Made by a program: the position numbers and the translations under genes | Source of the DNA: Thermoplasmata archaeon | GTDB taxonomy: Archaea > Thermoplasmatota > Thermoplasmata > RBG-16-68-12 > JAFNFQ01 | Reading direction: 5' to 3' | Length of the DNA stretch: 64,000 nt | NCBI GenBank assembly: GCA_041489255.1 | Contig: JBGPQV010000005.1 | Span: forward strand, 78,460 to 142,459 | The notes under the pieces: generated by a model | Database searches by the model: none | What the model saw: only the letters and a program-made list of their open reading frames with translations | What the model was told of the DNA's origin: nothing | Shown: positions 1 to 64,000 of the stretch, one piece after another | Numbering within the stretch: the stretch's first letter is position 1 | Layout of the letters: each line of letters opens with the position of its first letter

Positions 1-351
1 TCCGGTTAGGATTAGGCTGTACCCCGCCGACTTCATCGCCGGGCTGAGGACCGAAGCGAGCCGCACATTGTCGCCCCGATGCTCAGATGGGATGGGGACC
101 AGGATGGCCTCGTCCGCCCCCTTTGCCGTTGCGGTCGCCAAGGCATCCTTCGCGTCGTCTCCGCCCACGGCCACCGCGGTGACCCTTGCCGCGTGGCGGG
201 CTTTCAGGATGAGAGCCTCTTCCAAGGCGTGCTCGTCCCCCTCATTCGTGATGTGCATGACTTCGTCTTCCGCGAGGCTCCTTCCGTCCTCGGCGATCAC
301 AAGTTCCTCGACGACGTCGGGAACCTGTCGGAGGATGACCGCAATCTTCAT
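1..351 (-). CDS. etfB: Electron transfer flavoprotein beta subunit (partial, runs off window start)
   Basis: Manual translation from ATG at 351: MKIAVILRQVPDVVEELVIAEDGRSL...NEGDEHALEEALILK...AKGADEAILV, a typical EtfB/FixA N-terminus. Absent from the ORF track because there is no stop in the window. Confidence 0.9.
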   Translation of the reverse strand, partial: MKIAVILRQVPDVVEELVIAEDGRSLAEDEVMHITNEGDEHALEEALILKARHAARVTAVAVGGDDAKDALATATAKGADEAILVPIPSEHRGDNVRLASVLSPAMKSAGYSLILTG

Positions 352-539
352 GGGTTGAACCCCCCAACGAGTCCCATTGCCTCCGCCACCATGTGAGAGA
401 TTTCCCGGACTTGAAGGCGGCCCTCGAGGCCCGATGTCTTGACCATCGGAAGCTTGAGCATCCGACGCATGAATTCCTCCATGGCGCCGCCCCCCGTCCC
501 CCGCTCTTCGAAGTTCACAAGCAACGATTCCGCAGACAC
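348..539 (-). pseudogene. Short ORF ending in the C-terminal tail of an HdrD/GlpC-like Fe-S oxidoreductase (probable remnant)
   Basis: VKTSGLEGRLQVREISHMVAEAMGL resembles the C-terminus of CCG-domain proteins. Its stop overlaps the etfB ATG (ATGA). No cysteine motifs remain. Confidence 0.4.
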
Positions 540-1356
540 GACTCATCACTCTCCAAGTACATGCGAGGAAGAGAACTGGAGTGCCTCCGCGCCCAGCGAA
601 CCGGCGATGCCGGGAAGCGTTCGACCACAGGACAACGAGGCTCAGGTCGGGCTCTGCACTCGAGCTGGCCGGGGTGACACGCGCCAGACCGCTGGTCCCC
701 AACACCGCGAACGACGGACTCCCACGCGGCTCGAAACGGGCGAGGCCCTGTGAAGGGCTGCATAAGTCCCATAATCCCGATTGCCCGCGGTGGATCCGCG
801 GACACTCCCTCTGCTCGGCGCATGTGACGCGGTGACGTTTCAAAGACCTATTGAGCATCTTCTATGTGTTCTCGGTCGAAGAATATACCATCGCGTCCCC
901 TCGCAAGGGAATATACGGGACGCCTTCGGGCGCTTGGAGAGGGAGTACACTCCGAGTCATGCGCGTGGCTGACGAAGCATGCACGTACAAAACAATACGA
1001 CAAGGGCCCTTGAATTTCGTCATCTCGGCTGCATGTGGGGCGGAACGCGCGCGACCCCAAGTTTTATGCACGTTCATCGAGGAAAACAACGGCACGGATT
1101 CCCCCCTCATCCACCTTGACACGCTCGAGGAAGGCATGCCCCTCTGGTGACCACACCGGGTGAGGCAGCGCATTCGAGGTCAATCCGACCAGGCGCAAGA
1201 TGCGGCCTCCTGGAATCCGCCGAATCGTGACGGGAGAGGTCGGACTCGCTGCCCACGGACCGAGGGCAGCCACTAACGACATGCACGTTCAGATGCAGCG
1301 TCATCTCTTTATAGCCCTTCGGCGGTCTCGGGCCGGGGTTTTGTATTCGCGCGTTT

Positions 1357-1575
1357 GTGCTTGTGAAAATCGCCACGGGCAAGGAGAGGGAGGCGCTCAA
1401 CGCTCTTAATGACATTGCGGGCCTGGAGGAGATTAACTTCCTCTTCGGCGACTACGACTACATCCTGACCCTGCAGGCGCCGGACACGGTCACCATGGCG
1501 AGGGTCATTAGGAATCGAATCCGGAAGGCACCGGGGACGATCCAGACGATCACGATGATCGAAGCGCCCATGTGA
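1357..1575 (+). CDS. Stand-alone Lrp/AsnC ligand-binding (RAM) domain protein
   Basis: (IRAF)VLVKIATGKE...LFGDYDYIL...IRKAPGTIQTITMI. TTTATA box near 1308. Start codon uncertain because homology extends to about 1345. Confidence 0.8.
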   Translation: MLVKIATGKEREALNALNDIAGLEEINFLFGDYDYILTLQAPDTVTMARVIRNRIRKAPGTIQTITMIEAPM

Positions 1576-2254
1576 GATCCTGGTCCTGTGCGGGACTCGC
1601 CACAAGCATCCTTGATTGATCACGGGTTGGGTGCGCCTCTCTCGACCTGAGCCAATAGGCCTAGGTTCTCCTCGGCCTCCTCCAGGGAGAGGAGCTGGAC
1701 GATTAGCCCGGCGTAGGTCAGGTCGTAGTCCCCCTTCGAAACGCTCTGCTTCAAGGGCAGAAAGCAAGGGAGTGAAAACCGAATCCATCTTACTCAATAT
1801 AAACGCCCAGTCGCTGGAGGACTGGCTATATGTAGATGTCATGCCAATCTCTCCATGTGTGGCAATAGATATTTTCGCGTGGAAATCGGGAGAATACGAG
1901 TATAGTTTTCTGTACAATCTTGGAGGCATGCCCTGTGATGCGTGCGTTCCGGTCTGAGTGTTCATTGTGTATAGTCGTGAACGGCAGAAGAGAAGATTCG
2001 CAAGACGGCTTGTCACCGAGCACCTATCCACATGGAGTCCGCATCGCCTGTCCGCGCCATACTCGCCCGATGATCATCGGCGGTGAAGGCCAAGAGAACA
2101 TCTCCGGCGCGCCGCGAGCGGTCGAACCCGCCGAGTCTCTACAATGAATGATGTATATTCTCAGGCTTCCGATATAAATGCTAACTATTTAGTATAATGG
2201 ACTTGTCGCAAACTTGCTTTCCAAGAGGTCGGATAGGGTAAGGAGGCTAATAAC

Positions 2255-2536
2255 TTGGCGCTCACGGAAATCGACCTGGTTTTGAACGTCGTCGCGGTCC
2301 TGGGCACGATCGGCTTCGGTGCCTACGCGGTGCAACAGAAAGACCTCATGCGCGCGGTCTTCTCCTTCGCGGTGTCGAGCGCGTTCCTCGCGATGCTTTT
2401 CTTCCTCCTTGCTTCACCGTTCGCCGGAGTGCTCGAGCTCACAGTGGGCGCAGGCCTTATCCTAGTGCTGTTCCTGGTAGCGCTGACTCTCTCCATGGGG
2501 GTCGAGGGCGAGAGCCCGGAGGGTGGTGAGTCATGA
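2255..2536 (+). CDS. Membrane subunit of hydrogenase/antiporter complex (MbhD/DUF4040/NuoJ N-terminal-like)
   Basis: Three TM helices, KDLMRAV...ELTVGAGL motif, AGGAGG RBS upstream, first gene of the operon. Confidence 0.8.
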   Translation: MALTEIDLVLNVVAVLGTIGFGAYAVQQKDLMRAVFSFAVSSAFLAMLFFLLASPFAGVLELTVGAGLILVLFLVALTLSMGVEGESPEGGES

Positions 2537-2775
2537 GCAGCAGCAAGACCGCAGCCGCCGTGATTCTTTCAGTCCTGGTCGTGATCCTCATGCTCTCACT
2601 CCTGCTCAAGGCGGCATTCCACGAGCCCGCCAATGCCCCGGACGGCGCCAGCCCTGGCAGCGTGCTTTGGGAATCGCGCGATTTCGAGACGATTCTCCAA
2701 GGTCTCTTGATCCTTGGCGGGGTGGTCGCAATCCTGATGCTGCTCAGGTCATCGAAAGCGGAGGCGCAGAGATGA
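2533..2775 (+). CDS. Small membrane subunit (MbhE/NuoJ C-terminal-like)
   Basis: Two TM helices around LWESRDFETILQ; overlaps both neighbours. Confidence 0.7.
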   Translation: MSSSKTAAAVILSVLVVILMLSLLLKAAFHEPANAPDGASPGSVLWESRDFETILQGLLILGGVVAILMLLRSSKAEAQR

Positions 2776-3110
2776 CGACACCGGGTGACCTGATCGTGGC
2801 GGTAGATTTCACCGCAATAGCCTCGCTCTTTGGCCTCGGGCTGTTCTGCATCATCTCCAAGACGAATTTGATCAAGATGGTCATCGGCATCGAGCTCATG
2901 GGGAAGGCAGTGACTTTGAGTTTCATCCTCGGCGGTTTCCTCAACGGAAATGTCGGCCTGTCGCAAGGTGTCGTCTTTACCATCATCGCGATCGAGGCGG
3001 TCGTGGCGGCGCTTGCCCTCGCCTTGGCCATCATCGGGAGAGGCGCGTTCAACACGCTAGACGTCGAGAAGATAAATGAGATCGCAGCAAAGGAGGCGAG
3101 AAGGGAATGA
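2772..3110 (+). CDS. NuoK/MrpC-like membrane subunit
   Basis: NLIKMVIGIELM and IAIEAVVAALALA motifs. Start moved to ATG 2772 (ATGA overlap). Confidence 0.85.
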   Translation: MTTPGDLIVAVDFTAIASLFGLGLFCIISKTNLIKMVIGIELMGKAVTLSFILGGFLNGNVGLSQGVVFTIIAIEAVVAALALALAIIGRGAFNTLDVEKINEIAAKEARRE

Positions 3111-6100
3111 TCGACCCGACAATCTTCCTCCTCGCGACGGTCCTGACGCCATTCATCGGGCTCATCGCGATAATGTCCCTCTCGAAATGGCCGAACGCGC
3201 GGGAAGGCGCGAGCATCGCCACCGCCGTCCTGACGTTCGCGTTCGCGGCGATCATGCTACCCGAGGTGTTCGCCGGCAACACGGTGAACATCACCGCCGC
3301 CGAAATCCTGCCCGGGCTCAAGATCGCGTTCTGGGCCGAGCCATTCGGGGTATTGTTCGCCACGCTCGCATCATTCCTTTGGATATTCACCACGGTTTAT
3401 TCGATTGGTTACATGCGCGGGCTCAAGGAACACGCCCAGACCCGGTATTACTCGTGCTTCGCGATAGTCATCGGGGCGACGATGGGGATTGCGCTGTCCT
3501 CCAACCTGTTCAGCCTGTTCATTTTCTATGAGATTCTGACGATAGCCACCTACCCGCTCGTCGCTCACAAGGAGACGGAGGAGGCGTTCAAGGCCGGGCG
3601 GAAGTACTTGATATTCACGCTCACCGGCGGGCTTGCGATATTGGCTGGGCTGGTCCTTATGTATGTCACATCGGGCACGGTCGACTTCATGGCGGGTGGC
3701 CAGACCAAGCTCATCCCCTTGTCGGCCGACATCATCAAACCGATGTTCGTGTTGCTGATTGCAGGCTTCGGCGTCAAGGCCACCCTGATGCCGTTGCACT
3801 CCTGGCTGCCGACCGCGATGATAGCGCCGACGCCGGTCAGCGGCCTGCTGCACGCGGTGGCGGTGGTGAAGGCTGGCGTCTTCGGCCTGCTGAGGGTCGT
3901 GTACTTCGTCTTCGGTCCCGCCCTGCTGGCGACGTACGGGCTGCAAATCATGCTGATTGTGATGGCGATCATCACGATTATAATCGCCTCGCTCATCGCT
4001 CTCGTCAAGGATGATATCAAGGCGCGGCTGGCCTACTCGACGATCAGCCAGTTGTCGTACATCGTCCTTGGCGCCGCGCTGCTCACGCCCGCGGGTCTCA
4101 CCGGTAGCCTGTTCCAGATAGCGGCTCACGCGTTCGCAAAGCTGACCATGTTCTTCGTTGCGGGAGCGATCCTCGTCACCTCGGGCAAGACGAAGATCTC
4201 GCAGCTGGACGGCATCGCGAAGAAGATGCCCATCTCCATGGCAATGTTCACGGTCGCGGCTATCGGCATGGTAGGTCTCCCGCCGTTGGCGGGCTTCGGC
4301 GCGAAATGGTTCCTCGCGGCAGGCGTCACGGGCGCACCGGGGCTGGGCGACTGGGCCCAGGCAGCACTCCTGCTGTCCCTCGTCGCATCCTCAGTGCTCA
4401 ATGCCGCTTACTTCTTCCCGATAGTTTTCAGGGCGTACTTCGGCAAGACAGATGAGGACATCAAGGAGGCCAACTGGAAGCTCACGCTCCCGTTGACAGT
4501 CACCGCCATCGGCGCGATAGTGATCGGCATGTGGACAGCCATGCCACTCGGCTGGTTCAATCTCTCGGCCTTAGGCCAGAACAGCATATCCAGCTTCATA
4601 CCGTTGCTGGCGCCAATCGATTTCCCAATCAAAGACATCACTTACATCCCGCCTTTCCTCATCTTCCTCATAGGCGCGCCGCTGATATTCTTCCTCAAAG
4701 GCAAGGCACGTAAGATCGGCCTCATCGTCATCGCGGGTCTAGCCCTGCTTGACGTCTTCCTCATGCCGACGTTCCTGGCGACGCCTTTCCAGGGCTGGAA
4801 GCTCGACATCATGGGATTCCAGCTCACGTTCCTGAACGTCGATTCGCTGTCGCTGTTCACGGGTTACATCTTCGTCATCATCACGTTCCTGGCGACAATC
4901 TACCTGACCGCCTTCGACGTGAAGCACATGGAGCTGTTCGCGCTGCTCTATGCGGGCACCTCGATGGGCGCCGTGTTCGCGGGCGACTTCCTCACGCTGC
5001 TGATTTTCTGGGAGGCGATGGCGCTCACCTCAACCGCCCTCGTCGTGGTATATGGCGGGGACGCTGTGAAGGCGGGCTTCAGGTACCTGCTCTTCCACGT
5101 TTTCGGCGGGAGCATGTTCCTGGCGGGGATCGCGATGAATTACATTGTCACCGGCGGGAGCCTTGCGCTCGGACCGATGGCATACGGATATGCGTTCGTC
5201 TTTGCGTTCATAGGGATCGCGGTGAACCTGGCCATGGTGCCCTTCCACACATGGCTGCCAGACACCTATCCGAGACCGCACGTCGCGGCCTCGGTGTTCC
5301 TGAGCGTCTACACGACCAAGGCAGCGGTATACGCGCTCGTCAGGGTGATGCCGCCGATCGACATCGGCGCGGCGACTCCCTACATGGCGATAATCGCTTA
5401 CATGGGCGGCATCATGGCGGTGTACGGCGTGTCCCTGGCCGTCGTCCAGACGAACATGCGCAAGCTGCTCTCCTATCATATCGTGAGTCAGGTTGGCTAC
5501 ATGGTCGCCGGAGTCGGAATGGCATTCCCGATGGCCGTCAATGGCGGCATGGCCCACGTCTTCAACCATATCCTCTACAAAGCCCTGCTCTTCATGACGG
5601 TGGGAGCTGTCATCTACAGGACTCAGCAGCAAGACATGTCGAAGCTCGGTGGGCTATGGAAAGTCATGCCCGTCACCGCCATAGCGTTCTGGATCGCGGC
5701 GTTCTCGATCTCGGGCGTTCCGCTCTTCAACGGTTTCGTCAGCAAGGGCATGGTCATCACTTCGGCGGCCGAAGGCGGCGCGGAGCTGTTCTGGTTGAGG
5801 GTACTGCTCGAGATTGCCTCGTTCGGAACGTTCCTCTCCTTCCTCAAGATGGGCTGGTTCGTGTTCATGAAGAAGAACGTGAACGGGCTTGAGGTGAAGA
5901 CGCAGGGCGATGCGCCCCTGCCGATGAAGGTGGCGATGGTTGGCACGGCGATCCTATGCGTCGCGATCGGCGTCTACCCGGCGCTGCTGTTCAACATACT
6001 GCCCGTGCCGATGCACGGCGAGGAATACGTCCCGTACGCCCTGGAGCATGTGCTCGAGACCCTGCTGATACTCGGCGCCGCGGCGCTGTTCTTCTTCACG

Positions 6101-6376
6101 ATTGGAGTGAGGATTCTGAAGCCAAAATCCGCGCATGAGATCGCGGACATCGACGAGGTCTACAAGGCGGGAGGGAAGGCGGTCAACGTCGGGTCCGCGG
6201 GCATCTCCGGCGGGTTCGGCTACTTCTATCAAGGTGCGTCTGCGGTCGGCAACTGGCTCGTCAACCTCGGTCGTAGGGCGACCACCGCCGAGACCAGGGA
6301 TGTGAACTGGAACCTCGTGGCTTTCGCACTCCTGATCGTGCTCTGCGTCGAGGCCATCCTGTTGGGGGTGAGCTGA
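3107..6376 (+). CDS. Fused double MrpD/NuoL-M-like proton-conducting antiporter subunit (1089 aa)
   Basis: Two complete modules: FYE...HSWLPTAMIAPTPVSGLLHAVAVVKAG...LAYSTISQ and FWE...HTWLPDTYP...LSYHIVSQVGY. Confidence 0.9.
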   Translation: MIDPTIFLLATVLTPFIGLIAIMSLSKWPNAREGASIATAVLTFAFAAIMLPEVFAGNTVNITAAEILPGLKIAFWAEPFGVLFATLASFLWIFTTVYSIGYMRGLKEHAQTRYYSCFAIVIGATMGIALSSNLFSLFIFYEILTIATYPLVAHKETEEAFKAGRKYLIFTLTGGLAILAGLVLMYVTSGTVDFMAGGQTKLIPLSADIIKPMFVLLIAGFGVKATLMPLHSWLPTAMIAPTPVSGLLHAVAVVKAGVFGLLRVVYFVFGPALLATYGLQIMLIVMAIITIIIASLIALVKDDIKARLAYSTISQLSYIVLGAALLTPAGLTGSLFQIAAHAFAKLTMFFVAGAILVTSGKTKISQLDGIAKKMPISMAMFTVAAIGMVGLPPLAGFGAKWFLAAGVTGAPGLGDWAQAALLLSLVASSVLNAAYFFPIVFRAYFGKTDEDIKEANWKLTLPLTVTAIGAIVIGMWTAMPLGWFNLSALGQNSISSFIPLLAPIDFPIKDITYIPPFLIFLIGAPLIFFLKGKARKIGLIVIAGLALLDVFLMPTFLATPFQGWKLDIMGFQLTFLNVDSLSLFTGYIFVIITFLATIYLTAFDVKHMELFALLYAGTSMGAVFAGDFLTLLIFWEAMALTSTALVVVYGGDAVKAGFRYLLFHVFGGSMFLAGIAMNYIVTGGSLALGPMAYGYAFVFAFIGIAVNLAMVPFHTWLPDTYPRPHVAASVFLSVYTTKAAVYALVRVMPPIDIGAATPYMAIIAYMGGIMAVYGVSLAVVQTNMRKLLSYHIVSQVGYMVAGVGMAFPMAVNGGMAHVFNHILYKALLFMTVGAVIYRTQQQDMSKLGGLWKVMPVTAIAFWIAAFSISGVPLFNGFVSKGMVITSAAEGGAELFWLRVLLEIASFGTFLSFLKMGWFVFMKKNVNGLEVKTQGDAPLPMKVAMVGTAILCVAIGVYPALLFNILPVPMHGEEYVPYALEHVLETLLILGAAALFFFTIGVRILKPKSAHEIADIDEVYKAGGKAVNVGSAGISGGFGYFYQGASAVGNWLVNLGRRATTAETRDVNWNLVAFALLIVLCVEAILLGVS

Positions 6377-7884
6377 TGGACGGTCTGATTGCGGCGGCGA
6401 TGGTCTCCCCGATGATTCTCGCCATAGGCGGCATCGCGTGCTTCGGCTTCGCGAACCTGGCGAAGGGCAAGATGCGGGCGTGGACCGGGACGCTTGCCGC
6501 GATATTCTTCGTGGCCATGTTCGGCGTATTCGTCGCTCTCGCGGTCAGGGGATTCGATGCCCATGCGGAAGTCCCGTTCGCCGTCCTGGCTCCGAGCGAC
6601 CTCGGCATCTTGATGGGACTATTAGTCACAGGTCTAGGCGCAGTTGCGAGCATCTACTCGCAGGGCGCGATAGATCCCGAGGGGCCGGTGGGCTACTACT
6701 ACCCACTCCTGATGTTTGCGCTGGCGGGAACCGTCGCGATCGGATTCGCGGTGGACCTCTTCACGATGTTCGTCATGGTGGAGCTGTCCGCCATCCCATC
6801 GTACGCTCTCGTTGCCTACAACTACCGCAAGAGGCGGGCCGCCATGGCGGCCGCGATCAAGTACCTGATCCAGGGTGTCGCCGGGACGCTCACCGCTCTG
6901 CTCGGCATTTCCATCCTATACGTTTCCACGGGCAGCTTGCACGTGGACGTCATATGGAGAGTGTTCACAGGCCCTGATATGCTATTGTCTCTCGCGGCAA
7001 TCTTGGTCGTCACCGGGTACGGCGTGAAGATCGCATTGGTCCCCCTGCACACGTGGTTGCCGGATGCCTACTACGAGGCGCCGATGGGCGTGACCGCGAT
7101 CATGGCGGGGGCCACGAAGGCGGGTGCGCTGGTTGCCCTATTCAGGGCAGTCGCGGCGCTGCCATTCGTCAGCGTCAGCGTTGCCCAGGTCGGCCTGATT
7201 GTCAGCGTTCTCGCAATCGCGACGATGACCGTCGGCAACATCATCGCGCTCGGCCAGAAGGACCTGAGGAGGATGCTCGCCTACTCGAGCATCGCGCAGA
7301 TGGGCTACATCCTGTTGGGGTTCGGAGTCGGCCTTCACTATGGAATCTCAATCGGGCTGGCGGCTGGGCTGTTCTACCTCACCGTCTACGGCATAATGAA
7401 AGGAGGCGCTTTCCTCTGCGCGGGGGCATTCGGCAAGGCGACGAACGGCGGCGTCACGTTCGAGCAGTTGAGGGGAGCAGGAGTGAGGAACCCTGTCGTG
7501 GGGATCTCCTTCCTTCTCTTCATCCTCGGTCTGATCGGGATTCCCGCCACGGCCGGTTTCCCGGGAAAGCTGATGCTCTTCCAAGCCGGGCTGGAGTCAC
7601 AGGTCGTGACCAACACCTGGCTGAACTGGGGCACGTTGCTGTCGATCGCCCTTGCTCTGAACAGCGCACTATCCTTGGGCTACTACGTGCCCGCGCTGAA
7701 TTATCTCCTTTTCAAGCCGGGACACCACGGAGAACATGAGGGGAAGTCGAAGATTCCAATCGCCATGGTCGCCGCAATCGTCCCGTTGGCGGTGCTCACC
7801 GTGATCTTCGGTCTGTACCCGCAGGCAGTGATGAACCTCACGAACCCAGCTTCCACATTCTTCAAACCAGGAGGAATGCCATGA
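6376..7884 (+). CDS. MrpD/NuoN-like antiporter subunit
   Basis: VKIALVPLHTWLPDAY and RRMLAYSSIAQMGY motifs, multi-TM. Confidence 0.9.
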   Translation: MDGLIAAAMVSPMILAIGGIACFGFANLAKGKMRAWTGTLAAIFFVAMFGVFVALAVRGFDAHAEVPFAVLAPSDLGILMGLLVTGLGAVASIYSQGAIDPEGPVGYYYPLLMFALAGTVAIGFAVDLFTMFVMVELSAIPSYALVAYNYRKRRAAMAAAIKYLIQGVAGTLTALLGISILYVSTGSLHVDVIWRVFTGPDMLLSLAAILVVTGYGVKIALVPLHTWLPDAYYEAPMGVTAIMAGATKAGALVALFRAVAALPFVSVSVAQVGLIVSVLAIATMTVGNIIALGQKDLRRMLAYSSIAQMGYILLGFGVGLHYGISIGLAAGLFYLTVYGIMKGGAFLCAGAFGKATNGGVTFEQLRGAGVRNPVVGISFLLFILGLIGIPATAGFPGKLMLFQAGLESQVVTNTWLNWGTLLSIALALNSALSLGYYVPALNYLLFKPGHHGEHEGKSKIPIAMVAAIVPLAVLTVIFGLYPQAVMNLTNPASTFFKPGGMP

Positions 7885-8225
7885 CCGACCTTCTGATGGA
7901 CATCGTGACCTCGCCGCTACTGGTCTTCGCGCTGACCCTGCTCGTCGCTTGGGCCCTGTATTGGCTCGGCGGCAAGATGTCGCCGAGTTTCCTCGCCGAA
8001 GGCGGAAAGGCGAAAGCCTATACCGGCGGGGAGAATATTCCAGGCAAGAAACAGCGTGTATCCTACCAGTTCTATCATCTGGCGCTCATCTTCACGGTGC
8101 TCCACGTCACCACGCTGGTTGTGGCGACCGCATTCCTCGCAGGAGCCGGGATAGTCGCGATCTTCTACCTGCTAATTGGCACCACGGCCGTGGTCGTGGT
8201 TCTAGTGGGGTGGCAAAATGTTTGA
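7881..8225 (+). CDS. NuoA-like membrane subunit
   Basis: Three TM helices, KAYTGGE loop, YQFYHLALIF. Confidence 0.8.
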   Translation: MTDLLMDIVTSPLLVFALTLLVAWALYWLGGKMSPSFLAEGGKAKAYTGGENIPGKKQRVSYQFYHLALIFTVLHVTTLVVATAFLAGAGIVAIFYLLIGTTAVVVVLVGWQNV

Positions 8226-8718
8226 AAATCTGGTTAAGTGGGCAAGGAAAAAGTCGCCTTGGATTCTGCTGTTCAACAGCGGCAGCTGCAACGCCTGCGA
8301 CATCGAGGTGATTGCGGCTGTGACCCCGAGGTTCGACGTCGAACGATTCGGCATACAGGTCAAGGGCAGCCCCCGCCACGCCGACATTCTCGTCGTGACC
8401 GGGCCTGTGACCCGCCAGCAGGCATCGAGGCTGAGGCGGATCTACGACCAGATGCCCGACCCGAAGTACGTCGTCGCGATGGGGAGCTGCGGTTCCACTG
8501 GCGGTGTGTTCAAAGGTCTCTACAATGTCATGGATGGCGTTGACAAGGTGCTCCCCGTGGACGCCTATGTCGCCGGATGCCCGCCGAGGCCGGACGAGAT
8601 AATCGACGGTGTCATCGCGGTCCTGGGCATGATAGAATCGGGCGATGGTCGCAAGAGGGCGAGGGGAAAGGATCCGATTCGCATCGAGAGGAAGCCGCTT
8701 GCGGAGGTGACGACGTGA
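8218..8718 (+). CDS. Group 4 [NiFe]-hydrogenase small subunit (NuoB-like)
   Basis: SCNACDIE, SPRHAD, GSCG, GCPPRP. Confidence 0.95.
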   Translation: MFENLVKWARKKSPWILLFNSGSCNACDIEVIAAVTPRFDVERFGIQVKGSPRHADILVVTGPVTRQQASRLRRIYDQMPDPKYVVAMGSCGSTGGVFKGLYNVMDGVDKVLPVDAYVAGCPPRPDEIIDGVIAVLGMIESGDGRKRARGKDPIRIERKPLAEVTT

Positions 8719-9215
8719 CGGACGAGAATCCCATGCTCGCGGTGGTGAAGCAGGATCTGGGCACCAAGGCGGTCGAGGTGACGGCTCCCCGCCGGAAGCG
8801 CATCACGATCGCCGCCACTCCGGGGACATATCGCGACGTCATCAAGTACCTGCAGGACAAGATGGACTGCTATCACCTCAGCGTCCTCCAGGGTGTGGAC
8901 AACAGGACGAGCTTCGAGGTGGTCTACCACTTCTGGAGCGACCGCAACGGCATGTTCACGGTGAAGGTCGCGCTCCCGCACGACAAGCCGGCGATAGGTA
9001 CGATCACGGACATCGTGCCCGCCGCGATACTATACGAGCGCGAGGTTCACGACCTGTTCGGCATAGAATTCCCTGGGCACCCGGACATGAGGCGACTACT
9101 CCTCAACGACGAATGGCCCAAGGACGAGCACCCGCTGAGGAAGGACTGGAAGATGGACGAGAAGAAGTTCTATGGCGGCGTCAGGTCTTCGACCGGAGGT
9201 GAGAAGTCTGGCTGA
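8715..9215 (+). CDS. NuoC-like subunit
   Basis: EREVHDLFGIEFPGHPDMRRLL...HPLRKD. GTG 8715 follows GGAGGTGA. Confidence 0.9.
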   Translation: MTDENPMLAVVKQDLGTKAVEVTAPRRKRITIAATPGTYRDVIKYLQDKMDCYHLSVLQGVDNRTSFEVVYHFWSDRNGMFTVKVALPHDKPAIGTITDIVPAAILYEREVHDLFGIEFPGHPDMRRLLLNDEWPKDEHPLRKDWKMDEKKFYGGVRSSTGGEKSG

Positions 9216-9216
9216 G

Positions 9217-10401
9217 ATGAAGATTCCGATCGGACCGCAGCACCCCGCCCTCAAGGAGCCCGTGGGGTTCATGGTGAATGTCGAGGGTGAGAGGATCAAG
9301 TCGCTCGACCTCGACGTGAGCTACAACCACCGCGGCATCGAGAAAGGCGTGGAGCAGAGGGACTTCAACCAGTCGCTCTACCTCATTGAGCGCATCTGTG
9401 GCATCTGTTCGCACGCGCACGCGACGAACTTCGTAAAGGGCGTCGAGGAACTCATGAACCTGGAGATCCCCAAGAGGGCCACCTATATCCGACTCATCGT
9501 CGGTGAGCTCGAGCGCATCCACAGTCACTATCTCTGGGTCGGCGTGGCTGGCCACGAGATCGGCTTCGACACGCTATTCATGTACACGTGGCGGGACCGA
9601 GAGCTAGTGCAGGACCTGCTCGAGATCATAAGCGGGAACCGCGTGAACTATGCAATCAATTGCCTCGGTGGCGTAAGGCGCGACCTCAGTGAGAAGACAA
9701 TCAACCTCGCCTTGGACCACCTGAAGAAGCTCGGCGAGAGAGCCATCTATTACACCAGGCTTGCGACCACAGAGGAGACCATGGTCGGTAGGCTGGCGGG
9801 CGTGGGCAAGTTGTCGCACGAGAAGGCGAAGACCCTCGGGTCCGTCGGTCCGACCGCGAGGGGTTCCGGCGTGGACAGCGACGTGAGGCGGGACGACCCC
9901 TACCTGGCGTACGCCGATGTGCCGTTCAAGGTGATCACCGCAAACAACTGCGACGTTCTCGGCCGCACGATAGTCAGGGCGGGCGAGCTGGCGCAGTCGA
10001 TTGAAATGACCAAGTGGGCGCTGGAGAACCTCCCGCCCGGAGAAATCAAGAAAGCCCCGCCAAGGTCCGCGCCGCCCGGAGAGGTCATCAGCAGATACGA
10101 GGCGCCGCGCGGGGAGCTGGTGCACTACATCAAGAGCAACAACACCGACAAGGCGGAAAGGTTCGGAGTCAGGACGCCGACGATGGCGAACTGGCCGTCG
10201 GTGGTCGAGGGCTTGACCGGGCAGAACATCGCCGACATACCGATCGTTGTAGCCGCCATCGACCCTTGCCTGAGCTGCACGTCGAGGACCACGTTCGTGG
10301 ACACCGACAGCCGCAAGTCGTGGGTCTGGAACTGGGACGAGCTGAGGAACTACAGCATTAGATGGTACCGGGAGAACAAGGGCATCTATTGGGGTGACTG
10401 A
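9217..10401 (+). CDS. Group 4 [NiFe]-hydrogenase large subunit
   Basis: GPQHP, both Ni-binding motifs (ERICGICSHAH and DPCLSCTSR) and a C-terminal extension. Confidence 0.95.
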   Translation: MKIPIGPQHPALKEPVGFMVNVEGERIKSLDLDVSYNHRGIEKGVEQRDFNQSLYLIERICGICSHAHATNFVKGVEELMNLEIPKRATYIRLIVGELERIHSHYLWVGVAGHEIGFDTLFMYTWRDRELVQDLLEIISGNRVNYAINCLGGVRRDLSEKTINLALDHLKKLGERAIYYTRLATTEETMVGRLAGVGKLSHEKAKTLGSVGPTARGSGVDSDVRRDDPYLAYADVPFKVITANNCDVLGRTIVRAGELAQSIEMTKWALENLPPGEIKKAPPRSAPPGEVISRYEAPRGELVHYIKSNNTDKAERFGVRTPTMANWPSVVEGLTGQNIADIPIVVAAIDPCLSCTSRTTFVDTDSRKSWVWNWDELRNYSIRWYRENKGIYWGD

Positions 10402-11377
10402 GTTGGATGCCTGGCTGGTCTTCCTGTACGTCCTGGTCTTCCCAGGCATATTCTTCCTGCTGGGCTACAGCTTCTTCGCCGAGTGGTTCGACAGGAAGAT
10501 GTACGCCAAGATGCAGAACAGGGTCGGCCCGCCGCTGGTCCAGCCGTTCGCCGACTTCATCAAGCTGCTGTCCAAGGAGGATATAATGCCGGAAGGGGTC
10601 GAGGCGAAGCCCTACAACGTCCTGCCCCTGTTCGCGTTCGCCGCCGTTGCGACGTCGTTCATCTATATCCCGACATTCATGTCTAGCAGTCCGGTCGGGT
10701 TCCAGGGCGATCTCCTCCTCGTGCTCTACATGCTGACGTTGCCGACGATTATCCTCTTCCTGGTCGGCTGGTACTCCCACAACACCTTCGCGACGATCGG
10801 CGCGTACAGGGCGGTGAGCCAGCTGTTCGTCTACGAAGTGCCTCTGTTCATAGCGGCACTCGGCCCGGCGCTGTGGGTCAAGAGCTGGTCGGTCAGCGAC
10901 ATCGTCTCCTGGCAGCAGGGCAACCCCTGGCTGTTCCTGATACAGCCGCTTGGATTCATCATCGCGATCATCTGCCTGCAGGCGAAGCTTGAGCGGATAC
11001 CGTTCGACATACCCGAGGCCGAGACCGAGATCGTCGGCGGGCCTCTGGTCGAGTACTCCGGCAGGAAGCTCGCGCTCTTCCGCATAGCGACCGACATGCT
11101 GATGGTGACCGGCGCGTCGCTGATTGGGGCGCTGTACCTCGGGGGCCCCAGCGTCGGGTTCTCCCTCGATTCGCTGCCGTTCTGGGCGGCGGGCGTCATC
11201 GGCTTCGTCGCTTTCCTGCTCAAGACCCTCCTGATAGTCTTCCTGCTTTCCTTCATCAGGGCGGCATTCGCCCGCCTGAGGATCGACCAGATGACCAGCT
11301 TCGGCTGGAAATGGCTGGCATCTTTGGCGCTGTTTCAAATATTCCTCGTGATAGGTATGCGGATGGTGGTCCAGTGA
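10394..11377 (+). CDS. NuoH/HycD-like membrane subunit
   Basis: RKMYAKMQNRVGP, QPFADFIKLLSKE, RIPFDIPEAETEIVGG, RLRIDQ. Confidence 0.95.
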   Translation: MTELDAWLVFLYVLVFPGIFFLLGYSFFAEWFDRKMYAKMQNRVGPPLVQPFADFIKLLSKEDIMPEGVEAKPYNVLPLFAFAAVATSFIYIPTFMSSSPVGFQGDLLLVLYMLTLPTIILFLVGWYSHNTFATIGAYRAVSQLFVYEVPLFIAALGPALWVKSWSVSDIVSWQQGNPWLFLIQPLGFIIAIICLQAKLERIPFDIPEAETEIVGGPLVEYSGRKLALFRIATDMLMVTGASLIGALYLGGPSVGFSLDSLPFWAAGVIGFVAFLLKTLLIVFLLSFIRAAFARLRIDQMTSFGWKWLASLALFQIFLVIGMRMVVQ

Positions 11378-11769
11378 CGAGGCCAGGCGCGGCGTTCTCC
11401 GAGCTTCTAAGATCCCTGACGAAGAGGAGAGCGACGGTTCTCTACCCCTACGAGAAGGTCGACGTTCCGAGCGATTTCAGGGGAAGGATCGAGGTCAGGG
11501 ACGACCTGTGCATCGGATGCTCGAAATGCGCAATCGCGTGCCCCGCCGACGCGATAGAGATGGCGGCCGAGAAGGGCGAGAAGAAGATCAAATACGGCGG
11601 CAAGGAGATTCCGAGGAAGAAGCACCCCGAGGTCAACCTCCTGAGCTGCATCAGGTGTGATGTGTGCGAGGAGGTCTGCCCGACCGCACCGAAGGCGATC
11701 TACATCACGGCCAAGTTCAGCGGCGCCTCGGACAAGAACGTCATACTGGTCGTCCCGACGGTGCCTTGA
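11374..11769 (+). CDS. NuoI-like 2x[4Fe-4S] ferredoxin subunit
   Basis: CIGCSKCAIACP and CIRCDVCEEVCP. GTG 11374 overlaps the upstream stop. Confidence 0.93.
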   Translation: MTRPGAAFSELLRSLTKRRATVLYPYEKVDVPSDFRGRIEVRDDLCIGCSKCAIACPADAIEMAAEKGEKKIKYGGKEIPRKKHPEVNLLSCIRCDVCEEVCPTAPKAIYITAKFSGASDKNVILVVPTVP

Positions 11770-12273
11770 ATGGCGGCCGAGAGCTTCGAAGAGGAGCTCA
11801 AGGCTCTCCTGAAGGGCGCGAAGAAGACCGTTGTCATGGCGGTGGGAGACGAGCTGGATCCTCGAGACTGCCTAGGGCACTTGGCAGGACGCAGGGTTTC
11901 CGCCCTGAATCTGAAGGGAGTCGATGTGCTGCTCACCTCTCAGATGCCGGAGAACTTCACATCAGTCGTCAGGCGGATGAAACCTAGTCATGTCGTCCTC
12001 ATCGACGCGGCTCAGATGGGCAGGAGTCCTGGTGATGTGGCCATCATAGACTCAGGGAAGATTTCTGCCACTCGAGTCTCCACGCACGCTTTGCCCCTTT
12101 CGGTGCTTATGGACTACCTGAAGAAGGAGCTGAAGGTGAAGGTCGCTCTCATAGGTATCCAGCCAACATCCTCAGAGGAGTACGGCGAGGCCGAGCAGCC
12201 TCCCGCAATCCAGAGAGGCATCGAGAGAATCGCCAGCGGGATCAAGGCGGCGATTGGCGGCCGAGTTCGGTGA
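11770..12273 (+). CDS. hycI: Hydrogenase maturation endopeptidase (HycI family)
   Basis: MPEN, VVLIDAA, STHALPL and LIGIQP motifs; last gene of the hydrogenase operon. Confidence 0.88.
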   Translation: MAAESFEEELKALLKGAKKTVVMAVGDELDPRDCLGHLAGRRVSALNLKGVDVLLTSQMPENFTSVVRRMKPSHVVLIDAAQMGRSPGDVAIIDSGKISATRVSTHALPLSVLMDYLKKELKVKVALIGIQPTSSEEYGEAEQPPAIQRGIERIASGIKAAIGGRVR

Positions 12274-12349
12274 GACGGAAGCCGCTGCGGTCAGGTCCGA
12301 GCTCGCGCTCAACTGCAAGGAATTCAAGAAGCAGCGGGCGGCGGGTCCA

Positions 12350-12622
12350 TTACGCTAAGTGCAGATGTCGCCCCTCGATGTAGGTCGCCATGCGCTCGAT
12401 CCCGGGCAGCGTCCTGATTTTGTGCATCATTATCTCGGCCAGATCCTCGGGACCCTTCCCTTTCACTGTCACCAGGTACTCGTACCCGTCGACGATGAAG
12501 TAGGTGTCCTTCACCTCCGGTATGTCGTATAGGCCGGAGAAGAACCTGCGCTCGGCGCCAGGCTCGACCTTGAGCAACGCATAGCCTCGAAGTTCGCCAT
12601 TCTGCTGGTTCATCATGTCCAA
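12350..12622 (-). CDS. Stand-alone Lrp/AsnC ligand-binding domain protein
   Basis: RGYALLKVEPG...DGYEYLV...KIRTLPGIERMATYI. Confidence 0.75.
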   Translation of the reverse strand: MDMMNQQNGELRGYALLKVEPGAERRFFSGLYDIPEVKDTYFIVDGYEYLVTVKGKGPEDLAEIMMHKIRTLPGIERMATYIEGRHLHLA

Positions 12623-12929
12623 GACTGCTCCGATTGATTCATTGTATGGGCGTGGGAGGGTAACTAATTTGTCAAAATACAGTGGGGTTTGCGGGACACC
12701 GGCAAATTACATGGCGTTCATCGCGCGGAAGGCCATTACATCCCATCCTATTCCCAGAGTCGAAATTAGTAATATGGATTAGCGTACCGCCGAACGAACT
12801 GAATATACTCTGGTCGCCGGGAACATACTTAATTCAATTAAATCCCGAAAAATCTCAAACGGGTCGTCCTGGCCTCAAGACCAACTGGATCCGACAGATG
12901 ATTGCGATTCACCATCGCTACAGAAAACA

Positions 12930-13832
12930 TCAGGCGAGGCGAGGCGCTCCTTCAGGATCCACATGGATGACGAGGTATCGACACCCGGTCGCCTCCGTCA
13001 CGCGCTTGTGCACCTCGATGGATATCCGGTCTCCCTCTTCGATCGACATTCCCCTCTTGACCTCGATGTGGAACCCCGCGTGGATGGCATCTGGCCCCAC
13101 ATACTCCGCCAGGATCTTGTGGACTCCGATCACGCCTTCGACCGAGCGGGCGGCTGTCTCCAGCTTCTTGATGAACTCCGGTCCGGGGGATGTCCCGAGG
13201 AGCATGGACATGTTCTCCCTGAACAGCTTGACCGCCGCATATGCGATGACCGTCGCGACGATGATCGCCGCAATAGGGTCAGCGAGGGGCTCTCCCCAGA
13301 TGATGAACAGCGTGCCGGCAAAGGCAGCGACGAGACCGAGCTCGTCATTGATCAGCTCTCTCATCTGCGCCTTGGCCACGGGTCCACGGTTCTTGATCCG
13401 CAGGAAGCTGAGAAAGGGGATCGAGGAGATCACCATGGAGACGGCGATCACTCCGAGCGCGAGCGGCAGGTTCTGATACACGGCTGTCTCGTGGCTATAC
13501 AGTCTCGGGATTGCCTCCTCGTACAGCTTGAAGCTCGTGAAGGAAATGAAGAGGGTAGCGGCGACGAGGGCGGCCACGCCTTGAGCGCGCCCGTGCCCGA
13601 ACAGATGTTCCTTGTCAGCGCCCTTGCTCGACCATATCGAGGCGAAGAGCAGGAAGCCCGAGATGATGATGTCGCTGAGGGTATGGACGGCCTCGGCGAA
13701 GAGGACGATGACCCCGGTCACGAGGAAGACGGCTATTTTCAGCACGAAGACGACGAGGTAGACGGCCACGGCGAGCTTCAGCGCCCCAGTTTCGCCGGAT
13801 CCCCGAATCGCCGGATTAAATGTCTGATTCAT
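12930..13832 (-). CDS. Cation diffusion facilitator (FieF-like)
   Basis: AEAVHTLSD, HLFGHGRA, ADPIAAIIV and IHVDP. Start placed at ATG 13832. Confidence 0.92.
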   Translation of the reverse strand: MNQTFNPAIRGSGETGALKLAVAVYLVVFVLKIAVFLVTGVIVLFAEAVHTLSDIIISGFLLFASIWSSKGADKEHLFGHGRAQGVAALVAATLFISFTSFKLYEEAIPRLYSHETAVYQNLPLALGVIAVSMVISSIPFLSFLRIKNRGPVAKAQMRELINDELGLVAAFAGTLFIIWGEPLADPIAAIIVATVIAYAAVKLFRENMSMLLGTSPGPEFIKKLETAARSVEGVIGVHKILAEYVGPDAIHAGFHIEVKRGMSIEEGDRISIEVHKRVTEATGCRYLVIHVDPEGAPRLA

Positions 13833-14019
13833 TTTGGGTTGCGGACATGATAGGAAGGAACATGATAAGATTCTTCGGATAGATTTCGGGGGATTCCACC
13901 AGCATCGATGAGAACCTATAAATGTCGAGGCAAGATGCCCTTGAAGAATCCTGTAGAACCCTGACCAGGAGAGTGTTAGCATCAGAAAGAACGCGAAGCT
14001 TGGTAGCGTCATCCTAGGA

Positions 14020-15519
14020 ATGCTTGTGCTTGCCTCGATATTCGTTGCGGCGATGCCTCGGACTCCGAGCGCGGCGGGAGACTCCGGGACACGTTCAAGG
14101 ATCGCGACGTTGACATCCGCACTCGTGCCGACAACGCCGGTTCTGGACGGCCAAGGCACCGACACGGCTTGGAGTCAGGCCAATGAGATTGTGGTAACCG
14201 TCAGCGGTGGTGAGAACACCGTCGGGAACGTGGACGTCCACCTGAAGTCTGCGTATGTCGGCGGCAGGGTGTATTTCCTGGCGCAATGGGCAGATCCGAA
14301 TGACAGCAAGGACAGGTTCCCCTGGGAATATGATGTCGCGGCAGGCGAGTGGGAGCAGAAAGGCGACATCAGCAGCGGTCAGGAGAATACCTATTACGAG
14401 GACAAGCTCGCGATGATCTGGGACATCGGGGGGACGGTGTCCGGCTTCGGCGGCCCCACAGGCACCGGTCCGACGACCACATGCCACAGTGGCTTGCATT
14501 ACACCAATGGTCCGGCAGAATTGGCGGACATCTGGCACTGGAAGCGCGTCAGGACCGGACCCGTGAACCAGATGGACGATCAGTACATGAACAGCAGCAA
14601 CGGGGCCGGATGGCCTGAGGGAGGTCGACACAGCGACCCCAAGACCAGCGGTGGCTACTCCGACAACAACCAGACGCTGAATTACGAAGACAACCCGGGT
14701 GTCCAAGCGTACGTGCCCAAGGCATGGGTTCCGGCGGCATCGGGTAATGATCTGTACTGGGTCAGGAATTCCGATCTCGGTGTCAGGGCCTACAATATAA
14801 CGAAGGTCTGGACGAATGGCACGATGCAGGACGAACAGGGCACTTATATCCTCAATTCGACGGCCCAGATTCCAGGAATACTCGTCGCTCCATTCGTCGG
14901 AGATCGAGGTAACATCACGGCCGGGGCTCTGTGGAGCAGCGGCTCATGGACTTTGGAGTTCGGCAGAGACTTGGTCACCGGCAGCCAATTTGACGTACAG
15001 TTCAGCGACACCAGTCCGGCCGCCACCTACGATTTCGGCCTTGCCACTTTCAACAACTCGCAGAAGGGACACAACAAGGAGTTCAACGCGGTCTACGGGT
15101 TTGTGTTCGGGCAGCCGAACCAGCCGCCGACCACGCCGACGATAAGCACCAGTCCCTCGAGCCCTGTTGCGGGCGAGGCGGTCACATTCACCGCCACAGC
15201 AACGGATCCGGATACAGGAGATTCGCTCACCTACACCTGGGAGTTCGGTGACGGGACATCAAGCGTCACGGGCAATCCCGCGACTCACACCTACGACTCA
15301 GTCGGCAATTACACGGTGAACGTGACGGTGGACGATGGGCACGGGCACACGAGGTCCGCATCACTGATCATCACGGTGGGCGAGAGCACGGGGTTGTCGA
15401 ACACAGTGGTAATCATCATTGTGGCGGTGATCGTGATACTCGTCCTTCTGATGGCAGTCGGGCTGAGCAGGCGGAAGAAGCCAGAGCCGCCGGCATCGCC
15501 CCCGCCACCATCACAATAA
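14020..15519 (+). CDS. Secreted, membrane-anchored DOMON-like (ethylbenzene dehydrogenase gamma-type) heme-binding protein with PKD domain
   Basis: Signal peptide; PVLDG...AW, QWADP, YEDKLAMIW, DIWHWK, WTLEFGR; PKD motif YTWEFGDG; C-terminal TM followed by RRKK. The reading frame is open further upstream, so the start may be earlier. Confidence 0.8.
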   Translation: MLVLASIFVAAMPRTPSAAGDSGTRSRIATLTSALVPTTPVLDGQGTDTAWSQANEIVVTVSGGENTVGNVDVHLKSAYVGGRVYFLAQWADPNDSKDRFPWEYDVAAGEWEQKGDISSGQENTYYEDKLAMIWDIGGTVSGFGGPTGTGPTTTCHSGLHYTNGPAELADIWHWKRVRTGPVNQMDDQYMNSSNGAGWPEGGRHSDPKTSGGYSDNNQTLNYEDNPGVQAYVPKAWVPAASGNDLYWVRNSDLGVRAYNITKVWTNGTMQDEQGTYILNSTAQIPGILVAPFVGDRGNITAGALWSSGSWTLEFGRDLVTGSQFDVQFSDTSPAATYDFGLATFNNSQKGHNKEFNAVYGFVFGQPNQPPTTPTISTSPSSPVAGEAVTFTATATDPDTGDSLTYTWEFGDGTSSVTGNPATHTYDSVGNYTVNVTVDDGHGHTRSASLIITVGESTGLSNTVVIIIVAVIVILVLLMAVGLSRRKKPEPPASPPPPSQ

Positions 15520-15582
15520 GCCAAGACCGCAGGTGGCAGAAAGGAGAGAGGAACGGTCGAGTCCCTCTCCATCTTCATTTCT

Positions 15583-18213
15583 TCAAGAGGCGATGGTCTT
15601 CTTTTTTACCCTCTCTTTGCGATAGAGGGTCGCCTCGGACCACATCCTGATGCAGATCCCCGCCGCCATCAGCCAACCGCCACCCCATAGGGACGCCATC
15701 ATCGGGTTCTCACGGACTCCGAACCACACGCTAGTCAATGCTGAGTTGTCCGTCCTGTACGGCTCATGCGTGAGCGGGTCGGGCTGATCGTTCACCGTGA
15801 AATTCTGATTCCCCGCATTGAAACCTGTGAAGGTGAAGTAGAGATCTCCGCCGAAGTCCGAGCGGATCAGCGGGTCCGATGCGTAGTGGAAGAAGCCTCC
15901 ACTACCGCGCTGCCACATCATCTTGAGTGATAGGGTGAAGAGATGCCCGCCACCGTCCGATACGTCAACGATTGCGGTTATTTCCTCATAAAGAGTATCG
16001 CCATTGACGTCGACACCGCTCGAGTCCAGAAGCTGGAACCTGTAGCCTGACGGGATGTTCGATGCTCGGTCGGTGAACGCCGTGACATCGTGATTCGAGG
16101 CGAAGTATGTGCTCGACGCATAGCCGAGGATGAGGAGAGCGACTCCAAGATGGACCAGCTGAGGACTCGCGCCACGGAGGACGGAGGTAAATGAGACTCT
16201 TCTATGGCTTTTCTTCTGAAGGAACTCGCGACGCGATAGGATCACGAGCGCAAGTGCAATCATAGAGAGGGCGAGTCCTATGACGAATCCGATGAGGACG
16301 GCTCCTACCAGCGTGGAACATACCCACAGACGAATGTCGTGCTTGCTCACTGCCAGAGCGAGCAAGAGCAGCCCGACAAGAGAAAGAGCCGCGAGGGTGA
16401 TGTCGAGGGGGACTGTTGTTTGGAGGTTCGATTGACGCAGACCGAGCGAGGTTATCCCAGAACTCCACATCACGAAGGCGAGGAGGAGGGAAATGAGGGT
16501 CAGCATCGCCGCAATGCGAAGGTTTCTTGACAGGATGGCGGGAGCCCAGGATTTGGATATCCTCAGGCTGACCGCGAAGATGATCGCGAGCACCAGAGGG
16601 AAATACATGGCTCCGATGTTTGACGCGAAGAGGAAGTAGCTCGCAAGGATCGCGCTGACAAGAATGACGAGGACGATGGGCAGTCTCCTCTTGGTGAAGA
16701 GTCTCCATGTGAGGATAGCGAAAAGCACCGCCCCGACAGGAATCAGGAGGAAAGGCAGACGACCTTCGAACTCTCCAGGACTGAGGGCATTCGCCCCCAA
16801 TATCATCAGGGCGAGGGTCACGAGCGTCCAGAGGATGAACAGCGCGAGGGCTCCGCTCATTGCGTTATCGTCACTGATCCAACTCATCTTACCTTCCTTA
16901 GGAGTCTCATCGGAGGGCGAGGTCGCCAGCATCCAGAGCAGCGGGACTCCGATGAATACCATGGCCAGCAATGCAAATCCAAGTGCCCCATTGCCGAAGC
17001 TGAATGCGCCAGCGACGCTGAGCACGGCGCCGGTGATTCCTTTGGTATCGAGGATAGACCAGACGATTGCCATCAAGTAGACGGCGAGAAAAGCCCAAGG
17101 CACGACCGCCATCGCGCCGGACGTGCGTCCCTCGCGTTTCCGCATCCTGGCGAAATGGAGCATGAACAGCGCGGCGGTCGCGAGCAAAGACACCGCCATC
17201 AGCGTGAAGAAAGGAGGTGCCGCCCCGCCAGAGCCGAGGATGTCGAGGAGCCTTGCCCCGAGGTCTTCTTGGACACCGCCAGTGGCGATGAAGCTGTGGA
17301 CCGAGGCTATGATGCCCGTGCGCGTCTCGAAGGTCGCGAACATCGCCAGGGCGAAGACAATGGATGCCAGAGCGGGGGCAAGATGGGCGAACTGCCCCTT
17401 GCGCCTGTTCCAAAGCTGCGCATGGACGAGGGCCGTGAGGGGCAGCCATATCGTCAGATTGGCTGTCTGAACAGGGTCCCATGCCCAGTATCCGCCCCAG
17501 CCCAGCACGGTGTATGACCACAGCGCGCCGATGACAAGCGCGAGGGTCAGGAACAGCCAGGCGGAGCGCGTCCATTGCATCGAAATCCTGGTCCACTTGT
17601 CCTTGCCGCTCAACAGGTGGGCTGCGGCGGTTGCGAAGGGAATAGTGATGATTGCATAGGAGGCGAATTCCAGCGGCGGGTGGACGACCGTGAGAGGGGT
17701 GAGAAGCAGCGGACTCAGGCCCAAACCATTTGATGTGCTTAGATTTGCGAGAAATTCCGGCGGCGTTGGACGGAAAGGGTCGGAAATGAGGAGGATGCAG
17801 AGAAAGGCCGCGAGGATGGTGAGGAGGATGACGGAGCCGAGCGACCTCAATTGCGCACGCTCTTCTGAGTCGTTTTTTCTCCAGATGAAGAACAGTAGGC
17901 TCGACAGGGACAGCAACCACGTCCAGAGGAGCAGAGATCCCTCATCTCCCGCCCAAGCTCCCGCAAGTTTGTATTGCAAAGCATAGTCCGTTCTGCTCTC
18001 GCGGAGAACGTAGTATATCGTCATGTTCGATGAGAGGAAGTAGTAGACCATCAGGAGGAATGCCGCAGATATCACGCCGAAATCAACCAGGAGAAGCATC
18101 TGGGCGAGTTTCCTGGCGACCCTCTGGCCTTTGAGGAGATGCAGTGAAAGCGAGGCCGCGGAGGCGACCGTGAGTATCAGCGAGATCCACAGCAGGGCGG
18201 AGCCCTCATTCAT
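15583..18213 (-). CDS. ccmF: Cytochrome c biogenesis protein CcmF (heme lyase)
   Basis: WAGDEGSLLLW, VHPP, WWD motif GWGGYWAWDPV, SVHSF, LVHLG. Confidence 0.92.
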   Translation of the reverse strand: MNEGSALLWISLILTVASAASLSLHLLKGQRVARKLAQMLLLVDFGVISAAFLLMVYYFLSSNMTIYYVLRESRTDYALQYKLAGAWAGDEGSLLLWTWLLSLSSLLFFIWRKNDSEERAQLRSLGSVILLTILAAFLCILLISDPFRPTPPEFLANLSTSNGLGLSPLLLTPLTVVHPPLEFASYAIITIPFATAAAHLLSGKDKWTRISMQWTRSAWLFLTLALVIGALWSYTVLGWGGYWAWDPVQTANLTIWLPLTALVHAQLWNRRKGQFAHLAPALASIVFALAMFATFETRTGIIASVHSFIATGGVQEDLGARLLDILGSGGAAPPFFTLMAVSLLATAALFMLHFARMRKREGRTSGAMAVVPWAFLAVYLMAIVWSILDTKGITGAVLSVAGAFSFGNGALGFALLAMVFIGVPLLWMLATSPSDETPKEGKMSWISDDNAMSGALALFILWTLVTLALMILGANALSPGEFEGRLPFLLIPVGAVLFAILTWRLFTKRRLPIVLVILVSAILASYFLFASNIGAMYFPLVLAIIFAVSLRISKSWAPAILSRNLRIAAMLTLISLLLAFVMWSSGITSLGLRQSNLQTTVPLDITLAALSLVGLLLLALAVSKHDIRLWVCSTLVGAVLIGFVIGLALSMIALALVILSRREFLQKKSHRRVSFTSVLRGASPQLVHLGVALLILGYASSTYFASNHDVTAFTDRASNIPSGYRFQLLDSSGVDVNGDTLYEEITAIVDVSDGGGHLFTLSLKMMWQRGSGGFFHYASDPLIRSDFGGDLYFTFTGFNAGNQNFTVNDQPDPLTHEPYRTDNSALTSVWFGVRENPMMASLWGGGWLMAAGICIRMWSEATLYRKERVKKKTIAS

Positions 18214-18274
18214 CTGCTAGTCCTCGAGGGTTGACTGGACTCTGCACTTCTCCCGAGATATAAGTAAGTCGTGA

Positions 18275-18820
18275 TTAGGGGGTGCCGCGTCTGCTGAACT
18301 TCCAGGAGCACCAAGTACCTTCAGGCAGCTTGTCGGGCGGGCACGCGACGCATTCGACGCTGACTTCTGGATCGATCTCCTTCACAAATTGCTGGAGGTA
18401 TCCAAACCTAACGGGTTTGCAGGCGAAGACGCTCAACCCTTTCGAGACACGTGTATTCTGCACTCGGCAATCGGTGTTGACGAACACAGCCTCGTCTTTG
18501 CCCTCGACAATCTCCTTGTTCTCCAGATCAAGCGACCAACCGCTCAGGCGCAAAGCCTCCATAACTCCCGCAACACCCTTGCCCTTCAGTCCCATGGTCT
18601 TCTTCAACCGCTTCGCCTCTATTGAGGCCATCGTCTTCCAGACCCCCGCGTCAATCTCGGTTGCCGGCTCTGTTCCGAATCTCTGCTCGATGCCCAGGTA
18701 ATAGAGTCCATCGACTGACCATAGGTTCCTGAGGTGCAGCAACAAGAGGTCGGCCAACTTCTCCTTGTCCATCTTCATCAGCAGTTGCCTATCGGCTTCT
18801 CGAGCGTTTGTCATGGCCAC
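18275..18820 (-). CDS. DUF6125-like (V4R-related) protein
   Basis: WSVDGLYYLGIE, DCRVQ..R, CK, CVACPPD...WCSWKF. Confidence 0.75.
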   Translation of the reverse strand: MAMTNAREADRQLLMKMDKEKLADLLLLHLRNLWSVDGLYYLGIEQRFGTEPATEIDAGVWKTMASIEAKRLKKTMGLKGKGVAGVMEALRLSGWSLDLENKEIVEGKDEAVFVNTDCRVQNTRVSKGLSVFACKPVRFGYLQQFVKEIDPEVSVECVACPPDKLPEGTWCSWKFSRRGTP

Positions 18821-18942
18821 CAGCCCTTCGTTAATGCCAGATATGTGAAAAGCCCCCTCCGATAAAGCCTATCGTATATTCCGAATCAGGCACTGTGGGG
18901 GCTTCCGCAAATTGCTTATCCATCATGACGTTTCAAGCGTTT

Positions 18943-19587
18943 GTGCGACCACGAGTCACGGTCAATTGCGCGATGTCCGCGGATGGGAAGATAGGTTTCG
19001 TCACCCGCACGCAGGCGAGGATATCGAGCGAGGAGGACATGCGCAGGGTGCACAGGCTCAGAGCCGCAAACGATGCGATAGTCGTCGGCATAGGAACCGT
19101 CCTCGCTGACGATCCGAGGTTGACTGTGAAGGGAGAGTACGCGAGGGGCAAGAACCCGATTAGAATAGTCCTCGATTCGAAAGGGCGGACACCCAATCGC
19201 GCGCACGTTCTCGACAGAAAGGCACCCACGATAATCTTCACGAATTCCAGGTGCACCCGCCAATTTGGCGGGGTCGAAGTGGCCAGGTGTGGCGGCGGCA
19301 GAGTGGATCTTGCAGAGATGTTGGATGTCCTTTCCGAGAAAGGAGTGCGGAAGGTCCTGGTCGAGGGCGGGGAGGCAGTCATCTGGTCTTTTTTGAGAGA
19401 GGGCCTGGTGGATGATTTGAAGATATTCGTCGGGAGTCTTGTGCTTGGCGGGAAGGGGGGACCGACGCCGGCTGGCGGGCCGGGAGTGACGAAGATTGGG
19501 GACGCGATACCGCTCAGGCTAGTGAGGACCAAGCGCTTAGGCGGCGGTGTCCTCCTCGAATACTCAGTGCTTCCCACGAAGGAGTAG
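18943..19587 (+). CDS. arfC: 2,5-diamino-6-ribosylamino-4(3H)-pyrimidinone 5'-phosphate reductase (RibD C-terminal family)
   Basis: RPRVTVNCAMSADGKI, VGIGTVLADDPRLTV, VLVEGG. Start could also be ATG 18925. Confidence 0.9.
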   Translation: MRPRVTVNCAMSADGKIGFVTRTQARISSEEDMRRVHRLRAANDAIVVGIGTVLADDPRLTVKGEYARGKNPIRIVLDSKGRTPNRAHVLDRKAPTIIFTNSRCTRQFGGVEVARCGGGRVDLAEMLDVLSEKGVRKVLVEGGEAVIWSFLREGLVDDLKIFVGSLVLGGKGGPTPAGGPGVTKIGDAIPLRLVRTKRLGGGVLLEYSVLPTKE

Positions 19588-19590
19588 ACG

Positions 19591-20061
19591 ATGGGCATGA
19601 GCACACCGCAAGTCAAGATTCTCTGCGACCACATGCTTGGCAGTCTGGCGAAATGGTTGAGGCTCCTCGGCTACGACACGGTGTATCCCGGGCCGCTCGA
19701 GGACAGGGAGATGGCGGCGAAGGCGTATGACGAAGGACGAGTGCTCCTCACAAGGGACAAGGACTTGGCGGCAAGGGTCAAAGGTTCCGTCTTCGTGGCT
19801 AGCGACGACATCGACGAACAGCTCAAGTCCGTCATCGAAGCTCTTCACCTTGATCTCTCGAACACGCTTTCCCGGTGTTCGGTCTGCAATGTGCCGATAG
19901 TTGAGGTTGACCGCGCCGAGGTCGAGCACGAAGTCCCGCCAAAGGTTCTCGAGATCCAGGATGAGTTCTGGAAATGCCCCTCCTGTTCCCGCGTCTACTG
20001 GCGGGGCACGCACTGGGACCAGATGATGCAGAAGATCAGACGGCTGCAGGAAGGTACTTAG
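19591..20061 (+). CDS. Mut7-C RNase (PIN-like) domain protein with Zn ribbon
   Basis: DHMLGSLAKWLRLLGYDT, LLTRD, RCSVCN, CPSCSRVYWRGTHW. Confidence 0.92.
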   Translation: MGMSTPQVKILCDHMLGSLAKWLRLLGYDTVYPGPLEDREMAAKAYDEGRVLLTRDKDLAARVKGSVFVASDDIDEQLKSVIEALHLDLSNTLSRCSVCNVPIVEVDRAEVEHEVPPKVLEIQDEFWKCPSCSRVYWRGTHWDQMMQKIRRLQEGT

Positions 20062-20097
20062 TAGCAATCCGGAGGTTGTCTCACAATCGTGAATGGT

Positions 20098-20252
20098 TCC
20101 AGTCACCGTCACCAGCAAGCCACCTCTCCCCCCGTGTTATTCAGTATGTCGTTGGAGTAGTGAGAGACGTTGTGGGCTCCCTCGTGAAGTCTGAAGCCGC
20201 CGGAGTACGTGATTCAGCTCCCACCATCCGTACTGTACTTGGTGACATTCAC
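20098..20252 (-). pseudogene. Decayed fragment of an OmpL47-type/Ig-like repeat from a surface protein
   Basis: Manual translation VNVTKYSTDGGS*ITYSGGFRLHEGAHNVSHYSNDILNNT, then frameshifts to ERWL/VTVTG. TGA at 20216-20214 replaces the conserved Trp. Confidence 0.65.
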
Positions 20253-20369
20253 CCGCAGCTGATGTCGGGACGTTCGATGCGGGACGTGGCGGGTGCGAGT
20301 CTCATTCTATCCTCCGTCGCCTTGTCTTCGCCTCCTCTGCCGCGAGTTCCGGAAGACCTGACCCAATCT

Positions 20370-20705
20370 CGGGGAACCCCGTGGGGTTCTCCGCACGGTC
20401 CGCTCCGACCTCCGGCAAGGCGGGAGGGACCGGCGGACAGCCTGAAGGGAACACCAGGCGGAGCACTCATACTTTTCCGGACTCCTCGGGAAACTGTGCG
20501 GGGGTCCGGGAAACGTGTCCGGATGTCCCCCCGACATTCCGCAGTCGCCCGAGGCTCCAGTTCGACATGCCGGAGAGGCCAGCGGACCGCCCGCATTCGG
20601 AAATGGGTGTGTCCGGGGTCCCCGCGCACCCGCCCGAAGTCCCCGGGCACTGCCGGGAGATCAGGCGGGTCGTCCGGAGTCTCCGGAAACCTGTCCGAGG
20701 CTCGG
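20370..20705 (+). other. GC-rich, hairpin-dense non-coding element (candidate ncRNA or non-autonomous repeat)
   Basis: At least six consecutive stem-loops, several with G-U pairs on the + strand. Overlapping ORFs are R/P/G-rich and not protein-like. Confidence 0.45.
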
Positions 20706-20940
20706 TTCGGGTGTTGAATCTCGAGGATTGAGCGGAGGTCAAGGAGGAGTGGAAGGCGCGACCTGAAGATACGAGGGTGCATGTGATTGTCGCGATGCCA
20801 ATTTGGTTCCGCGATTTAAGAAAGTGGTGGAGAGGGCTGTAGCGATCATTCGCTAAAGCGCCGGCAAGGCGAACGGTGGCAGACCATGATGGAGCATGCA
20901 GCGATGCTGTCAATCACGGTGACCGGCGGCTCACCGATCA

Positions 20941-21342
20941 TCATCGGTTCTCGGGTTCGTTCGTGGAATTGGCCTCCATTCCTCCCGCCTTCAATACCCT
21001 CGCGAGCGCGACGACCAGCCCCACCATAAGAACACCCAGATCGACGGCGGTTCCGAATCCCAGCCCTGGCGGTATGGAGAGTTGGCCGGTGACGTGGGAG
21101 GCTATCCCGGTCGCCGCCTCCGCCAGCACAAATGGCATCGAAGTGATGATGAACGCCTTCGCCACCGCCATCCCGTCCTTCCCGCCCTTCCAAGATCTCC
21201 TCTTGGACGACCAGATTCCCGCCACGAGCAGGATGATCGCGAACACCAATGCAACAATCGCCTTGTAGTTCACCGCGACATCTTGCGGCGACGATTGCCC
21301 AGTCACAATCACCGCAAGCCACTTCTCAGATTCGCGATGCCA
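20941..21342 (-). pseudogene. Orphan C-terminal 3-TM anchor of a large surface protein
   Basis: EKWLAVIVTGQSSPQDVAVNYKAIVALVFAIILLVAGIWSSKRRSWKGG...PFVLAEAATG...IPP. An in-frame stop lies just upstream and there is no signal peptide. Confidence 0.6.
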
Positions 21343-21395
21343 TCATCACGCAAAGGCTAATAGGCAAACCACATTATCCGCCAAAGGTCTGGAAG

Positions 21396-22478
21396 ATGAG
21401 GGGATCCCTGGTCCTCGAAGACGGAACGGTCGTCCAGGGAATGTTTTTCGGTGAAAAAAGACCGGTCTTCGGCGAGCTCGTCTTCAACACGAACATGACG
21501 GGCTACTGCGAGGCCCTGACCGATCCATCCTATCGCGGGCAAATCCTGATGATGACGTATCCGCTCATAGGCAACTATGGCGTGGACCCCACCACGCTGG
21601 AATCCGAGGAGATTCAGGTCAGGGGCTTCGTGGTCAGGGAAGCGTGCCGCACCCCGAGTCATCCGAATTCCAAGATGGGGCTCGGCGATTTCCTGAAGAA
21701 GTACAGCATCCCGGGAATCTCCGGGGTGGACACCCGCGAGCTGACGATCAAGACGCGGGAGCGCGGCACTATGAGGGCCGCGTTCGGCATGGATAGCGAA
21801 AACCCTGATTCTCTCCTGAAGAAGGTGAAGGAGACACCGTTCCCGGACACGGGCAATCTCGTCGCCGAGGTCAGCTGCAAGAGACAGGTCGATCACAAGG
21901 GCAAAGGCCCGCGAAAATTTGTCCTCATTGATTGCGGTGTCAAGGCAAACATAATCCGTGAGGCGCTGAACTTCGGCAGTGTTGTCCAGGTGCCTTTCGA
22001 TACATCGAGTGATGATGTGCTTAAGAATCGTCCTGATGCCGTGATAGTCTCGAATGGCCCAGGCAATCCCGCGCACCCCGAGATACTCGCGACGACGGTG
22101 AAAACGATCAAGGAACTGCTCAACCGCGTCCCGGTGACGGGAATCTGCCTCGGTCACCAGATGATCGGGCTCGCACTTGGCGGGAAGACGTTCAAGTTGA
22201 AGTTCGGTCACCGCGGCGGCAACCAGCCGGTGAAAGACCTCAGGACAGGACGGGTCCACATCACTTCGCAGAACCACGGGTTTGCGGTGGATGCGAAGAG
22301 CCTTGAGGGGAGCGGGGCGGTCGTCACGCATCTGAACCTCAACGATAACACCGTCGAGGGCATCAGCCACGAAGAGATGGCGGTGTTCTCAGTGCAGTAT
22401 CACCCCGAGGCCAGCCCCGGGCCGCTGGACAACAAGTACATCTTCGCGGAGTTCGCGAGGTTGGCGGGGAGACGTTGA
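21396..22478 (+). CDS. carA: Carbamoyl-phosphate synthase small subunit
   Basis: LVLEDGT, GELVFNT, SNGPG, GICLGHQ, SQNHGF, QYHPEA. Confidence 0.98.
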   Translation: MRGSLVLEDGTVVQGMFFGEKRPVFGELVFNTNMTGYCEALTDPSYRGQILMMTYPLIGNYGVDPTTLESEEIQVRGFVVREACRTPSHPNSKMGLGDFLKKYSIPGISGVDTRELTIKTRERGTMRAAFGMDSENPDSLLKKVKETPFPDTGNLVAEVSCKRQVDHKGKGPRKFVLIDCGVKANIIREALNFGSVVQVPFDTSSDDVLKNRPDAVIVSNGPGNPAHPEILATTVKTIKELLNRVPVTGICLGHQMIGLALGGKTFKLKFGHRGGNQPVKDLRTGRVHITSQNHGFAVDAKSLEGSGAVVTHLNLNDNTVEGISHEEMAVFSVQYHPEASPGPLDNKYIFAEFARLAGRR

Positions 22479-22479
22479 C

Positions 22480-25400
22480 ATGCCCCGCCGCGCCGACATC
22501 AAGACAGCGATGGTCATAGGCTCCGGGCCGATAGTCATCGGGCAGGCCGCCGAATTCGACTACTCCGGTTCGCAGGCGTGCAGGTCTCTGAGGGAGGAAG
22601 GCGTCCGCACTATACTCGTCAACTCGAACCCCGCTACGATACAGACAGACCCGGACACAGCTGACGCGGTCTATGTGGAACCGCTGACGGTCGAGTTCCT
22701 TGAGAAGATAATCGCGAAAGAGCGGCCTGACGGCATCCTGTCTGGCATGGGCGGACAGACCGGGCTGAACTTGTGCTCGGAGCTCGCGGAGCACGGCGTC
22801 CTGAAGAAGTATGACGTTGAACTGCTCGGGACGAGACTGGAGGCGATCGTGGCGGGAGAAAACAGGGAGGAGTTCGCCGCGCTGATGAGGCGGATAGGCG
22901 AGCCGATTCCCAAGAGCGCCGCAGTGAAGTCTGTCGAGGCGGCGAAGAACACCATCGAGTCCCTCGGTGGCTACCCGGTGATCATCCGCGCCGCCTACAC
23001 GCTTGGTGGGACCGGGAGCGGGATAGCGCACGACTACGAAGAGCTGGAGAGGATAGTCTCGCTCGGGATAGCGTATTCCAGGATCAAACAGGTCCTCGTG
23101 GAGGAGAGCGTCCTCGGCTGGAAGGAGTTCGAGTACGAGGTGATGCGGGACGCGAATGACAACTGCATCACTGTCTGCAACATGGAGAACATAGACCCGA
23201 TGGGCTTCCACACGGGAGATAGCATAGTTGTCGCTCCCGCCCAAACGCTCAGCGACAGGGACCATCAGATGCTGAGGTCTGCCGCGCTCAAGATCATCCG
23301 GGCTTTGGGCATCGAGGGCGGGTGCAACATCCAGTTCGCCGTGCATCCTAAGACGGGGGAGTACAGGGTGATAGAGGTTAATCCCAGGGTCTCGCGATCC
23401 TCCGCACTCGCCTCGAAAGCCACTGGGTATCCGATTGCCCGCATCGCCGCCAAAATCGCCATAGGGCTGACCCTGGACGAGATTCCCAACGCAGTCACGA
23501 AGCGCACGCTCGCGTCCTTCGAGCCGACCCTCGACTACGTCGTGACGAAGATCCCGCGCTGGCCGTTCGACAAGTTCCCCACGGCGGATGCGAAGATAGG
23601 CACGTCGATGAAGAGCACGGGGGAGACGATGGCGATAGGGCGGACCATCGAAGAGTCGATGATGAAGGCGCTGAGGTCGACCGAGACAGGGAAATGCGGT
23701 CTGGAGCCGGAGAAATGGGATGAGGATTCGCTGATTGAGGAACTGCGGCACCCGACTGACAAGCGCGTCTATGCCGTCGCCGAAGCGTTGAGGCGTGGTT
23801 ACTCCTCGGAGAAAATCGCGGACCTCACGAAATGGGACGCGTTCTTCATCGCGAAGATTGGCACCCTAATCGAGATGGAATCGAGGCTGAAGAAAGGGCC
23901 CGTAAACCGGGAACTCGTCATCGAGGCGAAGAAGCTCGGTTTCGGGGACGAGTACATATCGCTCCTGACGGGGAAATCGGAGGAATCGGTCAGGAAGCTC
24001 GCGCCCCGAGTGACGTACAAGATGGTCGACACATGCGGGGGCGAGTTCGAGGCGAGCACGCCTTACTTCTACTCTACTTTCGAACTGGAGGACGAGGTCA
24101 GGGAGATCGAGAAGCGCAAGGTTCTCATCGTTGGCGGCGGTCCGATAAGGATAGGTCAGGGAGTCGAGTTCGATAACTGCTGCGTCCACGGCATCATGGC
24201 GCTTAGGGAAGAGGGCGTCGGCGCACTCATTGTGAACAACAATCCGGAGACCGTGAGCACTGACTTCGATGTCTCTGATCGTCTGTACTTCGAACCGCTC
24301 ATGCTTGAAGACGTTCTGAACATCATCCGGAGGGAGAGACCGGAAGGTGTCATACTTCAGTTTGGCGGGCAGACCTCTGTCAACCTGGCGGTTCCTCTGA
24401 GTGAAGCTCTCAGGGAGGAAGGGTCCAAGACTCGAATCCTAGGAACCTCCCCGGAGTCAATCGACATGGCGGAGGACAGGAGGAAGTTCGAGAAGCTGAT
24501 GCGGCAGCTCGGCATCAAGCAGGCCGAAGCGGCAACTGGTTTCTCATTCGAGGAAGTGAAAGACCTCGCCGCGAAGATTGGTTATCCGGTCTTGGTCAGG
24601 CCGTCCTATGTTCTTGGCGGGCGCGGAATGGAGATAGTCCACAACGAGGAAGAGCTTGAGCACTACATGAGGAACGCCACGATAATCTCGAAGAAGCATC
24701 CCGTCCTCGTCGATAAATATCTATCGCATGCCATAGAAATAGATGTGGACGCGGTGAGCGATGGGAAAGATGTGTTCATCGGCGGCATCCAGGAGCACAT
24801 CGAGGAGGCGGGGGTCCACAGCGGCGACGCGGCGTGCGTCCTGCCGGCGCAGACACTCCCGCAATCGGTGATGGCGAGGATCAGGGAGGTCACGATCCAG
24901 ATCTGCCGCGAGCTCGGCGTGATCGGGCTCGTGAACCTGCAGCTTGCAGTGAAGGAAGGAGAGGTCTATGTCCTCGAGGCGAATCCCCGGGCTAGCAGGA
25001 CGGTGCCCTACGTCTCAAAGGCGATCGGAATCCCTCTCGCCAAGGTCGCCACGAAGGTCATGCTCGGTCACAAGCTGAAGGAGCTTGGGCTGGTGGGCGA
25101 GGCGAAGATCCCTCACGTGGCGGTGAAAGCGCCGGTCTTCCCGTTCCAAAAGCTTCCCGGCGTGGATGCGATTCTGGGGCCGGAGATGAGGAGCACGGGC
25201 GAGGTCATGGGCATAGATTCGACCCTCGGAGCCGCCTACTACAAGGCCATGGTGGCCTCTGGGAATCCTCTCCCGAATGCGGGGGCAATTTACGCGACAA
25301 TCAGAGACGAGGACAAGGATTTGTTCGTGACCATAGCCAAGAAGCTCACAGGCTCAGGTCTCAAGATATTCGCCACGAAGGGCACCTGCAGCTACCTGCG

Positions 25401-25695
25401 GGAGCATGGAGTCGAGGCCACCACCGTCTACAGGATAGCTGAGAACAAGGACCCCGACGCCCTCGGCCTGATGAGGAGAGGCGAGATTCAGTTGGTTATC
25501 AACACGCCAACGGTTTCATCCGGCGCGAGGCGCGATGGATACATGATGCGGCGATTGGCGATCGATCTGGGCATACCTTTCATAACGACGATTCAGGGGG
25601 CGAAGGCGGCTGCAGACGCGATCGAGGCGGTCAAAAAGGCCGAGCTGGGAGTCAGGTCGTTGCAGGAATTCGCCAAGGCGGCACGCGCAGGTTAG
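22480..25695 (+). CDS. carB: Carbamoyl-phosphate synthase large subunit
   Basis: GSGPIVIGQAAEFDYSG, duplicated ATP-grasp domains, C-terminal MGS domain. Confidence 0.99.
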   Translation: MPRRADIKTAMVIGSGPIVIGQAAEFDYSGSQACRSLREEGVRTILVNSNPATIQTDPDTADAVYVEPLTVEFLEKIIAKERPDGILSGMGGQTGLNLCSELAEHGVLKKYDVELLGTRLEAIVAGENREEFAALMRRIGEPIPKSAAVKSVEAAKNTIESLGGYPVIIRAAYTLGGTGSGIAHDYEELERIVSLGIAYSRIKQVLVEESVLGWKEFEYEVMRDANDNCITVCNMENIDPMGFHTGDSIVVAPAQTLSDRDHQMLRSAALKIIRALGIEGGCNIQFAVHPKTGEYRVIEVNPRVSRSSALASKATGYPIARIAAKIAIGLTLDEIPNAVTKRTLASFEPTLDYVVTKIPRWPFDKFPTADAKIGTSMKSTGETMAIGRTIEESMMKALRSTETGKCGLEPEKWDEDSLIEELRHPTDKRVYAVAEALRRGYSSEKIADLTKWDAFFIAKIGTLIEMESRLKKGPVNRELVIEAKKLGFGDEYISLLTGKSEESVRKLAPRVTYKMVDTCGGEFEASTPYFYSTFELEDEVREIEKRKVLIVGGGPIRIGQGVEFDNCCVHGIMALREEGVGALIVNNNPETVSTDFDVSDRLYFEPLMLEDVLNIIRRERPEGVILQFGGQTSVNLAVPLSEALREEGSKTRILGTSPESIDMAEDRRKFEKLMRQLGIKQAEAATGFSFEEVKDLAAKIGYPVLVRPSYVLGGRGMEIVHNEEELEHYMRNATIISKKHPVLVDKYLSHAIEIDVDAVSDGKDVFIGGIQEHIEEAGVHSGDAACVLPAQTLPQSVMARIREVTIQICRELGVIGLVNLQLAVKEGEVYVLEANPRASRTVPYVSKAIGIPLAKVATKVMLGHKLKELGLVGEAKIPHVAVKAPVFPFQKLPGVDAILGPEMRSTGEVMGIDSTLGAAYYKAMVASGNPLPNAGAIYATIRDEDKDLFVTIAKKLTGSGLKIFATKGTCSYLREHGVEATTVYRIAENKDPDALGLMRRGEIQLVINTPTVSSGARRDGYMMRRLAIDLGIPFITTIQGAKAAADAIEAVKKAELGVRSLQEFAKAARAG

Positions 25696-25869
25696 GACTT
25701 GAGTTCCGACGTTCGTCGGAATGCGGAGACCCATAATCCGCTCGCTCACGGACACGAGATCGATTGTGGAAGCGCCCCACCGGAATTGCCGCCGAGCACT
25801 GACTCCTCTGCGCACCGCAAGAATTATGAAGCGCATTCACGCTTATTCATCGGGATTCGAGGGAATGAT

Positions 25870-26388
25870 ATGTCCTATCAGCCTCAACCTCCGATTTACG
25901 TGCCGCCACAGAAATCCAGTGATTCGAAAACGGTTTTAATCGTGGTCATCGTCGTTCTCGCGGTCGTGATGGTGCCGATAGTGGCGTCCGCCATCCTGTA
26001 TGTCATGGTGTCGGGTCTCCTTGACGGAGGTGGAGCTCCATCCCACCCATACGTTGCCATTTCGCTGCAGGAAGGCGGATCCGATTCGAACAGCACCGCG
26101 AATCTTACGGTGACGGGGATGTCCTCGCCGTATTCATTCTCCGACTACAGCATGCAAATCAGCATGGATGGCAATATCGTGGGAAGCCAGACGCCGTCCC
26201 CTGGCGTCGTCGTCACCTTCGGCGGCGCGGCGAAGGTCATAGTTATAGACCGCGGCACATCGGGTAGGCTTGACACAGGAGACATCTTCCGCGTCTACGG
26301 CCTCGGAGGCGCGCACACATGGAGATTTGCTCTGGTATGGGCGTCTGACGGCTACACCATACAAACCGCATCTTGGACCACACCCTAG
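25870..26388 (+). CDS. Membrane-anchored pilin-like exported protein
   Basis: Pro-rich N-terminus, long hydrophobic helix ending AILYVMVSG, and a beta-rich domain with GRLDTGD. No clear class III cleavage site. Confidence 0.6.
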   Translation: MSYQPQPPIYVPPQKSSDSKTVLIVVIVVLAVVMVPIVASAILYVMVSGLLDGGGAPSHPYVAISLQEGGSDSNSTANLTVTGMSSPYSFSDYSMQISMDGNIVGSQTPSPGVVVTFGGAAKVIVIDRGTSGRLDTGDIFRVYGLGGAHTWRFALVWASDGYTIQTASWTTP

Positions 26389-26544
26389 TCGCCGATGTCG
26401 CTGGCTCGCTCATGAGAATCCCTTGGCGAGCCGGATTCCGTGTGATGTCAACGCGTGCCGTGGGATTCCATGCGCGCGAAAGCATTTATTGGAGTGGATT
26501 GTATCGGTTTCAAGCGCCCGCAATCGCAGGAGCGAGGTTCAAAC

Positions 26545-27501
26545 ATGACAGAAGCTGACACGACAAATGACCAGGTCTTCGGCATCGTCGGAGTCGGGCC
26601 GGTGGGGAGCATCCTTGCGGGCCACCTCGGGAAACACGGACAGCGTGTTGTTCTCGTGGACATCCTGAGGGACCATCTCGATACAATCAAGACGAAAGGT
26701 CTCACGGTGTCAGGCTTCACTCAAATCAAGGTCAAGATAGATGATGTCTGCTATTCGATCGCGGAACTCAAGAAGCACAAGGTCGACGCTGCCTTCGTCT
26801 GCGTCAAGGCATCTATACTGCCCCGTATCATGAAGGACTTGAAGGCGTCGGTGACGCCTGGAGCCTACGTCATAAGCTTTCAGAACGGCCTTGACACCGA
26901 GAATCTGATCGCTCAGGAATTCGGAAAGGAGCGCACGCTCCGTTGCGTCGTCAACTACGGCGGGGACATAGTCGGGAACGGCCATGTGGACATGACGTTC
27001 TTCAACAAGCCCAACTACGTCGGCACGCTGGCGGGTGGTGCGGAGGACTATGCTAAGCAGCTCGCTGAGATCATGACATCGGTGGACCTCGAGACGAAGT
27101 TCACGGACAACATCAGGAAGTACACATGGGAAAAGACGATCCTGAACGCTGGGATGAGCGCCCTCTGCTCAGTGACGAAACAGATGATGAAGGACGCGAT
27201 GGACTTCCCCCCGACCCGCCAGATCGTCGAGGGGCTCGTGAAGGAGGGCATCGAGATCGCGAAGGCGGACGGATACGACTATGGCCCGCAGTTCTTCGAC
27301 TTCTGCATGGGCTACCTGGGGAAGACCGGACGCCACAAGCCGTCGATGCTCGTCGATGTGGAGAACCAGAGACCGACGGAGATCGACTTCCTCAACGGCA
27401 AGATTGTTGAGTTCGGAGAGAAGTTCAACATGCCGACCCCGTACAACCAGACGGTCACCAGCATCGTGAAAGCACTCGAGGCGGGCTACAAGAAACCGTA
27501 G
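26545..27501 (+). CDS. panE: Ketopantoate reductase family oxidoreductase
   Basis: GVGPVG, CVKA, FQNGL, WEKTILN, PSMLVD, TEIDFLNG. Confidence 0.88.
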   Translation: MTEADTTNDQVFGIVGVGPVGSILAGHLGKHGQRVVLVDILRDHLDTIKTKGLTVSGFTQIKVKIDDVCYSIAELKKHKVDAAFVCVKASILPRIMKDLKASVTPGAYVISFQNGLDTENLIAQEFGKERTLRCVVNYGGDIVGNGHVDMTFFNKPNYVGTLAGGAEDYAKQLAEIMTSVDLETKFTDNIRKYTWEKTILNAGMSALCSVTKQMMKDAMDFPPTRQIVEGLVKEGIEIAKADGYDYGPQFFDFCMGYLGKTGRHKPSMLVDVENQRPTEIDFLNGKIVEFGEKFNMPTPYNQTVTSIVKALEAGYKKP

Positions 27502-27557
27502 ATCCACGCCAGAAAGGCAAGGACTGAAATCCAGAGACGCATTATGAGAGACGGTCC

Positions 27558-28790
27558 ATGACCGAGACAGGGCAACGGAAGGAGATCCGCGCCGCCGCCG
27601 AGCTGAAGCAGCTGCTGACAGACTACTACCATGAGCTTGACTCTGCCCATGAAAGCGGGCAGAAGGTCGCATGGTGCACAAGCGTCGGACCAGCGGAGAT
27701 CCTGCGGGCATTTGGCTTCAAGGTCTACTTCCCCGAGAACCACGCCGCGATGATCGGCGTGCAGAAGGCAGGTGAGAAGTACATCCCCGTGGCGAACGCG
27801 GCGGGCTACTCGCCCGAGATATGCTCCTACCTCACCAGCGACGTCGGAGCGTACATCCAGCATTGGACGCCGCTGGACAAGACCTACGGCGTGAAGAGCA
27901 TCCCGAAACCGGATGTCCTCGCCTACAACACGAACCAGTGCAGGGATGTCAAGGAGTGGTTCTCGTACTACTCGCGCGAGTTCAGCGCTCCCCTCGTCGG
28001 CATAAACTCCCCCAAGTACATCGACGAAGTCGAGGACATGTACGTCGACGATGTCGCAGCCCAGATCGAGAGGGTCGTGAGGCAGCTCGAGGAGATCACG
28101 GAGTCAAAGTTGGATGAATCGAGGCTTGAGGAAACCGTTCGTCTTTCCCTAGAAGCCACGAAGCTGTGGAAGGAGATACTCGAGACTGCCGCGAACGCGC
28201 CGTCGCCGCTCACCTTCTTCGACGGAACCGTCCACATGGCTCCGATCGTCGTCCTGCGCGGGGACCAGAGGGCGGTCGACTATTACCAGCTTCTTCTCGA
28301 GGAGATGAAAGAACGCATTGCGGCGGGTGTGGGGGCCGTGGACGGCGAGAAGCACCGTCTCTACTGGGAAGGCATGCCGATATGGGGCAAGCTGAGGGCG
28401 CTCTCTGAGCAGTTCGCGGAACTCAGGACGTGTGTCGTCGCCTCGACCTACTGCAACAGCTGGATATTCGACGACATGAAGGAGAGCGATCCGGTCAGGA
28501 GCATGGCTCTGGCTTACACAAAACTCTTCATCAACCGCTCAGAGTTGGCTAAGGAGCGCTACATTGCCGAGATGGTGAAGAGGTTCAAGGTCGACGGCGT
28601 CATTTTCCACGATTCCAAGACATGCCCGCACAACTCCAATGTGCGCTACGGGATGCCCGGGAGGATCAAGCTGAATTGTAGAATCCCGACGCTGATAATC
28701 AACGCCGACCTCAACGACCTAAGGCTATACTCGGAGGAGCAGACGAAAACGAACATCGAGGCGTTCGTCGAGCAGATGGAGGGGGCGTGA
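27558..28790 (+). CDS. 2-hydroxyacyl-CoA dehydratase subunit (HgdA/FldB/HadB family)
   Basis: FPENHAA, GYSPEICSY, NQC, VDGVIFHDSKTC, EQTKTNIEAFVE. Confidence 0.9.
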   Translation: MTETGQRKEIRAAAELKQLLTDYYHELDSAHESGQKVAWCTSVGPAEILRAFGFKVYFPENHAAMIGVQKAGEKYIPVANAAGYSPEICSYLTSDVGAYIQHWTPLDKTYGVKSIPKPDVLAYNTNQCRDVKEWFSYYSREFSAPLVGINSPKYIDEVEDMYVDDVAAQIERVVRQLEEITESKLDESRLEETVRLSLEATKLWKEILETAANAPSPLTFFDGTVHMAPIVVLRGDQRAVDYYQLLLEEMKERIAAGVGAVDGEKHRLYWEGMPIWGKLRALSEQFAELRTCVVASTYCNSWIFDDMKESDPVRSMALAYTKLFINRSELAKERYIAEMVKRFKVDGVIFHDSKTCPHNSNVRYGMPGRIKLNCRIPTLIINADLNDLRLYSEEQTKTNIEAFVEQMEGA

Positions 28791-28794
28791 GACC

Positions 28795-29589
28795 ATGGCC
28801 ACGAGGATGTTCGCGGGCATCGATGTCGGCGCATCCGCCACCAAATGCATGATAATCTCGGAGAAGAAGGAGGAAGCAGGATCGGCCATCGCGAAGACCG
28901 GAATCGATCTGGCGGGAGGCGCGAGGCAGGTCTTCGAGGAAGCGCTGTCGAGAGTCGATGGCGGTGGCGTGGCTGTTACTCGAATAGTCTCCACTGGGTT
29001 CGGCAGGAAGAACGTCCCGTTCGCTGACGCATCGAAGACCGAGATAAGCTGCCAGAGCAAGGGCTGCTACGTCTACTTCCCGAAGGCGATCGTGATAGTC
29101 GACATCGGCGGTCAGGATACCAAGGTCATAAGGACCGATGCCGACGGGAAGCTCTTCGGTTTCAAGATGAACAGAAAATGTGCGGCGGGGACTGGAACGT
29201 TCCTGGAGGAGATCTCGCACAGGCTCGACGTCTCTCTCGAGGAGATGAACGCACTGGCGATGCGGTCGAAGAAGGACGTGGAGATCGGCGCGTTCTGCAC
29301 CGTGTTCACCGGCACCGAGATACTCGCGAGGATTAGGGAAGGTGTGAGCAGGGAGGACCTTGCCAAGGGCGTCTACAAGTCCGTCGTCAAGAGGGCCATG
29401 GAGATGGACACCCTCGTCGGCGATGTCGTCCTCACCGGAGGCGTCGTGGCGCACAACGATATACTCATTGACATGTTCAGCGAGATTCTCGGACGCAAGG
29501 TCCTGATATCGCCAAACCCGCAGTTCACCGGCGCGTTCGGCGCTGCTCTCTACGCGCTCCAGGAAGCGGGACAGCCTCGTCTCGAATGA
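28795..29589 (+). CDS. 2-hydroxyacyl-CoA dehydratase activase (HgdC/BadF ASKHA ATPase)
   Basis: GIDVGASATK, DIGGQDTK, MNRKCAAGTG, CTVF, TGGVV. Confidence 0.93.
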   Translation: MATRMFAGIDVGASATKCMIISEKKEEAGSAIAKTGIDLAGGARQVFEEALSRVDGGGVAVTRIVSTGFGRKNVPFADASKTEISCQSKGCYVYFPKAIVIVDIGGQDTKVIRTDADGKLFGFKMNRKCAAGTGTFLEEISHRLDVSLEEMNALAMRSKKDVEIGAFCTVFTGTEILARIREGVSREDLAKGVYKSVVKRAMEMDTLVGDVVLTGGVVAHNDILIDMFSEILGRKVLISPNPQFTGAFGAALYALQEAGQPRLE

Positions 29590-31434
29590 TCATGAGGAGA
29601 TATCCACACCTAGCGACCTCAATCGCTTTGCTGTCGGTCTGCCGTTCTCGTCCCAACCTCGCGCATCGTAGTACGCCTTGATCGCCCGATCCAGCTCGTC
29701 TTGCAGAATCGCCTCCGACCTGTCCTTGAACGGAAGTGCGGACACCTTGAACCTCTGCGGCAGGTCATCGTCTTTCCTTGACAACCCCATGCGCACGGAG
29801 AACATCCTCGCGAGATTGTACGCCCTCTCACCGACCCTCATCATCTCGCCGCGGTCCATCCTCAACCCCGTGACCGCCGATGTCATGTCCCGCACGATGG
29901 GCAGATTCGCCGTGTCGGCGCTCTCGTCCACATCGAACACGCAGAGCAGTAGGGAGTTCACGAAGGACCTCGCGTCCTCGAACTTCTTCAGGACTTCCGC
30001 CTTCCCGTCCATGACGAACCTGTTCATGGTCTTGCCAACGCCTATGTCCGGCGCGGCGACCTTGCCGATCTGGGTGTCGTGGAAACCCTCCATGTGGCTG
30101 GCGCCCCGGGGCGATACTGCGTAGCTCAGCCCGAGACCCTTCTTCCCCCTCGGTTCGTGCATCGCTACCTCCAGCCCCTTGACATGCATCGCGAAATCCT
30201 TGCCGCCGGCCCATTCGCTCACCGCCGCCACGCCCCCGGCGAGTATGTCCCCTATCCCCTTCCGGTGCGCGATCTTTCCGATGAGCTCGCAGGCTCTCTT
30301 GCAGTCGCCCCACTGTATCACGTCGTCGATGAGGCCCAGCTCCGAGGCCTCCATTGCGTAAGCTATCACGTTCCCGGTGCTGATGGTGTCGAGCCCGTAG
30401 GCATTGCAGAGCTGGTTCGCGAGCGCGATCCACTCGAGCTTATCGTTCATCTGGAGCGAGCCGAAGGAAGCGATCGTCTCGTACTCCGGACCGCCATAGT
30501 CGGGCGTGACCTTCTGCCCGCCCGCCTCGGTCTGCACGACTCGCTTGCACCTGACGGGGCACGATGCGCACGTGTCCCTGTCGACCATGATCGTGTCGTG
30601 CATGGTCTCGCCGGATATCCTGGAGGACCCTGCGAAGCTGCCCGCCTGGAAGTTCTTGGTCGGCAGGATGCCCATATGGCTCAGCGCCTCGACGCCGCCG
30701 GAGGTTCCATATTTCCCGAAGGAATTCATGTCCTCGGTTAGGAGGGTCTTGGTGTACGCCCTTCTGGCCTCGTCGAAGGCCTTAGGGTCGTGCACAGAGG
30801 GGTTGAGGTTGCCTTTGACTGCGACTGCCTTGAGGTTCTTGGAACCCATGACGGCCCCCACGCCGCACCGCGCGTTCGCGCGGTTCCTGTCGTTCATTAT
30901 GGCGGCGAAGCGTACCTGGTTCTCACCGGCAGGCCCTATGCAGGAGACTTTGACGTCCCTGCCGTGCTTGGCCCTCAGCCAGTCCTCCGTCTCGCCGCTT
31001 GTCTTTCCCCAGAGCTCCCGAGCGCTGTGAAGCTCGGCGGAGCCCTCCAGGATTGTGAGATACATCGGTTCGCTGGCGGCACCGCGGAACATCAAGCCGT
31101 CATAGCCCGTCCTCTTCAGCTCCGTCCCGAAGAAGCCGCCGCAGTACGCCTCGCCGAAGAAGTTGGTCAGGGGGGAGTGCGTCACGACCACGTGCCTTCC
31201 GCTCCCTCCAATTGATTGGCCGACCAGCGGGCCGGTCATGTAGATGAGGCTGTTGGATGGGGCGAGCGGGTGCGACTTCCTGTACTCCTTCAGGAGGATC
31301 CTGGCCGCCAGTCCTTTCCCGCCCAGGTAGAGGCGCTGCCAGTTCTCCGGAATCGAGTACTTGCCCATGCGGCCCGTCGTCATGTTGACGTCAAGTAATT
31401 TCCCGAAGAGGCCGTCCACCCTATCCCCGCTCAA
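29590..31434 (-). CDS. aor: Tungsten aldehyde:ferredoxin oxidoreductase family protein
   Basis: YLGGKGL, IGPAGEN, MGSKNLKAV, CASCPVRC, GPEYET, GLDTISTG, YYDARGWDENG. Confidence 0.95.
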   Translation of the reverse strand: MSGDRVDGLFGKLLDVNMTTGRMGKYSIPENWQRLYLGGKGLAARILLKEYRKSHPLAPSNSLIYMTGPLVGQSIGGSGRHVVVTHSPLTNFFGEAYCGGFFGTELKRTGYDGLMFRGAASEPMYLTILEGSAELHSARELWGKTSGETEDWLRAKHGRDVKVSCIGPAGENQVRFAAIMNDRNRANARCGVGAVMGSKNLKAVAVKGNLNPSVHDPKAFDEARRAYTKTLLTEDMNSFGKYGTSGGVEALSHMGILPTKNFQAGSFAGSSRISGETMHDTIMVDRDTCASCPVRCKRVVQTEAGGQKVTPDYGGPEYETIASFGSLQMNDKLEWIALANQLCNAYGLDTISTGNVIAYAMEASELGLIDDVIQWGDCKRACELIGKIAHRKGIGDILAGGVAAVSEWAGGKDFAMHVKGLEVAMHEPRGKKGLGLSYAVSPRGASHMEGFHDTQIGKVAAPDIGVGKTMNRFVMDGKAEVLKKFEDARSFVNSLLLCVFDVDESADTANLPIVRDMTSAVTGLRMDRGEMMRVGERAYNLARMFSVRMGLSRKDDDLPQRFKVSALPFKDRSEAILQDELDRAIKAYYDARGWDENGRPTAKRLRSLGVDISS

Positions 31435-31479
31435 GTAAACCCCGCTTGCCTAAAAAGATGGTGCCTCGCCCTCGGGATA

Positions 31480-31528
31480 GAAGAAAAGAAAATAAGGAAA
31501 AGTGGAGCCGGGCTTGGCGCCCGACTCC
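31480..31528 (-). terminator. Hairpin plus U-rich tract downstream of the substrate-binding protein gene
   Basis: 10-bp stem at 31504-31528 (one G-U pair on the minus strand) followed by TTTTCCTTATTTTCTTTTCTTC on the minus strand. Confidence 0.65.
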
Positions 31529-31541
31529 TTCTTGTCTGCGT

Positions 31542-34500
31542 CTAGGCCTTGGGTTCTTGCGGCTTCACCTCAGGCATCGGCGCCTCTTCGGGCTTTGGCG
31601 CCTTCGGTCTCCTCCCGATGAGGATTCCGATGATGATGCCGACGACGAGGAAGACGATGCCCAGTCCGATTGTCATGATCAGGTCGCCGCCGGCTCCGCC
31701 CGCCGTGAGCGAGCCTTGAACCGACGATGAGCCGATCACGAGCGTCAGCGTGTGCGCGGAGGCGTCGTAAGGCACGTACGTGAATGACACCGTCGCTGTT
31801 CCGGGCGCTCCACTGAGATCTTTTCCGGCGACATCGACAGTCATCATCTGATAGTCGACATTGTCGATCCTCAGCACCACCACCGCAGTGTCCAGCACCG
31901 GCCCGTTGTTCGTGACCGTCGCCGTGACTGTCGCCTTCTGGCCCACAGTCGCCGATCCGGGAATCTGCAGGCCGCTAAGGACGAACGAGCCAACTCCAAC
32001 CAATGTGCCCATTTGTATAGTTGTGGTCAGAGTCTCGTTGGCGAGTTCGAACAGTGTTTCCCAGGCATCGGTGGCAGTCGGGTTGGTGGTGCCCGGCGCA
32101 ACGGACAACGTGACGGTTCCAGCTGCGGTCGTCTTCGCCGTCACGTTGCCAGCCACCTTTGCTCTCACCGTGACGTCCTGGACAGGCTGGCCTCCAACGT
32201 CCTTCACGGTGATCGTATAGGTCTGCAAGTGGTTTGCTCTCACTGCCGTGGTTGGTGGCGTCCCTGTCGGGAACAATGCTCTTATTCCCGCTGACGTCAC
32301 CAAGTAGGCGAAATTCTGCTCGAATGGAACACTGCCGACGACTCCGCCGAGCGCGTAGTTCGTGTCGGTGTAGACCACTGTGAACCCTAGTGACGTGTCC
32401 ACATCGTGGACGGCCTCGGTCCACCCAGTCTTCACTTGGCCACTGCCGTCCGTGACGAAGTCGCCGATTTTGATCGCGCCCCTGCCCGGCCTTAGGTCTC
32501 CGAGGCCGCGGTAGAGTGATACGGGCAAGCCCGCCTTCGGTCCTGCGCTATCCGCGAAGTTCACCGTGACGTTCGTGAATGTATTTTCCTTCGTCAGCAC
32601 AGGGTCCTCCATCGCCCATGACGACACTGCCGCAAGCTTGTTCCTCTTCTCGATCAGATGCTGGGTGAAGTACATGGTCGACGGAGATCCGAGCAGGAAC
32701 GCGCCCTGTGGTCCGAAGCCGGCTATGCCCGTCTCCAGCGTGACAACGCTGTCAGCGGGGAACGACTTCATGTTGATGGTGGTGGTGATCCGACCAGCGC
32801 CGTTGGTGACGTCTGTGAACACATTGCCCACGTAGGTTATGGTCGACCACTCAGGCAAAGTGACCGTTGTCGGGTTGCCCTGCTCGTTGTACGGAATCAA
32901 GATGTCGACTTCGACGCCAGGTGCTGACGCTCCGGTGATGTCATAGACATCCACCGTGAGGCTGACCGCGGAGTTCGGGTCCGCGAACCGCGTCGCTAAA
33001 GTCATCGAGGTGGCGTAATCCGCTGTCGTGCCGTCCGTGACGAGCAGGCAGAGTCCAGACATTGCGAAGAACGCCTTCTGGACGGTGAAGTTGACCGAGA
33101 CTGGGGTCGATACCGATGTCTGTGCCGTGAACGTGAACGACACAGTGCCGGTTCCGCTCGTGGTCTTGGTCGCTTGGTCGATGCTCATCGCGGTCGGCTG
33201 AGATACTGTCGCCGTCACAGCTTGACCACTGATCGGGTTGCCCGTTTGGTCAGTCAATAGGACAGTCACGGTGCTCGTCGCTGGGATTGGGGAAACTGGA
33301 TCCGTGTCCACAATGTAGTCCGTGACGCTCTGGACCTCGAGTACTTGCCAGTCGTAGGCGCTGTTCTCCACGCCTATAGCCAGCGTCTGTTTTTTGATTT
33401 CCGGGAGTTTCGGTCTCGTGGGCATATCCACTTCAGCCTTGATATAGTCGAATTGGTTGCGATTGGTTATCTTCGAGACTGGCGGGGGTGTGTAGGTGAA
33501 TGTTGTCGTGCCGGCTACACCCGTCGTTCCCTGTGCGGGCGTCACTGAGCCGAGGACCAGTTCCGGTATTATGCCGACAGGTACGTTGGCAATTGGATTG
33601 CCCGCTTTGTCGACGACCTTCGCAGTGATTGTAGCGCTGCCGCCTGTCGTCACGACCGGCGTGGTCGTCGAAAGCAGCACCTGAGCTATATCGTTCGGTA
33701 GTACCACGTTTATGTTGAGGATGTCACCGCCGATGTCCCCCAAAGTAGTGGTCGCTTTCGCGATAAAGGCCGTTTCACCCGAAACGTATGGTATCGGGAA
33801 GTTTATCGCCGCATAGCCGGCAAAGTTGGTCGTCCCATTCGCCCAATCGCCTGTCACGGCCGTGATGTTAACATCGACGTTCGCCGCTGGCTGACCTTGT
33901 TGCACGACGTACGCTTGGAGAGTGGCCGTTGTGCCGGCCAATACTTGGCCTGGTCCGTTCAGGCTGACAGTCAATGGGCCGGTCGGGACAGACGGTCCGC
34001 CTTTGCCCAGGACACCTATGGAGAACGCGTTGAATATCTCACCGTTAACAGATATCCAGCCGCCCCAGATGTCCTGCCTGTAGCCCTCGATCCACCGCTT
34101 GCTGTAGAGGGTGTTGTAGGGCAGGTCCCTCGTGAGTATGCCCTCGGCGTCCTTCGCTGCTTGTATCCTCACCGCGTCGTTCATCTCTTGGTCGAGTATC
34201 GTGAGCTTCTGCTCCAGCTCCGTGCTGCAATACCCTGGCGCGTTTGACCCAACTCCCAGGAGCACGTCGCTATCGCACCCGAAGAACTCGGCCAGGTATG
34301 TCTCGGGGTATGGGCCTAGGCTGACCCACCCAAGGACGAACATGTCGAAGCTGGCTGAGACGAACGCCGCGCTGACGATAGCGTCGAACGCCGTCGGGGC
34401 GCTATCGATATTGAGGCCTATGGCCTTGAGGTTGTTGGCGATCATTATGCCGGCATCTGCTCTGCTCGGATCGTAGTCCTTGGCCGGCGTGAGGATGTTA

Positions 34501-35819
34501 TATTTTATCGGTCTCCCGTCGGGGAAGTCGCGCCATCCGTCGCCGTCCTGGTCGGTGTACCCGGCAGCATCGAGAATCGAAATCGCCTGCGTCTTGTCGA
34601 ACGGTGGTGTGGTCGCGCTTGAGTTGATGTACGCCGGGTTGATTGGGGAAATCGGGGACTGACCCTTGATTCCGAATCCCGCGAGCAGCCTGTCAACGAT
34701 GAAGTCCTTGTCTATGGCGTAGCTGACCGCCTTCCTGAAATTGAGGTCGTTGAAGGGTTCTCTGCGCATGTTGAAAGCTAGGTAGAAGAACCCGTCAGCA
34801 GCCGAGATTTGGAAGCCTATTCTCGGGTCATGTCTCAAATCGTTGTAGAAGCCGGAAGGCAAGTCCCATGGCACCACGTGGACATCGCCATTCTTCAGGG
34901 CGAGTATGGCCACATCGAGAATGCCGTAGATGTTGAACTGGATCGTCTTCAGGTTGTTCGGGAAGAATGGCCACTGCCTGCCCTGCCAGGTGAGTGTCTG
35001 CGTCTTGCCCCAGTAGCCTTCGTAGATTCTCAGCTTGGCGGATGTGAGCGGTGTCCAGTAGTCGAGGTACCACGGCCCGGTTCCGATCGTCGCTTGGACC
35101 TCGCTGCTCGAGGAACCGAAGTTCCTGTCGAAGTCGAACTCTGTTCCCTGGTTCAGCGTCACGCCGCCAGGGATCGTGAAGGCACCCAGTGCGACCTCGA
35201 CCAGGTGATCCTTCCAGATATGCATGGGCATGATTGGGGTCGTCAGCGTACTGAAGAAGAACATCGAGTACGTCTGGCGCAACTGGAATCGGACATGGGT
35301 GGCGTCCACCTTTATGATCCCGACGTGGCTCTCGTGGGTCGCTCCCCACGCGCTTGTCGTCGCGTTCCACCTGTCGAACATCGGTGGATCTTGCCACGTT
35401 ATCGACTTGAGCACCGCATCGGACAGCTGGCTGTTGAAGCCCATGGTCTGGAAGGTGAATATCACATCATCGGCGGTCATCGGCGCCCCGTCGGTGAATG
35501 TGATCCCCGTCCTCAACGTGACCGTTACATTGAGCGGGTCGGACGGGCTCACCGTGAAGCCAGAGGCCAAGACGGGGTAGATCGATCCGTCAGGGCTTAG
35601 GCCATACAGTCCTTCGTACACCCATTGCCTCCACAGGAACGATTTCCACACCGAGTTTGTTGCCACGTCCCATGGGTGGAGGTTAGGAGTGTCGTTATGC
35701 ACGCCCACAATTAGCGTGTCCTGCCCGGAGCCCTGAGCCATCGCGACTTGGGGCATGCCCAGCAGGAACGCTAATATCACTGCTACGAACGCTGCACTCA
35801 TAGCTGATGTTTTCATCAT
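31542..35819 (-). CDS. Family 5 (peptide/nickel) ABC substrate-binding protein fused to multiple Ig-like domains and a C-terminal TM anchor
   Basis: FTDGAPMTADDVIFT, IGTGPW, FNMRREPFNDLNFRKAVSYAID, DQDGDGWR. About 800 aa of Thr/Val-rich Big-like repeats, then TM plus GRRPK. Confidence 0.9.
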   Translation of the reverse strand: MMKTSAMSAAFVAVILAFLLGMPQVAMAQGSGQDTLIVGVHNDTPNLHPWDVATNSVWKSFLWRQWVYEGLYGLSPDGSIYPVLASGFTVSPSDPLNVTVTLRTGITFTDGAPMTADDVIFTFQTMGFNSQLSDAVLKSITWQDPPMFDRWNATTSAWGATHESHVGIIKVDATHVRFQLRQTYSMFFFSTLTTPIMPMHIWKDHLVEVALGAFTIPGGVTLNQGTEFDFDRNFGSSSSEVQATIGTGPWYLDYWTPLTSAKLRIYEGYWGKTQTLTWQGRQWPFFPNNLKTIQFNIYGILDVAILALKNGDVHVVPWDLPSGFYNDLRHDPRIGFQISAADGFFYLAFNMRREPFNDLNFRKAVSYAIDKDFIVDRLLAGFGIKGQSPISPINPAYINSSATTPPFDKTQAISILDAAGYTDQDGDGWRDFPDGRPIKYNILTPAKDYDPSRADAGIMIANNLKAIGLNIDSAPTAFDAIVSAAFVSASFDMFVLGWVSLGPYPETYLAEFFGCDSDVLLGVGSNAPGYCSTELEQKLTILDQEMNDAVRIQAAKDAEGILTRDLPYNTLYSKRWIEGYRQDIWGGWISVNGEIFNAFSIGVLGKGGPSVPTGPLTVSLNGPGQVLAGTTATLQAYVVQQGQPAANVDVNITAVTGDWANGTTNFAGYAAINFPIPYVSGETAFIAKATTTLGDIGGDILNINVVLPNDIAQVLLSTTTPVVTTGGSATITAKVVDKAGNPIANVPVGIIPELVLGSVTPAQGTTGVAGTTTFTYTPPPVSKITNRNQFDYIKAEVDMPTRPKLPEIKKQTLAIGVENSAYDWQVLEVQSVTDYIVDTDPVSPIPATSTVTVLLTDQTGNPISGQAVTATVSQPTAMSIDQATKTTSGTGTVSFTFTAQTSVSTPVSVNFTVQKAFFAMSGLCLLVTDGTTADYATSMTLATRFADPNSAVSLTVDVYDITGASAPGVEVDILIPYNEQGNPTTVTLPEWSTITYVGNVFTDVTNGAGRITTTINMKSFPADSVVTLETGIAGFGPQGAFLLGSPSTMYFTQHLIEKRNKLAAVSSWAMEDPVLTKENTFTNVTVNFADSAGPKAGLPVSLYRGLGDLRPGRGAIKIGDFVTDGSGQVKTGWTEAVHDVDTSLGFTVVYTDTNYALGGVVGSVPFEQNFAYLVTSAGIRALFPTGTPPTTAVRANHLQTYTITVKDVGGQPVQDVTVRAKVAGNVTAKTTAAGTVTLSVAPGTTNPTATDAWETLFELANETLTTTIQMGTLVGVGSFVLSGLQIPGSATVGQKATVTATVTNNGPVLDTAVVVLRIDNVDYQMMTVDVAGKDLSGAPGTATVSFTYVPYDASAHTLTLVIGSSSVQGSLTAGGAGGDLIMTIGLGIVFLVVGIIIGILIGRRPKAPKPEEAPMPEVKPQEPKA

Positions 35820-35846
35820 GTGTCTCCTCCTAATGCTAAGAAATCC

Positions 35847-35912
35847 GACTCCCAAACGGAGTCTATTTATAAATAGATTGCCCGATTAAAAAGGCGGAGA
35901 CTCCGTTCGGAG
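35847..35912. promoter_or_regulatory. Palindromic TATA region flanked by inverted repeats upstream of the substrate-binding protein gene
   Basis: Perfect palindrome TCTATTTATAAATAGA at 35862-35877; inverted pair AACGGAGTCT (35855-35864) and AGACTCCGTT (35898-35907). Confidence 0.6.
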
Positions 35913-35942
35913 GCGATGCGATACCAATCGGGCACGTTTCGA

Positions 35943-36782
35943 TCAATCGTCCGGGCAATCGGTGACGGCCGGTTTCTGATTCACAATGCCGATGTTCAGC
36001 GTGCTGGCTATCAAAGACCATCTGCTGAAATCGAGTCTGCCAGCGTCAAGGCGGGACGCAATTTCCTCTTCCACCTTCCCGGACCGCAACCGCTCGAATT
36101 CGAGCCCGTGGTCGACATCGACCAGCACCAGCGCCTCGGGTCGCGCCAATCCGAAGTCGTTCTTCTCGCCCGCCAAGGTCTTCTCGATCTGGCGGAGGGT
36201 AATCTCGCCGAGGCAGTAGGATTCCACGCAAGAGGCGATCCTGCGGACCATTCCCCAGAGGAAGCTCTGTCCTTCGACATCGAGGCAGATGAAGTCGCCC
36301 TTCCTGCTCGCCTGCACGGAGTCCAGGGTCTTGATGGTGCCCGTCTTCGCTCGGGTGAACCATCTGAAGTCATGGCGGCCCTGGAACAGCCTGGCGGCGG
36401 CGTCAGCCCTCTCCGCGTCGAGTCGCGCGGACAGGTGATACCTGTACAACCTCCGCCTCGCTCGCCTGGGGTTGAAGTCGTCCGGGACCGAGGCGACGGC
36501 CCATGCCCAGACGTCCCTGGCGCGGGAGTTGAATGCTCCGAGGAGGGCCCGATTGGCCATCGCGGTGTCAAGAGCAATCACGTTTCCCGCCGCGCTGACT
36601 CCGGCATCCGTGCGGCTAGCTGACTGATACCTCGATTCCTTCGCATCTCTGATGGCCCCTATTTTTGTGAGGACGAAGATGCACTCCCCGTCGACGGTCC
36701 TGACCTCAGGCTGTCTCTGAGAGCCAGAGAACTTGGTGCCATCGTAGGCGATCTTGAGCGCGTGGCGCACGGCAACGGTCAT
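35943..36782 (-). CDS. truA: tRNA pseudouridine(38-40) synthase
   Basis: KIAYDGTKFSGSQRQP, SRTDAGVSA, SFLWGMVRRI. Confidence 0.95.
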   Translation of the reverse strand: MTVAVRHALKIAYDGTKFSGSQRQPEVRTVDGECIFVLTKIGAIRDAKESRYQSASRTDAGVSAAGNVIALDTAMANRALLGAFNSRARDVWAWAVASVPDDFNPRRARRRLYRYHLSARLDAERADAAARLFQGRHDFRWFTRAKTGTIKTLDSVQASRKGDFICLDVEGQSFLWGMVRRIASCVESYCLGEITLRQIEKTLAGEKNDFGLARPEALVLVDVDHGLEFERLRSGKVEEEIASRLDAGRLDFSRWSLIASTLNIGIVNQKPAVTDCPDD

Positions 36783-36817
36783 ATTGTCACGGGATATATA
36801 GAGGGCGAAGGCGGGTC

Positions 36818-37582
36818 ATGGGCGAGTTTTCGGTGGTCCTGGTCGAGCCGAAGTATGAGGGCAACATCGGCGCCGTCGCGAGGGCGATGAAGAACTTCGG
36901 GGTCAGGAGGCTTGTCTTGGTCAACCCGCCGCCGATCGGCGACGAAGCCCGGAAGAGGGCGATGCACGGGCTCGACGTGCTCGAATCGGCAGTGAGCTTC
37001 GAGACCTTGGACAAAGCGATCAACGGCGCTGATCTCGTCGTCGGGACGTCCGGCATCGACACGAGGAACGAGAAGAAGTTCCTCCGGATGGCGGTGACTC
37101 CCAGGGATTTCGCGGAGAAGGTCAGCGAGATGGACGGGAAGGTTGCCATACTCTTTGGCCGGGAGGACTATGGCCTTCTCAACCCCGAGCTGATGAAGTG
37201 CGATATGCTCGTCACAATCCCGGCAGACCCGGAATACTCGATATTGAATGTCGCGCAGGCGGCGGTGATCGTCCTCTATGAGCTGTACCGGAAGCCGGCA
37301 GGAAGCGTCGGCAGGGAAGCATCCGCAATGGAGAAGGAGAAGCTCCATGAAGCATTCGCCGACCTCCTGGCCGCCACGAACTATCCCCCGCACAAGACGG
37401 AGAGGACGAAGGTCATGTTCAGGCGGATGGTCGGGCGCGCGGTGCCGACCAAGTGGGAGTTCCACGCGACGATGGGCGTCCTCACACGAGCGACGAAGCG
37501 CATCAAGAGGCTGGAGTCAGGCGAGGGCTACGACAAGCCAAGGAAGTCTGGCCGGGCCAGGCGGAAGCGGCTCAGCCCGTGA
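36818..37582 (+). CDS. trmJ: tRNA (C32/U32) 2'-O-methyltransferase, SPOUT family
   Basis: VLVEPKYEGNIGAVARAMKNFG, LFGREDYGL, LNVAQA. Confidence 0.92.
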   Translation: MGEFSVVLVEPKYEGNIGAVARAMKNFGVRRLVLVNPPPIGDEARKRAMHGLDVLESAVSFETLDKAINGADLVVGTSGIDTRNEKKFLRMAVTPRDFAEKVSEMDGKVAILFGREDYGLLNPELMKCDMLVTIPADPEYSILNVAQAAVIVLYELYRKPAGSVGREASAMEKEKLHEAFADLLAATNYPPHKTERTKVMFRRMVGRAVPTKWEFHATMGVLTRATKRIKRLESGEGYDKPRKSGRARRKRLSP

Positions 37583-38585
37583 TGCCGAGCGCCTTGTCGG
37601 TCTTCTCGATGCTCTTCTTCCCGTCCTTTTCCAGCTTCATCATCGCCCGAATCGCGTCGATGTTCTCCGGGACGACGTCGCTCTCTTGGTGGACCGCCTG
37701 GAAGTAGTAGAGATGCTTGTCGTTCACGACGTGCACCCCGTCCTCCCAGACCGCGATCTCGTAGAGGTCGGACCTGTTGCGGGACATGTCCCGCGCGACC
37801 TCCATGATCTGTGCGGTGGATTTGACACCATCCTCCCCCCTGACGAACTTGATTCTCGGCGACCTGCTCCAGACGTCGAGGACATCCTTCGGCGTGGCGG
37901 TCCTCTTGAGCTTCACCGAGATAGCGTGCAGGTGCATGATCGTTGTCGGGACCTTGACCGCAATCGTGTGGATGTTCAGGCTTTTCAGCACGCTCTGCAC
38001 GTCAGGACCGTGGTGCGAGGGCATCTCCAGCTCGGGCTCGATCGCGTTGATCGGCCCCTTCTTGCTGTCGTACGGGTCCGTGGCCCTGCGGACCATCACC
38101 GCCAGGACGCTCTCGATGCCGAAGCTTGACTCGAGGGGATGGAGCGTTCGGATGAGACCGGTCGTGTTGCAGCTCGGGACTCTGACGTAGCTCGCGCCGT
38201 AGCACTCGGAGTAGTTGACGGCGGCATTGAACGAGAGGTTGGTGAGGCTGTGTTCCTCGCCTCCCTGCCAGATGCCTTTGATGTTGGCCTTCTCGTAGAC
38301 GGGCTTGTAGCCGCTCTCCTCTGGCGTGCAGTCTATGACGATCTCGCATTCCTTCAGCAGGTCGTCCAGGGTTCCTCTGACCTTGACGCCCGCCTTGTCG
38401 AACTTCGCGAGGCTGTCCTTGTTCGAGGCATAGAGCGCATAGCCCTTGGCGAGGGCCATCTTCGCCTCGTAGTTCGGCTTGGTCTTCGCGACTCCGACGA
38501 TCTTCATGTCATCTTGCTTGATCACCGCGTCGGCCACTCGTTTTCCTATCGTCCCGTATCCGTTGATCGCGACCTTTGCAGGCAT
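37572..38585 (-). CDS. gap: Type II (archaeal) glyceraldehyde-3-phosphate dehydrogenase
   Basis: NGYGTIGKRVADAV, SCNTTGL, PSHHGPDV, HQESDVVPENIDAIRAM. Confidence 0.97.
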   Translation of the reverse strand: MPAKVAINGYGTIGKRVADAVIKQDDMKIVGVAKTKPNYEAKMALAKGYALYASNKDSLAKFDKAGVKVRGTLDDLLKECEIVIDCTPEESGYKPVYEKANIKGIWQGGEEHSLTNLSFNAAVNYSECYGASYVRVPSCNTTGLIRTLHPLESSFGIESVLAVMVRRATDPYDSKKGPINAIEPELEMPSHHGPDVQSVLKSLNIHTIAVKVPTTIMHLHAISVKLKRTATPKDVLDVWSRSPRIKFVRGEDGVKSTAQIMEVARDMSRNRSDLYEIAVWEDGVHVVNDKHLYYFQAVHQESDVVPENIDAIRAMMKLEKDGKKSIEKTDKALGITG

Positions 38586-38659
38586 TTGATCCCCTCAACA
38601 GTGGGAAGGGGGACACGGAGAAAAACGTTTGCTGAGACCACGCGATGTGATAGCCAATA

Positions 38660-39625
38660 TCACAGGTAGAGGTCTCTCCTGATGCGCGGCAGGAAGGCGG
38701 TGAAGATGGCAATCTTCGTGATCTCCTCGCGGTCGAGCCGCCCGTGGCTGAGGTATCCTATGGCGCCCTGCTTCGACCCCATGCCCTTGATGCCGGTGAT
38801 ACGCTCCATGGCCTGACCCACTGTCATCCCCTTCTCGACGAGCGAGACGACCGCAGGGGGGTAAGCGAAGCCTGGGCCGTGGCCGACCGTCAGCCGCCCC
38901 GCCTTGTCCACTACCGCGCAGTACTGCACATCCAGGTGATCTCTGATTGATTCGTTCCAGAACAGGCCCGCCTCGATCCCGACGCCGAAATCACCGCCAC
39001 CGAGCGCTCTCCTCGCCCTGTTGATCGCGCCGAGCACGACGTCCTGTTCGAGCGGCTCCGGTGGCACCCCGCTCTCGACCGACACGCCGCGCACCTTGAC
39101 CTTGGAATACAATTTCGAGGCGACCGTCCTGACAGCGCTCACCTTCAGTCGGTTGTTCGTGCCGACGTTGATGACAAGAGTCCTCAACATTCGCCCTGTC
39201 CGACCGACTTCCTTCGCCCTGATCCGCGTCGAAGAGATCGGGATGCAATCCTCTGCAAGGACCATCGGGACCGGGAGGAGGTCCAATGGCGGGAACCCTC
39301 GCATCGCGCGCTCCTCGTTGACCCGCACCGCCACCGCCCTTTTCTCGGCGGAGACGACGAGTGCATCGAGCTCCTCGCTGACTGCAGGCCCGAGTTCATC
39401 GTCGATTCGCACGATCTCGAATCCTTTCGCGCCCTTGCGGCGGAGATAGGATTCCAGGTTGCGTTTCCTCAACGCATACGGCGAGACTCTCTTTCTAGTG
39501 CGCCTTGCCATCTCGTCGCTCGTGAGCCCGACCAGCAGCTTCCCGCCAGTGTCGATTGCTTTCTTCAGCAGTGCTTCATGGCCGGCGTGGAGGATGTCGA
39601 ACGTCCCGCCGACCGCCACCCTCAC
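38660..39625 (-). CDS. coaD: Phosphopantetheine adenylyltransferase fused to inosine/xanthosine triphosphatase (YjjX)
   Basis: GGTFDILHAGH...ISSTRIR followed by GTNNRLKV...GAINRA...GIEAG...GAIGYLS. GTG start at 39625. Confidence 0.9.
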   Translation of the reverse strand: MRVAVGGTFDILHAGHEALLKKAIDTGGKLLVGLTSDEMARRTRKRVSPYALRKRNLESYLRRKGAKGFEIVRIDDELGPAVSEELDALVVSAEKRAVAVRVNEERAMRGFPPLDLLPVPMVLAEDCIPISSTRIRAKEVGRTGRMLRTLVINVGTNNRLKVSAVRTVASKLYSKVKVRGVSVESGVPPEPLEQDVVLGAINRARRALGGGDFGVGIEAGLFWNESIRDHLDVQYCAVVDKAGRLTVGHGPGFAYPPAVVSLVEKGMTVGQAMERITGIKGMGSKQGAIGYLSHGRLDREEITKIAIFTAFLPRIRRDLYL

Positions 39626-39627
39626 GC

Positions 39628-39828
39628 TTAGGCCCCCCAGAGCCAGATGACAATCACGACCGCGAAGGCTATGAAGCTGCCGAAGTAGAGCATGAGCAGC
39701 TGGCGCTTCTTCTTGCGGATGAGGTTCTCCCGTTTCGCTTTGCACTCGTCGGAGCAGTATTTCTCGGTGCCGACCATGGCCTTCTCGCACTCTGCACAAT
39801 GGCGGTGCTGGGGAATCCGCTCGACCAC
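39628..39828 (-). CDS. DUF2116 family Zn-ribbon membrane protein
   Basis: IPQHRHCAECEKA...YCSDEC plus C-terminal TM. TTTATA about 20 bp upstream of the GTG. Confidence 0.85.
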   Translation of the reverse strand: MVERIPQHRHCAECEKAMVGTEKYCSDECKAKRENLIRKKKRQLLMLYFGSFIAFAVVIVIWLWGA

Positions 39829-39904
39829 GATGTCGCATGGGAGCGGGATATAAAGAGGTTGGCGGCGGGACCGTTCGAGGCGGGGCGGCAACGATCGGAC
39901 CGAC

Positions 39905-40372
39905 TTGTGGATACTTATCCACAACCGCCCGCTGCCGCCTCAGGGAGCGGAGGCATTCATCTTCATCACTGCTAACCTCCTATCCACCTCCTTCTTGATC
40001 GAAGAGTAGTGGGCGGTCAACGACTCCAACGCCCGTCTCCTCGTTCTATCGGCACCTGCGGGCCCCAGGTACCGCCATCTCCTCCTGCTGTATCCGTTCT
40101 CTCGCGTGTACGACCAGAGGTAGACATACCGCCTTCCGTTGACCCTCCGGACCTCGAGGCCGCATCCGATCTCCATGTGGATACTTATCCACAAACCCGG
40201 CTTGAACGGCATTGCGGGGGAGGGGCGAAAGTGACCTCGCCCGCTCGGGGGGAAGTGAGCTGACTTGTGGAACTTATCCACAAGTCCCGAAAGCGGCCTC
40301 TCCCCGGCCGTGGCGGCTTGCGACCGGAGCGGCGTTTGCAGGATTTGTCGAGTTGTGGATACTTGTCCACAA
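39905..40372. repeat. Four copies of the palindrome TTGTGGATA-CT-TATCCACAA
   Basis: 39905-39924 perfect; 40175-40194 ATGTGGATACTTATCCACAA; 40265-40283 TTGTGGA-ACTTATCCACAA (arms extend over 40262-40286); 40353-40372 TTGTGGATACTTGTCCACAA. Confidence 0.95.
39940..40176 (-). CDS. 78-aa basic putative DNA-binding protein (SSV1 integrase N-terminal/D-335-like)
   Basis: LEVRRVNGRRYVYLWSY...RRRWRYLGP followed by an amphipathic helix. The ATG lies inside palindrome copy 2. Confidence 0.75.
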   Translation of the reverse strand: MEIGCGLEVRRVNGRRYVYLWSYTRENGYSRRRWRYLGPAGADRTRRRALESLTAHYSSIKKEVDRRLAVMKMNASAP

Positions 40373-40495
40373 GAGGGTAATCGATTTGACCCTTGCGGGC
40401 AAGGTTTTTACATTTTTCGCCACGAGCATTTAAAGGACGCCGAAGCGCCTTTATACTACATCGGCATTGAACGCGGGAGTCTGCCGGTGGGGGTC

Positions 40496-40759
40496 ATGAA
40501 GAAGCTAGGTGTCGTGGACAACCTCTCCTACGACGGCTCGATACTCGTGCGGGCCGAGTTCGCCCCGGGCAGGGGCGCGCAGGTTCTTGACGCAAAGAAG
40601 AACCCGGTCGGCAAGATTTTCAAGGTGTTCGGCCCGGTCAGGAGGCCTTTCGCTGCGGTGAGACCGAGCAGGAAGGTGTCGCTGAGCCTCATCGGTTCCG
40701 AGGTCTATCTCGAAGAGGGAGAACATGCCGAAAAACCCAAGAAAGGTCGAAGAAGCTGA
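40496..40759 (+). CDS. gar1: H/ACA RNP protein Gar1
   Basis: MKKLGVV...[15 protein letters not shown]; conserved position directly upstream of tfb. Confidence 0.88.
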
Positions 40760-41666
40760 TGAAGTCACAAGGTGCCCCGAGTGCAACAGCACGCACCTGA
40801 GGTTCGACTACGAAAGAGGCGAGCTGGTCTGCGACGAGTGCGGTCTCGTCATTTCCGACCAGATGATCGACCAGGGCCCGGAGTGGCGGGCGTTCGACAT
40901 GGAGCAGGGTGAGAAGAGGGCGCGCACCGGCGCGCCGATGACCTACACGATTCACGACAAGGGCCTTTCCACGACGATAGGCTGGAAGAACAAGGACTCC
41001 TACGGCAAGAGCATCCCGACGAGGAGCCGCGCGCAGCTGTACCGCCTGAGGAAGTGGCAGCGCAGGATCAGGGTGAGCAACGCGGCTGAGAGGAACCTTG
41101 CGTTCGCCCTCAGCGAGCTCGACCGCATGGCGAGCGGCATGGGCCTGCCGAGGAATGTGCGGGAGGCGGCCGCCATGATCTACCGCAAGGCGGTGAACAA
41201 GAACCTCATCCGGGGAAGGTCGATCGAGGGTGTCGTCGCCGCCAGCCTCTATGCGGCTTGCAGGCAGTGCAACGTCCCGAGGACCCTCGACGAGATTGCG
41301 GGAAGCAGCCGCGTCGGGAGGAAGGAGATAGGCAGGACCTACAGGTTCATGACGCGCGAGCTGAAGCTGAAGCTCATGCCGACCCGCCCCCAGGACTACG
41401 TCTCACGGTTCTGTTCCGAGCTCAAGCTGAGCGGTGAGGTGCATTCGAAGGCCATCGAGATCCTCAAGGATGCGGCAGACAAGGAGCTCACCTCGGGCAG
41501 GGGACCGACCGGCGTGGCGGCAGCCGCCATATACGTCGCGTCGATCATGGCGAACGAGCGCAGGACGCAGCGCGAGGTCGCTGATGTGGCGGGAGTGACC
41601 GAGGTCACCATCAGGAACAGGTACAAGGAGCTCACCGAAAAGCTCGGCATAAAGATCGAACTCTAG
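40725..41666 (+). CDS. tfb: Transcription initiation factor IIB
   Basis: CPEC...CDECG Zn ribbon, [10 protein letters not shown], two cyclin repeats, [13 protein letters not shown]. Confidence 0.99.
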
Positions 41667-41723
41667 ACTGGTGATTGCGAGCACCGTCGACTTCAAACAC
41701 AGCGCGAGCATTTCGTGGCGGGA

Positions 41724-43295
41724 ATGAGCGACTCGGTCGATGCGAACCTGGTCTTCGTGAATGCCCTCCTCTGGAGCCCTGGCTTTGAGAAGCCGAGACG
41801 CGGAGCGATCGCTGTCGGCGGCGGGAGGATTGTGCGGGTTGGCAGCGACGCGAGGTGCGAGGCTGAAGCCGCCAAGAACGCGAGGGTAATCAACGTCCAC
41901 GGACACCTCATCCTGCCCGGTTTCATCGATGCCCATGCTCACCTGCTCCACACCGGCCCGCGCATGGAGTGGCTGCAGCTCCAAGGCATCTCGTCGATGG
42001 CAGGCGTGCAGGTTGTGGTGGCCCGGAAGGCCCGCGAGACGAAGGGGCGAGTCTGGATTCTAGGTCGCGGCTGGGACGAGAGCACTTGGCCCGAGCGCAG
42101 GTACCCGACCAGGCACGACCTCGACGAGGCGGCGGGCGACAAGCCGGTCCTGCTGCGGCGGGTGGACGGCCACATGTGTGTCGTCAACACCGCTGCCCTT
42201 AGAATCCTGCGGATGCCCAAGAACACCCCGGGCCTGGAAGTCGACGCCGCAGGTCAGCCGACAGGCATCCTGAAGGAGGCCGCTGCGGAGTTGGCGGGAG
42301 AGAGGGCAAAGCCAACAATCGCCCAGCTCGTGAATTCGTTTCCAAGGATGCTGCGTCTGGCGCACAGCCTCGGAATATCCTCGATCCACGACGTCGTCGA
42401 CGAGCGTGGCCTTCAGGCGTACGAGAGACTCGCCAAACGATGCGACCTCGGTCTGAGAGTCTCGGTGATGCCAGAAATCGATCTACTTCCTTTGATGAAG
42501 ACGCGAAAAGGGAAATCCGGATTCGACGGAGAATGGTTGAGACTCGGGGCCCTGAAGGCCTATTCCGACGGCTCGCTCGGCGCGAGGACGGCGGCACTGC
42601 ACGAACCCTATGCAGATGCCCTCACCGAGAGAGGGCAGCTAATGTACAGCGGCGGGAAGCTGGAGACGGTCGTGGGGAGGGCGGTGCGCTCCGGGTTCCA
42701 GCTGGCGATCCACGCAATCGGCGACAGGGCGATTGACGCGGTAATAGATGCTTATGAAGCTGCCCTCGGAGAGGAACCCGAGAATAATCGCCGCCATAGG
42801 ATCGAGCACTTTGAGCTACCGAGCGAGGAAGCGCTCGAGAGGTGCAGGAGCCTCGGCATCGTCCCGGTGATGCAGCCGAACTTCGTGGTGAACTGGAGCC
42901 AGCCTGGCGGATTGTACGATGCGCGACTGGGCCCGGAGAGGACTCGGCGCAACAACCCGCACAGACTCATCCTCAAGAAAGGACTCCGGCTCGCGTTCGG
43001 CTCCGACGGCATGCCGTACGGGCCTCTCCTCGGTCTGCATGGGGCAGTGACCCCGCCACATCCGGGTCAGCGCATCTCGCTCCAAGAAGCGCTTGAGGCC
43101 TACACGCTTGCAGGTGCATTCGCGTCTTTCGATGAAAAGGAGAAGGGCAGCTTGGCTGAGGGGAGGCTCGCGGACCTCGCGGTCGTCGACGGGGCGTGGG
43201 ATGGCGGTGGGCGCAACCTCTCGCACTGGATGATCGCCACCACGATCGTCGGCGGGAGAATCGTATACAGGAGTCCCGCCATCGCGCGCGAATGA
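41724..43295 (+). CDS. Amidohydrolase 3 family (YtcJ-like) metal-dependent hydrolase
   Basis: PGFIDAHAH, DGSLGARTA, HAIGDRA, RIEH, FGSD, GRLADL. Confidence 0.92.
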   Translation: MSDSVDANLVFVNALLWSPGFEKPRRGAIAVGGGRIVRVGSDARCEAEAAKNARVINVHGHLILPGFIDAHAHLLHTGPRMEWLQLQGISSMAGVQVVVARKARETKGRVWILGRGWDESTWPERRYPTRHDLDEAAGDKPVLLRRVDGHMCVVNTAALRILRMPKNTPGLEVDAAGQPTGILKEAAAELAGERAKPTIAQLVNSFPRMLRLAHSLGISSIHDVVDERGLQAYERLAKRCDLGLRVSVMPEIDLLPLMKTRKGKSGFDGEWLRLGALKAYSDGSLGARTAALHEPYADALTERGQLMYSGGKLETVVGRAVRSGFQLAIHAIGDRAIDAVIDAYEAALGEEPENNRRHRIEHFELPSEEALERCRSLGIVPVMQPNFVVNWSQPGGLYDARLGPERTRRNNPHRLILKKGLRLAFGSDGMPYGPLLGLHGAVTPPHPGQRISLQEALEAYTLAGAFASFDEKEKGSLAEGRLADLAVVDGAWDGGGRNLSHWMIATTIVGGRIVYRSPAIARE

Positions 43296-43307
43296 GCGAT
43301 TCGGCAG

Positions 43308-44360
43308 CTAAGGTCTGACCCTCTGGAGTTTCAGGTATGTAATCTTCTCGCCCGCCTCGCCGAAGAGTATCTCCTTCTTGACCCCGTGAGCGAGGCGCAC
43401 AGCCCTGCTGATCTCGGGCCACATCCCCCTGAACTCCGCGGGGAACGCGTGGATTAGGTACTTCGCGTGGTGCTTCTCCGGATCGCCCTCGTACGCCCTG
43501 AAGTGCGAGCCGTACTTGAAGCCGGTCTTTACGACTATCCCCCTCTCCCTGAGGTTCTCGTATGTGCGGAGCCTCAGGTCGAAGTCGGGCTGGATCCTCC
43601 GCGCCTTCCTGAGCACGCTCTCGAGCGTCAGCATCCTCCCCGACTTGGCGTTCCTAACGGCGAACGACCCGCCCTTCATGATGTAGACTGTCTCGATGAG
43701 CGAGAGATGGAGTCGACGCCCGACCATCTTGCCGTAGAAGCCCTCCTCGTACAGGGCTTGGGCTTGCTGCCCGTCCACGACGGTCGCCCTGTCCTCGGTG
43801 AGGAACGCCTCGATCCTCCCGCCATGGCTGGCGCGCTGCCACTTCCCCCTGGGGAACGCTTCCTTGACACCGTAGTAGGTGAGGTCGCTCTCTTCGTCCA
43901 CGACCGCCAGTAGCAGCTTCTTCCTCAGGGATGAGACCTTCCTCTGCTGGTGGATCAGCGCCTCCATGTCGAACACCGCGCGCTCGGAGATTGCCGCCAC
44001 CCAGAACAGGCTCGGCGTCTTCTTCGGACCACCGCCGCGGGGATAGACCATGAAATCGAGCGGCTCGCGGTTCTCCTTCACCACATAGCCACGTTGTCTG
44101 AGGTCGCGAAAGACCACGTAGCTGATGACGAAGTTCGGATATGCGGCGTTCGCCGCCCTGAGCAGTCGCTCGTGGCTCACCGGCTTGCCGCGCGAAGTCA
44201 ATTGCAGCCTGTCTCCTTCTGCCAAATAAAGCGCTTCGAGCAAGGTCAGCTTCAGACCGCCACCGGAGATAGGACTGCCGTAGTAACCGCGGTTGTAGAT
44301 CTGACTCGCCTCTGTCTCGTCGGCGACTAGGACGGAATCTCCCTGCAGTTCCCCGGACAT
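43308..44360 (-). CDS. endA: tRNA-intron endonuclease, two-repeat homodimer type
   Basis: Two repeats (LTLLEALYL and LSLIETVYI); catalytic KTGFKYGSHFRAY...HAKY...GVKK. Start at ATG 44360. Confidence 0.96.
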   Translation of the reverse strand: MSGELQGDSVLVADETEASQIYNRGYYGSPISGGGLKLTLLEALYLAEGDRLQLTSRGKPVSHERLLRAANAAYPNFVISYVVFRDLRQRGYVVKENREPLDFMVYPRGGGPKKTPSLFWVAAISERAVFDMEALIHQQRKVSSLRKKLLLAVVDEESDLTYYGVKEAFPRGKWQRASHGGRIEAFLTEDRATVVDGQQAQALYEEGFYGKMVGRRLHLSLIETVYIMKGGSFAVRNAKSGRMLTLESVLRKARRIQPDFDLRLRTYENLRERGIVVKTGFKYGSHFRAYEGDPEKHHAKYLIHAFPAEFRGMWPEISRAVRLAHGVKKEILFGEAGEKITYLKLQRVRP

Positions 44361-44480
44361 CGTGTCGATGGTCTGATATGCGCCCCGCGTATTAGCCTTG
44401 CTTTGGCGGGTTTTCCGCAATCCTCCATCCATGTACTGACCAAAACCCCTTAAATAGAAGCGCTTCCATGGTCTCATCTG

Positions 44481-45422
44481 TTGAACCGCGAACAGCTCAT
44501 AAACGAGATCAGGGACCTGCTGGCGAAGACCGGCTTCTACCTCTCCGACAAGGCGAACACGAGGGGGATGAGCTTCGACATCATCGCAAGGAGAGACCAG
44601 AACCTCCTGCTGATCAAGGTTCTCGCGAACGTCGATGCGTTCACCGAGACGAACGCCGGGGAGCTCAAGCTGATCGCGAGGACGCTCGACGGCTCGCCGA
44701 TTCTGGTCGGGCAAAGGAGCGGCGGCGGGCGCCTCGAGGAGGGCGTGATATACAGCCGGTTCGGGGTCCCGATACTCTCCAAGGAAACGTTTGTCGACTT
44801 CTTCGCCGAGGGAGTCCCGCCATTCGTCTTCGCGGCGCCAGGCGGCCTCTATGTCCGCCTCGACGGCGACCTGCTCAGGAAGCTGAGGGACACCAAGAAC
44901 ATCTCTCTCGGCACGCTCGCCGAAGTGGCCGGCGTTTCGCGAAGGACCGTCCAGATGTACCTGGAGGGGATGAGCGCGACGATAGACATCGCCCTCCGCC
45001 TCGAGGAGTTCTTCGGCGAGCCTCTGGTGATCCCCGTGGATCCTTTCGCCTACACCAAGGACCTGGAACAGGCATTGGTCAGCTGGGACGAGTTCGACAC
45101 ATTCGAGAAGCACGTCTTCCAGAAGCTGCAGAACCTCGGATTCGAGGTGCTGCCGACCCTCAGGTGCCCGTTCGAGGCGCTGACAGCCGACCGCGAGGCG
45201 ATATACCTGACCGGGGTGAGGACGAAGAACGAGAATGTCGAGGAGAAGGTGGCGATGGTCAGCAACATCTCGAAGGTGGCGGAGAGAGACTCCGTGGTCT
45301 TCGTCGAGAAGAGCAGGCTCAGGGTGAGCATCAGGGGCACGCCAATAATCAACAAGGACGAGCTCAGGAAGATCAAGGAGCGAGAGGAGATCCAGGACCT
45401 GATCGAGGAGCGCAAGAAGTGA
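44481..45422 (+). CDS. Conserved archaeal Cro/C1-HTH transcriptional regulator (COG1395-like)
   Basis: SFDIIARR...KVLANVD, APGGLYV, SLGTLAEVAGVSRRTVQMY. Confidence 0.88.
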   Translation: MNREQLINEIRDLLAKTGFYLSDKANTRGMSFDIIARRDQNLLLIKVLANVDAFTETNAGELKLIARTLDGSPILVGQRSGGGRLEEGVIYSRFGVPILSKETFVDFFAEGVPPFVFAAPGGLYVRLDGDLLRKLRDTKNISLGTLAEVAGVSRRTVQMYLEGMSATIDIALRLEEFFGEPLVIPVDPFAYTKDLEQALVSWDEFDTFEKHVFQKLQNLGFEVLPTLRCPFEALTADREAIYLTGVRTKNENVEEKVAMVSNISKVAERDSVVFVEKSRLRVSIRGTPIINKDELRKIKEREEIQDLIEERKK

Positions 45423-45423
45423 C

Positions 45424-46053
45424 ATGGACGTCATCGACTGGCCGACCGGCCACCGCGTGTTCCTGCTGCCGGTGATTCGTGGCCTTGAGTCCGAGAGAAT
45501 GAAAGTGGGGAAAGCCCTCCAGGAATGTTCGCCCAAGATGATTGCAATCTCGGTCTCGCCCGAAGAACTCGACGGATTGTGCAAGTTCGAAGGAGGCGAG
45601 GTCGAAGCGTCGAACTTCGAGGAGGAAATCTATATGGAAAGACTCGCGGCATTCGGAGAGGTCAGCAAGCCCCCGCCATGTTTCCTCGAAGCGCGGGACC
45701 AGGCAAAGGAGAGGGGCCTGAAGCTCGAAGCTCTCGATCTGAACAACGAGGACTTCACCGAGGCCTATGTGACGAACGTCAGCACAGTGGAGATGATGAC
45801 GCAATCGTGGATAGCGAACAAGCTCCAAGGCCCGAGCCTCGAAGCGGGGACGCCCGAGGAATTCGTCCTGAAGTTCGACTGTGCGGTGAACCGCAAGGAT
45901 GGGTTCAAGCGGCTTGAGCAGGCCAGGGAGAAGCACATGGCGAAGCGACTGGTCAGGCTGATGGAAGAGTCGAAGGACACGCTTGCCCTGATCGAACTGG
46001 AGCGCCTGGAAGGGGTGAGGCGGGCGCTGGCTCCCGCCTACCTACCCCTGTGA
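45424..46053 (+). CDS. Conserved hypothetical protein (possibly TraB/TIKI-like fold)
   Basis: Coupled to the upstream gene, protein-like composition, REKHMAKRL motif. Confidence 0.7.
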   Translation: MDVIDWPTGHRVFLLPVIRGLESERMKVGKALQECSPKMIAISVSPEELDGLCKFEGGEVEASNFEEEIYMERLAAFGEVSKPPPCFLEARDQAKERGLKLEALDLNNEDFTEAYVTNVSTVEMMTQSWIANKLQGPSLEAGTPEEFVLKFDCAVNRKDGFKRLEQAREKHMAKRLVRLMEESKDTLALIELERLEGVRRALAPAYLPL

Positions 46054-49000
46054 TTCGCGTTGCTCGCGTCTCCCAAATCGATTGCCCAGATTGGCACACC
46101 GACGAGGAATCCTGGAACGTTCGGGTTGACCCAGTTGCCCGCGTTGTTTCTGTAGTAGACGACGTGGCCGATGTTGGTTCCACCTGTAGTCACGACAATG
46201 TCGTCGTCACCGTCGCCGTCGATATCTCCCGCGGCCAATGCCTTCGTGGCTTCGCCGCCGGGTGTGGTGAGCGTCTTGATGAGGGTGCCTGTAGTTCCGA
46301 ATCCTGTATAGATGTACACGGAAGTCCCTGTGGAGGTGACGACCTCGAGTCCTGTTTTCGTGAGGTAGCAGTCTGCGAGCTTCACGCCTGTGATGCTGCC
46401 TCCGGGGGATGCGAACTTCTGCGATGGCGGAATAAGGCCCCCTGCGCTACCCATCAGTTTGTAGACATTGCCGGCTGACGTCCCGACCACGAGGTCGTCA
46501 AAGGTATCGGTCGGACCGCTGTTCTGGTTCCCCGCATCGAGCACCATCCCGTTGGCGCCGTCATCCAGGTTGATATCGATTCCAGTGACTCCGCCGGGTG
46601 TTTGGACCGTGATATTCAAGACGTTCACATAGAGGTCGTCCAGATTGATGTTGTTGATAGTTCGATCTGTGTCAACGACTTTGATCCATATGCTCTGGCC
46701 GCCGAGGTTCGGGAGGACGTAGCTGAAGGTCGTGTCTGGCGCAGGCTGGCTCACGGTGATTGTAGGTCCGATATATGGTCCGGACTGTCCGGATGTCGAG
46801 TAGTAGAATGCGAAATTGTCCGCCTCAGCATTATTTGGCCTATAGCCTACCACATAAAGCGTGTATGAGCTGCCCGGTCTGTTCGGCAGTGTCTGCAGCT
46901 TCCAGTAGTGTTCCAGCGCGCTTCGCTCGCCTGCCGGAATGACAGTCTCGATGTACATGTAGTCTACGTATGTCCTGTCAGCCGTCTCTCCATTTGATTG
47001 AACGGTGTCGAGCACACGAATGTAGACATTGCCGCTAGTGCCCGATGGGAGGGTGTAAGAGTAGGAGTACCCCGTGTCGGAGGTGTTCGTGACAGTGAAC
47101 ATGTCAGTCCACGGACCACTTGTGGATGTGGCGTACTGGAATTTGAAGTCGTCATTCGGATTGGAGCCGGACGACTTGTAGCCGTTCAATTTGACTTTGT
47201 GGGAGGAGCCAGCAGGTACGTTGAAGGTCCAGTAGGCCTGCAGGCAGTACTTGTTGGCTTGGCAGGTCCCTTCGAGGAGGGTCTCATATACGCTGTTGTC
47301 CGATCTGGTGTCGGTGTAGCTTCCGGAATCGATCGAGCCATATGTGAACGACGCTTCTTGGTTCGCCGTGTCATTGCTGTAGGTCGTGGGGAAATTCTTC
47401 TTCTCTTCTCTGAACTGCTCGTATGCTGAGTCCGAAGTGAACGTCGATGTGTAATCCCCCGAGACAATCGAGCCATAGACAGTGTTCTCCTGAGTGGCCC
47501 TCCACCAGTCTGTCTGCTGGGTCGTGGTGAACTTGCCGTTCCCGTCTATGTTCGGGTACCATGTGACTTCCTTCGTGTTCCCATTTCTCGCTACAGCGAT
47601 GTCCATGTCGTGGTCGCCGTCGAAATCACCCAGGTCGATCGAGTTGACTTGTCCGCTCCGCGAGATGTCCACGCTCACCTTCGTCCAGGAGCCGTCGTTC
47701 TTGTAGTACCAGACCTTGCCACTGGTCGAGCCGACGATAATTTCAGGCGCCGTGTCCCTGTCAATGCTTCCGGTCACTATTGCGGTGATCAAATCGTTAC
47801 CTGTATTCTCCAGAATGAACGGCGTCCAGACGGTATTGCCGCTCGTGTCCAAATCTCTCCTGAACAAGTACAGCCACGCGGTATTCTGGTCCTGCTTGAG
47901 ACTTGCAGCGATGTCCAAGTCTCCATCCTGGTCGAAATCTAGATATTTGATCGCCACGCCCGCGATCCACTTGGTTGCATCGGACGGTCCACTAAGGATT
48001 CTGTACTTCGTCCATCTGTCCCAACTGTTGACATTCTCCAGGTAATAGCCTAGGTCATGGGTCCCCCATCGCGGATCCATTGTGTCGTCGTTCGCGATTG
48101 CGATGTCCAGCTGGTACTCTGGAGCGCGTATGGTGAGTTGGCTCTGCAAGGCGAGCGTGTACTCCTCGTCAGCGTCCCTGATGCTTATGACCCTCAGCGC
48201 ATAGTTCTGAGTTCCTGGCACCCACGGATCCTGATTGACGAGGCTCAGGTTCAGAGCGAATCTGTAGGATATGCTGCCGTCGTGCTTCTCCACCGCCAGC
48301 AAGCCAGCGGTGCACGCGCCAGTCACGGGGCAAATCGGCTCGTTGACGTTCTTCCCGCTCAGCGGCGCCTTCCACACCTGTGTCCCGCCCAGGTAGTCCT
48401 GGATTACAATATTCCCCATGTAGTAGGTCGTATCCACAGTCTTCATCGTGACGCGGACGTACACGACGTCTGTGCTGTTGAATGTGTTCGACTTTTGAGT
48501 GAACCCTGAATCCTTGAACGTCTCCAGCATGGGGTACAGTCTCATGTTGCCGTTATTGTCGGTGATGTTTATCGTGTCAGTAGTGTGGAACTTGTTTGGC
48601 TGCGGGGTGACGTCGTCCCACAGCGTGATCTCCAGCGGGTACCTTCCGAAAAAGTAGTACGGCGGGTGGGTCGGGTTGTTCAGGAAGTAGTTGATGCCGA
48701 CGGACGACGCATTGTTCAGCTCGAACCTGTAGGTGAATACGTTGTAACCGTTGACGTAGTCATAGTAGGTGAATGCCGCAGTATTCGACGCCTGCGTGTC
48801 GGCGGTCGGAACCTTGATCGTGCCGTACACAACATATTCCGGAGGGAGGTTCGAGAACGGATCATACATGAAGAACTCATCATGCGCACCCTTAGAGTTC
48901 CTCAGCAGCGCGCTTGCGACGACTACGACGACGGTCTCTTTCTCTTTGAAGGTCCTTGTCTCGTTCGCGGCGTAGTCATTGTTATCCCATTCGGTCGCGT

Positions 49001-49994
49001 TGAAGATGTTGTACCCCTGCAGCCCATTATAGTTCAGGTTCGGCGGAGCACCCGAGCCCGGCCTTTTGCCGGGCGTGGTCCCTCCGCCGGCAGGTCCCTG
49101 AACGACCGTCAGTGTCATGCGTGCAGTCGTCTTGTGCCCTTGCATATCGGTCGCGTTGAATATCACGACCGAGCCGTCCCAGCTCATATTCACCGGCTTC
49201 AACCAGGAACCCGTCAGCGTGAAGATTCCATCATTCGCGACCTGGTCTCCGCCGGTCCCGTTGTCCCTCATTTTCCAGGGCTGGTTTCTGAAGTCGGGGA
49301 TGCCAAAGAGCGCTGCGAATGAGACGTAAACCGATTGCTTGTTGAGATCCCCGTCCGGATCGATGACGTTGGCATAAACATAGAATTGCACATTGGTCGC
49401 GGGCGGCTCGCGGATCGACGTCGTGGGATCCTTGTCCGCCCATTTGTCCACGAACACAGGGGGATTCAATCCAGCCAGGCCCTGAAGCGTGGCCCGCCAC
49501 AGGAGGACGCTCTTGCCGGTATCGACGATCATTACCTCGACCGTGTCGGTCTGCGTGATCTTGTGGTTTGTGTAGAACCATCTCTCGCCGGCGTTCCAGA
49601 TGTTGTCAGAACCGTCAATCAGCCCATAGGGCTTGTTATTGTCTGCGGGCGAGGCATAGTAGGGAGGAATGGTTATCTTGCCAACATTGCTGAACTGGTC
49701 GACATGTCGATTGGTGCCGACCTGGATAGTCAGGTAGAGCTTCGTGGTGGAGAACTGCAGGGCCTCACCGCTGTTATGACGGACGGTGATGTTCACTCCG
49801 TCCCAAACGCCGGTCCTGTAAATCGGCTCCAGCTGTCCGACGAAGTCGACCTTGATGCTCGGGGTGGGGGTTGGGATGGTATATACCCAGATCAGCACGG
49901 CGGAGAACAGCGTCACCGTCATGCCGAGTATGAGTATCGTCCCGATGACCTCGGAAACACCGACATCGTTCCAATCTTTCCTCTTTATCAACAT
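46038..49994 (-). CDS. Giant type IV pilin-like adhesin with FG-GAP/VCBS repeats (1318 aa)
   Basis: Class III signal VG/VSEVIGTILILGMTVTLF; DNGTGGDQVANDGIFT motif; DFDQDGDLD, DFDGDHDMD and DIDGDGDDD repeats. Confidence 0.85.
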   Translation of the reverse strand: MLIKRKDWNDVGVSEVIGTILILGMTVTLFSAVLIWVYTIPTPTPSIKVDFVGQLEPIYRTGVWDGVNITVRHNSGEALQFSTTKLYLTIQVGTNRHVDQFSNVGKITIPPYYASPADNNKPYGLIDGSDNIWNAGERWFYTNHKITQTDTVEVMIVDTGKSVLLWRATLQGLAGLNPPVFVDKWADKDPTTSIREPPATNVQFYVYANVIDPDGDLNKQSVYVSFAALFGIPDFRNQPWKMRDNGTGGDQVANDGIFTLTGSWLKPVNMSWDGSVVIFNATDMQGHKTTARMTLTVVQGPAGGGTTPGKRPGSGAPPNLNYNGLQGYNIFNATEWDNNDYAANETRTFKEKETVVVVVASALLRNSKGAHDEFFMYDPFSNLPPEYVVYGTIKVPTADTQASNTAAFTYYDYVNGYNVFTYRFELNNASSVGINYFLNNPTHPPYYFFGRYPLEITLWDDVTPQPNKFHTTDTINITDNNGNMRLYPMLETFKDSGFTQKSNTFNSTDVVYVRVTMKTVDTTYYMGNIVIQDYLGGTQVWKAPLSGKNVNEPICPVTGACTAGLLAVEKHDGSISYRFALNLSLVNQDPWVPGTQNYALRVISIRDADEEYTLALQSQLTIRAPEYQLDIAIANDDTMDPRWGTHDLGYYLENVNSWDRWTKYRILSGPSDATKWIAGVAIKYLDFDQDGDLDIAASLKQDQNTAWLYLFRRDLDTSGNTVWTPFILENTGNDLITAIVTGSIDRDTAPEIIVGSTSGKVWYYKNDGSWTKVSVDISRSGQVNSIDLGDFDGDHDMDIAVARNGNTKEVTWYPNIDGNGKFTTTQQTDWWRATQENTVYGSIVSGDYTSTFTSDSAYEQFREEKKNFPTTYSNDTANQEASFTYGSIDSGSYTDTRSDNSVYETLLEGTCQANKYCLQAYWTFNVPAGSSHKVKLNGYKSSGSNPNDDFKFQYATSTSGPWTDMFTVTNTSDTGYSYSYTLPSGTSGNVYIRVLDTVQSNGETADRTYVDYMYIETVIPAGERSALEHYWKLQTLPNRPGSSYTLYVVGYRPNNAEADNFAFYYSTSGQSGPYIGPTITVSQPAPDTTFSYVLPNLGGQSIWIKVVDTDRTINNINLDDLYVNVLNITVQTPGGVTGIDINLDDGANGMVLDAGNQNSGPTDTFDDLVVGTSAGNVYKLMGSAGGLIPPSQKFASPGGSITGVKLADCYLTKTGLEVVTSTGTSVYIYTGFGTTGTLIKTLTTPGGEATKALAAGDIDGDGDDDIVVTTGGTNIGHVVYYRNNAGNWVNPNVPGFLVGVPIWAIDLGDASNANHRGR

Positions 49995-50146
49995 AACGAA
50001 TTCCTCCAGAGGGGATTCGATGCTTTTTGATGCTGGAGACGATATTTAAGGGTTCTGTGGTAATTACCTATCAAGCACCGCGCTGGCGCGGGCTGAAGGC
50101 CTCAGTCTGTCGGTTTTTTATCGCTCAAGGCTCATGACCGCGGTCG

Positions 50147-51862
50147 TTGCCCGACGAGAGCGCCGGCGAAATGAGGCCGCGGGGAAGCCGTGTCACCGCG
50201 AAGCACGTCCTTCTCGCCCTGATCGTCCTCGGCTTCGCGTTCCGCGTCACCTCGCTCGTGAACCGCGACCTGGGTTTCGATGCGAACTACTACCTGACGA
50301 TGGGGCAGAGCCTGCTCAAGCACGGCGAGTTCTACATGCCCTGGGGCGACCCTTCGAACCTGAATGGGGTGCCGCAGTTCAGTCATCACATCTCCCCTCT
50401 GTTCCCTGCCTGGCTGAGCATGTTCTACGCCCTCTTCGGCTCGTCGTACGCGATAACGCAGCTCGCGTCGTTCATCATCAGCCTGCTCGGGCTCGTCGCG
50501 GTGTACAGGGCGACCAAGGATCTGTACGGCAGCGCGAGCGCGCTCGTCGCCACGGCGATATTCATACTCGACTTCGAGCTGATAGTCGAGACCGGCAAGA
50601 TCTACTCGGAGAACATGACCTTCCTGTTCTTCACCCTGACGATGTGGGCGATAATTCGAGGGGTGAAGGACGACAGGTACATCGTGTTCGCCGGCCTCTT
50701 CGCCGGCCTCGCCTACAGCGTGCGTTCCTCGCTCGGCTACTTCTTCATCGTCGCAGGCGTCGCGGGGTTCCTGTGGCGGTTCTACTACATGCGCTGGGCT
50801 GTCTTCAGGAATAAATGGTACATGCTCGCCATCGCCGTATTCCTCTGCTTCGTCGGCGGGTGGAGCCTGAGGAACCTGTATCACTTCGGGTGGCCGAACT
50901 GGGAGACGAGCGCGGCAATACAGTCGACGTTGCTCGGCGCGTTTTCGCAACCCGTTCAGTACCTGACACTGGTGGTCCTCCTGGTGCCATTCTTCGTACT
51001 CATCCTCCTCATGTACGGCGCCTACATGCTGCCCGAGCTGAAATCCTCCGTCCGTCACGTCAGGGACGAGCAGGTGAGCGGGCTTTGGCTCGCGGTGTTC
51101 CTCGTCCCTTTCATCGCGCTCTTCGTCTCCGGCGCGCTGAGCCTCAGCGAGACTCAGAGAGGCGTGCCGCTGTTTTGGCGCGACAGGGTCCGGTACATTT
51201 TCTATGCGTTCCTGCCTCTGGTCTGGCTCGGGGTGCGGGGGGTCGACTTCCGTCTGGACAGGTCGCTGGGCGAGATCCTGAGAGGGGTCAGGTTCCCTCT
51301 GGCGGCCATCAAGGCGAGGATTGGCGAGATCCTCCACAACAGACTGTGGCTCGTCGGCATCGGCGCGATTCTCCTCGGCGCGGTTGTGAGTCTGTTCACC
51401 ATGGGCGGTTGGCTCGCCGCTTTCCTCTTCATGGCGGTGCCCGCTCTCTTCTTCCGCTCGCCCCGGAAGCGCTTTGCGGTATTCCTGGCGGTGCTGCTCG
51501 TCTTCTCCACCGAGGCCGGCACCGCCGAGGTCAAGTTCGCAGCGCCGAAGGTGGGAGCAGACATCAACAGCATGCTCGCTCCCGGGGAGGTTGTGGCGGT
51601 GGATGGCGTGAACTACCACCAGTTCTACTTCCTCTATCCTTTCGTGACCGACGCGGAAAACCGGATCGTTTCTCACCAAGACTATCCGGATGCGCCGTAC
51701 CTGGTGTCGTACAACGTGAGCAGGACGTACGCCGGCTACAACTGGAACGCGTCATACTACGACGAGTCGCAAGGCGGGTGGATAAGCCAAGCCTGGGCGA
51801 TGCTTTGGGGGCAGACCACGCATGTCTCCACGCTGACTATCAGACTCTGGAAGCACATCTGA
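50147..51862 (+). CDS. GT-C fold glycosyltransferase (ArnT/PMT, family 39-like)
   Basis: DANYY after TM1, SPLFP, YSEN, GLFAGLAY; multi-TM. Confidence 0.85.
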   Translation: MPDESAGEMRPRGSRVTAKHVLLALIVLGFAFRVTSLVNRDLGFDANYYLTMGQSLLKHGEFYMPWGDPSNLNGVPQFSHHISPLFPAWLSMFYALFGSSYAITQLASFIISLLGLVAVYRATKDLYGSASALVATAIFILDFELIVETGKIYSENMTFLFFTLTMWAIIRGVKDDRYIVFAGLFAGLAYSVRSSLGYFFIVAGVAGFLWRFYYMRWAVFRNKWYMLAIAVFLCFVGGWSLRNLYHFGWPNWETSAAIQSTLLGAFSQPVQYLTLVVLLVPFFVLILLMYGAYMLPELKSSVRHVRDEQVSGLWLAVFLVPFIALFVSGALSLSETQRGVPLFWRDRVRYIFYAFLPLVWLGVRGVDFRLDRSLGEILRGVRFPLAAIKARIGEILHNRLWLVGIGAILLGAVVSLFTMGGWLAAFLFMAVPALFFRSPRKRFAVFLAVLLVFSTEAGTAEVKFAAPKVGADINSMLAPGEVVAVDGVNYHQFYFLYPFVTDAENRIVSHQDYPDAPYLVSYNVSRTYAGYNWNASYYDESQGGWISQAWAMLWGQTTHVSTLTIRLWKHI

Positions 51863-51902
51863 CATCGGCATGGTTATATAACTTCCAGGGATTGAATCAA
51901 GT

Positions 51903-52994
51903 GTGAACCTGACGGCCTCCGAACGGATAATCCTCCATGTCGCGGAGCATTGGAGGGTCACCGACGCGATACCTGAGCTCACGCAGAAAGGGATCGCTTC
52001 TGGGGCAAATGTTCAAAGGAGTCACGTGCCGAGGAACCTGAAAAGGCTGATTTCCGAGGGCCACATCGAGGCCGCTGAAGGTCGGATCGGGGGTCGCGCG
52101 AGGCGGGTGAACTACTACAGGATCACGGAGTCGGGCCTGAGGCAGGCGAGGGAACTGAGGGAGAGCCTCCGGAAGGTGAAGGTCGTTCATGGCGGGAATG
52201 AATTGACCGTGGCCGATGTCGCGGCGGAGTATGCGATTTCGCCGCTCGCCGTCGCATTGAGGATTGATGAGGCGGGCACGTTCCACCCGCCGGTCATGGC
52301 ATTGCAGGAAGTTCCTGGGCTCATAGAGCGGGAGGCCGACATCGCCCAGCTCAGGAAATGGTCGCGAGACCGCGGACCGGTGATGGTGGTCTTTGGGGCC
52401 GTGGGCATGGGCAAGACGGCGCTGGGTAGGGCATTCATCTCGGCGCACATTGGACCCCATGCATGGCTGGATCTGCGCGAAGGAGCGGACCTCGAGAATA
52501 CCCTCGCCGACATGACCGCGGCATTGGGCCTTGCCGCCAGGGAGGGCGACGCGGGCAAGTCGGTGGCTGATCACATCAAGTCGCGCGGCGTGCTCCTCGT
52601 TCTCGACGGCTATCGCCAGGTATCGGAGGACTTCGTTGATTTCCTTTCAGCCGCAATCGAGGGCCTGAAGGGCGGCAACGGGAAGCTTCTGGTGCTCGCG
52701 CAGGAGACGACACCCTCATACTGCAGGTTCTACGGTCGCGGCGAGGTCAGCCGCGGCGATGTCAGAGAACTTCATCTCAAGGGGCTGAGCATCGACGGAT
52801 GCAGGAGGATGCTCGGCTCAGAGCACATCGATGAGGAAGCGCTGAAGAGGATATTCCTCCTGACAAAGGGAACACCCCTCTATATCGACCTCATAAGGCG
52901 AGGCGATGCCGATGAACTCCGGAGGAGGTCGCGTTTCACCAGTGCCGAGATACGCCTGCTGATGTTCTCGAAGAGTGTGCCATCGCGCACTTGA
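51903..52994 (+). CDS. Winged-HTH plus P-loop (STAND/NB-ARC-like) ATPase
   Basis: TQKGIA...RSHVPRNLKRL...YRITESG; Walker A GAVGMGKT; LLVLDG; TKGTPL. Confidence 0.8.
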   Translation: MNLTASERIILHVAEHWRVTDAIPELTQKGIASGANVQRSHVPRNLKRLISEGHIEAAEGRIGGRARRVNYYRITESGLRQARELRESLRKVKVVHGGNELTVADVAAEYAISPLAVALRIDEAGTFHPPVMALQEVPGLIEREADIAQLRKWSRDRGPVMVVFGAVGMGKTALGRAFISAHIGPHAWLDLREGADLENTLADMTAALGLAAREGDAGKSVADHIKSRGVLLVLDGYRQVSEDFVDFLSAAIEGLKGGNGKLLVLAQETTPSYCRFYGRGEVSRGDVRELHLKGLSIDGCRRMLGSEHIDEEALKRIFLLTKGTPLYIDLIRRGDADELRRRSRFTSAEIRLLMFSKSVPSRT

Positions 52995-53001
52995 TCCCGT
53001 C

Positions 53002-53997
53002 TCATTTGCTGCCCAGAACGATCTCCTTAAGCTCGTCAATCCCCTCGATTGGAGCGGATTGCCTCACCGGCATTGGCGTGACCGAGAGCTTTGTGCGGAT
53101 GAGCGCGTAGACTATCTCCGTTACATTGCCCTTAGAATTCCTGACCGCAGACCCCCGGACATCGCAGAGCATCCGCCTGCCATCCTTCGTCAGGAACGAG
53201 AGGCGGTGCACCTCGCCCGCGACATTCTCGCCCCAGAGGATCCTCTGTCCGATGCAGCTGCTGCCGCAGACCCTGATGCCGTTCGTGTCGGTCGCCCGGA
53301 AGACCTCCGAGCACAGCTTCCCAACCAGCTCCTCGCGCTTCCAACCGAGCATCTCCTCTCCGAGGGAGTTGACATATTTAATCCTGAAATGCGGATCCAG
53401 GACGAGGAACGAAGCGCTCGTGGCGGCGGCTAGTGCCGCGAGCCTCGCCCTCTCGGTCGCCAGATCTTCCCTGGAGCTGGTGGAGTCGATTGCTATCGCC
53501 GCCATCGTTGCAATGCCGATGACAATGTTGATCTCTTTCGACGTGAAATACCGGCTCCCGCTAGAGTCGTCCAGAATCATGATGCCGAGAACAGATTCCC
53601 TGCACACGAGGGGCGCGATCAGCATCGCCTTCAGCCCGAGGCGCTGTATGATTGCGGCGGGTAGAATCTCCTCCTTGAGCGCGTCGCGGATAAAGGCGGG
53701 AAGGCGTTGCTTTATCACCTTCTGGGCGAGCTTGGGTATGTCCGCCTCCTTGATGACCAGGCTGGAGATGTACTTGACCTGCTCCATGTCGGGCCCGAAG
53801 GCCTGCTCGCACCTCAGCTCGCCCTGCCTGCCATCGAGGGAGAAAATCGCGCACCTGTCCCCCCGGACCAGCTGCGGCACTATCCTGACGACCGTGCCCA
53901 GCAGTTCCTGGAGGTCGCTGAGGCCGCCGACCATCTCGGAGATGCCGAGCATGGCAGCTAGTATCTGAGTCTCGTCCGGTCCGAGTTCCTCTGGCAT
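53002..53997 (-). CDS. GAF-PAS sensor protein without output domain
   Basis: GAF (DLQELL...LIAPLV...FTSKEI) then PAS (YVNSLGEEMLGW..EELVGK.C...KDGR); the protein ends shortly afterwards. Confidence 0.85.
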   Translation of the reverse strand: MPEELGPDETQILAAMLGISEMVGGLSDLQELLGTVVRIVPQLVRGDRCAIFSLDGRQGELRCEQAFGPDMEQVKYISSLVIKEADIPKLAQKVIKQRLPAFIRDALKEEILPAAIIQRLGLKAMLIAPLVCRESVLGIMILDDSSGSRYFTSKEINIVIGIATMAAIAIDSTSSREDLATERARLAALAAATSASFLVLDPHFRIKYVNSLGEEMLGWKREELVGKLCSEVFRATDTNGIRVCGSSCIGQRILWGENVAGEVHRLSFLTKDGRRMLCDVRGSAVRNSKGNVTEIVYALIRTKLSVTPMPVRQSAPIEGIDELKEIVLGSK

Positions 53998-54107
53998 CGA
54001 CCTCAAACAATGCCTGCAAACTCGATATTATGGTTTCTGGCTGGTTATCAGTCCCCGCCATCTTGACCGGGCAAAAGACTTCTAGCGGAAGCCGCATACC
54101 GCCTGCG

Positions 54108-54269
54108 ATGTCGGGCGCCCGGCTGTTCATCGCCGCACTGGGGTCGATCATAGCGGTGGCGGGCGGCGCCGCGGCCGTGTACTTCGACAAGTATCTGGGC
54201 ATAGGCATGATCCTCGTCGGCGGGTTCCTGCTAACCCTGACCATCACCAAGTTCTCCGACACGGACTAG
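54108..54269 (+). CDS. Small 2-TM membrane protein
   Basis: MSGARLFIAALGSIIAVAGG...YLGIGMILVGGFLL. Confidence 0.6.
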   Translation: MSGARLFIAALGSIIAVAGGAAAVYFDKYLGIGMILVGGFLLTLTITKFSDTD

Positions 54270-54314
54270 GCCCGACCGCATGCTTTATCCGGCGACCTGG
54301 CATCATGCGTCCAG

Positions 54315-54608
54315 ATGTACGCCATCTTCAGCGTGCTCCCGGACAAACGCAACAAAGTGGACGAGATTCTGAAGGACGACATCGTCAGCCGCCAGAGCAT
54401 CGTCCTGCGCGAGTGCTCCGCGCTCGGCCTCAAGGACCTGGGGCTGCTCGTGCTCATCGAGGGCGAGGAAAACGCGGTCAAGAGGTCCAAGGAGCTTTTC
54501 AAGGATCTAGCGAAGGTTCTCGAAGGCGAGCAGTCGGCCGACGCCTACCAGCGGTTCAAGAAGGAAAGCGACGAGGTCGACTCCGGGGTCGGTTTCATCT
54601 TCGGATGA
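54315..54608 (+). CDS. Conserved archaeal hypothetical protein
   Basis: LKDDIVSRQSI...IEGEE...GVGFIFG; codon usage matches host genes. Confidence 0.75.
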   Translation: MYAIFSVLPDKRNKVDEILKDDIVSRQSIVLRECSALGLKDLGLLVLIEGEENAVKRSKELFKDLAKVLEGEQSADAYQRFKKESDEVDSGVGFIFG

Positions 54609-54644
54609 TCTGGACCGCGATGGCGCCCGCAGTCGGTGATTCGC

Positions 54645-54902
54645 TCAGAGCGTCTTGATTTTCTCTGCGACGAAGTCCTTGATCTTCGGGTCGTCGGGGA
54701 TCGTGAGCGAGCGTTTGAACCTCTCCGACTTGTCAGGCAGATAGTACCCGCGCGAGACGGAGATGAACTCGTTAGTGCCCTCGGGCGTTATCGCCCTCTT
54801 GCGAGCGACCTCCAAGAAGTTGTTGCGCCCGAAGTCTATCTTCTCCGCCTTCACAGTCTCGAACTCCAGCTTGTCGTCCCTTCTGTCCTTTCTCTCTTCC
54901 AT
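54645..54902 (-). CDS. Small protein, possible PC4/PUR-like single-stranded nucleic-acid-binding fold
   Basis: Predicted four beta-strands plus a C-terminal helix (FGRNNFLEVARK...FISVSRG...KRSLTIP). GGAGGA RBS and TTTAAA box upstream. Confidence 0.65.
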   Translation of the reverse strand: MEERKDRRDDKLEFETVKAEKIDFGRNNFLEVARKRAITPEGTNEFISVSRGYYLPDKSERFKRSLTIPDDPKIKDFVAEKIKTL

Positions 54903-55074
54903 TGGTTGTCCTCCCAGTTCGGTGGAGCCCGAGCCAGACCACCCAGCTCAGGGGAAATCAAGAGGATTGCGTCGAGCTTTAAAGGTATCCCCTCCCCGCG
55001 CACGACTCTGTCCAGTCGAATCCAGCGTGCATTCCGGTAGGCTGTTATATGTCTCAGGGGATTGGAGAAAGGAT

Positions 55075-56421
55075 ATGCGCTGCCCTCGCTGCGCAATCGA
55101 GTCGCCCGGCCCCTACTGCCCCAACTGCGGCCTGCCCGTCGCGTGGGGTCAGGCAGTCGTTACATGCCCCCAGTGCGGAACGCAACACAGCATGTGGAAC
55201 TGCCCCGTCTGCGGGTTTCCCACGCCGGTTCTTCTGTCGCCGCCATCGCCAAGGCGGGCTTATGCGGACGCGCTCAGCGTCCTATGGCAACTAGGCATGA
55301 TCCTGATGTTCCTCATTTTCGCCATCTGTCTCGTGGCCCTGGTCTACTCATGCCTGGTTCTGATATTCCCAGCACTCCAGGCGGGACAGCTGATCTCCTG
55401 GCCGATGCTGACCATATTCCCCCAGCTGGCGGTGGTGTTCTGGATCGACGGGGCCGTGGCGGTCACCGTCTACTTCATCGTGATACTCGTTGCGCTTCTG
55501 CTGATTCATTGCTGGTTCGCGCTCTCGGACGGGAAGAACGTCGTTCGTCTGCTCTCGGCCCCGTTGACATTTTTGTTGCCGCGGCTCCGAAGCAAGAATC
55601 GCTGGACGATGGTCGCCCAACTCTTCCTTGCAGTGCAGTTCTTCCAGTTCGTGTACGTGCTGCTGGTGTCCCTGTCCGGCGTTCCGATCACGGGGCCTCC
55701 CGGCGAGCCGACGGAGCCGTGGCTGCTGCTCTTCAGCCTAGCCGAGGCCCCCGTCTATGAGGAGATTGTGTCGCGCGTGGCCCTGATCGGCCTGCCGATG
55801 TTCCTCGGCTCAATAGTCTTCCGCACCGCGAGGCTCTACGGCGGCGGCACGCCTGTCTCATGGGACGAGAAGAAACAGAGGTCCTATTTCCTGGGGTCAT
55901 TCAAGTACCTCTGGGGGGGAACGGTTGACAGAAAGTCACCCAGATTGGTCTTCGCCTCCTCGTTCGTTCTGGCGATATTGTCATCCATCTTTTTCTCTGC
56001 CGCGCACTCGAACTATGGGGCGTGGAAGCTGCTGCCGACGTTCATCGCGGGTCTCGCGCTGGCCTACGCCTACCTGCGCGGCGGGCTGCTCGCGTCGATC
56101 CTGCTGCACTTCACCGTCAACATGTTCTCCGGCGCGGCGGTGCTCGTGCAGGATGACATGTCCATCCTGATTCTCATTGCGCTGGTGACATGGGCCGTGA
56201 TGGCGGTCGGATCAGGATTCTTCGTCTACTACTGCATTTACTTCGTGAATATCGTGCGCGAGAGGCTCGGCAGACAGACTCCCATTGCGCGGGTCGAATC
56301 CCCGCCTCCAACCTACCCGCCATCTCCGTCGTTCGCCGCAATCTGTCCATACTGTGGCTGGTCAGAGTCGCTGTACGCCGAAGGCAAGCTCAGATGCGCG
56401 AATTGTGGAAGGGAACGCTAG
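55075..56421 (+). CDS. CPBP (CAAX/Abi) intramembrane glutamic endopeptidase with N- and C-terminal Zn ribbons
   Basis: PVYEEIVSR, FSAAH, LHFTVN; four CxxC at the N-terminus and two at the C-terminus. Confidence 0.88.
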   Translation: MRCPRCAIESPGPYCPNCGLPVAWGQAVVTCPQCGTQHSMWNCPVCGFPTPVLLSPPSPRRAYADALSVLWQLGMILMFLIFAICLVALVYSCLVLIFPALQAGQLISWPMLTIFPQLAVVFWIDGAVAVTVYFIVILVALLLIHCWFALSDGKNVVRLLSAPLTFLLPRLRSKNRWTMVAQLFLAVQFFQFVYVLLVSLSGVPITGPPGEPTEPWLLLFSLAEAPVYEEIVSRVALIGLPMFLGSIVFRTARLYGGGTPVSWDEKKQRSYFLGSFKYLWGGTVDRKSPRLVFASSFVLAILSSIFFSAAHSNYGAWKLLPTFIAGLALAYAYLRGGLLASILLHFTVNMFSGAAVLVQDDMSILILIALVTWAVMAVGSGFFVYYCIYFVNIVRERLGRQTPIARVESPPPTYPPSPSFAAICPYCGWSESLYAEGKLRCANCGRER

Positions 56422-56819
56422 TCTCGCTCACTGATTTTCGACGCATCATATTTCGTGCCGGCTTTCCCAGTGAGAAAATCGATGATCGACTCGGGGTCCT
56501 CGTCCGCGATCGTGACCTCGATATGCCCCATCGGCGAAGGGGGCGCGAAATTCACTCTCCCCACGAAAGCGGCTTGCTTGTTGAGCGACAAGCGGATCTC
56601 AATCCCGTTCCGGGAGCCTCGAAGCACGCTTCTCGCAGTATCCCTGATCCTCTGCGTGCGGAACAGCTCCCTCAGCCTGTCCAGCGAGACCGCCTCGGCA
56701 ATCAGGGCGCCTTCGGATTCGACGAAGGCAACGTCAGGGAAGACATTGAGGACTGCGGCTTTCACCTTCGCCACGTTCTCCGTCGGTTTGACCGGCACCT
56801 CGATGTGGACTCGGGTCAC
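56418..56819 (-). CDS. UPF0201/DUF54 putative RNA-binding protein
   Basis: PTENVAKVKAAVLNVFP, QRIRDTAR, LNKQAAFVG. Confidence 0.88.
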   Translation of the reverse strand: MTRVHIEVPVKPTENVAKVKAAVLNVFPDVAFVESEGALIAEAVSLDRLRELFRTQRIRDTARSVLRGSRNGIEIRLSLNKQAAFVGRVNFAPPSPMGHIEVTIADEDPESIIDFLTGKAGTKYDASKISERD

Positions 56820-56913
56820 ACGACTCGCATTCGCCTCCCTGGCTTGAAGTCTCTTGTGCGACAACCGGTTGCACGAAACATATTAACGTCTGTAAGTCGC
56901 TGACCACGGTCGG

Positions 56914-58425
56914 ATGCGGCAGAAGCTTTTGGAGTTATTAGCGAAGAGGGGCACCCTCATCACGCCCGATGCGGCGGATTACCTCCTCCGCCAGACCAAT
57001 CCCGTGGATCACCTAACGCACGTCATCGACGGGATGCAGCAGGTGCCGCTGGTCATCACGCTTCAGCACATCATGGAGGCGGAGAGGCTCGCGATGGACG
57101 CTGCCGCAAGGCTGAGGGTCACCGGGAGGCCGATGGCTCTGGCGCCAAGGACGGAACTCACCGATGGTTCGCGGTTCCTCGGGCCCGCCATGAAGACGAT
57201 CGCACGCACCGCGGAGCCCGCGACCAACTACGAGGACGATCTCGTCGTCCTGAGGGACATCACCGGGCGCTCGACGTGCGAAGGGACGCTCGATGACTTC
57301 TCGAAGTACTTCCTGAACCGCTTCAAGGTGCTCTCGGGCATGCTCAGGCAGAGGAAGGATTTGCCTTCCCTTGTCGACATCGCGAAGGCGAAGCGGCTGA
57401 CGCGCGAGGTCAGCGTGATTGGGATGGTTGCGGACGCGAGGGTCACGAAGAACGGGCACAAGCTGGTTGTCCTTGAGGACGAGACTGACAAAATCTCCGT
57501 GCTCTTCCCGGCCTCGACCCCTCTTGCCCAGGCGCCTGTCGTGACCGATCAGGTCATCGGCGTCGTCGGGACGGTCAACAGCAAAGGACTCTTCGTGGCG
57601 ACGAATTTCATCGAGCCGGACATACCTGTGAACCATCACTTCCCCCGATCGGCGGACAACGTGAGCATCGCTTTTATCTCCGACACTCATGTCGGCAGCA
57701 AGTCGTTCCTGGACGAGAGGTGGCGCAAGTTCCAGACTTGGATATCGGACGGGGACGAGGTGGCGCGTTCGATCAAGTACGTCGTCGTCGGCGGCGATCT
57801 AGTCGACGGCATCGGAGTCTACCCGAGACAGGACGAGGACCTAGCCATCGACGACATCTACGCGCAGTACGAGGCGTTCGCCGAGCTCATCTCCGCGCTG
57901 CCGACCCGCCTGAGAATAGTCATGATTCCCGGCAACCACGACGCGGTGAGGCCAGCCGAGCCTCAGCCAGCTCTGACAGAGGGAGTCCGCAAGCTCTTCC
58001 CCTCGAACGTCCTGTGCGTCGGCAACCCCTGCCTCCTGAGAATCCACGGGGTCCGCATCCTCGCGTACCACGGACGGAGCATGGACGACTTGGTCAGCGC
58101 GATTCCGAGCCTGAGCTATGCAAGGCCGCTGGACGCGATGAAGGAGATGCTGCGCATGCGGCACCTCGCGCCCATCTACGGCGGGAGGACGCCGATAGCC
58201 CCGGAGGCGCAGGACCTGCTTGTCATCGACGAGGTGCCGGACATATTCCTGACGGGCCATGTCCACGGCGTGGGGGTGAGCGAATACCGCGGCGTCACAT
58301 TAATCAACTCGTCCGCGTGGCAATCGCAGACTTCCTATCAGAAGATGAGGAACCTGGAGCCTGTCCCCGCCAGAGTCCCGATCGTGAACCTCTCGACCGG
58401 CACCGTTGCGGTGAAGGAATTCTAG
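56914..58425 (+). CDS. polB: DNA polymerase D small (proofreading) subunit DP1
   Basis: OB fold plus ISDTHVGS, GDLVDGIGVYP, PGNHD, YHGRS, RHLAP, GHVH. Confidence 0.97.
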   Translation: MRQKLLELLAKRGTLITPDAADYLLRQTNPVDHLTHVIDGMQQVPLVITLQHIMEAERLAMDAAARLRVTGRPMALAPRTELTDGSRFLGPAMKTIARTAEPATNYEDDLVVLRDITGRSTCEGTLDDFSKYFLNRFKVLSGMLRQRKDLPSLVDIAKAKRLTREVSVIGMVADARVTKNGHKLVVLEDETDKISVLFPASTPLAQAPVVTDQVIGVVGTVNSKGLFVATNFIEPDIPVNHHFPRSADNVSIAFISDTHVGSKSFLDERWRKFQTWISDGDEVARSIKYVVVGGDLVDGIGVYPRQDEDLAIDDIYAQYEAFAELISALPTRLRIVMIPGNHDAVRPAEPQPALTEGVRKLFPSNVLCVGNPCLLRIHGVRILAYHGRSMDDLVSAIPSLSYARPLDAMKEMLRMRHLAPIYGGRTPIAPEAQDLLVIDEVPDIFLTGHVHGVGVSEYRGVTLINSSAWQSQTSYQKMRNLEPVPARVPIVNLSTGTVAVKEF

Positions 58426-58484
58426 GACTGCCGCCGCGACGGTGTGGCAAAGATTAATACAATCCGGTCAATCGTCGTGTTGAG

Positions 58485-59654
58485 ATGGTTTCCGAAGATA
58501 AGCCGTCAAAGAGGAAGTTGGACGAGCCTGCCGAGGGCGGGGATGGGCTGTCATGCCGTGAATGCGGAGCGAAAATCGAGACTGTGACGAAGTACTGCCC
58601 AAGGTGTGGGAGGCTCCTGAAGACGGACAAAGAGGAACCGAGTGAGCCGAGGAACATCAAGAGGTCGCTGCTCTTCCTGGGGCGAGATGTCGGCGTCGCC
58701 GTCTTGATCGTGCTGATTGTGCTTGGCGCGATATTCGCATACACGAGGGTCTGGCCGCCGATGGTCGTTGTCGAGAGCAGCAGCATGCAGCATCGCAACG
58801 ACGTCAGCTACGTAGGCGTGATCGACACGGGAGACTTGGTCCTCGTGCAGGCAGCGCCCCTGAGGTCTGACGTGACAACATGGGTCGAGGGCAAGGCGAC
58901 CGGCCACATGACCTACAGCAACTACGGCGACGTGATAATCTTCAACAGGGAGAACGACCCGACGCCGGTGATTCACCGTGCGATTTTCTGGATGAACTAC
59001 AACGCCACGCGAATGGCCTTCGACATACCAGACCTGGCGAAGCTCCCCTTGAACGTCCTATGGGGTGGGTTCTACGCGGACGGCTCCGCGGTGAGATCCC
59101 CTGACGGACTGAACGGAACCATCTGGCTGGCACAGTCAGGGTGGCGGGGCGACATGAATATGACCTTCAACCTCAGGACGAGCTTCCTGAACACTCCCGA
59201 ACACCGCCACGACGGTTACGTGACGCTTGGAGATAACAACGGGGGCACGTATGACAGAACACCTGTCCTTCAGAAGGATGTAATCGGCAAGGCTAGGGGC
59301 GAACTGCCTTGGTTTGGGCTCCTCAAGCTGACCTTGGCCCCCTCGCCGACCTCTTGCTGTCACGGATGGGGTGACTTGAGTGCACCCAAGAACAGCTGGG
59401 ACTCGCTCTTGTTTGCGCTTCTCCTGATAATCCTCTCTCCGATACTGATCGACATATCGACCACCCTGCTCGCCAAGAAGAAGAAGGCGGGAGCTGAAGA
59501 GGGCGCAGAAGAGGAGGAGGGAGAGAAGCCGATTTCATCCGACGCCAAGAAACGGAAGACCGGGGACGACGAAGTGAAAACGGATTCGCCCGATGAAGTC
59601 GCCCAAGAAGATTGCGTGAAGGCCGACTTCGAGGGTGGCGGTAAGGAGAAGTAG
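58485..59654 (+). CDS. Signal peptidase I (S26, Sec11 type) with N-terminal Zn ribbon
   Basis: VVESSSMQH, DTGDLV, VIHRA, TLGDNN, IGKA; N-terminal CREC...CPRCG. Confidence 0.9.
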   Translation: MVSEDKPSKRKLDEPAEGGDGLSCRECGAKIETVTKYCPRCGRLLKTDKEEPSEPRNIKRSLLFLGRDVGVAVLIVLIVLGAIFAYTRVWPPMVVVESSSMQHRNDVSYVGVIDTGDLVLVQAAPLRSDVTTWVEGKATGHMTYSNYGDVIIFNRENDPTPVIHRAIFWMNYNATRMAFDIPDLAKLPLNVLWGGFYADGSAVRSPDGLNGTIWLAQSGWRGDMNMTFNLRTSFLNTPEHRHDGYVTLGDNNGGTYDRTPVLQKDVIGKARGELPWFGLLKLTLAPSPTSCCHGWGDLSAPKNSWDSLLFALLLIILSPILIDISTTLLAKKKKAGAEEGAEEEEGEKPISSDAKKRKTGDDEVKTDSPDEVAQEDCVKADFEGGGKEK

Positions 59655-59665
59655 CCGCCGGCCGG

Positions 59666-60898
59666 TCAATCCAGCGTCGTCTGGAGCCTGATCCTATAGC
59701 CCTTAAGCCCCGCCAGGAATTCGTCCCTCTCGAGGATTCTCAGCACATCCATTGCCGGGACGCTCGCTTCGATTTCCTTGGTCCTCCCGCCGCGCCCGAA
59801 CGACTTCACCCGCGCATGGACCAAGCCGAGCATGTCGAGCTCGGAGATCAGGTCGGTGACGCGCCTCCCCGTGAGCCTGGGCAGGCCCGCCCTCCCGCAA
59901 AGGTCGCAGTAGGTCGTGTAGACCTCGCCCGTCGTCAGCTTGGGGTTGCCAGCTTCCTCGTTGAGCAGCAGCCCCAGGAGTATGACCTTGCTCTGCGTCG
60001 GGAGGGATTTCACCGCCTCCACGACCGTGTCCAGGTCGATCTTGTTCCTGGCCGTCTGGACATGCTGCTCGGTGATCGTGCTGGAGCCAGACCTATCGGC
60101 GAGCTCCGCCGCGACCCTGAGCAGGTCGAGCGCCCTCCTGGCGTCTCCGTGCTCCTGCGCGGCCAGCGCGGCGATCAGGGATATGACGGAGTCGCTGGCG
60201 ACCCCGTTGTCGAACGCTAGCTTGGTTCTCTGCTCCAAGATGTCCTTGAGTTCGTCCGCGTTATACGGCGGGAAAACCATCTTCTCGTCGCTCAGCCTGC
60301 TCCGCACTCGCGGGTCGAGGGACTCCGTGAACTTCAGGTCGTTGCTGATCCCGATGATGCTGACCTTCGCGTTCTTTGTGTCGTCGTTTATCTTCAGGAT
60401 CTGGTAGAGGAAGTCGTCGCCGCTCTTGTAGACTATCTTGTCTATCTCGTCGAGGGCGATTATGACGACGCGCTTCTTCTCGTCCAGCTTCTCCACGAGC
60501 ATGCTGTAGACGCGGTCCGTCGAGAGGCCCGTGAACGGGATGCGCTGGTCGAGATTCTCGATGAACCTGTTGCCGACGCTCTGCAGGACGCCGTACGCCG
60601 TGTCCACCAACTCGCAGTTCATGTACAGGAAATCCGCGGCGCCGGCCGCGTCCGCCTTCTTGAACTCCTGCTCGATGTACTTGACCACGGCGGTCTTGCC
60701 GGTCCCGGTCTTTCCGAAGATGAGGACGTTTGAAGGCTGCTGGTGCCTCAGGGCGGGGACCAGCACCTGCGCTAGCTGGTCTATCTGATGCTGCCGGTGT
60801 GGCAACTTGCCCGGGATGTACGACGGCCTGAGGATCTCCCGGTCCATCCTGAACGTCGGATGGGTACGAAGATATGGCTGGAAGACGCTTTCTTCCAT
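59666..60898 (-). CDS. cdc6: Orc1/Cdc6 replication initiation protein
   Basis: LPHR, GKTGTGKT, LDEID, FPPYNA, GDARRALDLLR, ELDMLG, GRGGRT. Confidence 0.98.
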   Translation of the reverse strand: MEESVFQPYLRTHPTFRMDREILRPSYIPGKLPHRQHQIDQLAQVLVPALRHQQPSNVLIFGKTGTGKTAVVKYIEQEFKKADAAGAADFLYMNCELVDTAYGVLQSVGNRFIENLDQRIPFTGLSTDRVYSMLVEKLDEKKRVVIIALDEIDKIVYKSGDDFLYQILKINDDTKNAKVSIIGISNDLKFTESLDPRVRSRLSDEKMVFPPYNADELKDILEQRTKLAFDNGVASDSVISLIAALAAQEHGDARRALDLLRVAAELADRSGSSTITEQHVQTARNKIDLDTVVEAVKSLPTQSKVILLGLLLNEEAGNPKLTTGEVYTTYCDLCGRAGLPRLTGRRVTDLISELDMLGLVHARVKSFGRGGRTKEIEASVPAMDVLRILERDEFLAGLKGYRIRLQTTLD

Positions 60899-61081
60899 CT
60901 CTTTCTCCCCCTGAGAAGCCGAAAGGGCTACCTCTCCTTCATTTGGACATGGTAAATAGAGAGAGGCGAGCCGCGGTATCGAGGGGTCTATACTAATAGC
61001 TTTCTCACGACGCGTGGAGAATGCAAGAATCTGAAAGGTAGGGCATTATTATATTGCGCGATGAATTGAATTGGGATGGAA

Positions 61082-61855
61082 TTAGACCCGCACCCATGTG
61101 TTCAAGACCATCACGAAAATGAACCCAAAGACTATGGAGACAGTGACCCACGCGCTGGACGAACGGTGCTGCAGCTCCGGGATGAGGTCGGCAGCCGAAA
61201 CGAAGATGAACGTCCCCGCAGACAGCCCGAGGCCGAACGGGATCATCCATGCGCCAGCCCCCAGGAACGCGTAGCCCACAACGATGCCTATCGGAGTGTC
61301 GAGGGCAGTGATGAGGACGAAGAGGGCGATCCTGCTCCTCTTGTAGCCGGCTGTCAAAGCGATCGTGGCCGCCGAGAAGGAATCTGGTATCTGGTGAAGG
61401 GCGACCGCGAGGGTGATTATCAAACCCACCTCCGCACCCCCCGAGAAACCAATCGGAATGACGAAACCGTCAACGATTCCGTGTATCGTGAGGGCGCTCA
61501 CCGCAAGAGTCCCCAGAGGAGCGATCTCTCTGCCATTCTCCATGTGGACGCGCGAACGCTTCCTCTCGTTGACGAGCATGTGTCTTTCGACGGCGAAAAG
61601 AAGAAACAACCCGACAGCCACGCCCCCCGAAACGTACATCGATGAGACGCCGACCTCCTTCGCATGGTCGAAAGCTTCCGGCAGTATGTCGATGAACGTG
61701 ATACCACCGAGGAGACCCGCAGAGAAACCAAGCATCAGGTGCATGGTGTCCTCGCTCAGGCGCCCCTTCAGGAACGGGACGAACAACATGACCATGGGGG
61801 CAACGAACGTCACGAGGCCCCAGAATGCGAGGACGTAAGGGTCAGGCAGAGCCAT
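61082..61855 (-). CDS. ZIP family metal transporter
   Basis: GFSAG, DILPEA, IHGIVDG, LHQIPD, AGTFIFVSAADLIPE. Confidence 0.92.
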   Translation of the reverse strand: MALPDPYVLAFWGLVTFVAPMVMLFVPFLKGRLSEDTMHLMLGFSAGLLGGITFIDILPEAFDHAKEVGVSSMYVSGGVAVGLFLLFAVERHMLVNERKRSRVHMENGREIAPLGTLAVSALTIHGIVDGFVIPIGFSGGAEVGLIITLAVALHQIPDSFSAATIALTAGYKRSRIALFVLITALDTPIGIVVGYAFLGAGAWMIPFGLGLSAGTFIFVSAADLIPELQHRSSSAWVTVSIVFGFIFVMVLNTWVRV

Positions 61856-61950
61856 GTCCGGGCTCGCAGTGGCCCTCGGCCTTATTTACATCTTCCGATT
61901 TGTTTAATAAGAATCAAATACGGGTTGGCGGTTGATTAATAACGGTCAGC

Positions 61951-62343
61951 ATGCCGATAATAAGCTTGTCAGTGGGCGACCCGATTCTGAAGAAGTTTGA
62001 GGAGGCGATGAAGAGGCGCGGCTATTCCTCCAGGTCCGAGGCTTTCAGGGAGGCGATGAAGGACTTCGTCGACACGGAGGAGTGGAGCCTGCCCTCCGGG
62101 AGAAATGCCTTGATCTTAGCTGTGCTCTACGACAGGGATGAACCGAAGGTGCAGCTCTCCCGCCTCCGCCACAACTACGAGGAGATCAGGACGATGCTCC
62201 ACACTCACCTAGACGAGGTCAATTGTCTGGAGGTTTTCATCGCGGAGGGCGTGAACTCCCGCCTCAAGGAGATAATACACGCCGTCCGTGGAATCCGCGG
62301 CATCAAGCAGATAAAGTTCATCAACACGGTCTCGGAGGTCTAG
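61951..62343 (+). CDS. NikR family ribbon-helix-helix metalloregulator
   Basis: IISLS...GYSSRSEAFREA; metal site RH...HTHL...CLE. Confidence 0.88.
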   Translation: MPIISLSVGDPILKKFEEAMKRRGYSSRSEAFREAMKDFVDTEEWSLPSGRNALILAVLYDRDEPKVQLSRLRHNYEEIRTMLHTHLDEVNCLEVFIAEGVNSRLKEIIHAVRGIRGIKQIKFINTVSEV

Positions 62344-62353
62344 GAGGCGGACC

Positions 62354-62890
62354 TTGAAGACGAGCGAAAAGCTTGCGGTGTTCCGTTACCCGAAGACGCG
62401 CTTCATCTCGCGCAGCGTCGTCATCGCCATGGTGATATTCTTCACGGTCCTGATGTTCCGCGCGTTGTCCACAGAGTTGCTGCTCTGGTTCGTCCTGTTG
62501 ATCGTTCTACTGTCTACGCTCTTCGCCGTCTATGGCATCTCGCCGATGTTCACGACTCATTGGCTGACGCGCAGCCGCCTCATCCTCAGACAGGGAATCT
62601 ACTTCAAGTGCGTCATACCGCTGAGGGAGATCGAGAAGGTCGAGGCGTACGACGCGGAGATGAGGATCGGGCTCGCCCTCTCCTGGCGATCGTCAATCCT
62701 GTTCGTCACGAGCAGCAGGTTCGAGCTTGTCGAGGTCAAGCTAAAAAAGCCGAGGAGGTTCTGGCAGGTGCTCGGCTTCGCCGCGAGCAGGATAGTGTTC
62801 AACGTCGAGAGGCGAGGGGCGCTGCTCTCGCTGATAGAGGAGAGGATGGACTCACTCGCGCCAGTCAAGGCCAATCGTCCTGATGCCTAG
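62354..62890 (+). CDS. Membrane protein with bacterial PH-like domain
   Basis: Two TM helices, then LILRQG...IPLREIEKV. AGGAGG RBS and TTG start. Confidence 0.7.
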   Translation: MKTSEKLAVFRYPKTRFISRSVVIAMVIFFTVLMFRALSTELLLWFVLLIVLLSTLFAVYGISPMFTTHWLTRSRLILRQGIYFKCVIPLREIEKVEAYDAEMRIGLALSWRSSILFVTSSRFELVEVKLKKPRRFWQVLGFAASRIVFNVERRGALLSLIEERMDSLAPVKANRPDA

Positions 62891-63661
62891 CTTGGGAATC
62901 AGCGGCAATTTCCTCTTGTGAACGCTTCGAGCGACAAGCTGCTCCACCTTGGCTATCTTCTTCGGAGCCAGCCCGGTCTTCCGCGCGATGTCTGCCTTGT
63001 CGAGCTGGAGTTCCAGGCCGAGGAGGATGCGGTCCAGCTCATCATAGGAGATGCCGAGTTCGCCCTCGTCGGTCTGCCCCTTCCAGAGACCGGCGGTCGG
63101 GACCTTCTCGATGATCCGCTTCGGCAGCTTCAGGAACTTGGCCATATCCCTGACCTGGGCCTTGTAGAGATCGCCGAGCGGCATGAAGTCGGCACCGCCA
63201 TCCCCGAACTTGGTCGTGTACCCGGTCAGGAGCTCGCTTTTGTTGCCAGTCCCGATCACGAGCCTATCCTCGGCCGCGGCGGCATTGTAGAGGACGACCA
63301 TTCGGACTCTGGCCTTGATGTTCCCGATGGCGCTTCTCTGACTCGGCTTGAGACCGAGGCCTTTGCGGAAAGAATCCACCATCGGCGTGATGTCGATTTC
63401 CTCCACTGACATATGTAAGGTTCTTGCCCAGTTTTTTACATCTGTAATGTCGCCGGGGTCGGTGACATCTTCGTTGAGCATGAGGCCCAAGACTTTGGCG
63501 GGACCGACTGCGTCAGCGCAGAGCTTCGCGACCAGGGAAGAGTCGAGCCCGCCGCTCATCCCGAGAACGAACCCCTTCCTTCCGCTCTCCTCCAGATGAT
63601 GTGAGAGGAAGACCTCTATCGCCTTGACGTGCTCTTCCCTGAACTTCGGCCTGAGGTTCAC
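62852..63661 (-). CDS. nadE: NH3-dependent NAD+ synthetase
   Basis: SGGLDSS, GNIKARVRM, GTGNKSE, TKFGDG, PTAGLWKGQTDEGELG, HKR. Confidence 0.97.
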   Translation of the reverse strand: MNLRPKFREEHVKAIEVFLSHHLEESGRKGFVLGMSGGLDSSLVAKLCADAVGPAKVLGLMLNEDVTDPGDITDVKNWARTLHMSVEEIDITPMVDSFRKGLGLKPSQRSAIGNIKARVRMVVLYNAAAAEDRLVIGTGNKSELLTGYTTKFGDGGADFMPLGDLYKAQVRDMAKFLKLPKRIIEKVPTAGLWKGQTDEGELGISYDELDRILLGLELQLDKADIARKTGLAPKKIAKVEQLVARSVHKRKLPLIPKLGIRTIGLDWRE

Positions 63662-63748
63662 GGCTCGTTATCTCCGGCCAGTAGTAAATGTTTGCCGAGG
63701 GTTTGGCGCAACCCTCAATAACCACCACATCATAGGCAATCCGACCCC

Positions 63749-64000
63749 ATGAAACCGGAGCCTTTGGTTAGAGCGGTCGCGGCTGAGAAGGTCTACGAAT
63801 CCGGGCCTTTGAGCGTCCGCGCCCTCCAGGGAATAAACTTGGAGATACTCCCCGGCGAGATGGTCGCGATAATGGGGCCTTCCGGGTGCGGCAAGACGAC
63901 GCTCCTGAACTGCTTCTCAGGCCTGGATGAGCTCACGTCGGGCGAGGTCTATGTCGATGGCAAACCGCTCAGCTCCATGACCGACAAGCAGAAGACGGAA
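63749..64000 (+). CDS. ABC transporter ATP-binding protein, LolD/MacB-like (partial, runs off window end)
   Basis: Manual translation MKPEPLVRAVAAEKVY...AIMGPSGCGKTTLLNCFSGLD. Confidence 0.92.
   Translation, partial: MKPEPLVRAVAAEKVYESGPLSVRALQGINLEILPGEMVAIMGPSGCGKTTLLNCFSGLDELTSGEVYVDGKPLSSMTDKQKTE

Follow-up and report, generated by a model that had tools for sequence, protein, structure and literature searches.

The 64,000-nucleotide stretch of thermoplasmatal DNA analysed here (the window) contains, at 39869..40372 on the minus strand, a cassette of about 504 bp that is probably a site-specific DNA-binding autoregulator together with its own operators, duplicating as a unit. It consists of a downstream palindrome with 36 bp of adjoining sequence, an open reading frame (39940-40176 including the stop, minus strand) whose translation is a basic protein of 78 residues (P0001), the promoter region of this ORF, and three upstream palindromes. 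This reading is built on established features: the anatomy of the cassette, an architecture that extends across its protein family, the pairing of each protein subfamily with its own palindrome, insertion of the cassette at its present location, and purifying selection on the ORF. Gene-plus-site cassettes of this family in uncultured Thermoplasmata are apparently undescribed so far, no description of the family having been found in the open-access literature searched.

Anatomy of the cassette

Four copies of a 20-base palindrome lie within 470 bp, with the asymmetric centre in the same orientation in all four (no strand is assigned to any of them). The first, TTGTGGATACTTATCCACAA at 39905-39924, is a perfect match and ends 15 bp beyond the ORF stop, with the TATA-like box of the DUF2116 gene (39848-39854) about 50 bp downstream. 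The second, proximal copy (ATGTGGATACTTATCCACAA, 40175-40194; one mismatch) overlaps the ATG at 40174-40176 by 2 nt. Two more lie upstream of the ORF: a 19-nt copy at 40266-40284, TTGTGGA-ACTTATCCACAA, with a 1-base deletion in its left arm, and TTGTGGATACTTGTCCACAA at 40353-40372, with one mismatch, which forms the distal edge of the cassette and stands about 77 bp from the TATA-like box of gar1, on its upstream side. Successive spacings are 270, ~90 and ~88 bp. An ungapped search recovered copies 1, 2 and 4; repeated on 100 dinucleotide shuffles, it gave no match in any of them. Copy 3 is recovered only if an indel is allowed. The four palindromes and the 78-residue ORF are real, far beyond chance; their common orientation and their positions relative to stop and ATG are as reported in the initial annotation of this DNA. 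An Rfam scan of 38500-41500 at E <= 1 returned two sub-threshold chance rows only.

The flanking genes, context lying outside the cassette, are also those first described: DUF2116 (39628..39828, minus strand; Pfam PF09889, E 5.6e-13) on one side and, on the other, gar1 (40496-40759) and tfb (40725-41666), spanning 40496..41666 on the plus strand, which were matched in relatives and whose pairing is kept in all 30 loci examined. The DUF2116 gene probably starts at a GTG 23 nt below its TATA-like box, start and box both being read by eye, and an upstream coaD-like gene was likewise identified by eye.

The cassette also holds a conserved motif upstream of the ORF at 40218..40230 (minus strand), which reads TTTCGCCCCTCCC on the sense strand of the ORF and may serve the promoter or be bound by a second factor. 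Upstream of the palindrome, variants of TTTCGCnCnCCCC are found in different subfamilies, and the motif is cassette-specific rather than general in the genome, where its type yields six matches, the same number as a reversed control, two of the six being the two cassettes.

A family of paired proteins and palindromes

An exhaustive profile search, used for the family count, found 135 relatives of the protein among 1.84 billion representative proteins; a word-index homologue search had found 3 close relatives only. The family is narrow, being found in uncultured Thermoplasmata with up to 11 matches per genome. We surveyed 81 loci from 36 genomes. A start-side palindrome is present in 80 of them, ending 0-18 nt ahead of the start (38 nt in family f3), so that the symmetric site at its own promoter or start that characterizes a palindromic-operator autoregulator is a near-constant feature of the group. 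Start-proximal palindromes scoring >=8 occur in 68/81 loci; the same score is reached in 37/3000 windows drawn at random and in 14/1405 of those taken upstream of long ORFs. The centre of this proximal site lies roughly 9 to 49 nt ahead of the start codon, varying by subfamily, and a single geometry of repression is accordingly not established. A stop-side copy, between -30 and +130 of the stop, accompanies 51 of 80 loci, at a distance of 255-380 bp (mostly 255-307) from the start-side site and with no clear helical periodicity. Extra distal upstream copies are found in 13/80 loci, most family members having one or two sites only. The initial proposal of a compact module of cis-acting sites and a cognate protein is therefore supported and can be generalized, since the paralogues carry a start palindrome of their own and often a stop one.

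Each protein subfamily pairs with its own palindrome sequence. Protein and palindrome covary (Mantel r = 0.78, n = 79, reached by 0 of 2000 permutations), a signal inflated by shared descent because a duplicated cassette carries gene and sites together; with the same caveat, protein and site change together across paralogues in the manner that an autoregulator calls for. Genomes that share the flanks of one orthologous position differ in the site found there, which is of the GTTACCCTTA, GTTGGCCTTA or GTTAACCTTA type; both arms have changed jointly, and residues of beta-1 in the protein differ too. The family provides a natural series of such pairs: genomes show directly how protein and site have each changed, which makes a recognition code testable.

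The encoded protein

AlphaFold models the 78-residue protein with a pLDDT of 93.7 as three strands (residues 2-12, 15-26 and 29-39) followed by one helix (43-76), and no helix-turn-helix is seen in the model. Neither Pfam nor NCBIfam gave any match or enzyme domain for it; PHROGs had no match for the window protein and a weak row (0.0071) for the third paralogue described below; and a PDB sequence-profile search returned coiled-coil noise only. Foldseek with the model found nothing significant (best E 0.19 in PDB, 0.013 in BFVD). The nearest clusters in the ESM Atlas are unnamed Thermoplasmatota proteins, and the nearest named lead there, DUF6788 at 0.84, is below a trustworthy level and was not mentioned in the open-access literature searched.

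Small proteins that read DNA through a beta-sheet, often at symmetric or repeated sites, include the ribbon-helix-helix repressors Arc, MetJ and CopG as well as the lambda, Tn916 and P4 integrase domains and AP2 domains. The topology of the model, three strands and then a helix, resembles the integrase and AP2 type, and a P4-like integrase arm-binding domain (3rmp) appears non-significantly in the Foldseek list (E 0.55, TM 0.32). However, there is no Pfam match to such readers, and the strands (11-12 residues) and helix (34 residues) of this model are much longer.

A further lead is PF07935, the N-terminal family of the SSV1 integrase (ORF D-335-like), which matches 2 of 48 members over residues ~9-38, though below Pfam's gathering score (15.0 and 13.1 bits; cut-off 22); it gave no match in the window's own protein. 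A hairpin motif, G-x-x-Y-x-Y ... G-K ... Y-x-G, is common to PF07935 and the 78-residue family. In the part of a review that treats them (PMC8371274), the N-terminal extremity of SSV-type integrases is described as a multimerisation part. In those integrases it is joined to a catalytic domain, and the present proteins have none. Two longer members of the family are also known: P0129 has an added winged helix-turn-helix domain with a Pfam match, and P0117 has an apparent winged helix-turn-helix by eye, with no Pfam family at E <= 0.01. These fusions count in favour of the autoregulator reading; taken with the sub-threshold PF07935 lead, they also mean that the conserved domain could serve in oligomerisation and not itself read the DNA. 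Long frames around some other homologues were considered as fusions and rejected as artefacts of high G+C content.

A probable autoregulator and its operators

Among the three roles first suggested for the locus, an autoregulated switch fits best, and origin and centromere find no support. We infer DNA binding, an oligomeric state, repression and looping. Most likely, the protein would bind the 20-bp palindromes as a symmetric oligomer. Occupancy of the site overlapping its own start codon and promoter region would bring about autorepression, and the stop-side site, in conjunction with upstream copies ~90 bp apart, would make cooperative binding or looping feasible. The sites of the cassette could also let the protein affect neighbouring promoters. 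The cassette is copied as a whole; in this genus one copy came to lie between the divergent promoters of DUF2116 and gar1-tfb, and a second beside rps12. So viewed, the family offers compact orthogonal repressor-operator pairs.

The closest functional parallel is with ORF80 of pRN1 and Stf76 of pSSVx in Sulfolobus, proteins of 76-80 aa which, in the sections of the report that concern them (PMC4027180), bind cooperatively to two symmetric TTAA-N7-TTAA sites that lie 60 bp from each other upstream of the gene encoding them, one site overlapping a promoter element. As far as those sections go, the size class, the self-targeting and the multiple spaced sites are shared with the window protein, a likeness drawn from the published descriptions. 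The differences are that Stf76 is there a winged helix-turn-helix protein (PMC4027180), whereas three beta-strands and one helix are modelled here; that ORF80 and Stf76 are plasmid- or virus-borne, whereas our cassettes are chromosomal and without viral, phage or plasmid matches; and that a stop-codon site, possessed by the cassettes, is absent from the arrangement described for ORF80 and Stf76.

Copies, insertion and possible mobility

The gap between DUF2116 and gar1 measures 655 bp here and 157-175 bp in 14 relatives. None of 28 gar1 loci from outside the genus yielded a family ORF, and of 24 rps12 loci just two, both in genus g1, have a cassette. As it was not found at either locus beyond the genus, the cassette is a lineage-specific insertion, placed between the promoters of DUF2116 and of gar1-tfb. 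In the same genome (G000), a second cassette, on another contig at G000:C8:80819-81412, has rps12 and a membrane-protein-like ORF as neighbours. It has five palindromes spaced 88/90/90/270 bp, with upstream copies 89-269 bp from the gene, and its ORF is 94% identical to that of the window at the protein level. The two cassettes align with 89% identity (453/509), the alignment beginning exactly at the distal palindrome, with the opposite boundary good to ~14 nt.

Among the observations that the initial annotation named as telling against a dedicated module were a motif scattered over many unrelated promoters and orthologues that lack the palindromes. On both counts the outcome favours a module. 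The full motif occurs at 11 sites in G000, nine of them inside the two cassettes, and the orthologue at this locus in a same-genus genome (G001) retains both the start-proximal and the stop-side palindrome. The upstream palindrome array is not conserved between the two species, as G001 has no counterparts of palindromes 3 and 4 at this locus and a single upstream copy compared with three in G000.

Other traces in the genome are more divergent or incomplete. The ORF at C1:376613-376819, a third paralogue with 45% identity, uses another palindrome, TGTTATACCTACTTAGGGATAACA; one copy abuts the ATG and two more follow the stop. At C1:379538 there is a decayed 5' fragment comprising promoter, palindrome and 16 codons, and at C14:33992 a solo palindrome retaining both cassette flanks, as expected from recombination between flanking sites. 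In G001 the two copies differ from each other by a dS of 0.037 and from their positional orthologues by a dS of 0.117, a pattern indicative of exchange between copies. Another solo site, C28:14073, lies between divergent genes for a small GTPase and a peroxiredoxin, and the same genes flank its counterpart at G001:C36:44924; the conservation of at least one non-cassette site in two species hints at a small trans regulon. Such behaviour, in which gene and sites are copied jointly, placed between core-gene promoters and reduced in places to solo sites, would exemplify the spread of regulatory modules in archaea, here in a group without a cultured representative or genetic system.

These copies invite an extended version of the autoregulator model, one we regard as rather unlikely in its full form: that the cassettes are a new kind of portable regulator-plus-operator unit based on an undescribed DNA-binding fold, that this fold has diverged in palindrome specificity to give many mutually orthogonal pairs of protein and site, and that the cassettes occasionally copy themselves into core-gene promoters (gar1-tfb, rps12) by recombination at their own palindromes, rewiring housekeeping transcription.

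They also raise the question of whether the cassette might be first and foremost selfish or mobile, its palindromes being sites of recombination or transposition, its small protein aiding spread or retention (say, by recognizing the sites or acting as a directionality factor for a recombinase whose gene lies elsewhere), and host regulation a side effect. The insertion itself, the start of the duplicated stretch exactly at a palindrome, the decayed and solo copies, the unequal number of upstream units in the two species, the mutual closeness of the G001 copies and the weak similarity to an integrase N-terminal family are all in keeping with this, yet we hold it to be improbable as the primary function, as the cassette has no recombinase or transposase, no target-site duplication was seen at the two junctions examined, no relatives were found in viral contigs, phage records or plasmid records, and a dN/dS of 0.15-0.24 among four copies of the ORF places it under purifying selection. 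Movement, moreover, appears to be rare, since 59/81 loci have flanking genes in common with at least two other loci, implying long vertical retention.

Genes flanked by their own palindromes are familiar from REP elements with RAYT transposases and from integron cassettes with attC. The likeness extends to the bracketing of a gene by cognate imperfect palindromes of clade-specific sequence and to solo and decayed copies. The present cassettes differ in encoding a protein of 78 aa only, with no HUH or tyrosine-recombinase motif or domain, in having a few sites in each genome instead of hundreds, and in being mostly stable in position. A mobile-unit interpretation is compatible with the autoregulator reading.

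Less likely roles: RNA hairpins and chromosome organization

The position of the proximal palindrome, overlapping or abutting the start codon, would also suit a pair of RNA hairpins at the 5' and 3' ends of a small mRNA, which the protein would bind to control its own translation or mRNA stability, much as a phage coat protein binds its operator hairpin. In one large subfamily the 3' arm holds AGAGGT, read as Shine-Dalgarno-like, and the stop-side copy holds the TAG stop; conserved aromatics lie on beta-2 (Y17, Y19, W21 and Y23); and the weak Foldseek rows, none of them significant, include the RNA-binding coat proteins of PP7 and fr, the nucleic-acid-binding Pur-alpha and the single-stranded-DNA-binding PC4. 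We nevertheless consider such hairpins very unlikely. In 105 distinct sites, the stem mismatches on the sense strand show no G-U-compatible preference (33 G-T, 52 A-C and 48 transversion-type), and the lack of any excess of G-T wobble argues that the sites behave as DNA elements. Nor does an mRNA hairpin account readily for palindromes as far upstream of the gene as those in the C8 cassette, for the C28 site, where a sense transcript is unlikely between divergent genes, or for a palindrome centre that reads AAGT relative to the gene in some subfamilies and ACTT in others.

Clusters of sites ~90 bp apart that adjoin the gene of their presumed binding protein, in two cassettes that both adjoin core operons, likewise recall a chromosome-organising array, whether a centromere-like locus (one of the original suggestions), an insulator, or a loading site for a nucleoid-associated protein. 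We give this only a slight probability. The partner ATPase gene that adjoins partition loci of the ParABS, SegAB or AspA kind was found neither at the window locus, with no ParA/SegA-like gene among the four neighbours (coaD-like, DUF2116, gar1 and tfb), nor among the C8 neighbours. The array is unequal in size between the two species, few members have distal upstream copies, and up to 11 matches per genome, with a separate site for each subfamily, are ill-suited to a single segregation locus.

The DnaA-box resemblance

The string TTATCCACA, which we take to be the E. coli DnaA-box consensus, is literally present in copies 1-3, as is TTGTCCACA in copy 4, just as first recorded; counted over both strands of the whole genome, TTATCCACA has 14 occurrences where base composition predicts 10.4, with 4/14 within the two cassettes and an approximately background rate outside them. 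Together with the clustering of four sites within 470 bp, and with a 694-aa protein encoded on contig C3 that has a DnaA-type AAA+ domain (PF00308, 216 bits), this could suggest an Orc-independent replication origin whose repeats are bound by an initiator of its own, a role raised at the outset that is now so improbable as to be set aside: the 694-aa protein has DUF835 in place of domain IV; the box-binding domain IV itself (Bac_DnaA_C, PF08299) was not found in G000 (96% complete) at E <= 0.1 by a search positive in 10 control bacteria; the spacers between the window palindromes are, as read from the sequence, G+C-rich and without an A+T-rich unwinding stretch; cumulative GC skew has no turn at 40 kb; and the cassette, a genus-specific insertion, was not found at this locus outside the genus.

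The locus shares with bacterial oriC a half-site containing the 9-mer and several clustered copies, but in place of asymmetric 9-mers beside an A+T-rich element it has symmetric 20-mers of which the boxes are halves, in a recent insertion whose relatives use unrelated half-sites. It also lacks what marks an Orc1/Cdc6 origin, namely an adjacent orc1/cdc6 gene, repeats flanking an A+T-rich stretch, and conservation in relatives. The window does have an ordinary orc1/cdc6 gene, at 59666-60898, 19 kb from the cassette and adjoining an A+T-richer gap, beside which nothing convincing was found in the way of ORB-like repeats. The DnaA-box match, which the initial annotation had allowed might be convergence, is coincidental, because the genome yielded no DnaA DNA-binding domain and no half-site but that of this subfamily resembles the box. 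For annotation, a literal cluster of DnaA boxes in an archaeon need not concern replication.

Anatomy and insertion of the cassette

All four sites that the initial annotation described around the 78-aa ORF (39940-40176, minus strand) are present where it placed them. As read from the sequence, palindrome 1, a perfect TTGTGGATACTTATCCACAA at 39905-39924, lies 15 bp past the stop of the ORF, and palindrome 2 (40175-40194, one mismatch) is on its ATG; palindromes 3 (40266-40284, a one-base deletion) and 4 (40353-40372, one mismatch) lie upstream, the successive spacings being 270, ~90 and ~88 bp. Three of the four are recovered by an ungapped search tolerating at most three mismatches, which gave zero matches in every one of 100 dinucleotide shuffles, and the fourth is recovered once an indel is permitted. 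This anatomy, flanked by a DUF2116 gene (Pfam E 5.6e-13) on one side and the gar1-tfb pair on the other, is well established. Upstream of the DUF2116 gene, at 38660 to ~39630 (minus strand), the translation reads by eye as a phosphopantetheine adenylyltransferase-type cytidylyltransferase joined to a second domain, which is NTPase-like.

The window corresponds to C5:78460-142459 in an assembly of 2.74 Mb and 41 contigs. A genome-wide scan located a second cluster of the window-type palindrome on contig C8, with five copies at 80819, 80907, 80997, 81087 and 81357 (spacing 88/90/90/270 bp) enclosing an ORF that encodes a protein with 94% identity to the 78-aa protein of the window; as in the window, one palindrome overlaps the ATG and one comes after the stop. 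The two regions are 89% identical across 509 aligned columns, with one edge of the homology exactly at a palindrome and the other ~36 bp past the stop-side palindrome, limits by which the cassette is defined as ~504 bp (window 39869-40372). Counting the motif genome-wide had been proposed as a check, and nine of the 11 window-type sites prove to fall within the two cassettes (four in the window, five on C8), the others being a looser one at C15:9542 and a solo one at C28:14073, which has a small-GTPase gene on one side and a peroxiredoxin gene on the other; a genome-wide reversed-pattern control gave 0 matches.

Among 30 gar1 loci, a family ORF lies within 1.5 kb of gar1 only in this genome. 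In the second species of the genus (G001) the contig begins 130 bp upstream of gar1 and the cassette sits on a different contig, at its end; the remaining 28 loci have no family ORF within 1.5 kb. In 14 of these 28, DUF2116 and gar1 are neighbours that diverge across 157-175 bp; in the window the gap measures 655 bp, a difference equal to the length of the cassette, and native promoter stretches are kept on both sides of it. As judged from these comparisons, the window cassette is evidently an insertion between DUF2116 and gar1. At rps12, this genome and G001 are the only ones with the cassette among 24 loci.

Palindromes accompany the family

The coupling of gene and palindrome was examined in a non-random sample of 81 family loci, 22 taken automatically and 59 picked across genomes and E-values, leaving out two orc1 loci, one matchless filler locus and a spurious second HMM domain in locus L013. 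Within the 70 nt preceding the start, 80 of the 81 have a palindrome with arms of 7 nt or more and no more than one mismatch; the distance from its end to the start is 0-18 nt, rising to 38 nt in family f3. Palindrome scores of at least 8 were obtained for 68/81 loci, versus 37/3000 random windows and 14/1405 windows taken upstream of this genome's long ORFs. A second copy lies at -30 to +130 of the stop in 51/80 loci, and further upstream copies, spaced 48-136 bp, are present in 13/80. The sites follow the general pattern (G)TTnnnnnTA-AG-TAnnnnnAA(C), with inner positions varying by subfamily. In the largest subfamily (L011, L014, L021 and ~30 other loci of family f4) the stop-side palindrome TACCTCTACTTAGAGGTA codes for the last residues, ..HTST, and holds the TAG stop, so that the site constrains the C-terminus of the protein; the 3' arm of its start-side copy contains AGAGGT, which we read as Shine-Dalgarno-like. 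Most subfamilies also have a conserved element, TTTCGCnCnCCCC (window 40218-40230), on the upstream side of the proximal site; with 6 matches, versus 6 for its reversed control, it is not a motif found generally in this genome.

Protein identity and site identity vary together (Mantel r = 0.78, n = 79 after dropping two loci with a mis-detected or absent site; 0/2000 permutations reach this r). At one orthologous position, recognized by the flanks that its loci share, the site is of GTTACCCTTA, GTTGGCCTTA or GTTAACCTTA type depending on the genome, with both arms changed jointly and different residues in strand beta-1 of the protein; locus L022 has a hybrid palindrome, one arm of each type. 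Shared descent contributes to these correlations.

A protein family confined to archaeal lineages in named records

The 78-aa protein has no match in Pfam, NCBIfam or PHROGs, and our literature search found no description of its family. A protein search placed the family in 36 of 61 genomes of the order, with as many as 11 matches in a single genome (f4 25/26, f3 5/8, f2 3/6, f6 1/4, f1 1/1, f7 0/14, f5 0/1). When 1.84 billion representative proteins were searched exhaustively with a profile, only 135 relatives emerged at E <= 0.001, all of at most 232 aa, the named records being uncultured Thermoplasmata, Methanobacteriota or Euryarchaeota MAGs. Purifying selection acts on the 78-aa ORF (dN/dS 0.15-0.24). 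The AlphaFold2 model (15-row alignment; mean pLDDT 93.7, confident) comprises three strands (2-12, 15-26, 29-39) and one helix (43-76). Longer forms of this domain are rare among representative proteins: in P0129 (197 aa) Pfam matches a winged helix-turn-helix of ArsR/TrmB-like type at the C-terminus, and P0117 (201 aa) has by eye a similar-looking N-terminal region and no domain match in a Pfam scan. Apparent fusions, suggested by long open frames around some family matches, were rejected as high-G+C artefacts.

Foldseek returned no significant match for the model (best E 0.19 in PDB, 0.013 in BFVD); its weak, mixed rows included Pur-alpha, PC4, COMM domains, XLF, the P4-type integrase arm-binding domain, RNA-phage coat proteins and archaeal virus proteins. 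ESM Atlas neighbours are unnamed Thermoplasmatota clusters. In L005 (G058:C33) and L006 (G043:C5), GCG stands in place of ATG directly after the palindrome GTTACCACC....GGTGGTAAC, with no standard start codon nearby; these are either decaying copies or cases of unusual start codon use.

A proposed autoregulatory module and its alternatives

We read the locus as an autoregulated regulator-operator module built on an uncharacterised protein family, its cassette duplicating as a unit, and we lean towards a DNA-binding autoregulator as the mechanism. The nearest functional analogues are ORF80 and Stf76, small archaeal autoregulators each of which binds a pair of symmetric sites, separated by 60 bp, in front of its own gene (PMC4027180); unlike the cassette protein, these are described there as winged helix-turn-helix proteins of plasmids and viruses. 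On the other hand, 2 of 48 family members show sub-threshold similarity to the SSV1 integrase N-terminal family, and the N-terminus of SSV-type integrases is described in PMC8371274 as a multimerisation part; the family domain may thus be an oligomerisation module rather than a DNA reader.

The palindromes might instead act as RNA hairpins. Stem mismatches in 105 distinct sites comprise 33 G-T, 52 A-C and 48 of transversion type, with no excess of changes preserving a sense-strand hairpin, and some copies sit between divergent genes or a long way upstream of the gene; DNA sites are therefore the favoured reading of these sequence patterns.

The initial annotation also raised an origin of replication and proposed confirming that dnaA is absent. 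A search of the genome for Bac_DnaA_C found no such domain. A strong DnaA-type AAA+ domain (PF00308, 216 bits) does exist, in a 694-aa protein on contig C3 (~27998-30079; L121:769-2850, minus strand), where it is fused to a C-terminal DUF835 and the DnaA box-binding domain is lacking. The 9-mer TTATCCACA occurs 14 times versus 10.4 expected, four of the 14 in cassettes. Cumulative GC skew climbs across the window and does not turn at 40 kb, and an orc1/cdc6 gene (410 aa, Cdc6_C 92.6 bits) lies at 59666-60898 (minus strand), adjoining an A+T-richer intergenic gap (60899-~61090), with a second copy at C1:~251884; a simple repeat search beside orc1/cdc6 gave no clear ORB-type repeats. Together with the insertion evidence, these observations leave the origin unsupported, as they do a centromere-like role, there being no partition ATPase gene among the four genes neighbouring the cassette.

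Copying, possible exchange and stability

A third paralogue (C1:376613-376819, 45% identity) has its own palindrome, TGTTATACCTACTTAGGGATAACA, unlike that of the window, which abuts the ATG and recurs twice past the stop. Palindromes of this C1 type also mark decayed copies. The one at C1:379538 retains only the promoter region, palindrome and first 16 codons. At C14:33992 a lone C1-type palindrome is bordered left and right by sequences matching the outer flanks of the C1 cassette, which is what recombination between flanking sites would leave. C1-type outer arms with another inner core form a perfect intergenic palindrome, GTTATCCATAAGTATGGATAAC, at C1:18183-18204, beside which no family ORF was detected. 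The site at C15:9542-9561, between divergent genes, shares the outer arms TTGTGGA...TCCACAA with the window site and differs in its centre (CGTTCA); a pattern search matched no counterpart in G001, and the site may be a target that has diverged or may have arisen by chance.

Flanking genes are common to at least three loci for 59 of the 81 loci (53 of the 59 on both sides), for example, with names assigned by eye, a class-I tRNA synthetase with an ABC-type permease, or a KaiC-like gene with carS, which argues that movement of cassettes is rare. In the genus, the full set of five sites is preserved at the C8-type copy, and the solo C28 site is kept in G001 between the same two genes. In the gar1-side copy of G001 the ATG-proximal site is the sole upstream site, with the flank joined directly onto it, and window sites 3 and 4 thus have no counterpart there. 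The two G001 copies differ from each other by a dS of 0.037, versus 0.117 to their positional orthologues, a pattern that suggests exchange between copies. The contig break in G001 falls within the cassette-gar1 spacer, where the end of C48 (L025:1800-1847) and the start of C56 (L086:1-40) carry inverted copies of GGTTTGTAGAAATCC beside a repeated CTCTTGCGGG, an arrangement resembling the ends of an insertion sequence missed in assembly, with its terminal inverted repeats and target duplication.

Follow-up and report, generated by a model that had tools for sequence, protein, structure and literature searches.

Private palindromes bracket the genes of a multi-copy archaeal family of small stand-alone proteins

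The 64,000-nucleotide stretch of Thermoplasmata archaeon DNA analysed here (the window) carries on its minus strand a 78-codon frame (39940..40176, including the stop codon TGA at 39942-39940) whose ATG is formed by the CACAT end of a 20-base palindrome, and we asked what kind of gene begins in such an element and how its product and the palindrome belong together. A preliminary description of the locus had read the product, P0001, as a stand-alone DNA-binding protein resembling an integrase arm domain, domesticated from a mobile element, with its start codon inside its putative site. On the minus strand the locus reads ...gggTTTGTGGATAAGTATCCACATGGAG..., also given as ...TTTGTGGATAAGTATCCACATGGAG..., and the 20-mer TTGTGGATAAGTATCCACAA occurs on that strand at 39905-39924 with no mismatch and at 40175-40194 and 40353-40372 with one mismatch each, and 100 dinucleotide-preserving shuffles gave no match to it. 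The copy at the start codon (copy C, TTGTGGATAAGTATCCACAT, 40175..40194, minus strand) departs from the 20-mer in its final base, where A is replaced by T; the AT of the ATG is supplied by its two final bases, and thus, as had been claimed, the lone deviation from consensus creates the start codon. Beside this copy, three more lie inside 470 bases. Copy D, the perfect 20-mer (39905..39924, minus strand), begins 16 bases past the stop codon at an offset of +253 from the ATG, is oriented like copy C and, as read from the sequence, is followed some 50 bases downstream by the TTTATAT box of the DUF2116 gene. Upstream of the gene, copy B (40265..40283, minus strand; repeat family D3, inverted pairs I9/I15) is degenerate with one base deleted (TTGTGGATAAGT-TCCACAA), and copy A (40353..40372, minus strand; TTGTGGACAAGTATCCACAA) forms the distal end of an array with a 90-base period; the start-to-start distances of 270, ~90 and ~88 bases are multiples of ~90. 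A leader motif, CACTTTCGCCCCTCCCCC (40216..40233, minus strand), lies between copies B and C. The whole repeat cluster occupies a 570-base gap between the DUF2116 zinc-ribbon gene on the minus strand (39631..39831; Pfam PF09889, E 4.9e-13), which is the downstream neighbour outside the cassette, and gar1-tfb on the plus strand, where the divergent gar1 lies in an open frame at 40265..40759 with its true start near 40500 (Pfam Gar1, E 6.6e-7) and is followed by tfb at 40725-41666 (Pfam TFIIB, E 1e-51).

A blastn comparison with the whole genome showed that the module (39863..40372, minus strand) is duplicated on contig C8 of the same genome with 88.5% identity over 514 bases. In this second module four palindromes spaced at exactly 90 bases precede the gene and a fifth follows it, and contig C28 of the same genome carries one solitary palindrome of the same type. 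The same three loci are present in a congeneric genome (G001), and the palindrome also overlaps the ATG of the gene copy on C8 and of the two copies in the congeneric genome. Thus, the placing of a site at the start codon was correctly described, but the bracketing of the gene on both sides had been missed.

The small frame is a real, selected, stand-alone gene. The preliminary description had named a lack of purifying selection as grounds against its reading; the dN/dS ratios (Nei-Gojobori) for all six pairs of the four type-1 copies in this genome (G000) and G001, pairs that are not independent of one another, were 0.15-0.24, which indicates purifying selection. In another genome (G070), a pair of paralogues 95% identical over 327 bases differs by nine synonymous and no non-synonymous changes and by one codon indel. 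The arginine-rich character of the protein was borne out, with 15 Arg and 3 Lys against 7 Asp/Glu in 78 residues, and its net charge is +11.

The results of database searches showed that P0001 belongs to a multi-copy, unnamed archaeal family of stand-alone proteins of about 80 residues. Scans of P0001 against Pfam, NCBIfam and PHROGs returned no family even at E <= 10, a Pfam scan of 35 members found no family common to them, with one of the 35 touching Arm-DNA-bind_5 weakly (E 0.063), and a profile search of PDB sequences gave nothing meaningful. At E <= 0.01 the family was found in 54 of 79 genomes of the order, with 0 to 11 copies per genome; in one genome family of the order 43 of 44 genomes were positive with 2-11 matches each, and in another none of 14. 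An HMMER search of 1.84 billion representative proteins gave 64 representative clusters, in which the true family matches are 54-190 residues long and start with M.[IV]GCG, and the nearest clusters are labelled Thermoplasmatota in the ESM Atlas. In-frame TAG codons in relatives had suggested a methanogen of the Methanomassiliicoccales, an assignment that was dropped when no MCR_alpha domain was found in the 96%-complete genome. Three long repeat-containing matches were set aside (the two that were read are unrelated tandem repeats), fused or long forms were rejected as GC-rich read-through upstream of the true start, and three apparently longer database proteins were rejected as having miscalled starts. 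DUF6788 (PF20586), an ESM Atlas lead at 0.84, was also discarded, with no matches in the genome and an hhalign value of 0.4% against three full members. Outside cellular genomes, 50,697 phage and virus records searched with tblastn yielded no match at E <= 0.1, plasmid records gave no usable tblastn match, and a scan of IMG/VR contigs with family alignment A3 found no relative.

To define the surroundings of these genes, a motif-based gene finder was run over the retrieved family loci, leaving out members with less than 60 bases upstream or less than 100 bases downstream within the locus; 58 distinct members were found, and about seven loci gave no member by the gene-finder pattern. The main new result is that a private palindrome stands before the start and after the stop of these genes, one class for each protein subfamily. 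A palindrome with an arm score of at least 6 was present no more than 50 bases before the ATG in 55 of the 58 members, and the other three have a weaker form of the same upstream motif; among random 56-base windows from the same loci, 60 of 324 reached a score of at least 6 and 25 of 324 a score of at least 7. Within an interval from 25 bases before the stop codon to 100 bases past it, 39 of the 58 have a second copy, and in 19 no downstream palindrome was detected. In a first subset of members the corresponding counts were 23/23 upstream and 17/23 for the second copy. Nine palindrome classes map one-to-one onto protein subfamilies, the two largest with 28/28 and 14/14 agreement; examples are GTGGAYAAGTATCCAC, TACCTCTACTTAGAGGTA, TACCTCTRAACAGAGGTA, ..CCTTAAGTAAGG.., GTTATACCTACTTAGGTATAAC, GTTATCCTTAGGTAAGGATAAC and GTTACCACCGTTTGGTGGTAAC. 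From class to class both arms and both copies are altered in concert, the palindromes are 18-26 bases long, and the asymmetric centre (AG or CT) has one orientation across all copies of a cassette. The end of the palindrome lies between +1 and -19 relative to the A of the ATG. Additionally, a leader motif resembling (C)TTTCAC..CCTCCCCC occurs 45-65 bases before the ATG across subfamilies and is kept among members with only about 40% protein identity; it also precedes a cassette of an unrelated small-protein family (family B), which has the same frame of leader, palindrome, gene and palindrome. Between the two congeneric genomes, which diverge by about 3-5%, palindromes were no better conserved than spacers (4/100 against 9/322 differences). 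A limited literature search found no published description of the family or of the flanking-palindrome frame; in the available part of PMC4153887 the word 'palindromic' is applied to CRISPR alone.

We modelled the protein and compared it with known folds. An AF2 model of P0001 (pLDDT 91.8) has strands at 5-12, 15-26 and 29-39 and a helix at 43-76, a predicted topology of a three-stranded antiparallel sheet against one long helix (beta3-alpha). The topology predicted for P0001 is that of the integrase arm-binding domains of lambda, Tn916 and HPI and of the AP2/ERF domains; arm domains, however, bind direct arm repeats and sit within a recombinase, whereas the family combines a palindrome with a free protein. 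Foldseek against PDB and BFVD gave no match at E <= 0.001. All VIA-align matches fell below the tool's caution level of Z 8, among them PH domains as the best (Z 6.6), the AP2 domain 6sy0_A (Z 5.6, rmsd 5.9, 66 residues) and the HPI integrase arm domain 3jtz_A (Z 4.6, rmsd 2.6, 54 residues, 18% identity). The structural search that had been suggested thus bore out the three strands and the helix as a prediction but gave no PDB match at that threshold, and an arm-type DNA-binding domain is a candidate reading that agrees with the predicted beta3-alpha topology, with the AP2 and arm-domain matches (Z 5.6 and 4.6) under the caution level and the Pfam match at E 0.063. A predicted P0001 homodimer scored 0.17 against a mark of 0.42, a value that counts neither for nor against a dimer.

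The likeness to the N-terminus of SSV1 D-335 that had been noticed is real at the level of the motif. In hhalign comparisons the family profile matched the N-termini of seven fusellovirus integrases, picked without reference to the family under study, at 83.2% (E 8.8e-6, 33 columns) and D-335 alone at 10.7%; the motifs in common are [IV]RE.KG+YYVY...G....YVGP in the SSV-type integrases and V+RV.G++YVY.W.Y..G....+YLGP in the family, and in both the module is basic and stands at the extreme N-terminus. Unlike the SSV-type integrase, the family has no catalytic domain, intragenic att site or tRNA target, its protein has a long C-terminal helix of its own, and it is cellular. Among 300 sampled genomes from elsewhere in the phylum the family profile had six weak matches, one an 86-residue stand-alone frame and five the first ~60 residues of longer frames; the four of these five that were scanned all carry a Pfam Fic domain, and the fifth ends at a contig edge. 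The family matched these Fic-type N-termini at 96.3% (E 1.8e-9), a value inflated because the set had been selected with the same profile, and the Fic-type set matched the integrase set at 23%. In four of five Fic genes a split palindrome, GTTATCCCC..N30-39..GGGGATAAC, surrounds an AT-rich stretch 61-82 bases before the ATG, and in one Fic gene the entire element is repeated across the stop codon. Split palindromes of equal score are frequent in these AT-rich loci (23 in 14.4 kb), and therefore the weight rests on the shared position and the shared half-site; the half-site GTTAYCC is found again in four stand-alone classes. By sequence comparison, then, the sheet region is remotely similar to the N-termini of fusellovirus integrases and archaeal Fic proteins. 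According to the available part of PMC8371274, the N-terminal extremity of SSV-type integrases controls multimerisation (dimerisation or tetramerisation), specific DNA contacts are made by the middle part, and the target is bound by both halves of IntSSV1; therefore, the shared module may be an oligomerisation device rather than a DNA reader.

How might protein and palindrome act together? We give about an even chance to the reading in which the protein is a dimer, binds the palindromes on either side of its gene and represses its own expression, and in which the cassette around it is duplicated or lost whole. We infer DNA binding, from the co-occurrence of the protein with palindromes, and likewise dimer symmetry and self-repression. 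Since each gene of the family is bracketed by its private palindrome, the arrangement resembles a self-contained cassette in which the protein probably recognises the sites at its borders, and the charge of +11, the strict symmetry of the site and the single class per subfamily point to specific recognition of the palindrome, as do the concerted change of arms and copies and the pairing of module and palindrome in the Fic genes. Such recognition would be explained most simply by a symmetric dimer with the site at the ATG as its own operator. The protein would bind its palindromes as a symmetric dimer or a higher multimer, the palindrome at the start codon would be the operator through which it represses itself, and cooperative binding or looping would arise from the two flanking sites and the additional 90-base units of the window. 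The match between class and subfamily could, however, reflect co-inheritance of whole cassettes and not co-adaptation, and a distance to the ATG that ranges from +1 to -19 is loose for one operator geometry. The 19 members with no downstream copy detected, the equal conservation of palindromes and spacers in the congeneric genomes, and the PH domains that score above known DNA-binding sheet domains also count against this reading.

The cassette behaves as one unit in evolution: it is duplicated and exchanged, undergoes internal deletion and can be reduced to a solitary palindrome. Paralogues of the same genome have only ~280-330 bases in common, from the leader to the downstream palindrome, and in the most recent pair the shared unit runs from the leader motif, which is its left edge, to ~5 bases beyond the downstream palindrome. 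At the orthologous intergenic site upstream of rpl11, G001 has a family cassette and the present genome a different one, in which a 103-residue gene is preceded by a similar leader and flanked by repeats of its own. The third family copy of the present genome (contig C1, 45% identical) has a palindrome of its own, which is found again at a truncated pseudogene 2.7 kb away and, on contig C14, in a gene-less remnant of leader, palindrome and trailer. In the copy on contig C48 of G001, 180 bases are deleted between repeats and the copy A unit is joined directly to the ATG. One palindrome type of G070 has 28 distinct sites, 12 of which form six gene-flanking pairs; when the other 16 were all inspected, two were found to bracket or adjoin decayed gene remnants and the rest to be solitary and intergenic. 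To the eye, several of these solitary palindromes stand shortly after a stop codon. The word 'domesticated' in the preliminary description fits poorly with a gene in a multi-copy cassette with palindromes at its borders, since such cassettes are duplicated, swapped, degraded and lost whole. We also considered the palindromes as a target-site duplication, which was rejected since the shared unit begins ~45 bases outside the upstream palindrome.

These dynamics fit a recombination role of the sites equally well, and this is the main rival to the self-repressing dimer: the palindromes would be sites of recombination or mobilisation and the protein an Int(N)-like accessory, for multimerisation or specificity, of a minimal mobile cassette, which we hold to be possible though unlikely. 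Two directly oriented sites bracket the gene, and therefore recombination between them would cut out the gene, with a single palindrome left behind. In line with this are the identical orientation of the asymmetric centre, the gene-less single-palindrome remnants that still hold leader and trailer, the 180-base deletion, the different cassettes at one intergenic site of sister genomes, the 95%-identical paralogues with only the 327-base unit in common, the 16 sites of G070 outside gene-flanking pairs, and the resemblance of the protein to an integrase region that, by the available part of the source cited above, mediates multimerisation. Against it, no recombinase is consistently nearby, as the largest 83 open frames at 24 family loci gave one Phage_integrase and one weak DDE match, the other matches being housekeeping. 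In addition, the Y1 transposase domain (PF01797) had no match in the 96%-complete genome, the four tyrosine recombinases of that genome (PF00589 matches) are on contigs other than those of the three family copies, and the family was not found in the IMG/VR contigs and the phage and plasmid records searched. Deletions between 20-base direct repeats, moreover, require no dedicated enzyme, and on its left side the shared unit extends ~45 bases beyond the upstream palindrome. A further view, also unlikely, is that these are minimal selfish cassettes of an undescribed kind, an Int(N)-like protein of ~80 residues with two private direct palindromes that recognises itself, moves, swaps and excises; a host recombinase such as XerA might be recruited to the marked sites, or the protein might have an activity of its own.

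A different account, improbable in our judgement, has both ends of the transcript, 5' and 3', fold into RNA hairpins at the palindromes; these would mask the ribosome-binding site or start and stabilise or end the 3' end, and the protein would either bind them or be unconnected to them. Every palindrome can form a stem of 7-10 pairs with a loop of 4-6 bases. In the largest subfamilies the right arm, GAGGT, lies five bases before the ATG with a complementary left arm; its resemblance to a ribosome-binding site fits a hairpin equally well as an operator. A canonical TATAAAG ~110 bases upstream in one orthologous group predicts a long leader bearing the palindrome, and solitary copies in G070 are often 30-50 bases past a stop codon as judged by eye. 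However, the symmetry extends into the centre (TA-AG-TA), where a loop does not need it, and in imperfect copies C.A appeared on the sense strand as frequently as G.U, without a formal count. Four or five copies at 90-base spacing upstream are hard to explain as mRNA ends, the ribosome-binding motif is absent from the palindrome in this window, and no Rfam family matches.

One more account, which seems to us distinctly improbable, makes the protein a normal host transcription factor that controls a small regulon. The solitary palindromes would then be its target promoters, and the cassette-like appearance a by-product of the birth and death of paralogues. This account would be suited by a solitary type-1 site that lies, by eye, between a peroxiredoxin-like and a small GTPase gene and is kept at the orthologous place in the congeneric genome, and by the position of copy D ~50 bases upstream of the DUF2116 promoter. 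The solitary sites, though, share 70-150 bases of flanking similarity with the leaders and trailers of cassettes, and therefore look like cassette remnants rather than bare operators; the decayed and internally deleted genes between palindromes and the copy number of 0 to 11 within one order also speak against it.

Two further proposals are contradicted by the data and have next to no chance of being right. The first, that the gene is a provirus scar, the intN half left behind by an integrated SSV-type element, would account for the resemblance of the sheet motif to the part of D-335 upstream of its integration site, but ARAGORN found no tRNA gene in the 64-kb window, contig C5 holds no tyrosine recombinase, the genome's four matches being on other contigs, the protein has its own stop after a 34-residue C-terminal helix outside the integrase alignment, its gene is under purifying selection with dozens of intact stand-alone relatives (the 58 members), and the phage and virus records gave no match at E <= 0.1, so that the dismissal of a split intN in the preliminary description holds. 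The second, a replication origin with origin-recognition boxes, might be suggested by four repeats in a 570-base intergenic region with orc1/cdc6 in the same window, but orc1/cdc6 (Cdc6_C match, window ~59741-60019) is ~20 kb off, the same repeats are also on contigs C8 and C28, and members in other genomes carry a different palindrome around the same small gene.

Single parts of the arrangement resemble known things, namely autoregulated repressors, REP/RAYT pairing, Xer-site modules and the integrase Int(N). Autoregulated small repressors (antitoxin-like proteins, C proteins, archaeal plasmid regulators) likewise combine a small basic protein with a palindrome over its own start, and the likeness extends to the domain relatives fused to Fic enzymes, whose promoters bear related palindromes; the predicted fold of the family, however, is not ribbon-helix-helix, HTH or AbrB, a second operator-like copy follows the stop codon, and the cassettes turn over. 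As with REP/REPIN and RAYT, palindromic repeats cognate to the gene stand on either side of it, every paralogue has a repeat sequence of its own, and further solitary copies are scattered through intergenic DNA; in contrast to RAYT, the protein is half the size, has no HUH/Y1 domain and is predicted to be beta3-alpha and not ferredoxin-like, and where REP/RAYT systems are bacterial with hundreds of copies, the present one is archaeal with tens of copies and direct flanking ones. Xer-site (pdif) modules and integron cassettes are also short palindrome-framed units gained, lost and exchanged whole, but here the sites are 18-26 bases long, directly oriented and cargo-specific, the units are solitary and not arrayed, and there is no adjacent Xer or IntI gene.

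An unnamed multi-copy archaeal family and a repeated palindrome-gene-palindrome architecture are now defined, and the architecture pairs each protein with its presumed DNA site in at least nine specificity classes. One small predicted sheet module thus appears in three contexts: as a protein by itself, and at the N-termini of both fusellovirus integrases and archaeal Fic proteins. If the proteins do bind their palindromes, the family would offer a natural collection of compact protein-site pairs and a route to study how archaeal chromosomes gain and lose short cassettes with no transposase in evidence; in the opposite case, the palindromes would become candidates for a new archaeal transcript-end or recombination signal. 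Should the selfish-cassette account be right, the N-terminal modules of integrases and Fic proteins could derive from, or have founded, free-standing site markers.

The arrangement of leader motif, palindrome, gene and second palindrome is not confined to the family of the 78-residue protein P0001, and is also used by an unrelated family of small proteins, here called family B, of approximately 90-103 residues with the motif [IV]VSYDV...GQSVL. A family B cassette lies on the plus strand of contig C2 of the same genome as the P0001 gene (123387-123864; positions 673-981 of locus L051). In the order, 57 of 79 genomes contain matches to family B, at most nine in any one of them, and clear pairs of palindromes flanked the gene at 3 of the 10 loci examined. 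Pfam contains no family for these proteins. The AF2 model predicts a ferredoxin-like fold (pLDDT 88.6), and a search of the PDB with this model returned no significant match.

In a region on the minus strand of contig C9 of the same genome (locus L137:1156-3182), a gene encodes a 222-residue protein that joins a minimal nucleotidyltransferase (Pfam NTP_transf_2), forming its N-terminal half, to a family-B-like domain, forming its C-terminal half. This gene is flanked by a 111-residue gene on one side and a Fic gene on the other, an arrangement reminiscent of a toxin-antitoxin or defence islet. The P0001 family, in turn, is related to an unannotated N-terminal module of approximately 60 residues in archaeal Fic proteins from other genomes of the phylum (loci L064-L068); in the promoters of these Fic genes, split palindromes enclose an AT-rich, TATA-like stretch, and at one of the genes a second copy of the split palindrome spans the stop codon.

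The two copies of the P0001-type gene in the congeneric genome (contigs C43 and C48) differ from each other by a dS of only 0.037, whereas the dS between these copies and either copy of our genome (contigs C5 and C8) is 0.117-0.161, and the latter two copies form the most divergent pair (dS 0.207). This pattern suggests gene conversion between paralogous modules in one lineage. Elsewhere, on contig C32 of genome G070 (locus L126), a family cassette has suffered an internal deletion, and two palindromes spaced by 89 bases now enclose what is left of the 5′ end of the family gene. By eye, this cassette lies approximately 50 bases past the apparent 3′ end of a tRNA gene.

In relatives within the order, family genes of the subfamily at loci L020, L021, L028 and L030 terminate in TAG, and in some genomes the open frame runs on past this codon. 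A search for MCR_alpha gave no match in the window's own genome. Antisense to the gene, an open frame runs through the 3′ part of the cassette, both in the window (39556-39975, plus strand) and on contig C8 (L003:1899-2684, minus strand). On C8 it adds approximately 35 codons, reaching into the module, to the reading frame of a membrane-protein gene that converges on the cassette. Such an open frame may have arisen by chance, the DNA being GC-rich. At approximately 59741-60019 of the window (minus strand), 20 kb away from the P0001 gene, is an orc1/cdc6 gene (Pfam Cdc6_C, E = 3e-26), and a replication origin may adjoin it.
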